The position numbers were made by a program, and so were the translations under genes. A stretch of 63,988 nucleotides of DNA, the filler included, from Basidiobolus ranarum (taxonomy: Eukaryota), in assembly GCA_040143965.1 (NCBI GenBank). It is 4 parts of 4 records of this genome, joined end to end, with 100 filler letters (N's around TTAATTAATTAA, not from the genome) between each part and the next. Parts side by side here need not be neighbours in the genome. Positions count along the whole stretch, not along the records: positions 16,361 to 32,612 come from JASJQH010007224.1; 3 more parts are not named here. One strand, written 5' to 3'. This document shows positions 1-63,988 of the stretch, piece by piece (positions within the stretch are counted from its first letter, which is position 1; every line of letters starts with the position of its first letter). The notes below the pieces were generated by a model. The model ran no database searches, had not been told where the DNA came from, and was given only the letters and a program-made list of their open reading frames with translations.

Positions 1-2
1 TC

Positions 3-368
3 TCCTTATTACTTTGGAATTTCATCTTACCAGTATACGCGTTTTGGCACTTTGATGACTTCAGTTGGGGACAAACCCGACAAGTAGCTGGTGAAGAGAA
101 AGGAGAGGACCACGGAGGTAAAGAAGGAGCATTCGATAGTTCACGAATCATCATGAAAAAGTGGTCAGAATTCGAGAAAGAGAAGCGTAAACGTACAGAC
201 GTATGGTTAAATGACATGAACTATGCCAGCAATAGTGCAGCCACGGTCAACCGGGAATGTGACTGGCCCACCTTGGGATACAATGTACCAAGTCAGCTAG
301 CAAAATTGAATATACCTTTAGAGCCAGAGTCTACCTATATCCCACCCAAATATCCACCTGGTAATTAA
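3..368 (+). CDS. CHS3: Chitin synthase (class IV, Chs3-like), 3' end only
   Basis: Frame open from position 3: [31 protein letters not shown]...[15 protein letters not shown]; (Y)[14 protein letters not shown] is the conserved C-terminal motif of division 2 chitin synthases; stop TAA at 366-368. Confidence 0.9.
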
Positions 369-1209
369 TCACAACAATTTTTCCCCTCTCGAGGAATATA
401 CCCTTTTGTATGCCAACGGGGGATATCATTCTTGGAATGTTTGAGGATTTGAATTTAATTATAGACAGTACCAACTCCAATGATCTTTGGATATCGTTCG
501 AATGAAAATTTGTATCTTGTTAGACAAGTATATTCGAATATTACTCAGTTTCTTTTCTCTTTATGACTTACTTGATATGGATGTTGAATCTACATATATT
601 GATATAATACATACAAATAACTTTATACCTTTCACATTGCTTTCCTCGAATCATCGTACACGATATGAATTGGAATTTTTCTTTTCAATTGGACCAATAT
701 TGAGGATAATCCTATGCCTAGTCTGAATCTACCAGTCACGTTATCATATTAGACTAGGGCTTTTGGTTACCAAGATTGTTAATATTCCAACTATGATGAG
801 GCGATTTTTAGTATGTAGGACGCAATATTTCCGTATGTAACCTCAGGCATAGGTTTGGAGTCATTTTAAGAGTATGCCAATATTTACAGTGCGGAAAGTT
901 CTTGACAGACCCAAGATATTGCATTCATAACTTTGGACTTGGTGGACTTTCAACCAATATATATGTCCTTTATTGAATTGCCCATTTGCTGAAATCTATT
1001 CTAGTAGTTTAGATATATGATTTCAGTCGTTGAAGGTTCTAATTGGGTGTTCAATTCACTGTGATTCTTGATCGAGAACTCAATATATCTGTAATGACTC
1101 TTTATATTGTAACTGAACATCACAATTTACTATAAAATTGTTCTTTGCTAGAGATTATCTCACCTTGGCTCTTTATATTGAAGTACAACTCATTGAAACT
1201 GATTGGACG

Positions 1210-2228
1210 TGAGAGTACAAAAAGATTGGTAAAAAATGTTAGAATACTTGGTTGAAATATGTAACAATCTAGCCCAATAGAAGGGATCAGGTTCTATATA
1301 CCCATGATCATAATTCATGCATGTCTACACCACAATATAATACTTTTTTCATTGATTTGTCATTAAAATTTTATTTTCTCTTAGTAGAGGAGAGAATTTT
1401 CATAGGGACTGAAAGCTCCTGAAATATTGAATATTTCAAATAAATTTTGAATTATTTACTTATTTATTAAAACAATAATATGGATATATTGAAAGCAAAT
1501 TCCAGGGATTATTGTAGAATTAGTATACAGCACTAATATCAGTAATTTGGATAAACTTCTCTAAAAAAAGAAAATTCCAATTGAGAACAATGGGTAATAG
1601 CATTGTTCAATATAGGATAACTAAATACTATGCTATATGTGATTATATAGGTATTTATGCAATGCTGATTTCAGCACCAACATATCCTGGCTTACATAAA
1701 AAAATAATATTTTCTCCATTACCTCCTTGGCACCCAACTGGTATCATTTCTCTTTGCCTTGAATTTATACAAGTACAAGTGCATATTATACTACCTTGCC
1801 CAGATATATATGACAGAATGAGTATTATAGATCTTAGAATATAATCACTCATAAAAGAGCAAAGTAGATTAGTTTATTTAGCAAAAGAGTGAGTCAGGAA
1901 TGTGTTCAATATCTATCTATCTTGATTATTAACCTTCTGTCCAATGTATTATCTGCAAGCTGCAACCTTTCAACCAACATATCCTTTCTCAAGTTGCTCT
2001 ATAATGATTATATCTTGACCCCATCCTGCCACAATTGCCCTATGCATATCTAAGAGTGTATTTGGAACTACACAGTTGGCACCTATAAGCTAAGGTGAAA
2101 CTTGTTTATAATCCTGCAAGAAAAATCATTAATACATCATTAATTGTCATATGATCAATCTTGATTCAACATCTTAGTGAAATTTGATAATGATACCTGT
2201 ATTAGAAACAAGAAAACCTTGTATCTAG
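1210..2228 (-). pseudogene. AT-rich, CpG-free decayed element or pseudogene with two degenerate G-x-G...GYVG repeats
   Basis: No CG dinucleotide seen between 1210 and 2228. The minus strand gives GCQGGNGENIIFLCKPGYVGAEI and GWGQDIIIIEQLEKGYVG*KV, which share the DNA word accaacatatcct; interrupted by stops. Confidence 0.35.
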
Positions 2229-5200
2229 CGCCCATATATCAGAATTAGTAGTATCTCTATATCTATATAGCAAGTATGTCTTATTAGCCCCACTTATGTT
2301 TTATATCTCAATGTACAAACTTTGGAATATCTGAAAAAATGATTTACATCTCTGCTCTACGTTGTGTCCAAGACAAAAGTGATAGAAAGTCTTGAACTTC
2401 ACTAAACCAAAGAAACAGTAAGTACAGAATCTTAACATTATTCAAGCTAAAGAAATGAGTAAAGCAGATCAAACTCATATAGGTCTTCAGGATAGCAACA
2501 GTTTGTTCTGTAATGGTAGAGTTGATTTGTTAGGTGGCTAGACTTGGCGGTCTATATACCCTAGATATACTGGGCTTTGATAATTACGAGAAAGGAATAT
2601 TGAATTTGCTGGGATAAACACTTAATCAAATGGTACAGTCAGCTTTAGTTTTTCTTTGGAAGCAAAGATAATTAGTAAGCCGCAAGAAGATGGATTACTA
2701 GTTGCATAAGAGACATGCTATTATTAGGATAGGGAATCATACATTTAGAGAGTCATAGATCAGAAAATGTCTGGGAAATAATAAAACAATTGAACCTCTG
2801 CACATGATTAATAACAGAAGATTACTAGTTGTTCAAGAAGATAAGGAAAATACTAAGTAATTAGATAAAATGGGAATAGAAAAGGTAATTAGTTATCATG
2901 TATGACTAATTCGTTGATGGATAAAATAACATATTACTAGTGTTATCAGACCAGTCTCTCTCCAATATCACCATCAAGAGTCCTGTTAGTTCATCAGGCT
3001 ATTTAAGAGCTAATGATACTAAGGATACTTGATTTGTAGATTGTAATAACAAGACTATCAATCCGGATACAATGAGTACGAGTAAGTTCCATGATTGTAT
3101 ATCGGCCCTAGTCCCCACATATTTAGGTGACGAAGTTAAACATACTCTCCAAATAAATGTTGGCGAATCTACCATGATACAAATTATTCCATCTTTAGGA
3201 GTAGACTTTGCTCAACTAAAAGTATCAGAATAAATTGGTTCTAAATCATATGACTATATAGTAAACTATCAATCAGCTACATCATAATGAGGGTTAGCAA
3301 AACTCAACACAACATACTTACCATCTAGTGGTAGATTCACCCAGAAGTGGATTTTTCCCAGTACTATTTCCAATAAATCGATGAGCTGTTTAGGTTAGGC
3401 CAAATGAATTTGATGAAACGCGATGGCCAATTACACTTGTGATTTGTCCGAATGAAAACATATACCAAATGTGCCAATCACTCGGGTTCATATATATCTA
3501 CTAAAGGATCACCCCTCTTCAGGAAGAGAGATTCTCAACTACAGGCTTAACTGGTTTCCTACCTGATGAACGAGATATACTCTCATGGAGAAACTTGGTT
3601 GGATGTAAACATTGCTCAGAGCTGGTTTGAACCATAAATTGGAAGTATTAGGAGACTTTCCTAATGAAGTACAATGAATTGGATTCGAATCATCCATCAT
3701 CTCCAACTACCATTTTGGGGAAATGTTGGGGATCATTGCTCCTTTACTGCAGACAGAACCACACACTGTATGTAATGCCAGCTAAGGCTTTGGTAGGAAA
3801 AAGCAGTAATCTAACCAAAGTTTACTAACGAAAATACACAGCCGTTTCATCCACTTTAGATGCGCGTGAAATGGTATAATTGTAGAATTACTTTTCGTAA
3901 GTGATTGCGCTCTTGGAATCACAAACTTATATGAAAATGTGATTAGCGTGGGTTGGTGATTTAGTTGAAACCCAGGGGAATGGTGCAAGTAATCTCTCAT
4001 ACAACATCGATGGAAAAGCCAGATTCCGTGCCTGGTTTAGGGAGAATCTTCTTAGGGTACTGATCATTTAGCATCGGTAGTGAAAGTAAACGATGTGCCC
4101 TGTTCACACTAGAAATGAATCGAAGAAAATCCTTCTCACCGTTACTCTCAGTGACACCCATTTCCGTTGGTTGGCATATCCAAGGTTTCAGCCCATCCAA
4201 TACATTGGAATTGGTCATATATTTGAGGCACATGAGTCATCGTTCTGTGTATTCCAAGACCTGTACGTCTTACTATCCGATGCCACATGCCATTCGTGAC
4301 TAGAGCATCACGGAAATCAATTTGGCAAGAACTTCACGTAAGCCATCGATGTTAAGCATCCGTGGATCAGAGATGCGTTACGTATGCTCTGTATCATGAA
4401 TGGAATCCAACGACTATTGGGATGGAAAATACGTCAGAGAGAATGGAATTGACCGCTAATTGCATGCATAGTAAGTAACCCAGTGAATATACACTGGGTG
4501 GTTCAGAACAGGCGAGATCAAGGCTCTGGCTGCAGCCGACTGGGAATTAAGGTTCGATTGATGAAAATGTACCTGGATCTCGAGATTAATTAGGGTTTCG
4601 CGAGTTGAAAATCGATTGGTTAAGATTACTAGTTCACACGCATTCGCTTAGCTTCTTTAGTCGAATCCCCAGATACCAATAATGGCCCAGAGAAAAGGGA
4701 TCTTAACCAGATTTCTTGTAAGACCACATAAAATAACCATTTGGAATCGCGGATCACACCAAAATAGTACTGAGTACCTTATCATGAATCTCACATGATT
4801 CTGACGCCATGAAGTGCTCAGCTCGACAAAGGGGTGGCAATGCACACTTGTATGTTTAATTAATCCTGATACTATGTAACCTAGGCTGACCACTGATTTT
4901 CTAGTTCAACGACAGTATTGATTTCATGACCGAGAAACAGCCTATTACGGACAGGTGCATTGAATTGGTTTTGGTAATAGGAATTGGCTCAAGTGACTTC
5001 ACTCATCATAGAAGAACCCTCGCGGTTGCGTTCACTTTAGCATAGCAAACAGAAGCCCGGTGAACGTTCTTTGAAGTTCCCATATCTGTAAATTGAACCC
5101 CACTAGGCTTTATTAGGATCTCCAGTCAATTGAGTCAACGTTTAGATACAATGCACCAAGAAATGGTTCATTAGGGTTTAATTCGTAGTTTCAAGAAACC

Positions 5201-5305
5201 AAAATACTCACAAATAAGAAAAAATTGGTAAAACTGTTATGTTGGTACGGGGATTACTTGAAATAATAAGCATAAACATAAAATAATAAAATGTACGGAT
5301 ATCTC

Positions 5306-7165
5306 TCATTTCAATTCAGGGTAATCCGGGTACTTGGCTTGAAAATGTTGAATTGCAACAATGGACTCTGAAAATCTATTGAATGTATTAAATAAGGCGA
5401 CAATTTCCGAGTGTTCAAGTAGATGGTAACTAGATTGACCACTAAATATTATAAATGATTACTGTTAGTTCATTCGCAACTAAAATCCTTATATCCAATT
5501 TACTCAAGCTTACTTCAGGTTGTAGTCATCAAAAGAGAATAGAATCTTCAAGGCGGTACCTAGACCAGATACTTGAACCTTACCCCATAAGCGACATATC
5601 TCGCATTCAACGCAGTCCATAATTCTAGAGACATTACGAAATCTGTCTTTAAATTCCTCTTTTAACATATCTGATTGGGGGGCTTTGAAGAAAGTCTTCG
5701 GATCGAAGGAGGGCGGGCTCGAAGATATTGCGGATATCACCTTGCCAATGAGATCCTATAGTAGATATATTAGAATGAGGTTCAAGAGGCTGTTTAGCAA
5801 TCAATAGTTATGTACTTTCGTGCAATGCTCCATTTGCTTATTGGCGATGCAAAAGTCGTAAGTATGAAAGTACATGGACATCTTGTTTATGGCACTGAGC
5901 AAGATTGCATAGTTGAAGTATACGTTTTCAATACGTTCAGGGAATTTTCCTACACGATAATGGTAACATAGCATGTTGCGTCCCTGCAGCGAAGGTTAGT
6001 CATACACGAAGTATTGAATAGGTAGTGGAGCAGTTACCCATTTGTTTGTTGTTACGTTGCAAAACTCATCACAAATGTGCATAGAAATAGATCCATGTAG
6101 GCCTGAGATTATTCTATAGAAAGCGCGTTTCTCTAGACATGTATTCCAATCTTCAGGAGTTTTCTTAGTTAAAAAGGGATTCTTAGGATAATCATGATTA
6201 TTCCTATTCCTACCTTTGAAGCAACTCTCTTCATAAATCAATCGCCATATTTTATTTGCTGATTCTCCCGAAAACCCAGTGAACCGCTCTGGATTGCTGA
6301 CCAAGCTAACGTAAATACTGTCTGTTGATGGGTGCAGTTATGGCATTAAACAATTGTTGCATATGCATGAAAGGATAGAAGAATCACTTACCACTGGAAT
6401 CTACATCTTCAACAATGCAAAAATCTTCGTCCGAATAGTCTTGCTTTTGTACCGACTGGATTCCCTAGAAGAGAGCATGAGTTTACCCTGCACAAAGAAG
6501 ACGATGATTGTGAATTTTTACAAAAGAAATGGTGGAAACATCTGTGGAGCTTCGTTTACTGGTCAATTCTTCTGGTATTTGGTCCTGATCAGAGTAATTA
6601 TTGGAATGGGAACTAGGAAGAGATGTTAGTGTTGCGAAGCCTACCTCCCCAAGGATCTCCACCGCGCATTCTCTTTGGGTGCATAAGCCGTGAACATCCC
6701 AAAATGGGCATTGCTTATGCAAATTTACCTACCAACCAATGGGCGTGAGACTGTCTTCACATAGGCTATGAGATAGAAATTCTCTTACCTTGTAGTGACT
6801 AAAAAACGGAGTATGTATTAAAGCCCGAAGGTCTGGTCTGAGCTGTTCATCTATCTGGTTCAAGGTATGGTATTCACAGATAGAATCGCCTATCAAGCCG
6901 GATGGCTGTAGATACATCTCAGCTACAGATCAGAAAGAAGACGAGACAACAAAGCACGTACCTGTAATGAGGTTGACGGCGACAGAGGATGAATAGAATC
7001 TCCCGATCTATAGCTATCACTAGGTCCAAGAAAAGGCGAAAACCAAACGTAGAGAGAGGTAGCAGCAATGATAACTGGCAATATGTATCTCATCACATCG
7101 ATCGGTGTGCTCTGGGTTGATTGGCGACTTGCAGTCAACTTGACGGCCATGTTCAACTTTGCCAT
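5306..7165 (-). CDS. ERO1: ER oxidoreductin 1, multi-exon
   Basis: Exons encode an N-terminal hydrophobic anchor, CPFWDVHGLCTQREC, NPERFTGFSG, CLEKRAFYRIISGLHGSIS, FRNVSRIMDCVECEICRLWGKVQVSGLGTALKILF (CxxCxxC) and EIVALFNTFNRFSES; GT-AG introns; stop TGA at 5306-5308. Confidence 0.95.
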
Positions 7166-8582
7166 TTTTGTTTATCGATAGTGAGTAATGCCAGTACGAG
7201 AGGTTGTGGAGTAGAAACAGAAAATGACCAAGAAGGTGCCTCACTTCACTTCATTTCATGCTAATGCTTATATACAGCCAAGAATGAAGGAACCATCAAA
7301 ATCAATCATTTAACTCTAACCTGATTAAACCTTTGGATGGCTCGCTTCGACCGTACGAACCAACAAATTGATAAACTTAGGTTTCTGATTAGTTTGCACG
7401 TCGAATGTCACGCACGGTTCTCTGTGAACAAAAGGCTACTTTTCCATCTGAACTCTCGACCTAGCCTGTTTGATCGCTAGTCCATCCCTCAAGGTACAGC
7501 CTAGATTGCGATGATCCTGATTCTCTGATGGGCAAATAAAGTTCAGGTCAGCTGAGACTACTCAATAGATACTTGACAGTTTGACGGCCTTTCTTCATGA
7601 ATCAATCGTCCAAACTCCGCATAGAATGTTTCATCCGCTAACCCAATCTCCGGAAACTCCCTTAGTAAACAGATTGAACAACCTACGACTCCAGCACTAT
7701 TTGGATGCCCTCAGGCCAATAGGGTCCCCATCTCAATGGCTGAGTTTGTTCTACGCCATTTCTGTGCCATCAAAAGGCGCGGAAACTCTGAATAGCAGTC
7801 GTACAGCTCTCTAAGCCCATCACTCAGGTTGATTTTCTGTTTGAGAATCGGAAACTGCAGGTAGTATCTAGTGGTGGTTAAACTTACTCTAATCTTATTG
7901 TAGTAATATGACCACTTGTTCATTGCATGGCACCCTAGTGGTATAAACAATATCTCTACATGCTGTTTGATCTCTTCGCATATTGATATATATCTGTGAT
8001 CGATCAGCTTCAGACTACTTGTCTGTAGCTTTGGTCAGTTGCAACCCGTGTACACTATGTAACGCCATGCTGACGACTGATGGCTACGAATTGTGACTGC
8101 ATTAGCCTCGTTTAACCGAACAATATACCATTTATGGCCTGTAACCGCTGGTGCATACACAATGTAAACTACTTGGTCCCTTACCACTGGCAATGCGCAT
8201 GGGTAGCAACACTCTTATCTATTTATACACACCACTCATCCCTGCTCGAGACTGCTTTCCCCCGTTTTGGACTTAGCATTAACATCAATCGAGCAACTGG
8301 TCAAACTCAATTGATGATTGTCTGTTAGACTTTGTGTATATGTATACTGGTGTCCAATAGAAATAATTGAATTCCAATAATACCATACCTTAGATCATAA
8401 CAAGCCAATCACCACAGCGATAACTTTCATGGTTTTCCTCTCCTTGAATGCTTTTATATTGATATTTAAGCAACTCAATGCTCATAGAATCACAAAATTT
8501 CACGTACCTCTGAAGGCTGATTAGTTTCACAGCCATAGGATTAGACATAGACTAGCCCTTCTAGTGTGTATTCTCTAAAAAG

Positions 8583-9731
8583 ATGCGTGAATTTTCTAGT
8601 CTTTGGATCTTACTCACTGTTGCCGCCTTGACAGTTGTTGCTAAATCTAGCAGCAATACTAAAGTGGTTGAAATTGGCAATCGATTTAATGTTTTACCTG
8701 AGCCTTTCTCAAGGACACTTGACCAATCCTTTTTTCAAACTGAAGTCAACTCCAAACTGTTGGAACATTTAAGAGATGCTGCCTTCTTTGTTTACGATAA
8801 ACGCTTCTACGATATCATAGGGACCCAGCCTAAACTTACCTTAGTTGCCGAACGAGATTTCCCTTTTGCTCATGAAGGTGGGATATATGTACCACAAACT
8901 AAAGAAATCATGTTCACTAGTGGTCAGATGGGTTTAGAAACTGAACCATACACCGAAATCTTTAAAATGAACATTAAAACGTTTGAAGTCACCAAGGTTT
9001 CACCATCACTGCATATTCCTCTTGCCAATGGTGGGACTTTTCATGATGGGAAGGCAATTTTTGTAAGTCAAGGTGAAGGATCCATTGGAGGAGCGATATA
9101 TTCCATTGACCCGGTCACATACGAAGCCAAACTCCTCTTGAACAACTACTTTGGACTGAAGTTTAACTCTTTGAATGATATTGTCGTCTCCCGTAAAGAT
9201 GGTTCGTTCTGGTTTACCGATCCTGGATATGGATATGAACAAGGTTTTCGCGAAAAACCTCAATTAGGAGATTTCGTGTATCGTTGGGATCCCAAGACTG
9301 GAGATGTTCGTTTGGCGGCTGATGGTTTCATCAAACCAAATGGTCTTCAATTCTCCCCTGATGAGAAAATCCTTTACATCTCTGATACTGGTTTCATAAC
9401 CGGAGTTGGTGGGATTGATGTTAAGCAACCCCATACTATCTATGCATATGATGTTTCTCGTCACAAAGGCGGTGCCTTCTTAACGAATCGTCGCGTCTTC
9501 GCAATGACCGATAATGGTATCCCTGATGGCATAAAACTTGACGACAAGGGGAATCTATTTGTTGCTGTGGGTGATGGAATAAATATATACTCACCACAAG
9601 GATCTCTTCTTGGCAAAATCAACACTGCTCTATGCTCCAATCTAGTATTCGCAAAAGACGATCTTTTCATCTTATCAGATACGAAAATCTACCATACCAG
9701 GTTGAATGTCCAAGGGGTTCAATTTGACTGA
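8583..9731 (+). CDS. Secreted SMP-30/gluconolactonase (lactonohydrolase) family beta-propeller, intronless
   Basis: 382 aa; signal-peptide-like N-terminus; metal-ligand motifs FAHEGG, FNSLNDI, WFTDP, KPNGLQFSPDE and IPDGIKLDDKGNL. Confidence 0.9.
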   Translation: MREFSSLWILLTVAALTVVAKSSSNTKVVEIGNRFNVLPEPFSRTLDQSFFQTEVNSKLLEHLRDAAFFVYDKRFYDIIGTQPKLTLVAERDFPFAHEGGIYVPQTKEIMFTSGQMGLETEPYTEIFKMNIKTFEVTKVSPSLHIPLANGGTFHDGKAIFVSQGEGSIGGAIYSIDPVTYEAKLLLNNYFGLKFNSLNDIVVSRKDGSFWFTDPGYGYEQGFREKPQLGDFVYRWDPKTGDVRLAADGFIKPNGLQFSPDEKILYISDTGFITGVGGIDVKQPHTIYAYDVSRHKGGAFLTNRRVFAMTDNGIPDGIKLDDKGNLFVAVGDGINIYSPQGSLLGKINTALCSNLVFAKDDLFILSDTKIYHTRLNVQGVQFD

Positions 9732-11842
9732 TCTGTAGCTAGCATAATACATATGATTATTGAACATTAATGGATATCAAAACTATTGTTGGATCGAGTC
9801 TCACTCCCTCCCCTCATCGTATCAGTAGAGGGTCATTTATCTTTAATAAAGTTGCTGACGATATTCAACTGTGAACGACCCAAGGGCCGAGACTCGATGG
9901 TTGTATTTCTCACCCCTACTCCATATCTAAGACGATAGAACCTGGCCAATTCGTAAGAAGCACTATCGAGACAACTTTTGATTTAGAGGATATATATGTC
10001 CTTTAGGACACTGGGGCCCAGTCATTCGAACATAAAGTTCATATTCAGTGGGTGAGATTTGGGGAGAGATACGTTGTTTTGGCCATCACCCGCCAATTAA
10101 CAAATACCTGTACACCTACACTCGCTGAAACTACTTCCTAAGGGCTATTCGATTCCTGCTGTGCTATCAACAACTGCGTAAATCAAACTAGGTGGTAGAT
10201 TGCATACACACACTCCCCAGTGGATTTACCATCTTCCCTTCATGAAAATCATGGACATATAAAGAATCCGAACACACATTGATCTCACCGATAACATGCA
10301 AGGTAAACACCACTGCCTGCTTTTAATAAGAGGGTCCATAGGTGACATAAGCTAGGTTCACGATTTAAACTATCGAAATTTCATCTATCAGCCGATGTGA
10401 TTGGCTCGCCGTCAAACAGACGGATAATGATGAATCGGTGGATCCACATTGAAGATTGAATTGATTGGAGGTAATCTAAAATCCCCATGGTTGAGAGCTT
10501 GTACTATAGATTTGATGTCTAGATCCGGGATACACATGGTCTCAGAGCCCCCATGATCTTCGCGAACGCCACGGGTATTTGCTTGGTTAAAGCAGTTGTG
10601 CAGAGCATGTCAAGTGCAACTTGAAATCCGGTTTCTGGCACATAATCATGTTGACGCACGATTATCAATTAAATGATCCCAAGGTCTTTCTAGACTTTCA
10701 TTGCCGTAAACGTTGTAGATAAAAAGATCCTACTTTGGGTGGAGAATCCCGACCAAACTCGACTGCTGCGTATTAGAGTGGAACATCTCCAGGGCCATAT
10801 ATATGTGCCAACGCAAGTAGCGACTCACCGCAGTGAAACTCTGACCTAATGCTTGCAAACGGATGAATTGGATCTGAGTATGAGGCGAGACAAACGCTGC
10901 TTGATTGGATTGCAACTTCAACATGTCACGCACACACAGTGTAGAAATGCGAGGAATCCCAAAAATCAACAACAAAATCCACCGAGATGAGTTGATTCGT
11001 TCATGCAAACTCAACCTAAACATTCTTTGCATATTATTAGTGAACCGCGATACTTACTGCCTAATAATAATCATTATTTCCTAGGTCTTTCCCTGAACAT
11101 TGTTATACCTTAGGTACGCCTAATGGTTACCTAACCTTGGAAATCGTCTCACTTGGATCATGGAAAAATCCCAAAAACCCCACTGATCCTGTTAGAGACT
11201 TGTAAATGGGAAGAATTTGTTTGTACACTTCAACTAAATGAAATCATACTCTGCGTCACCTAATACATTCGATTGAATAGCCTCGCACATTGTTGAAGTT
11301 ACATCATGTCCCAGACTATAATTCTATACAACTCAAAAGCAAGATACGAGTTAATCTCTAGTGTGAATGATGTGGGTATTTATTAGGTGGAAATAAGGGA
11401 GTCTGTTATGCGGTAGTTCCATCAAAATGAGAGCTGAAAAGATGACGCACTGAAAATTAAGAGATTTGGACGGAAAGGATTGTATGCATCATGGAGAATA
11501 AACGAAAATGAACTGAAAGTATATTATTAATCAAGTTGCAAAGTCATTGAAGGAATCAAGTGTTATAGATAAGGAGAAAAAGAAATTATAGGCGGGTCAA
11601 CTCTGGTTCGTGACTTTAAGGGTATGACAGCACGCTCTATCCACTCTTCCCCCATATTGCTTTCTCCAATATCTTCTTCAATCCTCTAAACACTGCCATA
11701 TCAGGTATCATTGAAATTTTTTTGGTCAATCGATATATACAAACAGCCTTTCCGCATAGGGTACCTAATAGCGGCCTGCTACAGTGTAGGTAATCGAGTG
11801 TTTATCATAAACAATAATAGAGGTCCGTTTGTAGACCATGGG

Positions 11843-12811
11843 TTAGGAGGCCAACATTCGATTCGATTGGAACCTTGCGCTCAAAGGGACCAGCGGCACC
11901 TCTCCATTCTCGTCGGATGCTTTGTGACTAAGAACATTTCGAAACTCGCTTTGATAATACTTGGAAGAATTATGTGGTTCTCGGTCACCATGATCACTTT
12001 GATGTAAGTTATGCTCTCCATTGATTCTAATAGAGTCGTCAAATTGGTCCTCACGACTCCATCGGAAGGAGTGTCCATGAGGTGTATACATTCTGGTAAG
12101 AAAGTAAGGTAAACACACCATTAGGAAGTTGATGGTTAAATCTACCATGGAAAGCAAGGGAGCATACTGCTCCAGTGGGGTTATTAAGGACAAATTGAAA
12201 AACATATTAAATGTTATGGCAACAGAGTTGGTAACAAAGAGATTGCGGGCCACAAATGCAAGTTGTGTATTCTGATTCTCTTTCGTCCTCAAGCACTGCT
12301 GAACGAAAGGAGCTAAGAACATGCACATCATATACCCAGAGATTAGAAAAGCCGTCACCAGTGGAAGTAATGAAGAGACCCGCGGATGAATGACACTACA
12401 TGAGCCATCTGGGGCGATTTGAGTATCATTCAAAACTATACTCACCGGAATGCCGGCGGCGTAGACGAGGGCAGTCATAATGGGAAAGGCTAGAGACCAA
12501 GTGCCTCCATAGACCTCTTTATAACGTACCATGTAGTAGACGAATTGTAGCGTGTTACTACCGTGATAGAAAAATACTGAAAGATTCTCAGCAACTATAC
12601 AATGATCATTTTTGGCGCCGTTCATTTGAACAATCTTCACTTGAGCATAAACACAATTGAACAACGCTACGAAATAAAGGATTCGGTGGGAAATTATGCC
12701 AGAAGTGCGCCAACCACGAATAAATGCGAAGATAATGGCGACAATAAAGGTGAGCCCGAAGCATATTCCTACCACATAATGGGCTATGGAAAGAAACAGA
12801 GGATTAGCCAT
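11843..12811 (-). CDS. Seven-transmembrane GPCR-like membrane protein, intronless
   Basis: 322 aa; about 7 hydrophobic segments; Cys at top of TM3 (DHCIV) and in ECL2 (GSCSV); RY after TM3; hydrophilic C-tail. Confidence 0.7.
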   Translation of the reverse strand: MANPLFLSIAHYVVGICFGLTFIVAIIFAFIRGWRTSGIISHRILYFVALFNCVYAQVKIVQMNGAKNDHCIVAENLSVFFYHGSNTLQFVYYMVRYKEVYGGTWSLAFPIMTALVYAAGIPVSIVLNDTQIAPDGSCSVIHPRVSSLLPLVTAFLISGYMMCMFLAPFVQQCLRTKENQNTQLAFVARNLFVTNSVAITFNMFFNLSLITPLEQYAPLLSMVDLTINFLMVCLPYFLTRMYTPHGHSFRWSREDQFDDSIRINGEHNLHQSDHGDREPHNSSKYYQSEFRNVLSHKASDENGEVPLVPLSARFQSNRMLAS

Positions 12812-15800
12812 TGATTGCTAGACCTGATGATATAACCTGCACAAGCTGAGTAGAGGCTCCTGTAAATAGGCGTATACTAGAGTGGTTTGCCCAAAAAGTA
12901 ATGGACTAGAAGGATAATGTCACTTGGTACTTTAATATTAAAAGAGAACACCTAATTATGATATCGGACAAACAGACAGCAGCACCTAAATCAAATATAT
13001 AACTATTCGGAAGTGACACAAACATGATATTCCAGATGAAGTAGGCCATCTGATAGGCGAACGGGGGATCCTATATTTGAATGGATCTATGGCAAGGATG
13101 AATAGATACCTGTCTCACAAATACAGGACCACATGCTACGACAGGGTGAATACTATCATGATCAGATCCCATTTTAAATTGACTATTTATCCACCGCACC
13201 AAGAAGACCTTCTAACCATGCCCCAGTATTTGAATCAGCCTTCACTGCCCGAAATGGCCGATGTCCTCAGTAGTTCATTTCATCGCTGCTAGCCCGCGAA
13301 AACAGTGCGTGCTTATGCTTGGCCTTGGTTCAACACAAATACCTATGTTTTAATTAGACCGGGTTTTGGCAGGCTTTCTTGTGCCTGATAAAGCGGCATC
13401 CTGATCTCTTTGACACTTGGTTGAGCTTAGCGATCCGTCAGACAGTTATCATTAACGCCGCACAGGTGCGACACTTGACATATCGTATATGTCTCACGAG
13501 CGCAGTGGAAGCCTGTGTGAAGGGGAGAGTCTGGAGATTACATTGGTACGGTTATATGACCACTTTATTCCAGGATTCAAAGAATTAGTGTTTCTACTTT
13601 GAGAAGAAAACCCTTACCAAATATAGAAAGCGAGATACAATAGGGTAGCATTGCAATCATTGGACTCGGTTTAGTTTGGCACAAACGTGAAGATAACTTG
13701 GTGACGATGAGGATAATAAACTTGGTTTCACTCGGACATGCCTGGGGATGTAGATGCCATAGATATACGTGTGAGTTAGTGGCTATGTTGCGAAGAAATT
13801 CCCTTATCCATGGTATGTGGAGCATGATTAAGGAATAAACCAGACTTGCCCTGAAGTTTGGGTAATAAAAAATATCAGGAGGTTACGTCGTATGCCATGA
13901 TCACACAGACCGGAACGCCATGGTTACTCAGCTCCAGATCCACCGGGTTTAGCTCCAGCTTGGATACCAGATGCGCCTCCCGTCAGTCAAAAAACAAATA
14001 TCCCATTCCTCACGCGACAACTTGCGTGGCCACCTACACGCCTTTTGTCTAACTTGACGTCTACGCCTGAGCTTTTCAGGTATCCTTCAAATACAAAATG
14101 GCCTTAGTATCTTCAGATCAACTTCGAGAGGAGGAAGAAATCAAGACCACTGGTGGAATGCAACCATTCGTGTTTGAGCTCAGAGAAAGCCAGCCCAATC
14201 AACAATCTCGGGTCAATACCCACTCATCATTGCACCGTTGATGCGAATGGTACCAATCATCTGTGCTTAAGCCATAATCTATGGTCGCCATATGGAACCC
14301 TCATGGCATAGAGATATCGATAATTTTAGGATTGCCTTTTACCTATTCGTATTGTGCAAATTGATGTCACACTGCAGCTTCAGGGTAGGCAAATGGATTA
14401 GACTCGGTTTCTCGTTTGCAACTCAAAATAATTAAGACAGGTGGGCGTCGGCTGCCTGATTAATGCTTCTCTCAAGATTTGGATATGCCCCATACTTACT
14501 ACTTCCTACAAACTGGAGTTACATCCATAGCTCTCTATGGGTGACACCGTGGTAAATTCCATGTTGAATTCGTCATGGTACCACCAACCTTGCAGATAAG
14601 ATACAATTTACATGAATGCTTGCTCCAAGTGTGCGCTATGTTCCAAGCCTTGGGAGTAACCGTGACTTACCATCACTCAGCGGCACGCTCTGAGAAACCT
14701 TTAAAGAAATTCCATCGAATATCGATACAGACTTAACACAGGTTCCTTTAATCCTAGATCACTGCTAGATTGGATCCTAGGAATGACTCTTAGACAATGT
14801 ATGGGTAGAAGTTACACTAACATCCAAAAAGATTCTACGGGTAGCTAGGAAACTTCGCTTCAACAACCGGAGGACTCACTCTAAGTTGTGATTCACACAA
14901 ACAGTCGTCTGCTCACTCAAGCCCTCTCCGGGTAAACGTTTTAAGGTGCACTAGTGACGTGATTTAAAACCCTGTCTATGTTACGAGAGTGATTAGAAAC
15001 ATTAGCGAATGTGTAAAACCGGTTTTACTTGGTCGACTTCCTTCTGCACTAGAGAAACTTGTTAGATCAAATCAATGTTTGTACATTTCTATATGGAGTC
15101 TTAATTTGAAATAGCGCAACCCAAGTCTATTAAAATACTACTGTAGCACACCATCTAGGGATTGCCTGCTTAATTCATTTCCTCAGTAATCCAGACTGTT
15201 GTTCTGAGTAACACTGGATAAAACTTTGCAAGTGCTCACTTGGTGGATTGTATAGGCATATTCAGTAATGAGCTCTTCACTAACGTTCAAAATTTTCATT
15301 TGTTCGTGGTAACGATACACTGCATCTTGGTACTCCATAGCTTCCTAGACCCCGCCTCTAGGGACGCTTTAAGTCTTGATATATTTCACCTAGAAAGTCG
15401 TCAAGCAGTAGTAGGCTCAATGATACCTTTGTGTAGTTGGATGGTGTTAATTGGGTGCTGTTTGGGATTCAGGTTAAGCCTAACAATTTCATCTGTACAA
15501 TTGGTTTTAGATTTGAGAGTAATTGACACCGACCGATTGTTATTCCCACTACATCTGATGTCTCAACTGAAAAGTCTATTGTTCAGTAGCACATTCAGTA
15601 AATACATGTCTGACTAAAACCCTTATGACGATAGTTTCCTAATCATGAGCACAGATCAACATAAAATATGTGCCACTGCTGAATGTCAAATGGAATAATG
15701 CTAAGGTCCATAATTTGATTTGACCGCTATCATGTCGTTAATCTGTTTAAAATTTCCATCATACAGAACACCATTGGCTTCATCATTGACATGAATGCCG

Positions 15801-16260
15801 CTACCGAACCACCTCTCGCTAAAATACAGCTTTGGATATTCTCACAGGACTCCCCCCCCCCCAAGAACTCTCTTGGCGTTCTCAAAGCCTTGATTCTTGG
15901 GGTAACTCATCTTTCTTTATTGGGTTAGGTTTCGGGTATTTTTTTATGCACCACGAATCAAATCGATTAAATCTTGCATCGTTTGGGCGTATCACTGCTT
16001 AATCCCAGTCACCTTATCCCATAGCCACCACCCTGAGCAACTAATGACCACTTATCCATATCAACACGTTGACTCACAAATATGGAAGTGCTCATAACGC
16101 AATATGCTTTCCCTTGGTACGAGGATTGCAGATGAGATTGCAAATGCACGTAAAAGCTCAATCTTTCAAGAATCAGCTTATAGCTCAGTACATTCATTAG
16201 TAAGAGATCAAATAGGAAACGGTCCAGTAAATGAGCAATACTTACCATTTATATTTGCTT

Positions 16261-16360
16261 NNNNNNNNNNNNNNNNNNNNNNNNNNNNNNNNNNNNNNNN
16301 NNNNTTAATTAATTAANNNNNNNNNNNNNNNNNNNNNNNNNNNNNNNNNNNNNNNNNNNN
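16261..16360. other. Artificial contig linker (N44-TTAATTAATTAA-N44)
   Basis: 100-nt N run with a central six-frame stop linker; identical copies at 32613 and 48962. Confidence 0.97.
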
Positions 16361-16422
16361 GTATGTTTTAGCTTTTGTATTTTCATTTTTGCAGTTTACT
16401 AAGTATTAAGTATAACTTTCTA

Positions 16423-17271
16423 GGCGGTCGTGGAGGTGTTGAAAAGCGCGGTGGATCCCGTGGTGGACGTGGAGGTGCCAGAGGAGCCCGTGGTGGTGCT
16501 AAAGTTATTGTTGAACCACATAGACACGAAGGAGTTTTTGTTGCCCGTGGTAAAGAGGATTTACTTGTCACCAAGAATCTTGTTCCTGGTGAGGCTGTTT
16601 ATGGCGAGAAAAGAATCTCTGTTGAGGTGCGTAGACAATCAAAATACATGCGTTCATTTTCTTAGTCTTATTGTTTATATAAATAGGGCGCTGATGGCAC
16701 CAAGGTTGAATATCGTGTTTGGAATCCATTCCGTTCCAAGTTAGCTGCTGGTATTTTGGGTGGCGTCGATAATATTCACATCGCACCGGGTAAAAAAGTG
16801 CTTTATCTTGGCGGTGCTTCTGGCACCACTGTCTCCCATGTAGCTGATATTGTCGGACCTGAGGGCACTGTGTATGCCGTTGAATTCTCACACCGTCCCG
16901 GTCGCGAGTTGATTAATATGTCAAAGAAGCGCACAAACGTAGTTCCAATTATCGAAGATGCTCGCCACCCACAAAAATATCGTATGTTTGTTGATATGGT
17001 TGACGTTATCTTTGCCGATGTTGCCCAACCCGATCAAGCTAGAATTATTGCTTTGAACGCTCATCAGTTTTTAAAAAATGACGGACATATCGTTATTTCT
17101 ATTAAAGCCAATTGTATTGACTCGACTGTTGATGCTGCTAAAGTATTCGCTTCTGAGGTCAAAAAGCTTCAACAAGAACGTATCAAACCTCAAGAACAAT
17201 TGACCTTGGAGCCTTATGAACGTGATCACGCTCTTGTTGTTGGTGTGTATCGCCCCGTTGTTAAGAAATAG
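16423..17271 (+). CDS. NOP1: Fibrillarin, rRNA 2'-O-methyltransferase (5' exon(s) missing)
   Basis: Contig begins with intron donor GTATGT; GAR tail [27 protein letters not shown], intron 16627-16686, [38 protein letters not shown]. Confidence 0.97.
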
Positions 17272-17998
17272 AAAGATGAACATTATATTTCATGGGATTT
17301 AGTCTTTCAGAGAAAAAAATAGACCAGAGCCAATTATATAGCCACTCTAAACCACTAGTTACACCTATCAATTTGTATCAAAGCGACATTTTAATTCTTT
17401 CCAATTCATAGATAAATAAACCTTTACATCCAGATGATCAACCTTCTGATCTAGTTACCTGCTAACCTTGGTATAACTCCCAAAGAACTAGTATTTCAAA
17501 AAGCACCAGTGTTAAACCATAAGGAGAACAATCACGGAGTTGTAATGCATTCTAGATCAAACAGTATACAGAAGGGGGAATTCCTATTTAGGATGGAAAT
17601 GAATATGGTAGAATAATATTGAGCTTTGATACTCAACAGCTTATTCGATTGTGTTAGGCAATTGTGTTGGGTTAGGAGTATGAACATCCTTGATGAACAT
17701 CCTTGATTGACTTATTACTTGCATTCTCACCAAATAACCTTCAGAAACCTGTTTACAACTGTGATTGTCAACAGTACGCGAAACTGTGAACAGTGTATTA
17801 CTATATTGACATGGTGACTTGAATCCAACCAATGGGAAGCGTTGCGTTTTATTACCAAATATATCGATGTACCACTATCAGCACCTCAAAGTGTGCTACA
17901 AATATGGAAGGTTTTCCCTCCAATGATATGCTACTAGAAATTAAAGTATAAAAAGGCGCCATTGAAACGGTGATTAATGATCTCCTACGCGCGTGAAC

Positions 17999-18640
17999 AT
18001 GACTTTTATTTCATTTAAAATTGAGAAATCTAAAGGGGTCAACATCACACACATAGTCGACATTACCGATGTGCTAACAGACGAAGTGATATACCGGAAA
18101 GAGCCCAGCGGACTGATGAAAGAAATGGATTCACTCAGCCTTGTTGTCCAAAACAACGACCTACCCTTGTGGGAGGCCAACCCTGTAAGAAGGTCGACAG
18201 AAATTCGCTTAGACAGCCGTTGTTACAAATCCCAGGTGGTATTTAATAATGGAAATCGACGCCCAACTTGGTTTTATTTCATTTGGAAAAATACTACTTT
18301 TACTTGGGAGCGCTCTAAAGCTCAGTACTTATGCTTTGCCCCGGGTGAGCGTTTGGTAGCCAAGGTGGATATGAACACAAAGTTGATATCTATATTAGAT
18401 AAAGTGGAAAAGTTTGCTCCAGGGACCGAATCTTTGTTAGTTTTAATTTCTTTAAAGGTCTTGGGAAGAGGTAAGCTACCTTTGAGCGAAGTATTTCGCC
18501 CAGTTACATCAATGTTTGTCAAGAAGAGGAGTGCTAGAAGTATTGCTGAATGTTACCCTGATGAATCTGACTCTTATCATAGTGGTTATAAGCCAAGTAA
18601 CTTTGAGAAGCAAATGATGGCTCGTTCAAGAACGGCGTAA
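17999..18640 (+). CDS. Uncharacterised protein, possibly tubby-C/DUF6593-like beta-rich domain
   Basis: Intronless ORF (first ATG 17999); TATAAAAA at 17947; pattern FYFIWKNTTFTWE...LVAKV...ESLLVLISL. Confidence 0.55.
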   Translation: MTFISFKIEKSKGVNITHIVDITDVLTDEVIYRKEPSGLMKEMDSLSLVVQNNDLPLWEANPVRRSTEIRLDSRCYKSQVVFNNGNRRPTWFYFIWKNTTFTWERSKAQYLCFAPGERLVAKVDMNTKLISILDKVEKFAPGTESLLVLISLKVLGRGKLPLSEVFRPVTSMFVKKRSARSIAECYPDESDSYHSGYKPSNFEKQMMARSRTA

Positions 18641-19330
18641 CGATACTTTGATTTCACGTAGATACATACACTTTTGTTTTACCACTCTTCCCGGATTTGC
18701 AAGCAACCGCCATTGATCTGTACAGTATAAATTGTAATAAAGTCGGATTATCCTTAAAGCCATAAAAAAGAACATTCCAATGTTTATGGAAACGGTCCTC
18801 GAGTATTTTGGTTGAGGTACCGGGATTTATTTGATTAGTCCAAAACTGTATTCGAAATGTGGTGCGTCCCAAATAGATGAATCGAAAGTTCTAGCAGGGA
18901 AACCTTAACTTTATTGACAGCCAATCAGCTCTTCACGTCTTATTTACCTGTGTACAAATCGCTAATCATCATAATTAATTATGTGTGTAATGTATTCAAG
19001 ACACCAATGAACATTCATACTGTTCGCTCGCCAATGGAGTGTATCATGAATTTTGCTTATTGGCAATATTTGAACCGATTGAGCCGAAAGAAATCCGCGG
19101 TTACTCGTCACCGAAATAACCGGCCTTTATCTGTTCATATGGAACCATATCCTTATCTTTTTAATCCAAAATTACGATAATGGTAGTATCCCAACATTGA
19201 TACCAATGTTTAAGTCAGTTGTTATCAGTAGCTGCTGATCGATCCTAGTATATAGAAACTGTCAATATGGGTAGGACTGACCAACTCTGGTCATTTGACA
19301 GGTAATGCTTATCATTCTCCATGATGATAA

Positions 19331-19361
19331 TTGACTCATCAAGAACTCTCAACTATATAAA
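19331..19361 (+). promoter_or_regulatory. AP-1/Gcn4-type site (TGACTCA) plus TATA box upstream of the 66-aa ORF
   Basis: ttgactcat at 19331-19339 and tatataaa at 19354-19361, about 50 nt before caaaATG at 19409. Confidence 0.5.
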
Positions 19362-19408
19362 GTGACCACTATTATCTCAATCCTCTAAGCTTATCCCGAG
19401 ACATCAAA

Positions 19409-19609
19409 ATGCAACACCTCTTACACAAGACACACTCTAGTGATTTCATCCGTCTCACTCCTGAACAGACCTCTATTGAGCCTTCTGTACTATCTTCTGC
19501 CACAAAGGAGGAACATCCAGACGCTCTAACCGCCAGTGTTGATTTTGATTTTATTCGGTTAACACCTGAGGAAAAGAGCACCTCATTAAGCGCTCAATCG
19601 GCCTCTTAG
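19409..19609 (+). CDS. 66-aa microprotein with two DFIRLTPE repeats
   Basis: The peptide repeat is identical, yet 6 of 8 codons differ synonymously; TATA box and good start context. Confidence 0.7.
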   Translation: MQHLLHKTHSSDFIRLTPEQTSIEPSVLSSATKEEHPDALTASVDFDFIRLTPEEKSTSLSAQSAS

Positions 19610-20267
19610 GTTGCCTAACTCCATACATATAATCATTTGTATATTTATGCTTGTTAATTTCTTTCTGAAACTCTTTTCAATTAATCCGATCAAAACCAAA
19701 TCTTAAAAATAAATCATTTCGATTAATTAATTTAATTTCGATAGTTCATTATATCCATCTCCATCTCCACAAGCATCATCATTTGACATAGAGGGGTTGG
19801 ATTGATATGAAGCCTTAGCGACACCTGCACATGAGTAAGATATTTCAGAAGTAGTATAGCTCATGTCAAGATTTGAGTAATTCAAATCAGTCATAATATG
19901 TGTACCCCGACATCCGGATAAATCATATCCTTCAATCAACGCCACATCAAGTTTGTACTAAATAATTCCATTTTTCATCAAAAAAAAATTCATATAGCTA
20001 AAGGGTAGCTGAGGCGTTTTTTAAGGTCTCGTTTATTTGACAAAATCCTATTGATATAACTAAATGGTGAAAATTACAGTGAGCTTGCTTCGTGATATGA
20101 AATTTACGGTAGTGAAGGTGGTAGAAAAATTATATGAAAGAGGAACTAGTAGACACAGTAAAGGAGTACAACAGAAACTGAGTCATGAATGTTAGTTAGA
20201 ATGCTGTCCATTGAATGTAGTGTTCGGATCGATATTCTATAAATTAAGTAATGATAATAAACACAGC

Positions 20268-21266
20268 TTAGTATCTTGAAGCTGATACTATGTAGCCCTT
20301 GTTGGTAATCACTCCACGATTACGAATGACGGAAGAATACTTCAGAACCCATCTAGGAGTTAGCTTGGCTTCTTCAACAGAGGAGACAATTTTATGCTTG
20401 GCCAGCAAAGCATTGAAACTTTCGGCTGGGAGTATATCAGAGGAGTCCTGGTGGGTAAGTAATTTAATATTATGCACCTTAGCATAAGCAGCCATGTCTG
20501 TGGGTAGACCGGAACTTGACGCAAGATCGATATGGTTAATTTGAGGGGCAATTTGCACTTTCTTCGACAAGCGTTCAAGCTCTCCAGTCGAGAATTCACT
20601 AACTCCCAACGATTTGATGACTCCTTCTTTATAAAAATGTTCAATTTCATTCCATGGAGGAATGATATCCGACATGTCTTCACCGGAATCCTCTTGAGAG
20701 TTAGATCCAGGGAATGCGAGAACATAATCATGAACATGGTTCACACCCAGATGTCTTTTAATATATTCAAGAGACTCGGATATATATGAAGCAGGAAAAC
20801 GGGAAGTGCCGGTCGTATCAGGTAAATAGAAGAGCTTAACTATAAATTTATGATTTAGTATATGTATGCGCCAAAGTACAATGAAGTGGCATATTTACCT
20901 GAAACCTCAAGGTCGTCCAAATCCTCTTGATCAAGCTGTGACATATGACGGGTATCGGGGATTTCCAAATAGTCACTTTCAGGGATATAAAAACAAGACC
21001 CATGCTCTTGGAGGAAAACTTGTAATGCTTCGTCGAGAGAAGAAATAAGCTATAAAGATAAAGTCAGTAATGATATTTAGTATGGAAGCTCAAACGACTA
21101 TTACCTCTTCTTGAGATCTACGCAGAGCACTATTGCGAATTCCAGAGGCACCGGCTTTCATAAGGTTTCCAGAATATACGAGGCATTCTTTAATGTGACA
21201 AACAGGAACTGTTTTGGTTCGAGCAGAACGAGTTTCGGTATAGTTGAGTGAAGCAGTAGTCAACAT
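20268..21266 (-). CDS. GCLM: Glutamate-cysteine ligase modifier (regulatory) subunit, aldo-keto reductase fold
   Basis: Exons give MLTTASL...LVYSGNLM, VKLFYLP, W..IEHFYKEGVIKSLGVSEF, APQINHIDL, IKLLTHQD and PRWVLKYSSVIRNRGVITNKGYI (diagnostic GCLM C-terminus); two introns. Confidence 0.9.
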
Positions 21267-21431
21267 AATAGATAATTCTGGGTAGGGCGAATAAAAATGG
21301 AGCAGTGTAGTTTTTCCAATAAAGCAGTCGTGCTAAAGCTGGTCAACAATAAAACAAAAGATAGAAGAGAGACTCGCTGGTGAATTCGGAGATTTAACAA
21401 ATTCTCTTAAATAGCTCCGCAAAATCTATGA

Positions 21432-21566
21432 TTAGTAACCCAAACTGGAGTTTTGTATCATGATGAGACAAGCATAATATGGAATAAGTAGAAAATAGGG
21501 ATATTCGCAGGCAGGACCGAAAAAAAAGGTTTAAAAACGTTTCATGAAAGAGGAATGGATTAGTAA
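21432..21566. promoter_or_regulatory. Two putative Yap1/Pap1 response elements (TTAGTAA/TTACTAA) in the GCLM promoter
   Basis: TTAGTAA at 21432-21438 and 21560-21566 upstream of the GCLM ATG; a third at 22219-22225. Confidence 0.45.
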
Positions 21567-23576
21567 TGATCGATGACACTAATGTAATCTCGAGTTGTTA
21601 CACATAGAATCATCGATGATTGGATAGCTCTATGACCGGATAAACACCTATTGGTTCATCGAATAAATAAGGAAATTTTTAGATAAGATTAAATCAAGTA
21701 TGCCTTTGATATCCACTGAACCAATTATATACATGTTGCTTGTAAAGGATCCTGAGGTTTGGTAATTCCATTCTATAGCAAGCTAACTTACAGAATTCAA
21801 GGCCTATTAGGTAAATACAAAGGCTTCCGAATTGACTGGTTTAGTAGTATAGAAAATCTAGCTATACTCAACCGGGAATAAGAACACCAGAACGTCTCTT
21901 TAATGGTGAAGCTAGTTTGTATTGCACTGAAATCCGACTACCAGCACTCGTCGATTGCATCGAAATATACCCCTATCTCTACTTAACATCTAAACCGTGG
22001 TGGAAAGATATTCAGAAAGACAAAGAATAAAACAAACGTTCAATAGCTTTCTTGGGCTATGAAAGGGTTCGTAAACGTCAATATTACTCTACTCTGCGAA
22101 AGATTTAGTACGCGATCGTATTACTACTGTGCACTATTAGGAATCTCATTCCGCATACTGGAACGAACCTGATTCTATTGCAAGTGACTTGGCCAATTCT
22201 ATCAGACTGTACCATCTATTAGTAAGCTTTTTCAAATTAAAGTGACTTCGGAAACTCTAGAGCCCCCCCCCATTTTCATTAAGACACGAATGGCAAAATA
22301 AGCTCTATCTACTTCAAAGCCAGCCTTAAACAACCTAGATAGAGTAGTTCTACAGACATCTCATTACGTTGCTAATACTACTTCATATTGTTTCGGATTA
22401 ACTTTGTTCCCACAAAGTTAGGTCCATCTAGCAAAAATCATGTCTTGGTTATGGGAGGGTTAAGACTACGCTTTCAGATTTTGATGCATTGTTAATAGTG
22501 GAATAGACATTCGGAATAGACAATTGGAAAACCTGGTTAATGGTTAATGTAGTTGGATCATCGTTTCTTGTCCGCAATCTGCCATTTATAGAGAATAATC
22601 GGTGATGATATGAAGAGTTTACTAAATACCACAATTTATCCAGTAGGGTTAGGTATCTGCTCAATCAGCGGGTAATCAATGAAGATGAGATTGTATGCTA
22701 GAAAGCAGTGTCATTTAGGATGCCTGAACACGTAACATCTGTATAACAGATTCTTTATGCATCTTATGTGGCGCGTCAATAACACGTTCTGATAGGTCAA
22801 CTGAATTCCATGTAAGTTTTGGTGATTGCCTCGATGTATGTTCGGAGAAACTGTTTCCAGGCATCGCGTATTTCCAAGACGTGGGCCAGGAATTTCAACT
22901 ATTGCATATCCTGAATGAGTTTGTCCTAATTAAATATTCCATCTGATTGTACAGACAACTAGGTGCTTGCACTCCGCATCATCAAAATGCTGGCTAGGCT
23001 GTGTTGAAAAATTCTCAACCCCTTGAAAAAAAACCCCAAAATGTTTATATTCTTCAAATCACTTCAGGGATGATGAGTAACAGATTTATATTGATTGGCT
23101 TAGTTTATGGGGCTTATCACGAGATCTTGACCACCTTCATCCAACCACAAATGCTGGTTCCGACGTTTCTGGATCTTCAGATTCAACTGAGGATTCGCTA
23201 CGAATCCTCCCAGTTTCAACAAAACAATTTTTTTAACTTATTTCCTTCTTTCCTTCTGCCCACCTACAACTACCTTTACTCTCTTCTCGTTTTCTTTTTT
23301 TATATCTCCCCATTTACTCCATCCATCGGTTTACCTTTTCTTTCGTTTTTAAACACAATCGAGGATCGTATTCATTATTTCTTAGTTTTTTCGTTCGTCT
23401 GATACTTTTTTTTGGAGATCTACTGATCAGACTTAGAGTAAATTTGGTTAGTTGAAATATCGTCTTATATTAAAATTATATATATTATATTTTCCCAATC
23501 TAACTTCATGTGTATTAGTTATATCCGATCTTCTATTCAAAAGCCACAACTTATTAGATCGCCTTAACTGCTTTCA

Positions 23577-26223
23577 ATGATCAGCATGGCTAATAGCTTG
23601 GAGTTGAAAGCATATCCTGTTGAAGAGATGTCCTTGGAATCAGGGTACTGTTTTTTGCAGATATCCTCCGTTAGCGTGTTCATTGTCCTTACCCTTGCAT
23701 TTTTTTAGACCAGAGGTGAAGACTTTTACCGAATTTCCAAAAACAAATAGCGTCGAGTTGAATGTTGGTAGATCTTCCCCAATCACACCCACTGACATGG
23801 TATCTGAAGTACTTCAATCGAACGAAACCAACTCTGACAGTGGGTCACTGGAGAAAGACAAATCCATAAAAGAGACCGAATCTGAAATTTTGGATGAGCA
23901 TATGGATTTGGTGGAAGTTAGTCACACTGATAAAAATAATTCACCTGAGAACGATCTTTCAGAAGTCGATATACACATGTCAGATGTAGTTTCTGGGCCC
24001 TCGATTACTATAGATGATAATTCTCTCGTTGAAACCTCAGAATTTAAGCCTAGTACCGAGTCAGAACAAGTCCCCTTATCACCCACGAAATCAGATTCTA
24101 TTAGTAAATCTTCAACTGATGCTATTACTACAGAACTCAATCCTCAAACCCAAGACATAGTTGATACAACCTTGGAGTCAAACTGTGTCCCCGAACCACA
24201 GTTAGATGAGCCGACAAAAACCGACAAATTACACAGTTCTGAATCGGAGAAACAAGTACCAGATGTCGCACCAACAATGGAACCCAAAGAGGAGCCTGTT
24301 GCTACATCTGTATCTTCAGCCCTCACATCGACACCCCCTTTTAGCGACAGTCGCTCACATAAGAGACCCAGTTATGATGACCCATCGTTAAAAAGATCTC
24401 ACAAAATGTCTAGGCTGAGTGAAATTGAGCATGCGAAGGTGCTTAAAGAAGTAAAACCTTTGATTTCAAGAAGATATTCTAATACATTTTATCCAATATA
24501 GGCATTGGTTGGTACATTTGCATCAACCGCTGTTAGTCCTCCCCGTCGTCCCAATATAACGCGCGAGCAGCTCAAATATTGTAGCGCAATTCTCAAGGCG
24601 CTTAAAAGACATCGTGATGCTGGTCCTTTTTTGAAACCTGTAGACCATGTCAAAATGCAAATTCCAGATTACCCTAAAATTGTTAAAAACCCTATGGATT
24701 TGAGTACAATTGAGAAGAAACTTAACAATAACCAATACATAACGGTTGACGATTTTGTCACTGATGTTCGCCAGGTCTTCGAGAACTGTTATTTGTATAA
24801 TGGTCGGGAATCTATTGTGTCTACTTTTGCACAGAATCTGGAAAAGGTTTTTAATAATCAACTTCGAAAGATGCCCCAAGCTACACCCAAGATTGTAGAG
24901 AGTACTAAGGATGAAAGTTACAGTGAAGGAAGACCAAGATCTCGTCCTAGAAGCAATTCTAGAAGAAGTTCCATTGGATCCAAGGGCAGACGAGAAAGCC
25001 AGTCTTCCATTACCTCAACCAAACGCGGAAGCTTAAAGAATCCACTCCACGACGTCCATTATAAATTCTGCATGTCTGTTATAAAAGAGTTCTTTAAGAA
25101 AACTCATTCACATTATGCATATCCGTTTTTAGAGCCAGTTGATTGGAAAAGTTTGGATATTCCTGATTACTTGTCCATTATTAAGCATCCCATGGATGCA
25201 TCGACCATCAAAAGGAATCTTGAGAGCGGGCTTTATTCTACTACTGAAGAGTTTGAAGCTGATGTACGTTTGATGTTTAGAAATTGCTACAAATATAACC
25301 CTCCCAAAACACCTGTATACACTATGGGTCAGACATTGGAGAATATTTTTAATGCAAAGTGGGCACAAAAACCATCTCTTCCTCCACCAAAGGAACCTAC
25401 TCCAGAGCCAGAACCTGAGGAATTCTCAGAGCAGGAGTCCTCGGACGAAGAAGATGACAAACACGCACAACAAATCGCTGAGCTTGAACGGCATTTGGAA
25501 TTTATGTCCAAACAGCTTGCTTCCATGAAAGGTGCAGCTCGTGAAAAGAAAAAGAAAGAAAAAGTCAAAACTCCGGTTAAAACCAAGACACAGGCTTCTA
25601 AAGCACCAAAAGTCACTAAAACACCCAAATCTAGCAAGACCAAAACCACCCCCAAATCGAGATCTCGCAAGCCTTCAGCACACGAATACAGCACAGATGA
25701 CGAAAAATATCCCGAAATAACCTTTGAACAAAAGCGTGAGCTTAGTGATAGTATAAACCTACTTCCAGGTGAAAAATTGAATACGGTTGTGTCCATCATT
25801 CATAGCAGTATGCCTCATTTGAAGGACACTTCAGGTCAAGAAGAGATTGAGTTAGATATCGACTCCCTCGACCATCGCACTCTATACAAATTGTACAAAT
25901 TTGTAAGAACCAATGTTGCTCCTAAGCGTGCTAAACCTGCTCGGAAGAACTCTCGGCCACACTTCTCCGAGGAGGAGCAGGCTCGTAAGATTCATGAATT
26001 AGAAGAGAACTTGAGAAAGTTTGAGTCAGCTGAGTCCCATTCTTCTGGTAAATATTTTTACTTTGCTCAAGTCAATATACCTTTAATCACAAAGCTAACG
26101 CAGCCTTATTTGAATTTAGCCAAGGCCGATTTAATGGATGATGACAACTCTGGATCTTCTAGTAGTAGCAGTGGCTCTTCCTCGTCGGGTTCGGATTCGG
26201 ATACTGGTAGTGAAAGTAATTAA
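23577..26223 (+). CDS. BDF1: BET-family double bromodomain + ET domain protein
   Basis: BD1 (PFLKPVD..IPDYPKIVKNPMDL..NCYLYN), BD2 (AYPFLEPVDW..PMDAST..NCYKYN), ET domain (ITFEQKRELS..EIELDIDSLD), SEED-like tail; introns about 23645-23708, 24439-24501 and near 26048-26119; exact start ATG uncertain. Confidence 0.93.
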
Positions 26224-26869
26224 TGCTTGGAACATCTTGTATTTGCTGGCTCTGCGCACATTTTCTTCCGATCGACTTCTTCTCTTTATCTGTACCAAAC
26301 GTCTTTATTCACTTTGTGGTTTACCTGTTTCACACCTTTCATCTGTTTTTTGTCATTATAGCCTACCCGGTTCGTTCGTTTGTTTGTGTTGTTTATCTGA
26401 ATGCGTTTGGTTAATGTAAATGTGTAATCGTAGTACTATTTCTTTCTGCCATCTTTTTTTGTTTTGAACATTTCTCTTCATCCAACATGCTTCAAAAATT
26501 GTGAAACTTTAGAAACGAATTAAAACTCACGACCATCCGATTATTTTCGAAATAAAATTGTAATAAATAGTATCCAACATGATTAGTACGAAACCATTTA
26601 CGTATTTCGTGGCCTTCACTACTTGATCTCCATCACGTGGTGCTGTATAGTGACTTCCTCATGTCAAAGTCATACTACTGCAGAAAGCGGGGTATCAAAC
26701 TAGTAAATTATACTATTAAGAGCTCACTTCTATACTAAAGGAGTCAAGAGACCACTTTACAGGGTTTCTTGTTTTTAAACTTTTGTAGCTTATAGTTCAT
26801 CCTTTTGTTTAGTTATTTGGGCTTTTACTCTCCTTTTTCTCAACACGTTAATTCACTTTAGTCAACATT

Positions 26870-29488
26870 ATGGGCATTTTGGTTCAAGCCTCACTTGCCC
26901 AAGATGCGGTTTTCTTTGCTGGTGATAAAATATCTTGTACCATAACTTTTTTTCACCAACCTTCTAATACTGCACACCCTTTATCCAAACCCACTGACAC
27001 GAATGAACATTTTTTTGGTGACTCCCCCACCGACCTTGGAAGTATACCTGAAAGTGGGAGGTCCAGTTTAGACTCTATATATACGCAGCAATCTACAGAT
27101 TCTTTAGATAATCGCTTTACCAATCTCTTGATAGCTTCTAATTTTCCACCAAATTGTGAGACCAAGCTTAGCCCCGAACTTTTTAACAATTCTTCAACTA
27201 CGGATAGAAATCCAGATACGAAAATTTATCAGGATTCAGAGGACGCAAGTTTATTTAATTTCAAGTTTGTAAGGAAAAAGACGGCTTCTTTTTCGTCTTG
27301 GTTTAATTTTTCCGAAAGTTCAGATACTTCGAATTTAAGTGGAAACTCACCAGGTCCTGGTAAGAAGTAACTTTCTCTCTCTCTCTTTCGATATATTTAC
27401 TTGTCAGAGAGGGCTCCTTTATTGATTATATGGTAGTTGTTACATAGATATAAATATCACTACCCATAATATGGATTTTTTTCTGCAACTACTTATCGGC
27501 AAAAGGTGCTTTTTCATTTTAGACTATACTAAGCCTGTTGTCAATGGATATGGGAATCTTCAACGAACTCAATCTTCAGATGGTTTAATAGCCTCCTTGA
27601 GTTAGTGAATTCTATATTTTCACGTTCGTGATTATTCCGTATGATCCCAACCCTTCGATTAATAAGAAACCCTCGTATTTAGATCTGAAAGCAGCGACTA
27701 TGTTGAGATCATCCTCCTCTCCGTGCGCTAGTTTTAAAACGGAGTATCTTATGTGGGGGTTTGCTCAAGTCGTAGGACACTTTGTTATTAATGGAAGCAT
27801 CGTTAAATTCAATGAGTTTGAGCCACTCAAATCCAGAACCATGTATCGATCTGCTAACGGTATAGGTTCTGGGGGTACTGTGGGTGGAGGTATTATTGGA
27901 GTTCCTTCAGCTGGCGGAACAATATCATCTGTAGCTGAACTTCAAAAAGGAGGTTTGTTAGACATAATTGAGATTTAAGGGTTCTCTCATTGAAGGTTTG
28001 ATCTTAACACTCCACTTTGGGGGTTTTTTCAATCAAGACAGTAAGATGCTTCCGGTACTCTCCACACCGCCATCAATTCTCTTTTGCGACCTCGAATTGG
28101 CACCAGGAGAATCCAAAACATGTTAGTATGCTCTCAATAGATTCAATGATAGATCCGGTTAGCTTATATACGATGTCTAGATACTTTCGAGCTTACATTA
28201 CCTTCTGTCTTACCGCCTTCTCATCGGGGAAAGGCTATACGTATAACGTATAATCTTCTGTTGGGGGCACAACGTGGTGGACTGCATACACGAGCGCAAA
28301 TATTCCAAATGCCATTTAGAATCTTCTCCAAGTTAAATTGTAAAGGCTTTATAGGTCTAATAACACTTCTCCCGATGTTCTTCTAAAGTTGGTTTTTCAA
28401 AACTTTAGCACAGGGATTACCCAGTCCATACGATTTAATGAATCCTACCATCATAAATAAGGATGAAGCGATTAGCAAATGTTTGGATAAGAAATTTGCG
28501 GTGGAGGAGGAGGAGGCAAAAAACGAAGGTTGATAAATGATGTAGTGACTCCAGTTGCTGTTGACATATACATTCTAACCCGATATACCTAGAGATCTCT
28601 ACGGAAGCAATGATCGAAAAGATTCTCTCTCTATCTTTGTCGGATGAAGATCCAAATTCCGAAAAACTATCCAATATAACCTCGTTATCAGTTACCGAGA
28701 ATTCCAGAGATGTTCTCAACTTAGGAAGATCACTTGAAATCGCTTCAATGATATGTCAAAAGTTTAGCAAGGGTACTCTACATTATCGTCGTTGTTAGGT
28801 TGGTAGCCAGATATTCTCTAACATGGGTATGTAGTTATGTTTAATATTAGCAAAGGAGATGATTCGTTTGCCCAATTCAGTATGATGAAGACGGCTTTTC
28901 GACTGGGGGATGTTGTCACAGGCACCTTGACATTTATGAGCTCTCTCGAACGTAGTTATCAGGTAGTTGGGTTGTTTAGCAAACATATAGAACTTGAATT
29001 AACCTCTTCTTTCATCAACTGATCTGAGGTTTCCGTTACGCTAGAATCGATCGAAACTGTAGATGAATTTTTTGCAAACAAAACACCCCAACAGACCGAA
29101 ATTTGTACCAAGAAGATCCACGCTGAACAACACGAGTTTTGTCTCAACACGTTACGCACGAACATCATGCTTAATATCCCACCACATTGCACACCTGGCT
29201 TCAGAACTTCGGCTGGTAATGTACCACTCAAGTGTGATGTTGATTGAATACAATACTAACGGTCGCTTAGTTTCTTTGGAGTGGTATTTGAGAATTAGAT
29301 TAATTATCGGGATGAAGGAAAAGCATCCTATGACACTAAGCCACTACGACGCTAATCACACACATCTTAAAGCCATTGATTATGCCGATTCGGAAACCTT
29401 TGATTGTCGGGTTCCGATTCGTGTTTATCCTGTAAGCTATGATTCGGCTCGGATCTACAATAATCTTCAGATATTCCCAATTTCTTGA
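26870..29488 (+). CDS. RGP1: Rgp1, subunit of the Ric1-Rgp1 Rab6/Ypt6 GEF, multi-exon
   Basis: VFFAGDKISCTITF, LMWGFAQVVGHF, LPVLSTPPSILFCDLELAPGESK, LPPSHRGKAIR, AFRLGDVV, IPPHCTPGFRT, VSLEWYLR, ETFDCRVPIRVYP. Confidence 0.88.
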
Positions 29489-29843
29489 TGTATATTTTCT
29501 TTACTCTTTCCAAATAATAGTATATATATCCATTCGAATTCTTTACCAAGTCGGATTCTGAGACCTGACCCGACATTTAATATGCTTGTAATTCTCTGTG
29601 CCTGTAATTCTCGATTATCCACTCAACATATCCATCTGACCTAACCTATTTAGTAAATTGAGCAGACTCAGCTGGCCGAGAAAGGTCGAGACTGGTGAAA
29701 AGTAGTTGGAAAGAGAATTGGAGTTGGAAATCGAATGCGGCGGAATTTAATGTATACATAGCATTTATTAACAATATTGGGGGGGGTTAGGGTTAGTGTG
29801 ACTGGAGTGAATATATTATACGATCAATTAGTACCAACTAGTC

Positions 29844-31071
29844 TTAAATAAAGAGGGAAACGGCAATAGCTACTACTACAGCAAGCCCACTTCTGATAGT
29901 ATTGGCGGATCCTTTTTTGTCGCTGTGATCATCTTTGTCGCTCTTATCATCTTTGTGGTCTTTGACCTCCTTGTCGTTCTTTCCATTGTCGAGATCCTTT
30001 TCTTCGGTGCAATTAAATTTAGTGCTGTTAGTGACACTTCTGATAAAGGTTCTAAACGTGGCACAATCGAATTTGTCCGAGGACTTGACACTTGAAATTC
30101 CCCCGATTTTTTTCAAATCTGGAAGAGTAATATTAGAGATAGGTCCAGAGACATTCAAACTACCATAAATTGTCTGAAGATCCTTGAATCCGTCAATTAC
30201 ATTCAAAGCAGAGTTATTCGCCAAGAACAAAGAACCACCAATCTCCTCAAGCTCTGGGAAAGAAATATTCTTCAATTGACTGTTACCAATGAAACTCAAA
30301 GTAGCTCCAATATGAGTAACATTGAGTTCCACCTCCTCGAAGAAATTGTACGAGAAATCGAGGACATTGCTGACTTTGTTGAGGCTATTCAAGTTCAAAT
30401 TGGTGACATTGTTGATGTTGAGATTCTTGGAAGTAACAAGTTTTGGAGCTGAGAGTTCAAACTTCATATTGTTGTTAACAACAGTGAGATCACCATTGAT
30501 GGAGGTCAAATTGGTTAAGGCCAATGTCTTAAGATTGCGATTAGCAGCGACAAAAATGGTATCCAACTCATCGAATTTAAGACCATCCAAAGTTGCAATA
30601 CCGTTGTTGTTGATGTCCATTTTGTTAACCTTCTCTAAGCCGGCAGGGAAGTTCATTTGCTTAAGGTTAGAGTTATTGATGATGGATACCTCTTGTGCGG
30701 AGGTAAGTTTGGCGATATTGATTTCACCAAGGTTGACATTGTCTTGGAAATTCAAGATGCGAGCGGACTTGAGAAGAGGAAGAGTCACGCTTTGTAACTT
30801 TTTATTGTTACTCACGGTCAAGTTTCCAACACTAGTCAAGCCAGCGAGGTTGATATATTCCAACTCAGTATGTGAAATAGCAACTCCATCAAAGCAACCA
30901 TTCAACGTAGTAAGATCAGCTGCGGACTTGACGACCACCTCCTTCTGGCACAAGACTTCGGCTAATAAACAGAAAGTAAATAAATGAACCAAACAACTAT
31001 AAAGTAAAGCAGAACATACCGTTGGCAACAATGGCCAAGGATAAGAGAGCGAGGAGTTTGCAGTTATACAT
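29844..31071 (-). CDS. ECM33: Ecm33/Pst1/Sps2-family GPI-anchored cell-surface protein (receptor L-domain repeats)
   Basis: Exon 1 MYNCKLLALLSLAIVAN (signal peptide), intron about 31019-30962, repeats such as ISFPELEEIGGSLFLANN, many N-x-S/T sites, C-terminal KGSAN plus hydrophobic GPI signal. Confidence 0.85.
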
Positions 31072-31661
31072 GATTGAAATGTTGATGAAACTCTGACAGC
31101 TGTCAAGCCTATAAATACTTGGAATAAGGTACCAAGTTTGGTATAGTAGTGTATACTGTTTCCAAACCCGGTAATGCTCCTTTTTTTTGTTGATTACATT
31201 TTTATTCTGATCTGCACTGGATGTAGAAGACTTAGATTGGAATTTCGAGAATCTATTGAATCCTTGAAGAATCGATACGAACATCCAGTAAGGCCGCGTA
31301 TAACAAAGCCTCCTAACTTGAGTTTCAATCGGATTCATTCTAATTCTTTCCCTCGTTTACTGCATCAAGTACACCATTTGTTTATGTCTTTCTCAGCCGT
31401 CCTATCCCTTTGTATTCATAAGGTTCGATTAAGAACCAGCTAACCCTGGTACGGATAGATAAGAGATCGAAATGGAACTCTCGATGTTCGAGACAGAACA
31501 CTACATGACATATTAGGTCGGAAAAATCCCATTTCCACTGTTCACCAAACAAACGCGTGTCCAATTTGCTATTTATGTGACTGACAAAACATGGACTTGA
31601 TATTCCATTTATGGCTAAGCTCATTCTATCCACCAGTTGAAAATTTTGTCAGAGAATCATT

Positions 31662-31759
31662 TGAATAAATCGAGTATTATCGAGAATTGGATGAATAAAT
31701 CGAGTATTATCGAGAATTGGATGAATAAATCGAGTATTATCGAGAATTGGATGAATAAA
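31662..31759. repeat. Perfect 30-bp tandem repeat, 3.3 copies
   Basis: Unit TGAATAAATCGAGTATTATCGAGAATTGGA at 31662, 31692 and 31722, plus a partial copy. Confidence 0.95.
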
Positions 31760-32287
31760 CCTAGTTCTTTAATAAACAAAATATCAATCACTTAAGGTTA
31801 GCTACAACTTCACTGCAGATCCAGTTCAAGTACTAAATATAAATAATACTAACCCCAAAAATAGGGAATATACCCCCAAAATACTCGAACACTTCAATCA
31901 AATTGCCCACCAAAGTGATGGATATGTTGAGATACTTCAAATCACTATACATTGACATTTTGAATGTCTCTGAAATAGATTTAATCTGGTTTTTACATAC
32001 ACTATTGCTTCTAGCTGATTCTATTTTTTAGCATGCGTTTTTCAAATAACAATATCTCTACATTCAATTTATGATTGAACTTGATATTTAATAATATGAA
32101 GGTGATTCCACAACTCGTGATGATGTTACATACATCTTCAAAATCATCTGAATTTCAATATAGTCAATTTTTATCCATCATACTTTGTTATATCGATTTT
32201 GATAACTTATGCTAGAACCCCCAAACTCGATATGCATGTTCCTGGGACCCTCCTCAATACATTCTACACGTTTGTTTGTTTACATAC

Positions 32288-32612
32288 TGACAAACTATAA
32301 ATGTCAACTTTCTACTCAATAAATCAATAAGTGAAAACCACCAATTTCTCTAATTCTCCAAACCACTTCCAACAGGCTCCCAAATACTCTAACAGTTTCT
32401 ATATACACTATTACTCATAACTGATGCATTTTTTTGCATTTATTTTTCAAATGACAATGTCTCTGCACCCACTGCATGATTTAACTTACTATTCAAGACA
32501 TAGCTGTTAAAGTATTTGGGAGCCTGTTGGAAGTGGTTTGGAGAATTAGAGAAATTGGTGGTTTTCACTTATTGATTTATTGAGTAGAAAGTTGACATTT
32601 ATAGTTTTATCA
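32288..32612. repeat. ~108-bp near-perfect inverted repeat at contig end
   Basis: 32288-32395 is the reverse complement of 32504-32612 with only a few differences; the ~108-nt spacer resembles 31993-32098. Confidence 0.9.
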
Positions 32613-32712
32613 NNNNNNNNNNNNNNNNNNNNNNNNNNNNNNNNNNNNNNNNNNNNTTAATTAATTAANNNNNNNNNNNNNNNNNNNNNNNNNNNNNNNN
32701 NNNNNNNNNNNN
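32613..32712. other. Artificial contig linker
   Basis: N44-TTAATTAATTAA-N44. Confidence 0.97.
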
Positions 32713-32714
32713 TA

Positions 32715-32930
32715 TTCATCACTATGCTCTGGATGTTGACAGCCAGTACTCTTGGCCTTGGACTCACTCGTGGCTCAATGATTCTGACATGGATTTACTT
32801 TGCCATCGGAGTCGTCTGGGTAGGAGTCGACCTTGTGATAGCTAATGGCATTATTGACTCAGTATTTGGGCTAGTTGAGTTTGCATTGGCTTTAACAGTC
32901 ATGAGTATTGGATTTAGCAAGGGGTGGTAG
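32715..32930 (+). CDS. 3' end of an unidentified multi-pass membrane protein (truncated by contig start)
   Basis: Open from the contig edge: FITMLWMLTASTLGLGLTRGSMILTWIYFAIGVVWVGVDLVIANG...FSKGW*; about 3 hydrophobic segments; AT-rich 3' UTR follows. Confidence 0.5.
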   Translation, partial: FITMLWMLTASTLGLGLTRGSMILTWIYFAIGVVWVGVDLVIANGIIDSVFGLVEFALALTVMSIGFSKGW

Positions 32931-33376
32931 ATTATTCAAATTAATCGCATTGTTTCTAGATACCCTCATTGTTTTATTTTCTTCATTTGTATAGCCACTT
33001 TTAGCATGCATAATTAGCTAATGTGAATAAAAAGAATAATTTTTATTGAAATATAACAAACATTCTCTCTATTCAGTATTACCAGATCAATCACATAACT
33101 ACTGGCAATTAAGTTCAGATAGAATATGAACTATTTTTTGATTTTGAATGTGAACTAGCGAAAAAAAAAGTCGATTAAAGACTGTCTTACCTTAAATGGA
33201 ATTTATGAGGCAGTCATGTTTATTGTCCATTTGAATAAAGATAGTTTTTTTTTCGAGGCCTATGAAATTTGAAATTTTTATTTGATTTTTTTTTTCAAGC
33301 GGTTTATGTTGTTGATGAAGTTAGGTGTAGAACTCTGTCTATTACCAGCCATCGATATCACTTCCTTGTTTCAATC

Positions 33377-36170
33377 ATGACACAAGTTGATCTGAGTTTG
33401 AAGAAAAGAAAGACCGGCGATAAGAAGCCCAAGCTTACAGCTGCACCACGCATCTTCCAACCTTTCCGTGCAATCGGTTATATCACTAATGATCTTCCAT
33501 TTTGTATCCAAACTCGTGGTCAAGCTTTCTTCTTGACTACTTCTATTGGGAATACTTTCCAAATATACGATATGACAAAAATGAATCTTCTTTTTGTTGG
33601 TAAGTAACTTTTTTGTCAGACTATTATGTCGAATCTATTGAAAACTAATCGTACAATTGGTTTGTTAAAATATTTTAGGACCTCAAACTGAAGAGCCGAT
33701 TTCAGCCATTACTTCTCATGGTGACTATACATATGCTGCTTGTAAGAACGAGATTATCGCATATAAAAGATCCAAGGAAACATTTAGATTTGGCTCAGAA
33801 GAGCGCGATACTATCTTTTCGCTCTCTGTTTTCGGAGAATACCTTATCGCACTAAGTGAAGACAACTTTGTTCAACTATGGCGTCATGATAATGGCGAAC
33901 TCTATACCGAAATTGAATTTGATCCTCAACACTTTAAAGTCTCTGCCATGGTTCATCCTAGTACCTATTTAAACAAAGTACTTTTGGCCAGTTTACAAGG
34001 AACTATGCAGATTTGGAACATCAGAACTCGTAAACAGATCTACGAGTTTAAATCGTTTGGATCCCCAGTCACTTCTCTCACCCAGTCGCCTGTGATTGAT
34101 GTTGTTGCTGTTGGTTTATTAGATGGTACAATTATTCTTCACAACATTAAGAAAGACCAACGTATCATGACCTTGAAGCAAGAAGGAAAAGTAACATCTG
34201 TTAGTTTCAGAACTGACGAACAACATATAATGGCAACGGCTAATATGTATGGAGACATTGCCCTTTGGGATTTGGACAAAAAGAAATTGGTTCATATCAT
34301 GAAGGGTGCCCACGACGGTTTGATTCCATCTATTCAGTTTTTAAATGGTCAGCCTATTCTTGTTTCATCCGGTGCTGATAACTCTGTCAAACAATGGATA
34401 TTTGATAGTCTTGACGGTCTTCCTAGACTTCTTAAATCAAGAAGCGGCCATCATGGCCCACCAACCATGATTCGTTATTATGGAAAGGACGGGAAAACTT
34501 TACTCAGTGCCGCTCGTGATAGATCATTGCGCTCTTTCTCCACCGTTCGTGATTCACAGAGTGTGGAGTTGTCTCAAGGATCACTTAGCAAGAAATCCAA
34601 GATGTTGAACCTCAAGATTGACGAACTGAAGTTACCTCAGATCACCTGTTTCTCCGCTTGTAATGCTAAGGAAAAAGACTGGGATAACATCCTCACATGT
34701 CACATGAATGATACTAAATCACGCACCTGGTCTTTCCAACGCAAGGCTATTGGTAATCATTTGATTGGCACACCAGATGATAGCTCATTCAAGGTTGCCG
34801 CTATCAGTGCTTGTGGTAATTTTGGTCTCCTCGGTACCAATACTGGTCGCGTTGAGATGTTCAATATGCAATCCGGCCTTCATAGAAAGACTTTTGCTGG
34901 TGCCGATGGTCACACTAAGGCAGTCACTGGTATCGCGACTGATGCGTTAAATCGTATTGTTGTCACTGGTTCTCTTGATGGTATGGTTAAGATTTGGGAT
35001 TTCACCACCGCTGCGGTTCTTCACACTGTTAAACTTGATGCCCCCATCACTAGCGTTATGCTTCATCATGACAGTGACCTTGTTGGTGTGGTCTGCGATG
35101 ATCTGTCCATTCGGGTTATCGATGTTGATACTCAAAAAATTGTTAGAGAGTTCTGGGGTCATAGAAATAGAATCACAGATATAGCTTTCAGTCCAGATGG
35201 TCGTTGGATTGTTTCAGCTTCTCTGGACGGTAGTGTAAGAACTTGGGATCTCCCCACTGGTCATCTTGTAGATTTGTTTACTGTAGAGCATATCGTTACT
35301 AGTCTTTCCTTCTCTCCTTCTGGTGATTTCTTGGCCACATCTCATGTAGATAACGTTGGTATTTTCTTGTGGGCCAATCGTATGCAATTCTCGAACATCT
35401 CATTACGTAGTATCACTGATGAAGATTCCGTTGCAATTGCCATGCCTACCTCCTCTGGTATGGATGAAGACGAGGATGATGAGGATATATACTTGAACGT
35501 CGCTAATGGAGCTGATAATGCTGAAATTGGAACTCCTGAACAACTGACCGAAAGTATGATCACGATGTCGTCGTTGCCTCGTTCCAAGTGGCAAAATCTT
35601 CTCAACTTGGATGTTATCAAGAAACGTAACAAGCCCAAGGAAGCCCCTAAAGCCCCTGAGAAGGCACCCTTTTTCCTTCCTACTCTTCCTGGCGTGGAAT
35701 CCAAGTTCACCACTCCTGCCAAAGAAAATCCAGAGGATGCTGATCAATCTCGTGTCGTACAAATGGGTATCATTCGCCCCGAGACCGAATTCGTTAGATT
35801 ACTCAAACAAGGCCATGATAATAACGGTGACTTTGAAGAATTCTTCGAATACATCAAGACCCTTAACCCATCTGGGATTGACTTTGAGCTGCGCTCATTG
35901 AGCTTGGAGAATGAATTTATGGAGATTCTCTATTTCCTTGAAGCTATGGAAAATCGACTTAAATCACGTAAAGATTTCGAACTTGTTCAAGCTTACTTGA
36001 ATGTATTCATGAAGATTCATGGAGATATTATTGTGAGCAATCCTGGTGAATTTACACCCGTACTTGAACGTCTTCTTGGAGAACATCGACAAGAATGGGA
36101 AAGAGTAGAAGGATTACTTCATTATTCACTTTGTCTCATTGACTTTATCCGAAATGTGAATATTTCTTGA
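33377..36170 (+). CDS. UTP21: SSU processome WD40 protein Utp21/WDR36
   Basis: RIFQPFRAIGYIT, HPSTYLNKVL, LPRLLKSRSGH, LPRSKWQNLLNLDVIKKRNKPKEAPKAPEKAPFFLPT; intron 33600-33678. Confidence 0.96.
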
Positions 36171-36734
36171 AAGAATTTCATATCAGGTGAAAAGTAGTGA
36201 TTCAATTGGGAATTATCCATACACATTACCAAAAAAACCCCCCAAACCAAATATTATTTTTCTTTCTTTCTTTCGTTGGAAGGAATCCCATGAAATTTCA
36301 AAATTTTACTAACAAAAATTCACTTTGGTTTAGAAGTCATTAAGATCTATTTGTTTTTTTTTCATCTTTAACCCGTACCAACTATACTTTTGTACAGTAA
36401 ACATCAATAATAATAAATTTGGGTACATAGAATAGCACCATATATTTCCCACCATCTATCAATATTTGGAATTCTTTTTGGATGCATCGTTGATTGGAAT
36501 CATTCGTAACTTTAAATATTTTATTGTGCTTTGAACAGCTCCATGTAGATCCAATCACTGGTCTCCATGGTGACCTGTTGGAATTCTTTTGTACATGAAA
36601 GGAACAGGGAGGGGAAGGGGTTATAGAGGAGGGAATTAAGAGGAGAACAAGGTGTAAATCAAAGAGTATAGATCTCTACAAGCCTAGCCCATTATAGATG
36701 GATTACTTGGTGTGTGCCAGTGGAAATCGATCAG

Positions 36735-38225
36735 TTACAAAATTGTGCAAGATCCACGAGTATTACGAGAATGATGGGTATCATGATGAAGTTCACGCCA
36801 AGTATAACTAGACTTGATAGTCATAAAAGAAAGTAACTTTTTGGCTTGCTTTACACATGCAAAAGTGATATTAGTACAATCATAAATCTCGAGATTAGAA
36901 AGTTTGCTCGGTGGGTTGAAATAGATGTGACGTAGTGTGTTGTCAGTAATATGTAGACAATTATCTAATTTTAAACTCTTCAAATTCTCACATTGTTGTA
37001 CAATTTCAATCACTCCATTATCCGTGATGCTTTCACAATAGCTTAAGCAGAGCGTTTCCAAGTATCGTAAATGATTTGCAAACGAGTGAAGTGTGATGTC
37101 GGTTAAGGAATGACAATCTTCTAAATCGAGATTCACCAGTTTAGGACAACTGGTGGCAAGTACCAAGAACCCTTGGTCACCTAGATGTGAACAACCTGAA
37201 AGATCTATGTGCATTAAGTTTGGGCAATACTGTCCCAGAGCTCGGATTCCATCATTTGTAAGGTGTTGGCATCCGGATAAATTGATCGTGGTGAGTTGAG
37301 TACATCTTTCAGTCATTGCTGCCACTCCATCATCGGTGATCTCATGGCAAGATGCCAATGATATGACCTTTAACTTTTTCAGTTTGCCAATAATGGTCAG
37401 CGTATGATCATTTACATCGATACATGCATCCGCTTGAAGTGACTCTAAATTGAGGCATTTTTGAACGACCGCCACCAACCCCTCAGAGGTGGTATTCTGA
37501 CATCTAGATATATCTAGATGTTGAAGTAGCGCACAATGTTGACTCAATAATTCCAATAATCCATCATCAACCGACGACAATCCGGAGATATTCAGAACTC
37601 GAAGATCATTACACTGCTTGACAAAATACGTGAGACTTTCACCATCGATGGAATTGCATCCATTCAGTTGAATGCTCTGTATATTACAACAATGATCTGA
37701 TATCGCTCGTAATCCTTGGAAGGTTAATTGTGAGCACCCTCTACAGAATTTCAAACGTTAGTTACACGCGGTGGAAGAGGGAAAGAGAATCATGATTCAA
37801 CCTGAAATTGGCCACTTTAAGGAAGCCACCGGCCGCACAGGCTAGACTAACAATCTGCTCACCACCAATATATCGGTAATATGGTGTGAGATTTATGGCC
37901 TCCCAAAGAGAGCCATCGAAGGCAATTTTCTTCCAGTTATGGCAGACCTGATTAAATGAACTTGTAAGTAAATGATGTGAAATAGGATAACACCACGGGT
38001 CTCAGTTACCATTGAGGACTTCATTAGAGTAGGAACATCAAGGAGCTTGAAGATGCGCACTCTGAGTTCAGACGGAAGCTTCCATAGTGGGTCATTAGAG
38101 TAATAGTGAAATGAAGGGCTATGATATAAGTGTTTCTCTTCCAATAGCCCAGAAGGGGGATATAACTGTAACTGTTGGGAATGGTGGGGAAGAAGATAAA
38201 TCACCTGGGGCGACTGTACCAACAT
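36735..38225 (-). CDS. F-box/LRR protein, FBXL2/FBXL20-like, with C-terminal CaaX (CTIL)
   Basis: F-box LWKLPSELRVRIFKLLD; AFDGSLW; GGFLKVANFRGC; many cysteine-containing LRRs (LSGCxxLTD); ends GSCTIL*; two introns. Confidence 0.88.
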
Positions 38226-39444
38226 TTCGAAAGTGTAGAACTCTAATTCCCAAATAGCCTTCTAAATTATGGCACTGACAAGAGAATGGAATACAGGTAT
38301 AGCCTTCAAAGCCTCCTTTGTAGGTAAAGTTGAGGTAACAAAATGTGCAGTATAGAGAAGATCAGATGAAAGGGAAATGGCAAGAGTTTTTATGTTCTTT
38401 TAACCGTTACAAGCGGAGATATTCACCAAAAACCGATTTATCCTGTCTCTTATCCTGACCATTTCCCCCCTGATTCGGGACAGTTTGACAAAGAATGTGA
38501 AGTTAAAATAATAGTCACACTTGTTTTGCTTCCTATGATCCCATTGGTTTGCCAGTATAACAATTTAGACTGTTTCATTGCTTAAAGAAAGGAATGATTG
38601 AGAAAATATTACTGATTACTGAACATGGATAGATCAACTCGGTCCTGTTCAAGTGATTCCCATTTGAAGGGAGTTTTATTCAATTACTACCATTTAATAA
38701 ACTCCCCCTGACCACACTGCTCTCATCAGGAACAAATGGCAAGTGAGTAGACATGGAGTCAACTAGTGCTAACAATCGTGGTTGAATGGATGACTAGGAA
38801 GAGTGCAAATCTTAGACCAAAATCAGCTGTAAAACTCGGGCTACAAATGGGATGAGAGAGCTTCCAACGAACAGCCCCGATTGGACTAGTGGCAAATGAG
38901 TCATGCCAGTGTTCATCATGCAATATGCCAATAACTTGAGAGTCTAGCGCAGATCCCATAGCCAAATCAGAGAGCATTGGAGGTTCCAGGGTTATGTATC
39001 ATACCACACCAATGATACCCTGAGAATAGAGATCCCTAGCCATTTGTTGATCTAAGATTCAGAAAAATCAATGGATGAGACATTCAGTAGCAGGTGAGAA
39101 GATGCTCACAACCAATAGGTTCATCCATCTCTAAACTGCTAGAATACTGTTTCTTAATCCATCATGCGTAGTTTCTAACAAACTTGAGTAATGCCACTAA
39201 ATCACCAGCTCTCTGCGGCTGGACCATTTCTTGGGTTTTATGATCCTGGGAAAATACTTTTTATTGACCGCAAAAGTGTGCTGTTTCTTAATATGGATAT
39301 TATGATGGTTGGGATCGTGTGATACTGATTGTTTACATTTCGTTTCCAGAAAGATTATTACGAGATTAAGAACCAGGAATACACGAAGTTTTCTTTCAAA
39401 TTCATTTGAGCGTTCCGAATACACCAGCTCTCTATTACGACAAC

Positions 39445-40156
39445 ATGGGTAAGTCATTAAAATCATCATAGCATTCCTCGTTACTAACAATGTATTACTT
39501 GATTAGTCCAAATCCAACAAGTCGCTCCTCAGTTCAAAGCTACCGCGGTGATCGAGGGTGAATTCCAAGAAGTGAATCTATCAGACTACATCGGTCAATA
39601 TGTCGTCCTTCTATTCTATCCTTTAGATTTTACCTTTGTCTGTCCCACAGAATTAGTCGCGTTCAGTGATCGTGTTTCCGAGTTTTCCGCAATGGGGGCA
39701 CAAGTTTTAGGAATATCGGTGGATTCCCAATTTACCCATCTTGCTTTCAATAACACCCCAAGAAACCAAGGAGGTCTTGGTGGTCTTAAATACCCTTTAA
39801 TTTCGGATATCACTCAGAATATTTCACGTCAATACGAAACGCTCATTGAGGAGGCTGGAGTAGCTGCTCGTGGATTATTCATCATCGATCCACAACAAAA
39901 AATTCGCATCAAGATTGTCAACGATTTGCCTGTTGGCAGATCCGTTGATGAGACCTTAAGGTTGTTAGAAGCAGTGAAATTCACCGACGAACATGGTATG
40001 GTTTGTCCAGCTAATTGGAAGCGCGGAGAAAATGCCATCAAGCCTAACCTTGTAGACTCCAAAGTATTCTTTGCGAATCAAACACAAAGCAAGGTGAACA
40101 ATTTAAAGCGCCCACCAACCTCACCTTTGTCTAATGATGAGAAACGTGTACGTTAA
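39445..40156 (+). CDS. Typical 2-Cys peroxiredoxin (AhpC/Prx1) with C-terminal extension
   Basis: ATG G | intron 39449-39506 | gives [29 protein letters not shown] (peroxidatic Cys), GGLG, VCPANW (resolving Cys). Confidence 0.95.
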
Positions 40157-40381
40157 GCTAACCTCAGTCTTCTACCAATCCATTCATATCATATACTTTC
40201 CAGATTTTTTACTGGGAATATTTTTCAATCATATTTAGACACACATTATACGATATCATCATGTATGAATTATTGAAGGATTTAGTGTTAATATCAACAC
40301 TGTAAAAACTAGACTATTAAATTACTCAACTTGTGTATATTTTTACACTAGAAATGTACCTACTTTTATTACACTTTGAGC

Positions 40382-41463
40382 TTATCTACCAAACCTTTGA
40401 TCACAGTTCGCGTACCGATATAATCCATTGATAAAATCTGCGTACACGACTTCTCCCTTGTAAATGCAATTGCTAACAAAACATAGGTTAGTATGCCAAG
40501 GCAATCTTAAAAGGTAATCTCAACATGTAGTAAATCGAACTCACTAGATTTCTGTAAGTCTAAGCTGCCATGGAGGAAATCCCTCTAACAATAGATGTTT
40601 CCCAAAGTGAAGTAATAGCTGTGGCTCTGGTATGTCTAACCAAGAAATGTTAAATTCTCTACACCAAAGAAGCATTAACGTTGGATAATACCTGCTAGAG
40701 CTTTATCTAGAGTGGATATATTGATTTCACTCAGTTTCAACTCTTCCTTCATCACCTTATGGGAAATTATTTTGGACATCTCCGCAATCGAATGTTTGCC
40801 AGAATCTTCTGAGAGTAGAATGATATGTAAATCTAGGACAACATAATGAATATTAATCTCTAAATAAAACCATCTTCATATTTGGTTTACCTGGCCTTTG
40901 AAATGCTCGTTGAGATATTCGAGTATCTGGTTTCTTTAACTCGTGTCTCACTAGGGAAAGTATGGTCGTAATACTGAAAATTGGAACTTCCTTTCTGCCA
41001 CACTCGACAAAATACTCTTCTGCAATTTCCACTATATCTTGACCTAGTTTCTCCAGCTCCTTTTGGGAATAAACTAGCAAAGAAAAATTAAAGACAGTCC
41101 CATATTTAGAATATGTGCGCAACATGAGCGAATTCCCAATAACATATTAACGATACAATAATGCCAGCAATTACCATGAGGACTAAAGACTGTTAGGCAT
41201 GGGATACCTGCTGAAACACACCAAGAGCCTAGGTTTGCAATAGAAACAGCAAGGTATTCTTTGGCAATATCCAGAGGAAGGATAATTCCCAAATCTCTAG
41301 GTAACTTCGGTAGTGGTTTCACTTGAGCATCCACAGTTTTCAAGTTTGGTCGAGAGTTATCTGCAAAGATATTTCGGCAAAAGTGTATAGAATCAAGAAG
41401 ACATCGATTTATCTTGAAAAGCAAATGAAATACAAACAACAGGAAGGTATACAACCACTGCAT
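40382..41463 (-). CDS. NUS1: Dehydrodolichyl diphosphate synthase subunit Nus1/NgBR
   Basis: LPKLPRDLGII, WCVSAGIPCLTVF, LSEDSGK, PEPQLLL..LEGFPPWQLRLTEI, C-terminal DQRFGR* (RxG motif); multi-exon. Confidence 0.9.
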
Positions 41464-41579
41464 ACCAATATTTTTGGTTTATTTGTTCCTTGACTTTACA
41501 GTGGAGTTTTGTTATGCTTAGATAGGTGCTGAAATGGCAATCCCATTATCGATTAGTTAATCCAAAAAAAACCACTAAA

Positions 41580-42457
41580 ATGGTTTGTGATTCGTTTATT
41601 CGTCCAATCGAACTGGTAAAACTTGTTGAATTTCTTTTCACCAGAGATGATAGATATTATACTGTTCCAAATGATTATTTCAGCTCAGTCCTATCTGCAA
41701 GCGATTTATTTGAAATGACGAACTTCGGGTGTGATACTTCATATGACATAAAGGAATTTCAAGAAACCACCCAGGTGTGGAATGAGGACAATGATAGATA
41801 TTTGGAGAAATATTTTACAAAACATTATTTCGGTCAGTCAAAGATTTCTCCTTCCCTTTGTATGCCTTTTTTTCCTCTATCGATGCTGACTCTTTGTATT
41901 AAAGTGAATGAAACCACAGAAAATGAAGATCAATACGTGATGCAGGCCCCTAATAAGTACGATTTTCGAATTATACATGTGTACTTTTTGCTGTTGAATT
42001 CATGTGATTTTACTTTAGACTGTGTATTGTTGGTTTAGCCCTCAATCATCCATTACTAGCTTCAGGGGCTTCTCCTATCAAAAGCATCGACTTTTCCGAA
42101 GCTGCATTGAATAACAAAGTGCAAGGGAAAAGAAAGAAAGGGGCTCTTTGGCTTGACCCACGTACGACCATTTGTAAAATTACCCTTGAGAATGACGAGG
42201 TCTTTACGATTCGTGCAGGTGTCCACAGTCAACTGATGGAAGTTAATGAGAGTATTGTCAAGAACCCACAGATCCTTCTTACTGAAGTAAGTTGTCCATA
42301 ATAATCGTCGAAACACTATCGCTACATACTTAGTTTTTTGCAGTCTCAATCGAAGGGATATATAGCTATTATGAAGCCCAGGTCCGATAATTCCGAAATC
42401 GCTCTTAAGGAATGCCAGAACGAGGAAAACTATAGAAAGCTCAGAAATATTTCTTAA
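41580..42457 (+). CDS. ABITRAM: ABITRAM/FAM206A/Simiate-like protein (glycine-cleavage-H-like fold)
   Basis: Spliced EDQYVMQAPNK-LCIVGLALNHPLL, NKVQGKRKKGALWL, IRAGVHSQLMEVNE..NPQIL, EGYIAIMKP; start either 41580 or 41715. Confidence 0.8.
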
Positions 42458-42651
42458 ATATAGAATATAAATCTTAGACCAACTACTCCTTCCAAGGCTA
42501 ATATTTGTTATCTCACACAATTAGCACATTGAGGAATAAAAAATCCATTCACATTTATTCATTATATTACACAGAGCCCCTACTACATTGTTGATGAATA
42601 GCACCTATATCAGTCTACTATTGTAATGACCTACAAGAAGAGTTGGGTATG

Positions 42652-43630
42652 TCACGAGGATTTATCTTTTTTGGATTTTAATTTCTTCCACAGACGTGAT
42701 TTCTGTCTCTCCACGTATGTAAGCTTACTACGAGTTGTACCGAGGACTTCTAGAAGCGCATTACTATGAGAAAGTGCCTCCTACAAAAGCGATTATCGTC
42801 AACAATGACCGTAGTGTACTGATATTAGTCTAAATGCTTACCTGTACAGCCTCCCATGTTTTGAAATATTCTTCTTTGGAAATTTCTTCATCATCGATGT
42901 CATCTTTAGCAGAAGGTTCATCACGTTGCAAGATAGTTACCAGTCTACGTAGATTACGATTTCTCTTGCTTTCGTTTTCGATCATCTCCATAAGTTTAAT
43001 AATATAGAATTCCAACTTCTTATCTTTGATGATACGTCGATATTGGTATTTCGTGGTAAAGTCTTCCAGTTTCTCTGGTGGGGATAGAAGTTCTATATTT
43101 GGAACAGATAATACGTTAACACAAATACAAAAAATCGAGCAGGGGTGAGAACGAACCTTCGATATTAACATCAGCAGAAGAGTCAACATTCTCCATTTCT
43201 GAGGAAGAGTTCGTCCTCTTGGAATTTCCGGATGTTTCCTACAAAATTCTTTAGTAATATGTAGAGAATAGTACATGCTAGTTTTATTACTTTTCCATTT
43301 CCAATGGTAGCTTTAAATGTCCATAAACGTGTATTTCCATGTACGTGATCTGCGCCTAATTTCAGTAAAGTACGTAGTCAAGGAATATTACATATTTTAA
43401 AAGATTATTGTCTTGTTATTCTTTGCCATCATAAAAAAGATATATTTTTTGCCACGGTTATGAGGACAGAAACCAATTTCTTCGGAATCACTGGGTTCCG
43501 TATCTATACTCACGTAAGTACAACAGTGAAATCTAGTTAGTGTGCGTTTGTATAAGTTATTTTCATATTATTGAGCTCGCTAGAAACCTGAGAATAAGGG
43601 TCTGCTTGAATTGAGTGGATCGGCTTCCAT
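42652..43630 (-). CDS. RXT2: Rxt2-like (Rpd3L/Sin3 HDAC complex subunit, RXT2_N domain)
   Basis: Multi-exon: MEADPLNSSRP, SDSEE..HNRGKK, VNIEELLSPPEKLED, LMEMIENESK..LRRLVTILQRD; ends KKLKSKKDKSS*. Confidence 0.6.
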
Positions 43631-43907
43631 TGTTAAAGTTAAGGACGTCTTTACTTCAGAAACACAGTGTCTTAGTTACAGAAATAATTTAACTTAAAAT
43701 TAGAATGTTGTATTGTCCATATCACATGATTCCAAAATTTCATTCAATTGTCGTGATCACTTGTATCGCTAAAAACTTCCACACCTTATATGATTAGTTA
43801 GGTAGTAACCAATTTTTTTGTTGGTAAACAAACTACACTCTTTAACAAAGTATACACTTGAAAATACTCGGAATATCCGACTACTCTTCAGTCTATCCTT
43901 ATTTTTA

Positions 43908-44264
43908 ATGTTCTCTTCTAAACATACACACAATTTCCCCCAGGTAAGTGTTTATTTAGCCTGTGAAAGGGTGAATATAGTTTAAGATTTTTCCTTTTTA
44001 TAGCTGGAATGCGATGGTCATGAAGCTTGGGCTGGAGAATACATATATCCTAATGGTTGGACAGCCATAGGATCTAAACGAGTCGTTGCCAAGGTTTGAC
44101 TTTTTAGTGTTTGATATATATTTATCTTTAGTTTGTTGATTTTCTGTTACTTCTAGATTGCCGATCCACATTGGAACCTTCAACGTGATCCCTATATGAA
44201 GAACGCCATTACATTATTTGCCATTGTATTTACTATCCTATTCGTCAATACTTTTGTATTATAA
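43908..44264 (+). CDS. Three-exon 77-aa protein with C-terminal transmembrane segment (absent from the ORF track)
   Basis: Exons 43908-43943, 44004-44093 and 44157-44264 joined by phase-0 introns (GTAAGT..TAG, 60 nt; GTTTGA..CTAG, 63 nt). Confidence 0.6.
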
Positions 44265-45521
44265 TATTGAATTAACGAACTCTCCGATGCGAGTTTCTTC
44301 ACTGTGGTCTATTCATATGTACTCTTATGTTTCCCCGATTAAAGTAGATCTCTAGATGTAACTTGTACTCTATTTTTGAAAGTATATTAAGATTTACAAG
44401 CAAGTTTCAGTATAATGCTCAGCCCATTCACTTCTTATTCTGAAGCGAATAATCGTTAGTGAAATACGAAAGTAAATATTTCCAACATTATCTTTTCTCT
44501 CGAATACATTATAGTACGTTGATGTACTGCTGCAAAGACTTTATATGGAGAATCATGGAGCTTATCCATACAAATTGAGTATTAGTTATTAGAGGCAATA
44601 TATATTAGCAATTTGTTGGATCTTTTCTATGTGCAATATATATATAAATCAATTAGCATTACATACTTTTGGCAATTAAGACATTCACGATGCATATCCA
44701 TGGAGCTAGCCCCAAGTCTCTACTGTGATGATTATTATCTATTCATATAGCTTCATATGATCGGATCAATTCCAAATGACAGAACTGTAGGTTGCTCCAT
44801 CCAGCCGTTGGTCCTTCTATCGGGCCTTCGAATGTCTATCGACTTAAATTGGCATGAACATTTGCATAACGTTTGCATAAGTTTGTTAACTATTTATACA
44901 TCGTGGTCTGTGTGATCTATTTCTAACACATTGTCTCTCTTGTCAAATGCGCTAGGGATGTCGGAAAATTACTCACAAATTAAGATATGTTTTTCAACTT
45001 CACTAGGATTTCTTGTATATTGGTAGGGAGCTCACTCATCTATACTTCCGAGTCTCGGTTTCCTAGAAGCAGAACCATATCATTCTAATGAAAGGTCTAT
45101 TGATATACCTGTTGTTGATATCTGCTAAGCTGAGGTAAATATTTAGTCAATGGTCGAGATCACTTTTTATCAGAGCTGCTTATGGTGAAGTAAACGAGAG
45201 AAAGATAGCCCACCTTAATTAACCCCAAATTGGTCTCCTTAAATCACTTTATTCCTAACAGTCAAGAGAAACGCATTACCTTGCATTCTTACCCATACTA
45301 AAGGCTGCCCTATGCCTTTTCATGCGAGTTAGAATTTCTGTGGATCGAGTCAGCCTCTATATAACCATCTCTCCTGGCAGTTTGAGGTGAAATATTGGTT
45401 GAAAATCCTCAATCTTACTGAGGACACAACTCCTGAACTAGAAGTATTTGATATATCCACAAGGATTCTCCACTGTCTTCCAAATCCTGGTATTCAATCC
45501 AATCTCCATGTCTGCCCCATA

Positions 45522-46808
45522 ATGTTTGAGCCTCACAAAATCAGTCTTGAGCAAAGTCAGACATTAGTCAGTGTGGCTATTCCTTTGAATCTTATCTCCA
45601 TGTTCTCCAATCTGTTGGTTATTCTTATTTTTATGATATTTCTCAATTTCAAAAGTCACCTGGTCAACCGAGTCTCTCTAAGGTTAACATTTGCTGTTGC
45701 CATAGTGAACTTCTTCTATTCTACTTTTCAAATCGTTAGTGATGTCTCTCAGGAGAGCGGGATTTTGTGTGGTTTAAGTGTTTGGGGTTACATTCAAACA
45801 TCCCATTTATCCACTTTTCTAACTGTTATGATCGCATTCAATGTTCAAGTAATCTTCATTCACGGAAAGCGTCAGACACAAACATACGAAAAGTATTATT
45901 TCTCTATTTCGGTATTGCTCTCGTTGGCCATTTCTCTACCTCCCTTACTTAGTGGAAGATTGGGGCATGATTTGTATCAGGAATCATGTTGGTATAGTAT
46001 CTACGAGGCATCTGAACGGATACTCTGGACCTGGGCCACTCTTTACTGCTGGACCATGTTAGGGGTTTTTTATTGTTGTATAGTGGTGGTATTGGTAATG
46101 ATCAAGATCACTCGAGAGCGTCAGAGAAGAAAGAAGTTCCTCACCAGTGATTCTATCGCCACTCGATCGACCATGAATAAAGTTGTGCGTCGAGTGATTC
46201 TCTATCCAGTTATTCCAGTTCTTAGTCAAACGTTTAATCTGATTTCGGAATTGGATATTTATTGGAATAAGAGGGTGGACTATACTTACCTTTTACTTTC
46301 TTTTATTGGAACCTCATCTCAAGGAATCCTAAATGCTATGCTATTTTTTATCGATCCTGCCATACAAAATGCTTGGTCGGAATTAAAGGATGATCTGATA
46401 TTGAATTATCACTTTCGGTGCGAGACATTTCGACCCATTGTACTTGATGGTAGCCTGAAAGTGGAGCACCCAAAAACTGCGTCCATCCTCAATTTTTTGG
46501 TGAAGAAGGTTCTTCTAAGTCGAGCTGATGCCACTCGACTATCACATAAAGACGAATCTATGGATCTTCGATGCTTCACAGTAGAGCCATTAAAGAAGGC
46601 GATACTTCATCAATCGAATCGATACACTTCCAGTTTCGTTCTATGTCACGACTCACTTCCGAAAAGCTCAACATCCAATCCACCTAAAGCTAGCTTAAAT
46701 ACTGGATTGGATTTTTCTGGTATTAATCTCATACAAGAAGCCATCTCCATATACCACTGTCAAGATACCGAATATGATGGCGAAAATCAGTTTATATGTT
46801 ACATGTGA
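45522..46808 (+). CDS. cAMP-receptor-like / Git3-like fungal GPCR, intronless
   Basis: 7 TM segments; NRVSLRL, LCGLSVW, YEKYYF, ESCWY, RRVILYPVIP, SQGILNAMLFFIDPA; TATA-like tatataa near 45358; first ATG 45522. Confidence 0.85.
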   Translation: MFEPHKISLEQSQTLVSVAIPLNLISMFSNLLVILIFMIFLNFKSHLVNRVSLRLTFAVAIVNFFYSTFQIVSDVSQESGILCGLSVWGYIQTSHLSTFLTVMIAFNVQVIFIHGKRQTQTYEKYYFSISVLLSLAISLPPLLSGRLGHDLYQESCWYSIYEASERILWTWATLYCWTMLGVFYCCIVVVLVMIKITRERQRRKKFLTSDSIATRSTMNKVVRRVILYPVIPVLSQTFNLISELDIYWNKRVDYTYLLLSFIGTSSQGILNAMLFFIDPAIQNAWSELKDDLILNYHFRCETFRPIVLDGSLKVEHPKTASILNFLVKKVLLSRADATRLSHKDESMDLRCFTVEPLKKAILHQSNRYTSSFVLCHDSLPKSSTSNPPKASLNTGLDFSGINLIQEAISIYHCQDTEYDGENQFICYM

Positions 46809-47040
46809 CTCTTGGGGCTGGGGTTTGCTTAAAATATTTTGACTGTTAAATAATACATAATCGGATTCATTGGTATGTTTGTTGTCAAGCATGTTGATAA
46901 AATCGCTCATCTCAGATGCAAATGGTCATTTATTGAATTGATAGTGATTACAGAATAACAGGAGCTAGTAGGCATTACTGGACGAGTATGCATATATATG
47001 TATATATAGATATAATAAAAGTATACTTGATATTAGTCGG

Positions 47041-48054
47041 TTAAGAGATGGGGCAATTAGGGATCTTAGCTTTGAGTTTACGGTCAGTGGTTAGTAATCC
47101 CCAATTCCCCTCTAAAACGGTGAATTGCTGAGTCTTCCATGGCTCATCTAGCGCCTCAAACCAAAAGTATTCAATTCCTTGACTATTGGCTTGACATAAG
47201 AAATTGTCTAAGAAATATTGTAAATTTGCCATAGAAGCCACTGCTCCTCTTTCAGGATCTCCTTTGGTAGGCCATCCGACTTCAGAGATTATCGCCTGCC
47301 TGCCAGCGGCTTTAGAGGGCACAACTATGTTTTGCTGAAAGTAGTTTAAGGTCCAGTTTGCCGCATCAGATACCAATGTTCCCGCAAAATACGGGTGAAT
47401 ATTTGCAAGTGAAAAGTCAACATGATTCATTAACTCTGGGGTATAGTTGGAGCCTAAATCCGATGTAGTGACAGGTATATTGTAGCCTAATCCTTTCAGT
47501 TGTTGACGAACATCTGATATATGGGAATATAACTCTTGATGGGATATTTCTTTGCGAAAAAAAGCTTCGTTACCAACCGAAATCCCGTATATATGTTGTG
47601 GACCGAATCTCTTGATGGTATTAAAGAGATCTTGAGATTGACGCTGATATGTGGTGGAGTTTCCATCTACCCACACAGTCAACACCACTTTAACATCAAC
47701 CTTTAAATCTTGAATAGCTTGCAGTGTAAATTCCGCTTGATTACAGTCCATGCCATATAGCCTCAATCGTGATGTGAGTTGAGATAAAACTTTGATATCC
47801 TCGGTAATGTCTTGTTGTTTGCTTCCACAAATCGGGAATTGCGCATTCAACGGGGTATAATCAATTCCCCAGAACGATTTGTGTAAGCTGGGATCCAAAG
47901 TTGTGGAGTTCAAAGGAGATGAGTCCAAAAATCGATTACCTCGAGTGAGGAAATATCCAAGTAGCCCACCCATAACCGCTAGAACGATCACTACTGCCAC
48001 TCCTATACTTATGTTTCTTGCTCCGGGAGAAATCTTACGGGCCATCATGTTCAT
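47041..48054 (-). CDS. GH17 beta-1,3-glucanase/glucanosyltransferase with N-terminal membrane anchor (BtgC-like)
   Basis: LHKSFWGIDYTP, RLRLYGMDCNQ, ISVGNE (acid/base), ANIHPYF, IISEVGWP (nucleophile), FWFEALDEPWK. Confidence 0.92.
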   Translation of the reverse strand: MNMMARKISPGARNISIGVAVVIVLAVMGGLLGYFLTRGNRFLDSSPLNSTTLDPSLHKSFWGIDYTPLNAQFPICGSKQQDITEDIKVLSQLTSRLRLYGMDCNQAEFTLQAIQDLKVDVKVVLTVWVDGNSTTYQRQSQDLFNTIKRFGPQHIYGISVGNEAFFRKEISHQELYSHISDVRQQLKGLGYNIPVTTSDLGSNYTPELMNHVDFSLANIHPYFAGTLVSDAANWTLNYFQQNIVVPSKAAGRQAIISEVGWPTKGDPERGAVASMANLQYFLDNFLCQANSQGIEYFWFEALDEPWKTQQFTVLEGNWGLLTTDRKLKAKIPNCPIS

Positions 48055-48961
48055 TAAACTGGATATCACTTGATTCTCTTAAGTACATTTATTCTCGCTG
48101 ACTTATCAATACTTTACCCATGATTCCACCAATAGTTGCGCTCCTTTGGTGAGATGTGACTACAAGAAATTACATCTGATCGACTTAGCCACCAGTGTTC
48201 ACAATTAAGAATGGTTCAATATAATGAATATATATACTTGCCTAGATTAATCTAAAACGAGGTATCTGACTCATCTTCCTTACCTAGAAATTTCCTAATG
48301 CAAAAGCTATATAAAAAAATTTACTCCCAATCCGCTGTTATGCATAGATTCTTTTTCGACCATACCAAGCTACGTGTATGATATGCATCACCTTAGAATG
48401 AGCTACTAATGTAAACGTGGCTGAACAAAAATTCATTCATACCTTCCAGGAATCTACGCATATTTGTGGGTAGTCATCCTTTTAACTCAACTAATTTGCT
48501 GTTTGATTCCACCAGTGCAATAGAGTAGAAGATATGCAATGTTCTTTTAAATATTGAACTAATTTTTCAGCATATTTAGATTTTCTTTTGAAAATGGATT
48601 ACAATTGTTAACTATTTAGCTAATGGAAAATTAAAAAACTCAATGAGTACCCAAACTTATCAAATTAAAAATCTTAAATTGTTACTACTGAAATATGTTT
48701 CATATCTTGTTCAACTGAGAACATACAATACAGCAGCTATATTTTGTGCTTCTTGTATTGGTAAATATGTTCATCATGTTGCAAGGTTCTAGCTACCTTG
48801 CAGTTCAATGAATGTTTGAGTGATGCCATGAAAATTAGTTGTCAAATTTTAAACAATATAATGTTGAATTAATAATATTTTATTAATAAACAATTTACAT
48901 ATTATTTTCAAGTTCAATTGTGTGTCAGATTTCACTCTTGAACAGTATTGACTATGTAAAT

Positions 48962-49061
48962 NNNNNNNNNNNNNNNNNNNNNNNNNNNNNNNNNNNNNNN
49001 NNNNNTTAATTAATTAANNNNNNNNNNNNNNNNNNNNNNNNNNNNNNNNNNNNNNNNNNNN
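48962..49061. other. Artificial contig linker
   Basis: N44-TTAATTAATTAA-N44. Confidence 0.97.
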
Positions 49062-50251
49062 TAGTTCTCAACGCGCTCGGCTTCCTTCTTGTACAAAACG
49101 AATACAAGCACACGGTTCTTGCGACTCTTGTGATATTTCTGTAACAATTCATGAAGTCTTCTTTCCTTCTGATGGGGATCCTCAATTACCTCCACGATTT
49201 GAGTTACACTGTGACTAACGGCAAGATCATCAGAACCAATGGTGACCTTGACTGGCTTAACAAGGAAATCATTGGCCAACTTGCGGATACTTTCGGGCCA
49301 AGTGGCACTGAACATGACAGTTTGGCGGTTAGCATTAGTCTGAGAAATGATGGAACGAATAGCTTGTTCGAAACCAAAATCAAGCATTCTATCGGCCTCA
49401 TCCAAAACCAAGAAAGATACATTGCTGAGATCACAGACACCTTCCTCCACTAAGTCCATGAGTCTGCCTGGGGTAGCAACAAGAAATTGAGCTCCAGATT
49501 TGAGGGCTCTTTTTTGTTGATCCTTAGGGACACCACCATAAATGCAAACACTGGAGATGCCACAAGCCTTACCGACTTCCTCGGCAGTTTCTTGACTTTG
49601 CATAACAAGTTCGCGAGTAGGGGCAAGGACAAGTACAGTGGGCTTGTCAGCCTTCTTGGTACCAAAGCCAGGTTGTCCCTTGATATGGGTGACAGCTGGA
49701 AGAGTAAAGGCTAAAGTCTTTCCTGAACCAGTTTCAGCGATACCAATGACATCACGTCCTGACATAACAATAGGCCAACAACTAGACTGAATTGGGGTAG
49801 GAGTGGTGAACTTTTTGCAGAAACCTAATATATCGTCAGAGAAACCAGCTTGGGTGAATTTCTGGAGTGGTCTGAACTCTTGGTCAGTAGTAAGAGTGAT
49901 ACCATGCTTTTCAAAGTAGGTTTGAACTTCACTCTGTTCAAGAGCTTGAACTTCAGGATGAACTTGGTAAAAGCACTTTCTAATACCGCCTTCAAGAGGA
50001 GCTTCTGACACAGGGGTAGAGACTGGTTCAGCTTCAACCTTCTTTGATTTCTTTGACTTTTTATCAGCGTCTTCCTCTCTATCTCTCTTCTTATCCTTTT
50101 TCTCTTTCTTTTCTTTCTTCTCTTTTTTGTCCTTCTTTTCTTTCTTTGGAGTTTCAACGGAAGTATTCTTATCCTTCTTGGATTTTTTCTTCAGCTCTCT
50201 ATCAACAGAGTTAAGCTGAGCTTTAGAGGTTTCTTCAGAGATGGCGGGCAT
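49062..50251 (-). CDS. DBP3: DEAD-box RNA helicase Dbp3 (3' end missing)
   Basis: KKE-repeat N-terminus, PTPIQ, AETGSGKT, PTREL, TPGRL, DEAD, SATWP, NRVLVFVLYKKEA. Confidence 0.93.
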
Positions 50252-50819
50252 TATATCTATTAAGAAGGGGAACTAGAAAAAAACTACTCCGCTAAAATAA
50301 GAAAGAAATGTAGGGAATAAGGACAACGAAGGAAGTAAACCAACTTGAGTAACTTCATTATTTAATTGAGTTTTTTTTTCAAGAAAAATTTTATGAAAAA
50401 AATTCCATATTTATTGGGTCCTGTTCCTGATTTGGAGACTATAGAAGTCCCATATAGTAGTCACAAATGGAATGCAATACCGGATTAATCAACCTACTAT
50501 AGCCAGTGAGGGCGAAGTAATACCAACCAATACCCAACCATATAGTCGATATATGGGGGGGGGAGGAACAAAAGTAATGATTAAAGCAGTACAATTCTTG
50601 TTTAAACTACACTTTTTAACATATAGTCAATTTGTGCAAGTTGTAATCGAAGTTCGGATGAAATGTGGTTAAATTAAATTTATTTTAAATAAAAATGAGC
50701 TAGTTGATGTCTAGGAAGCATTTAGAGAACTAATTTCTAATAACAAAAGTATGTGTAAGTAATGTGTCCACAAGCGAATGTAGTAAAGGGGAGCGGGGGA
50801 GGGAATGGTTCGTTACTTT

Positions 50820-52293
50820 TTACATGTCCATCATATCTTCACGTATTTCACCACGACATGTTGAGTTGGCGATTTCACGTCGAATCTCTGCTGTGATCGA
50901 GTGATGTGTCTTGACACGGATAACCTCCAACAGAGCATCTTTTTGTTCAGGGGTAAGATCCTCCTTATATCTCTGTGCGAAGACCAAGAAAGCTTGATGC
51001 CAAAGGACAGGCATTTCACGAGGGTCATTCTTGAAACGAATGAAATGGAAAACCAAAGCATCAATTACCTTGAAAGGTAAAGCGTACTTCTTATCGAGTA
51101 AGACACGAATGAACAAACTGTTGGGACCGGTGTACTCCATCTCAGCCAAACGAAGAAGAGCAGCACTGGAATGCAAAACTGGTACACTGACTTTAATCAA
51201 CACACTACCAAAAATGGCGGCTTCTTTCAAAGTGCAAGAACCGGATTCGCATAAAGGAAAGAGAATTCCCTTGAAGAAAGCTGCTGGCTTATACAAAGCT
51301 TTCTTGAGAGCCATGTAGAGATGATGGTTTAATTTCTTGTTCTCCCGAATGTCGTCACGAACGTAGTCGAGCAAAATGAGATTGAAGAATCTCTGTGATT
51401 GCTTGGCTTTAAGATTGGAAACGAAGATACGAGTAGCCTCGTAAACTGCGTTAGGAGTCCAGTCCATGGGTTGTGTGATGTAAAGAATATCCTCCCAGTT
51501 ACTCAAAGATGGGATGATCTTGAATGCCTTGGGGAGTTTTCCAGACTTGTAGCGACCCAGAAGTTCACCAACTCTGCGTGGAGCAAATGGTTAATACATA
51601 TCTTGAGTAAGAAATAATGTGAATACATACTTAGTGTATACTTCGACAATCTTGGGATTGATGCCAGGTGGGGCATTGGATTCTTCTTGTTGATCAACTT
51701 GACCATTATTTTGTGAATCAATCTTAGCCATAATGATATCAGCCAAAGTTTGTCTAGCTCTAGGAGCGTTGGGAAGGAATTTGTTCAACAACTCTTGATC
51801 AGCCTCATCAACTTCTAACTCCTCATATTCCACATCTTCGTCAGAACCAAGGTCCTCTTCATCACTGTCATGAGCAGCGGAGAAAGCGGCTTTACCAGTA
51901 GGTTGAACACTGGAAAGTTCAAAAAAGTATTAGATACTAGAACAGAGAAAACCCATATTGCTGCACAGTCACTTACTACTCCTCTTCGTCGTCATCTTCG
52001 GAGTCCTCATCTCTTTCGATTTCGGTTTGTTGCTCACGGGCAATTTTAAGGATTTTACGTGAGAGTTTGGGGTCGATATATTCCTATTAAGAAGGTAGAT
52101 ATAAGAAAAATGGAAACTCATGTATCCTGTTGAACAAAATCAATACCTCAGCATCCCCTTGTTGCTGTTTAGCTTCTCTGTCACTGAACTTCTTTCTACC
52201 AGCCTTAACTTTCAAGGAAGAGTTGGCATCTTCGGCAAGTTCGACGTGAAGGGGGTCGTGACGCTGTTTTCTTTGAACTCTTTCTTTTCCCAT
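50820..52293 (-). CDS. ENP1: Bystin / essential nuclear protein 1
   Basis: [76 protein letters not shown]; three introns. Confidence 0.96.
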
Positions 52294-52804
52294 TGTGAAT
52301 TATTTCAAAAGTGAGAAGTAACCTTGTGCTGCTTGTCTCTTCAAGGAGAATAACTAATAAAAAAAACTCAACCCACCGAAAAAAATGATGGTGTCAAACG
52401 AAGATTAAGCTAATGGTTGATAGAAAAAAAAATAAAAAAAAAGGTTCGATGTTAGCACATATGATTAACTTAAATCACTAATGCTTAAGATAAATCCAAA
52501 ATACAGGAAAGACAATGACCCCATGCAAAATCGACCTCAAGGGATTTCTGATAATTTTTCAATTTTGATTACAAAATATTAAGATATACGTACCCACATC
52601 CAAAGTGAGTGGAATTTTTTTAGTAACGATATCGAGTTTTAGGATTCGCAAGAACGTGTTTTCTATTGTGTTTTCTAGTAAGCGGGACAAACTCTGAAGA
52701 CAGCCTTTCCATAAAGGTCCTCTTAAATACATTTTAATTGTGGTTTACTTTGTTACCCCTTTCCTACTTCAATCTGTATTTTTCTTGAACAAAATAGAGC
52801 ACAT

Positions 52805-54325
52805 ATGACCGACAAACTCCCACCAAATCTTCTCAAACTATTTGCTCCGAGACCGCCTCTCCAATACTTTACACCCTTAGATCGCGAACCTTCCTTAAAA
52901 CAAGGTCCTACCATCTCGGGTATCGGTGCATTTGTCCCATTCTTAAAAGATCATGATCCAGATTATGTACCATCAGAAACGGTAGAAGAGCGAAGAAAGC
53001 GCAAGGTTAGCTTCTTCACGCACTCTTTTTTCTCTCAAATTAGAAAGTGAACCTCTTTTTTCTATGTATAGGCACAAGAGCGTAAGAATAAGTCAGAAGA
53101 AGCAATTCGTGAAGGCCTTGCCAAATGTATTCATCTATTCAGTGCATACATGCAAAAATTTTGTAAATAATGTGAAATATTTTTTTAGGGAACCCTGCTG
53201 AAGATCCTCAAATAGAGAGTGATCCTTTCCGTACACTATTCATCGGAAGATTGGTAAGTTTTAGCGGGTCTCCCTTATTTTTTATACCTTAGCATACGAA
53301 AGTAGTTTTTGTATTCATACAAAATCAATGGTGAAGATGAATGGTAGCTGACCTTTATGTTTTGCAGAGCTACGATACCACTGAAAGAGATTTACGCGAT
53401 GAAATGGAAATCTACGGTCCCATAACCAAGGTATCTATTCCTGTGGATAAGGTCACCAATAAGCCACGTGGTTACGCTTTCTTGGAGTTTGAACGAGAGA
53501 AGGATATGAAGAGTAAGTTTGATTATTTTGAGTAGTTAGTTATTGTCTTTCTTGTATTAAAGTAAGCCTTGTATCTTACAGGTGCCTACAAGTACGCGGA
53601 CGGTATTAAAATCATGGGTCGCAGAGTAGTAGTTGATGTAGAAAGAGGCAGAAGCGTTAAAGGTTGGAGACCACGTCGTCTAGGTAATTTCCATGGTTTT
53701 TTTATTCTCATCAAAATTCAAGTAGCTCACTTGGATCTACTACGAACATACTTCGTCGGTAGTTGTCACAAGTGATTAGATGCTAAACAAAAGTCATTTT
53801 CTCGTTCTTTTGTTCTCCCCTCTCTCTTGAATTCTTTTCATGACAACATTTTCACTCTGTGTTGAATGATCATCATATCACCTTTGAATTATCCATCAAT
53901 TTGGAAAAATCAATTGAAATCAAAAAGGTGGGGGATTAGGCGGTACTCGAATTGGTGGTCCAAAGCAAAATCAACGTAGCTCTGGTCGCGAAGGCGCTGT
54001 AGAAAAGGAGCGTGAACGCGAGCGTGAGCGTGACGGTTCTGGATACGGCAATCGTGGGTATGATCGCGGGCCTCGTGATTATGGCGGTGGTAGAGACGGC
54101 CGTGATCGACCAAGAAACGACTACAACCGGGATTATGATAGAAAACGTCGGAGAAGTAGATCAAGATCACCACGAGGCTACAGAGATAGAGACAGAGGTG
54201 GTAGAGATCGCGGTAGTGGCAGAGATCGTGGTGGAGGTGGTGGTAGTGCCGGGGGCAGAGACAGAGATCGTTATCGGGATCGTGACGGAGGTAGAGAAAG
54301 ATCTAGAGAGCGCTACAGACGTTAG
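52805..54325 (+). CDS. SNRNP70: U1 snRNP 70 kDa protein
   Basis: [72 protein letters not shown]-rich tail; five introns; stop 54323-54325. Confidence 0.96.
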
Positions 54326-54703
54326 TGACCGACTACTCAGATACTATAAAACCTTTTTAAAGCAAATTTATTTTCGATCTTCCTCTTCTCTACTACTTTA
54401 TTTCATTTGTCATGTTTACAGTGAATATATTTCTGAACCACTTCAATGCTCTAGTTGTCAAATATACAAATACTATTAAATGATCCGTTTTTACTTAAAA
54501 TCTTATTTCCATCTCGATATTCTCGCCCATTTCCACTTGATCATAAACATCTGATTGTTTCCATTCTTTGATTTGCAATAATTTTCCATTCTTCACCATT
54601 CCTTACTGATGGATTTTGGAATCATATTGATGTTCTATAAATCATAATGTTTTTCGTGATCAGCTCAATTCTAACTGTTTCTCATCTTCACGTTGTATTG
54701 TAC

Positions 54704-56018
54704 ATGAGCAGTCTATTGGGCTTGATAAATTATAGTGACGAGGATAATAGTCAGAGCTCCTCAGAAGAGGAAGTGAAGCAAAGTAACTATATTTTGTAAG
54801 CAATTTCCCACTCAAATTACCATTTCCTTAACATATATTTGGTAGATGGCCTTGGCTTGGTGCAATACGGAGTAGGCGAAGACGAGGAGGAAGAGCTAAA
54901 TGAATTGACAGATGCAAAAGTGAGGATCTTTTTTATCTAGCTACATATACCGCTGTATTCATTACACCAGACTATTGTTTAACGTTTTTACGCATACACT
55001 TGGGTGTAAAATAATAATAGGGTAGTGATCAAACTAACGTTATACTCCACAAACCATTAGGTAATTTTAAACTGTAATAAGATCCCCTCTACTTTTAAAG
55101 TTAACAACATTTTATACGTAGAATCCAGACTCTCACCCAATCCTGGGAGTACAAGCTCAAAACCATCTTTATCTTTTCATGGATTGGTTAGAACGCGAAC
55201 CGAGTCACCTCAGCCTAAGAATGAGCCTGATAATACTCAAGTTATAAGTGAGGCCAATTTCCAGGATATTCAAAGAGTTCCTATTTTGCGTGAACCTGAG
55301 TACAAGTTTGATGAGGATCCAGAGTATGACGAGTACCTCAAGTTTCGCGAATTATTAGTCCCGAAAACAATTGTTGGAATAGATAACTATGGCATCCCAG
55401 GAGAACCAGAAGACGAATGTGACCCGGATCTACAAGTAAATTTCTATTGAGCTCTTCTACCGTACCCTAGAGAACTAACACTTCATTTGTAATAGGCAAA
55501 GATTGCAAAATGGATAGAATTGAAGAATCAGGGAATCAGCTTTAATGACAGATTATCCAAGAATAAAGCTTTCCGTAATCCCAACATTTACGATAAATTT
55601 GTACAGTTCATTGAGTTGGATGAAACTGGGTCGAACTTTCCTTCCGATATCTATGATCCAAAAGGATTCCCACCCGAGGCATACTCCAATGAAATAGGTA
55701 ATATATCGAATTCTTAAACTCGATTGCGTTTATCTAACTCGATCATTCTTAGAAAAATTGCAAAAGTTACGTGCTGAAGAGCGTAGTCGAAGACAACAGC
55801 AACGTGCAGAAATTGAGTTTGTCAACTCTAACTCGCGCAATTCCACTCAATCGTCTACATCTGCATCCACATCCTCGTACCGACCCAGTGACTCTAGATC
55901 TGGTAAGTAAGCGTTTCTATATGCACTTCAATACCCACGCCCTCATACAGCTGCATTCATAGGGGGTCGAAAGAGAAAGTCAAAATGGGACGTTCCTTCA
56001 TACGAAACGAGACGTTAA
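54704..56018 (+). CDS. SAP30BP: SAP30-binding protein / HCNGP-like
   Basis: MSSLLGLINYSDED, LGLVQYG, ECDPDLQAKIAKW..QGISFNDRLSKNKAFRNPNIYDKF..ETGSNFPSDIYDP, RKSKWD; several short exons. Confidence 0.88.
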
Positions 56019-57343
56019 GGAATCCAAGTTCAACTCAACCAAGACATCCTTCAAACCAGTGATTTGGTTACTTGTTTAACGTATATATATACATATAGTA
56101 ATAGATAGCTCACCCAGTCGTTAATAAAACGTCACATGATCCACTTATGTCAATAACTCTTGTTTCCGATTGGTCTGTACACTAGAAAGATATCAGAGGT
56201 GATTACTGAACCACAAACCACTGACTCCAAACCACTGAACCAGTAGTTTAAGGGGCAATCTTGAAAGATTCTGCTTGCTGAGATCATTGTGTGGAACAAA
56301 GCTTCTACGATAAGAAAATAGAATCAGGCAAGAGAAGTCTCCATGGGAGAGCATTTAGCGCAACTCCCCTGCGTTCGACTATGTTATATTTGCCAATCCC
56401 ATCAATCGATTAGATTCGTCTGATTGGTCTTCGAGCAATAGGGATGGACACGTGCCGAATAAAGCTAGAATATGTGTGAGAATAATAGGGATATCTTGCA
56501 GGACGGGCAGGACGGGCAGAACGGTGTTGGTAAACGGTAACTAAATACGTCAATTATACCTGAATGAGTCACTGAACGAAGTCACACCCGTTGGTAGCTG
56601 TTCGTATATACTGTAGGCCGAAGAGAGAAACGGGTTGATAGTTACCGTCACGCCTCCAAACGAGAATGTGTGTTTCATTGTTTAGCCAAAGACCAGTTTC
56701 CGATTCGTGCATGATACATAGGCGCTGGATCCCTCATTGTTACACCAATTTGTAGGTTAAGTGGAAGTTAGGATGAGATCCAATCATGACCGTTTTCTTT
56801 GTTAATTTTGTTTATTTCTTTACCATTCCCCCTTGATTGCTGTTACCAATGTAAGCGGTATATTCCATTTAAAGTGGCTACCGATGGTTTGCAAGAACTG
56901 ACCCTATGATTGGCTAACCCTTGAAATTCAGATGGTGCTTTGTATTCGGTAGTTGCTAGGACACTTGTGACTGATTTCGCTAACCTCTAAATTATGAATT
57001 AATGATATGGCTATCCTTTAAACTCCTGTCACCATAGGCGTTTACAGTTCCTGCTTATTCCTCTTTTTAAGTGAAGCCAGTTTTTTAGCTTCCTCCTTTT
57101 CCACTAAACTACCTTCTCACCTATTTCTACTTTACCCTTCATAACAATAAGAAAGTATACCAAAAATCGTGTAGTTATAGGTTATATTCTATTCTACGTA
57201 ATTGTGTAAAGTTCATTTACCTACATCTGAGTATCAGGTTTTATAGCTTTCTGTGTTTAACTCCAGGTTACTGTCAATCTTTACTTTAACACTTTTGTAT
57301 TCTTACTGTCGTATAGTAGACGTTTCGAGTGTGATTCAACGTG

Positions 57344-59862
57344 ATGATTAGCGATCCAGCACGGTCACCGCGACCTTCGTCTTCATGGGGAAACAGCTCT
57401 CCCTCTCTTAATAGTAACAGAAGAGGGAAAACTACCCAAAGTATACAACAAAGTGGCTCCCCTGACTCTTCAAAATCTGCTTCCACTCAAAAAGGTAAAT
57501 CAAACTACTGACACTTCAGCTATTATCAACTTATAATTCTTCTTTAGCTGGAGCTCTACAACACGTACCATGCAAGTTTTTCAAAAATGGTGCTTGCAAC
57601 GCTGGAAAAAACTGTATCTTTTCTCATAGTATGGATCTGAATCCTGAAAGCGCCGTCTGCAAATACTATTTAAAGGGTAATTGCAAGTTCGGAAATAAAT
57701 GCGCTCTATTGCATTCCAAAGGTCTCAACGGATTGAACGGTTCTTTAAGACCGAACGGAGTGAATGGAAAGATTGAAAATTCAATGAGTAATGGTAGGGG
57801 AATGCAGCGTGAGGATTTCCCCATGTTATCACCTGAGAGGGTTCAATATCATCAAGAGTCCCCGCCACATACACTCTTTCCTAGAGGAGCTGTTTCCCGC
57901 ACCATCCATGACAACTCATCTCCACATTATGTTGGCTTACCTGGGTCGCCTTATGAGAATAATTACGGTTACGGACCCGAAAGCCCTTTCTTACCCCCTA
58001 CAGATTCACTGTTCGGTCAGCAAACGAGTTCCAGGCAGCCAATGTCAATTTCTTTGCCAAGTCACGACCCAACGTTTTTCGATATGTTAGGACTATCGCC
58101 TAGCTCTGAACGCTTGGATACCATATACACTGGTAGAGGTCATGGCTCTCCATTCATGCCGCTTTCAGCTGGAGGTCTTCCTCATTTGGAGTCTCCACGT
58201 CGATCACTTGATCCCATTTCAGAGGCCGAGCTTAAATTAGATGTATTGAAAAACCTTCACATTGATGATAACTTCAGTTATAGTCAAGGGATACTTCCTT
58301 CATCACTTGATGAATTGTTAACACCAAACGAAATCGAAACACGCCGTAGCAGTTTCCTGGGTAGTCCGGTGAGTAATAATAAGCCACCAAGTCTCGGAAG
58401 ATTCAGCCGCTCTCACAATGAAGATAGTTACTTTGGAAATATATCAAATTCATATACACCAGGTATCGGAATTACTCCTCCAGTATCACGCCGCTCGCAA
58501 TCAAATTCAAATTTAGACTTTGTTTCCAGCTTGTGGAAAAATGATTTGGAAACGGACTATTCGAATGCCATCACTACTTTTGATGACGACCTAATGGGTA
58601 GCTTCTCCAGTCGGGTTTCCCCGTTAACTATTCCCAAAGGAAACCCTCCTCTCTCCACCCACCCATTTGAGGCTTCGACATCCAAATCGAATGGAGTTCC
58701 GTCTTTCTCTCTTGATGAGGATATTCAATTTTACATGGAGGAGGAAGGAGATCACTTTGTTCCTCAAAAAAGAGGTGTGTAAGCAGTCAAACATTGACTT
58801 TATCTTGGTTGTTTTCTTATTCTTACATAGCAGATCACTTTATAGATCAATCACCATTGAAAGATTCCCTTCAAAATCAACCAGTAAGTAGTAGCAACGC
58901 GTTTATGCAGTATAAATTTACCAGCACTAAGGATTTCTTTCTCGTACAGCTCTGCCCGTTTGGTGAGACTGGTAACTGCCATTATGGCTCTAGTTGCCAA
59001 TATATCCATGGCTTACCCTGTCCTTCTTGCTTTAAATTTGTTCTCCATCCATATCAGAATCCACAACAACATCAAGGTATTATTTACGACATTTTGGAAT
59101 ACCATGAAGTTCTAATCTTGACTGATCGTCAAACAATTAGCGCATATCACCGAATGCCTTACCAAACATATCCAAACAAGTGAACAGAACTTACAGTCTG
59201 TTGATCCTTACGAGATAAAATGCGAGTTGTGTTTTGAGAAAGTTCTCTCCACGCCAGATAGTCGATTTGGAATATTAAGTAGGTTACGCTCTGGCTCGCA
59301 CATATCCAACTGTTTTAACAACAACATTTCTGTTAGATTGCGAGCATCCATTTTGCCTTGATTGTATTCGAGAATGGCGAGTGAACCAATCCCCAGATAG
59401 TGAATTGATGAAGTCGTGCCCCACATGGTAAATCATTACATGATATCTTTTTTGACGGCTTATCTAATACCTTCACCTCTAGTCGTAAGATATCTCATTT
59501 CATCATCCCCAGCTCGACCTGGTTGGTGGACCGTACTGAGAAGCAACAACTTTTCCATGAATATAAATCTAAGCTCAGGTAAAGAACCACTCCAAGCACA
59601 TTGAACAGTCCGGAGATTAATCCAATATTTGCTGTACTTTAACAGTAGCATCCCGTGTAAATACTTCAATTCCCTTGAAAAACGGTGCCCATTTGGGAAT
59701 TCTTGCTTTTATGCTCATGAATCTCGTCATTTCAAGGACGACTCCGACAATCCTCACAACGGTAGTGCGCGTAAAATTCAAACGGCTGAAGAGGAGACAC
59801 GAGTACTCGGATCGCTGACATTATCGGACTTTATAGGAAATTGTGATATACCCAAAAGTTGA
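57344..59862 (+). CDS. MKRN: Makorin-family CCCH/RING E3 ligase with Cps3/Lee1-type N-terminal zinc fingers
   Basis: HVPCKFFKNGACNAGKNCIFSH, VCKYYLKGNCKFGNKCALLH, LCPFGETGNCHYGSSCQYIHG, makorin Cys-His CPSC..LHP, RING CELC..RFGIL..CEHPFCLDCIREWR..CPTCR, final CCCH IPCKYF..CPFGNSCFYAH. Confidence 0.9.
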
Positions 59863-60437
59863 TTGGGGCGAAAATACATAGTACATATATAATCAGTCAC
59901 CTCTAAAATGGTCACCAATCAAAATGGAGTAATATATATAAGATCCATGTGTAAGAACAGAACAGAGCCACCAAAATGTTAATGTAGGAGTAGTGTTTGT
60001 TCTAATTTCCATGATTCTTCTTTGTTGGAACTTTACCACTAGTAGTTATTTCTCTTCTCTTCTTTCTGTTAGTGCTTCTTTGGTCGTTTTACCTTTCTTT
60101 CCTTAATTATTGTGTAATACCAGATATAAAAATCAATTCTTTCTTCTGAGTGGAATATGAGCCAAGGACTCCTTGTGAGATGCAAGGTTTTGGAATGAGT
60201 GAGAGTCACAACTGGACAGACCAGGACTGGTGAAAATGATCGAGTACTTTTCTTTTAATTATAAGTTTCAAATTAGTTCTCAAAAAGGTCACTTTTGATA
60301 ATATGCATATATTGCGAAGCCAAATATCGTTGAAAAAAATCTAACTATTTTAATAATAAAGAACAACGAATGGAGTGGGAAAAGGGTAGAGTATGAACAA
60401 AAGTAAAGAGAGAAGGCAAGTAGGAATGTATGGTTGC

Positions 60438-62304
60438 TTAATCTTCCAAGAAGAAGTAGTTACCAGATAACTTCTGTTCCTTATCCTTCATAGAATCCGC
60501 CTTGTTAATACGAGGACGGAAGTTGGTAGGATCACGACGGAAGGTAATCTCCAAGGAACCAAGGAACTTATTCATACCAGCAACAAGAGCCTGAGGTGCG
60601 GAAGCGGTGGCTTCCACAGAAGGAGTACCGCTATATACAACCACACGATCGGCCAAATAGGTAGCCATAATGAAATCGTGCTCAACGATGAAAGCAGTCT
60701 TTTTGGAGTGAAGGATGAATCTCTTGATGACCTTGGCGGCGATAATTCTTTGTTCGGAATCAAGATAGGCAGAAGGTTCATCAATAAGGTAAATATCAGC
60801 AGGTTGACCCAAGGCTAGGATAATAGCAACACGCTGAAGTTCACCACCGGAAAGATTTTGAACTTGTTGATCCAAGATATGTTCGACAGTTAAAGGCTTA
60901 ACAACATCGGTTTGGAACTGAGGATGCATGAAAGCACCCTTGATCTTCTTGAGGAATAACATTCTGACAGTTCCTGGGTATTTGGGACTGATCTTTTGAG
61001 GCTTGTATGAAACGTTCAATTCAGGAACTTGTTGTTCATTATCGGCCTTCAAGAGACCAGCCAAGAGACGAATGAATGTGGTCTTACCAGTACCATTCTG
61101 ACCCAACATGACAATAATTTCAGAGTCAGTGAATTGACCAGCCTTGACATTAAGCTTGAAGTCACCAAGAGTCTTCGACATCTTAGGGTACTGGTATCTT
61201 CTGTTCTTGTCCAAATCTTCAAATTGATCTCCAGTTTCTGAGAGTCTGAAAGTCAATGATTCGGTACGGAATCTAAGATTCTCAGTAGGAATCATTCCGT
61301 CAAGGAAAATGTTGATACCTTCACGAACTGAGAAAGGTAAAGTTACAACACCATAGGCACTGGGCATACCGTAGAGAACGCACACGAAATCAGAAAGATA
61401 ATCCAAGACGGACAAATCGTGCTCCACTACAATGACATAGCACAAAGGATGGAGAAGTGAACGAATAGTTCTAGCAGCATTGAGACGTTGTTTAACATCC
61501 AAATAACTGGAGGGCTCATCGAACATATAGATATCGGATTTTTGAACGCACACAACACCAATGGCGAAACGTTGAAGTTCTCCACCGGATAATTGTTCAA
61601 CTTGACGGTTGAGAACCTCTTGTAAGTCAAGAGCTTCAACCATGTCTTGCTTGTTGTTTCTTTCTAATTTGGCATCCAACAAATCAGTGACTGAACCACG
61701 AACAGCCTTGGGAATATGGTCGACGTACTGAGGCTTGATGATTGCCTTCAAGTTATCTTCCAAAATCTTAGTGAAGTAATTTTGAAGTTCGGAACCACGG
61801 AAATGCTTGAGAATATCTTGCCAATCCGGAGGGTCAACGAATCTTCCCAAATTTGGCTTGAGTTTTCCGGCAAGAATTTTCAAAGCTGTAGATTTACCAA
61901 TACCGTTAGTACCTACAAGACCCAAGACTTGGCCAGGTCTAGGAATAGGAAGACGATGGAGCTTGAAGGAATTGGCGCTATAACGATGAGTTGTGTCCTT
62001 CTCAAGATTAGTAGGCAAATTAATAATGGTAATGGCTTCAAAGGGGCACTTTTTGGCACAGATACCACAACCGATACAAAGCTCTTCAGAAATGAAGGCG
62101 ATCTTGTCAGCAGGGGTCACTTCAATACAAAGTTTACCTAAAAAAAAAGAGATGAGGAAACGTGCAACAAGGAACCTTCTGAAAAGCAGCAAAGTACTTA
62201 CCCATGCGGTTTACAGGACAGCCCTTTTTACATTCTTGACGACATTTCTTAGGTTTACACTTGTCAGTGCTGACAATAGCAATACGAGTAAGTTTGTCAG
62301 ACAT
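60438..62304 (-). CDS. RLI1: ABCE1/Rli1 Fe-S ABC ATPase (ribosome recycling)
   Basis: [31 protein letters not shown] | intron 62201-62138 | CIGCGIC, two NBDs ([26 protein letters not shown]). Confidence 0.98.
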
Positions 62305-62984
62305 GATGAGTAAAGAATCCGCACGAGACTGAACAAAGCGAAGCAAATAGGTTATGTGTGTGGTAACCGTATATATCTGACCAGTTTTTTTTTTAACTAC
62401 CCACTTTTCTTCATTACAATGGAGCCGCCTATTATTTCCAATATAATTTCATTTAGCTGAATAATTGAGGATCTGGATTGGTGAAAAAAAATAGCATCAT
62501 CACAATCAAGGGTCATGAAAAAAGGGGTATAAATATGTGCACCAGCATATTTCGTAAGACTGGCAGTAATTATCAACATTAAGAGTAGTGTGTAGTACAA
62601 ACAAATCCTTGAATAAGGAAAATATCTGGGGTCCCCACCATTGTATGCTGTATGTAATGTTGTAAGGATGATCTCTCGCTGTCATGAAACTCAAAGTATC
62701 TCAATGTGCATGATTATGGGATATTAAGGTATTTCTTCAATATCCGATGTTTTTCTTAATCAAGAGCATTGACAATCTTACTCTTATTTACGCACAACAT
62801 TAACCATACTCGCTCAGAGAAAGATATATCACGTGTTTCTCTTACCTCCATACTTGGGGTGACTCAAGTGTGTACCCTGAAATCTTTTGAGATATCAAGT
62901 AAATGGAAATTTTTGACATATTCGAGATACTTGCAATTATCGAACTATTGTCTTCCTGTTTCCTCATAGTAACTGATAACAAGT

Positions 62985-63685
62985 ATGTCTCAAGTTGTAG
63001 GAAAGGTAATTCAAATGGAAGCAAATAATTCAGTGTAAACATGAAAGTATAGCTAATAAAAACCCTGACCTCATTCGTATAATAGACAGCATTGGCTTAC
63101 TCTCGTGTATGGCATATGGTCGATGCCAAAGACCGTGTGCTTGGTAGAATGGCTACCACGATTGCTACTACTCTAATGGGAAAACATAAGCCAATTTTTG
63201 ATCCTGCTTGTAAGCTACTCTTTCATTAGACTTTTCTATTCAATACCTTTCGAGCCAAATTAACTGATTTTCGTTTGTTTTCTCTTTTACACCGTGTTAT
63301 TTCAATAGCCGATTGTGGTGATTATGTTGTTGTTGTTAACGCAAAACATGTCCATGTTACTGGACGTAAGGCCGACCAAAAGCTCTACAGACATCACACT
63401 GGACGCCCCGGTGGATTGAAAGAAATCCCATACAAGTATATGATGGAACACAAGCCTGAGGAAATTATTCGCAGAGCAGTGTCTGGTATGTTACCTAAGA
63501 ACAAAGTCCGCGAACTTCGTTTGTCCCGTCTTCTTATCTTTCCCGATGAAAAGCATCCCCATGAAGGCAATATTATCAAGCGTTATGATGAGAAAATTAA
63601 TCCCGATCCTAAAAACTTCATGAAATCTGAGAAATTCAAGCCAAAGTTGTACAAGAAAAAGTCTAATGAAGTGAAGCAAAATTAA
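62985..63685 (+). CDS. MRPL13: Mitochondrial ribosomal protein uL13m
   Basis: MSQVVGK | [35 protein letters not shown] | [33 protein letters not shown]; two introns. Confidence 0.94.
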
Positions 63686-63988
63686 ACTAGCTTTATCCTC
63701 ATTCAAGTCTTTCGGACTCTGTATTCAAGAATTTTCATATTATGCATTATATATATGTCTAAGTAAGCATATATACTCAAGAACCTTGTTTTTAGCTATT
63801 TCACTTCACCTTAGATTTCCTTGGAGCGTTTAAGCCAATATTTTTCTGCAACGCATATTCCTATTTCTAATAAATAACTTTATTTTATGATATCAATTAC
63901 TAAAGTCATAAAATGAGAACTAACCAAGCTGTACCGTTTTTAAGCAAAGAAAGAATCGCCATTACTGCAGGCTTTAGTAAGAACCGTA

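Follow-up and report, generated by a model that had tools for sequence, protein, structure and literature searches.

Can a short peptide repeated within a very small open reading frame, on DNA that has diverged between the copies, betray a genuine gene, and if so, what would the repeated peptide do? This question is raised by a 66-codon ORF of Basidiobolus ranarum (GenBank assembly GCA_040143965.1), a fungus whose genus is known as a gut symbiont and an occasional pathogen. The ORF lies in the window analysed here, i.e. the whole stretch of 63,988 nucleotides (64 kb), which consists of four parts of the assembly joined end to end. An earlier note on this DNA had drawn attention to the octapeptide DFIRLTPE, encoded twice in the ORF with seven nucleotide differences, all silent, and had proposed a likely inducible gene under purifying selection for a short linear motif. 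We analysed the ORF in its genetic environment, the statistical weight of the repeat, the relatives and predicted properties of the protein and the roles that the motif might play.

The ORF and its genetic environment

The frame is intact from ATG to stop and codes for a protein of 66 residues, called here the microprotein (Table 1, in which the coordinates of the ORF include the stop codon). It opens at 19361, directly after the TAA inside TATATAAA, and its sole ATG is the one at 19409. This ATG, in the context caaaATG with A at position -3, is also the first one 3' of the TATA-like word, whose location is compatible with a short 5' leader. The three upstream signals listed in the earlier note, TGACTCA, TATATAAA and caaaATG, are all present. 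Nevertheless, TGACTCA occurs 13 times in the window for 12.06 expected occurrences, and TATATAAA five times for 5.53. As both words are at chance frequency, they show neither promoter activity nor inducibility, and the proposal of an inducible gene is therefore unsupported. The possible polyadenylation word 3' of the stop codon is weak evidence, given the 39% G+C content of the DNA.

Table 1. Features of the small ORF and its flanks (positions along the 63,988-nucleotide window)
Feature	Position	Strand	Remarks
ATG-free leader, 82 bases	19327-19408	+	ATGs at 19305, 19321 and 19324; the next one is at 19409
TGACTCA heptamer (AP-1/Gcn4-type word)	19332-19338	+	70 bases 5' of the ATG; chance frequency
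TATATAAA, candidate TATA box	19354-19361	+	48-55 bases 5' of the ATG; chance frequency
66-codon ORF	19409-19609	+	Product acidic and rich in Ser/Thr, disordered by prediction
Motif copy 1, DFIRLTPE, residues 12-19	19442-19465	+	By translation; block 11-20 has mean pLDDT 74
Spacer, 27 residues, Ser/Thr/Pro/Glu-rich	19466-19546	+	Mean pLDDT 61 (block 21-30) and 58 (block 31-40)
Motif copy 2, DFIRLTPE, residues 47-54, preceded by D-F	19547-19570	+	By translation; mean pLDDT 74 (block 41-50) and 70 (block 51-60)
AATAAA, possible polyadenylation word	19708-19713	+	99 bases 3' of the stop; sole copy in 19600-19900

The ORF is located in a 1.63-kb gap between the stops of two convergent genes. The upstream gene (17999-18640) encodes a protein of 213 residues, whose best homologue, a hypothetical protein of Basidiobolus meristosporus CBS 931.73, has the same length and shares 74% identity with it from end to end. 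This homologue is in keeping with the earlier note, which had pointed to early-diverging fungi. The identical lengths indicate that the upstream gene is complete and thus does not use the small ORF as a last exon. The downstream neighbour, on the minus strand with its stop at 20268, codes for an aldo/keto-reductase-like protein. By reading, no strong splice donor of the GTAAGT or GTATGT type was seen within the ORF. Rfam searches of positions 18400 to 20500 yielded no match at E<=1, and no tRNA was detected in the whole window. Lastly, 14 chosen neighbouring ORFs of at least 64 residues in pieces 1 and 2 of the window were scanned against Pfam, a selection that small or spliced genes could escape. 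Fibrillarin, aldo/keto reductase, BET bromodomain, Rgp1 and LRR proteins were identified, and nine of the 14 ORFs matched no family.

For an analysis of codon usage, log-odds were trained on the 17 longest non-overlapping ORFs of the window. With 0.218 bits per codon, the frame of the small ORF scores best of the six (the other five range from -0.17 to -0.72), and this value falls within the range of the training ORFs themselves (0.03 to 0.36). The ORF ranks fourth by this score among 78 ATG-initiated ORFs of 50 to 110 codons outside the training set, which have a mean of 0.012 and a standard deviation of 0.101. Codon usage, the ATG-free leader and the position in a gap between genes thus lend modest support to the ORF.

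An octapeptide repeated on diverged DNA

Translation of GATTTCATCCGTCTCACTCCTGAA (copy 1) and GATTTTATTCGGTTAACACCTGAG (copy 2) yields DFIRLTPE in both cases, which bears out the coordinates and the sequence reported in the earlier note. The copies are 35 residues apart, i.e. offset by 105 bases, and by reading, only one frame of the six gives the same translation for both segments. They differ at seven of 24 bases, six of them third positions and one a first position in a CTC/TTA change, with no change of amino acid. That all the differences are silent adds nothing, because it follows automatically from the choice of an identical peptide. The fair test that we chose is how often an identical 8-mer occurs on diverged DNA.

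When single open frames of the actual window were searched, peptide repeats of six residues or more were limited to DFIRLTPE and a repeat at positions 31662 to 31759. The latter corresponds to a perfect 30-bp tandem repeat of the DNA, with zero to two base differences, and DFIRLTPE is the only peptide repeat on diverged DNA in the 64 kb. As a null model, 200 random windows were generated with a first-order Markov chain, in which repeats with at least three base differences were counted. None of the 200 contained an 8-mer repeat, and the means per window were 0.035 for 6-mers and 0.505 for 5-mers. Extrapolation of these 5- and 6-mer rates would give approximately 2e-4 chance repeats of 8-mers per window. 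At such a rate, some chance cases are expected when very many windows are scanned.

If the copies stemmed from a DNA duplication followed by neutral drift, seven random substitutions would spare the peptide with a probability of approximately 1e-5, as calculated for copy 1. At the 105-base offset, DNA identity is 17/24 in the motif and at background level in the flanks, with 10/30 upstream and 10/39 downstream. Two independent back-translations of the peptide with the codon usage of this genome would be expected to agree at 18.2 of 24 bases, compared with 17 observed, and to share 3.06 of eight codons, compared with two. Apart from what the shared peptide dictates, nothing in the DNA of the two copies betrays a common descent. 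This pattern fits an old duplication maintained by selection on the peptide. The idea of purifying selection on a short linear motif is thus supported by an island of peptide identity on maximally diverged DNA, and the argument for it is stronger than the earlier note could show.

Predicted properties of the microprotein

The 66 residues include 12 Ser, 7 Thr, 10 acidic and 5 basic residues and 4 His, with no hydrophobic stretch. The N-terminal sequence MQHLLHKTHSS is polar by reading, in agreement with the lack of a signal peptide noted previously. An AlphaFold2 model generated without an alignment (pLDDT 63.5, pTM 0.16) showed a single helical turn of three residues and no other secondary structure. 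When averaged by blocks of ten residues, its pLDDT values are 74, 74 and 70 for the blocks that carry the motifs and 50 to 61 elsewhere. The Atlas model has a pLDDT of 0.25. Both models agree with the disordered spacer that had been proposed from the sequence, and the predicted profile is what a disordered chain carrying a pair of short binding elements would show.

Searches for relatives

No Pfam-A family matched the microprotein at E<=0.1. A word-indexed search of 5.8 billion clusters found one candidate among proteins of 36 to 116 residues, which is the ORF itself, and for longer proteins none of 311 candidates aligned at E<=10. A PDB sequence search returned nothing but a designed trefoil (E 1.2). 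In the ESM Atlas, neither the whole protein nor residues 36 to 62 gave usable feature matches, and structure matches are meaningless there because the model has a pLDDT of only 0.25. In metagenome contigs, 586 pattern matches to the microprotein included no relative. Similarly, an alignment of the family of the neighbouring gene, used to look for syntenic loci, gave 156 matches and no relative. A tblastn search of the window revealed no paralogue, the best other match (E 0.05) being in the Ser-rich tail of the BET gene.

An exhaustive HMMER search of 1.84 billion representatives retrieved the ORF itself and three long bacterial repeat proteins, P0002 (E 6.3e-10), P0003 (5.5e-06) and P0004 (2.6e-05). 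However, these values are for whole proteins and sum many weak repeat matches. When phmmer was run again, the best single stretch scored 12.3 bits with an i-Evalue of 2.4e4, and none of the 30 stretches (14, 8 and 8) was significant alone. We therefore rejected the three proteins as homologues. The annotated proteins of B. meristosporus and B. ranarum, from which the homologues of the upstream gene come, were part of the searched collection, in which an orthologue of the microprotein is absent; this is weak evidence, as small ORFs are often left unannotated.

In the literature searched, the motif was found solely in work on nematode GPCRs, judged irrelevant from its listing. Entries on microproteins together with LC3-interacting regions comprised only reviews, with no similar microprotein according to their listings. 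That no family had been recognized in the earlier note is therefore in line with the outcome of the Pfam, PDB, collection and exhaustive searches, none of which gave an accepted relative. The microprotein is new and so far an orphan, although small disordered proteins organized around repeated linear motifs are already known as a kind.

A bivalent ligand as the proposed mechanism

The repeat and its statistical weight, the intact frame with its codon usage, the predicted disorder and the orphan status are shown by the results above. We infer that the ORF is translated, that the motif has been under long-term selection and that its two copies provide bivalent docking. The only constrained parts of the microprotein appear to be the two identical octapeptides, 35 residues apart on a flexible spacer. 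The partner would have a folded domain with a pocket into which either copy docks, and the microprotein, as a bivalent ligand, would thus clamp or bridge two partner molecules or occupy both competitively. Such bivalent docking is the simplest mechanism, because the constrained parts are limited to two identical 8-mers on a tether. The Thr-Pro dipeptide beside the core could allow a proline-directed kinase to tune binding. The ORF is probably a genuine gene that is translated and whose duplicated motif is under selection. For the explanation as a whole, namely a lineage-restricted micro-gene that encodes a disordered protein with two identical linear motifs for bivalent docking, we have slightly better than even confidence.

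Among the motif classes compared with published descriptions, the best fit for a partner is Atg8/LC3, a speculative and rather doubtful assignment drawn from sequence resemblance. The consensus of LC3-interacting regions (LIRs) is [W/F/Y]-X1-X2-[I/L/V], and the LIRs listed in PMC5538626, the source of this consensus, include those of NBR1 (SEDYIIILP), KBTBD6 (DDFWVRVAP, with Arg at X2), ULK1 (TDDFVMVPA) and JMY (ESDWVAVRP). The same article reports that introducing Lys or Arg at X2 of the PLEKHM1 LIR lowered its binding to GABARAP, which speaks against the assignment. The NBR1 fragment used for NMR is SASSEDYIIILPE (PMC12087653).

LIRs bind the two hydrophobic pockets of Atg8/LC3 and lose this binding when the aromatic and aliphatic residues of the core are mutated. 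Both copies of the motif contain F-I-R-L, which conforms to the core consensus. Acidic or phosphorylatable residues precede it, S-S-D in copy 1 and V-D-F-D in copy 2, and the segments are predicted to be accessible and disordered in the models (pTM 0.16 and Atlas pLDDT 0.25). The basic pattern of an acidic residue plus core has 231 matches in the 127,972 six-frame codons of the window, or approximately 0.12 per 66 residues; being so common by chance, it says little. An extended pattern, [DE][WFY][VIL].[VIL].P, which was built post hoc after the motif had been seen, has four matches in the same codons, two of which are the present copies, and none in the 6,554 residues of long ORFs. Elsewhere in the window, EFVMVPPT at 14566 resembles the ULK1 LIR, but it is in a 63-codon frame without a coding look and was dropped as a chance match.

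If Atg8 is the partner, the microprotein might be a stand-alone tandem-LIR protein with no other part than its 27-residue tether, an endogenous bivalent clamp or competitor that would set the amount of free Atg8 available to receptors and be switched by phosphorylation of the Thr residues. We regard this scenario as quite improbable. Proline-directed phosphorylation as a switch is plausible, both with Atg8 as the partner and if the motif is itself a phosphorylation site.

Alternative explanations

One rival explanation is that the ORF is not a gene but a chance open frame in intergenic DNA, with an 8-mer that is coincidental or the relic of a dead coding sequence. The absence of homologues from every collection searched and the chance level of the promoter words speak for it, and the codon score is only approximately two standard deviations above the mean of the other small ORFs. 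In addition, the extrapolated rate of chance repeats is not negligible across a very large scan. Against it, the repeat was seen in none of the 200 random windows, it lies inside a complete ATG-to-stop frame that is the one of six with coding-like codon usage, and an ATG-free leader precedes the start codon. In a dead relic, non-synonymous changes would have accumulated beside the saturated synonymous ones. Taken together, these arguments make a chance ORF unlikely, though worth keeping in mind. An origin as a fragment, an exon or a horizontally acquired remnant of a helical-repeat protein, with units of approximately 35 residues and L-T-P-E as a helix N-cap, has a very low probability. It was suggested by the three bacterial proteins of the exhaustive search, as P0002 has many units of the type ...LELSPEQTSQLF..LLAATKDEH.. 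and P0003 has DDF..VL..LTPEQ units, and units of helical-repeat proteins commonly start with the word L-[ST]-P-E-[QE]. Furthermore, the best aligned stretch spans one full period of the microprotein. However, no stretch is significant alone, and the period of P0002, counted as 36 residues rather than 35, forces HMMER to open a gap. Neither model of the microprotein has helices beyond the short turn, and the flanks of the ORF show no further units in any frame. The lack of a strong splice donor in the ORF and the completeness of the upstream gene without it also argue against an exon.

Other alternatives accept the gene and assign another role to the motif. It could be a proline-directed phospho-switch rather than an Atg8 ligand, in which a kinase of the CDK or MAPK type would act on the Thr of L-T-P-E and the hydrophobic D-F-I-R-L part would serve for docking or recognition. 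The protein would then be a phosphodegron substrate marked twice, or else a small phospho-activated inhibitor or adaptor comparable to the heat-stable phosphatase inhibitors. Thr-Pro followed by Glu is indeed kept in both copies, and the small size, acidic and Ser/Thr-rich composition and predicted disorder of the protein recall known small phospho-regulated inhibitors. Nevertheless, S/T-P sites are very common, and the conserved block includes the five residues that precede the Thr, more than a simple kinase site would require. No Pfam match was found at E<=0.1, including to the ENSA/ARPP-19 and phosphatase-inhibitor families. As to a degron, Fbw7/Cdc4-type phosphodegrons consist of one or more hydrophobic residues, T-P and S, T or E at +4, with no basic residues after. 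The L-T-P-E-Q-T sequence of copy 1 fits this pattern, but L-T-P-E-E-K in copy 2 has Lys at +4; because of this Lys, the degron register falls outside the conserved block. Altogether, we give a low probability to the phospho-switch. The earlier note had also mentioned a two-core peptide precursor, i.e. a RiPP- or pheromone-like precursor from which DFIRLTPE would be excised twice and modified. Conserved cores separated by diverged spacers are typical of multi-core fungal precursors such as those of the ustiloxin and phomopsin type and the MSDIN peptides. However, there are just two cores here, KR, KK or RR sites are absent from the 66 residues by reading, and the N-terminus is polar instead of hydrophobic. 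No member of the UstYa/DUF3328, tyrosinase, methyltransferase or prolyl-oligopeptidase families was found among the 14 neighbouring ORFs scanned. Basidiobolus is noted for its unusual secondary metabolism (PMC7466969), but the term 'RiPP' has no occurrence in that article. A precursor peptide is thus most improbable.

Implications

If the ORF is translated, the microprotein would offer a clean example from nature of a protein pared down to a single short linear motif present twice. The eight-residue peptide could then be used as a pull-down bait, giving a handle on the motif-binding partner in the poorly studied genus Basidiobolus. The motif could be recognized from a single genome because its codons have fully turned over while the peptide was kept. 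Intragenic peptide repeats on diverged DNA might therefore be a practical route to micro-genes where comparative or expression data are lacking. Should the ORF not be conserved in sister species, it would represent a rare coincidence, useful for calibrating scans of this type.

Comparison with known systems

Small phospho-regulated proteins such as ENSA/ARPP-19/Igo and inhibitor-1/DARPP-32 are disordered, of the heat-stable type, and their activity resides in a short conserved phospho-acceptor motif. Their small size, acidic or polar composition and disorder are reminiscent of the microprotein. They share no sequence similarity with it, however, and each has one characteristic motif that differs from D-F-I-R-L-T-P-E. 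Like the multi-core RiPP precursors of fungi, the microprotein is encoded by a short ORF and carries an exactly repeated short peptide with diverged spacers. Unlike them, it is devoid of a signal-like N-terminus and of dibasic sites, it has two copies only, and no biosynthetic neighbours were found. The resemblance to the bacterial helical-repeat proteins, with approximately 33 to 36 residues per unit, consists of L-[ST]-P-E-[QE] at a similar spacing and A-T-K-[DE]-E-H in between. In contrast with these proteins, the microprotein holds a single period, and no helices are predicted beyond the three-residue turn.

A further comparison concerns the ligands of ET domains. In a preprint (bioRxiv 10.1101/2020.09.21.306696), the ET-binding motifs are those of the MLV integrase tail, LKIRL (...LKIRLTRE), and of NSD3, IKLKI, with alternating hydrophobic and basic residues. 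I-R-L-T is common to the microprotein motif and the integrase tail as given there. Nevertheless, the alternation is only half present, since D-F-I-R-L has one basic residue compared with the two described in that source, and the acidic flanks of the motif would face the acidic loop of the ET domain. At a distance of 5 kb downstream of the ORF lies a BET gene, whose product has an ET domain of the canonical type (…EEIELDIDS…). Complex prediction of the microprotein with this ET domain (residues 394 to 481) gave scores of 0.00 and 0.00, which count neither for nor against an interaction.

The closest resemblance is to LIRs. The NBR1 LIR, D-Y-I-I-I-L-P-E, has Asp, an aromatic residue, Ile at X1, an aliphatic residue at the end of the core and Pro-Glu in places that match those of the motif. 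The KBTBD6 LIR (W-V-R-V-A-P) has Arg at X2, and a Pro two residues after the core is found in the LIRs of NBR1, KBTBD6/7 and JMY. The predicted disorder and the acidic, Ser/Thr-rich context in the microprotein are likewise shared with LIRs. Tandem LIRs on one chain are known as well, as in the tandem fragment of EPG5 mentioned in PMC12087653. Known LIRs, however, belong to large receptors or adaptors that also carry cargo-binding or catalytic domains, whereas here the two motifs make up almost the whole of a 66-residue protein. If binding to Atg8 proved true, the microprotein would be the natural counterpart of the engineered tandem-LIR probes of Atg8 and would define a new, minimal class of autophagy regulators.

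Make-up and repeats of the window

The window is discontinuous, being composed of four pieces of ~16.25 kb each that are linked by spacers, and reading features across the spacer joins is invalid. The ORF of the DFIRLTPE microprotein is located within the piece spanning positions 16361-32612. Apart from the DFIRLTPE pair, the only peptide repeat of the window is a 30-bp tandem repeat, several frames of which are open.

Features of the window
Feature	Position	Strand	Description
Spacers between pieces	16261-16360, 32613-32712, 48962-49061		Each 44 N + TTAATTAATTAA + 44 N
213-aa protein gene	17999-18640	+	Adjoins the microprotein ORF
Small ATG ORF	19727-19894	-	55 codons (76 from stop to stop); shares its intergenic gap with the microprotein ORF, on the opposite strand
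Aldo/keto-reductase-like gene	20268-20894	-	Pfam profile match
Open stretch	23608-24498	+	297 codons; upstream of the BET bromodomain ORF and in frame with it
BET bromodomain ORF	24502-26223	+	Codes for a pair of bromodomains plus an ET domain
30-bp tandem repeat	31662-31759		Perfect; 3.3 copies, 100% matches

Homology searches with the microprotein

With this short, internally repeated query, phmmer gave whole-protein E-values down to 6e-10 for P0002, P0003 and P0004, the long bacterial repeat proteins that we rejected as homologues. These low values arise solely because 8 to 14 matches to long repeat proteins are summed, each of them individually meaningless. Such summed repeat matches represent a pitfall when the homology of microproteins is called automatically.

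BET bromodomain locus

A single stop codon (positions 24499-24501) divides the 297-codon open stretch from the BET bromodomain ORF. The succession of open stretch, stop and ORF over positions 23608-26223 of the plus strand is probably explained by a short intron, or else by an N-terminal extension.

Genetic environment of the microprotein

The Pfam scan assigned the 213-aa protein to no family. The only relatives found by searching the protein collection were three Basidiobolus hypothetical proteins, with 74%, 53% and 48% identity, and the family has 73 invariant columns in common, including W-F-x-F-x-W and F-T-W-E-R motifs. The microprotein is adjoined by a member of this family, which is restricted to the genus Basidiobolus.

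In the gap itself, the minus-strand small ORF has a codon score of 0.161, ranking 7th of the 78 small ORFs of the window. As for the aldo/keto-reductase-like gene, its open frame spans only positions 80-187 of the 291 of the Pfam profile and ends 21 residues past the aligned part. Its product may be similar to the glutamate-cysteine ligase modifier subunit.
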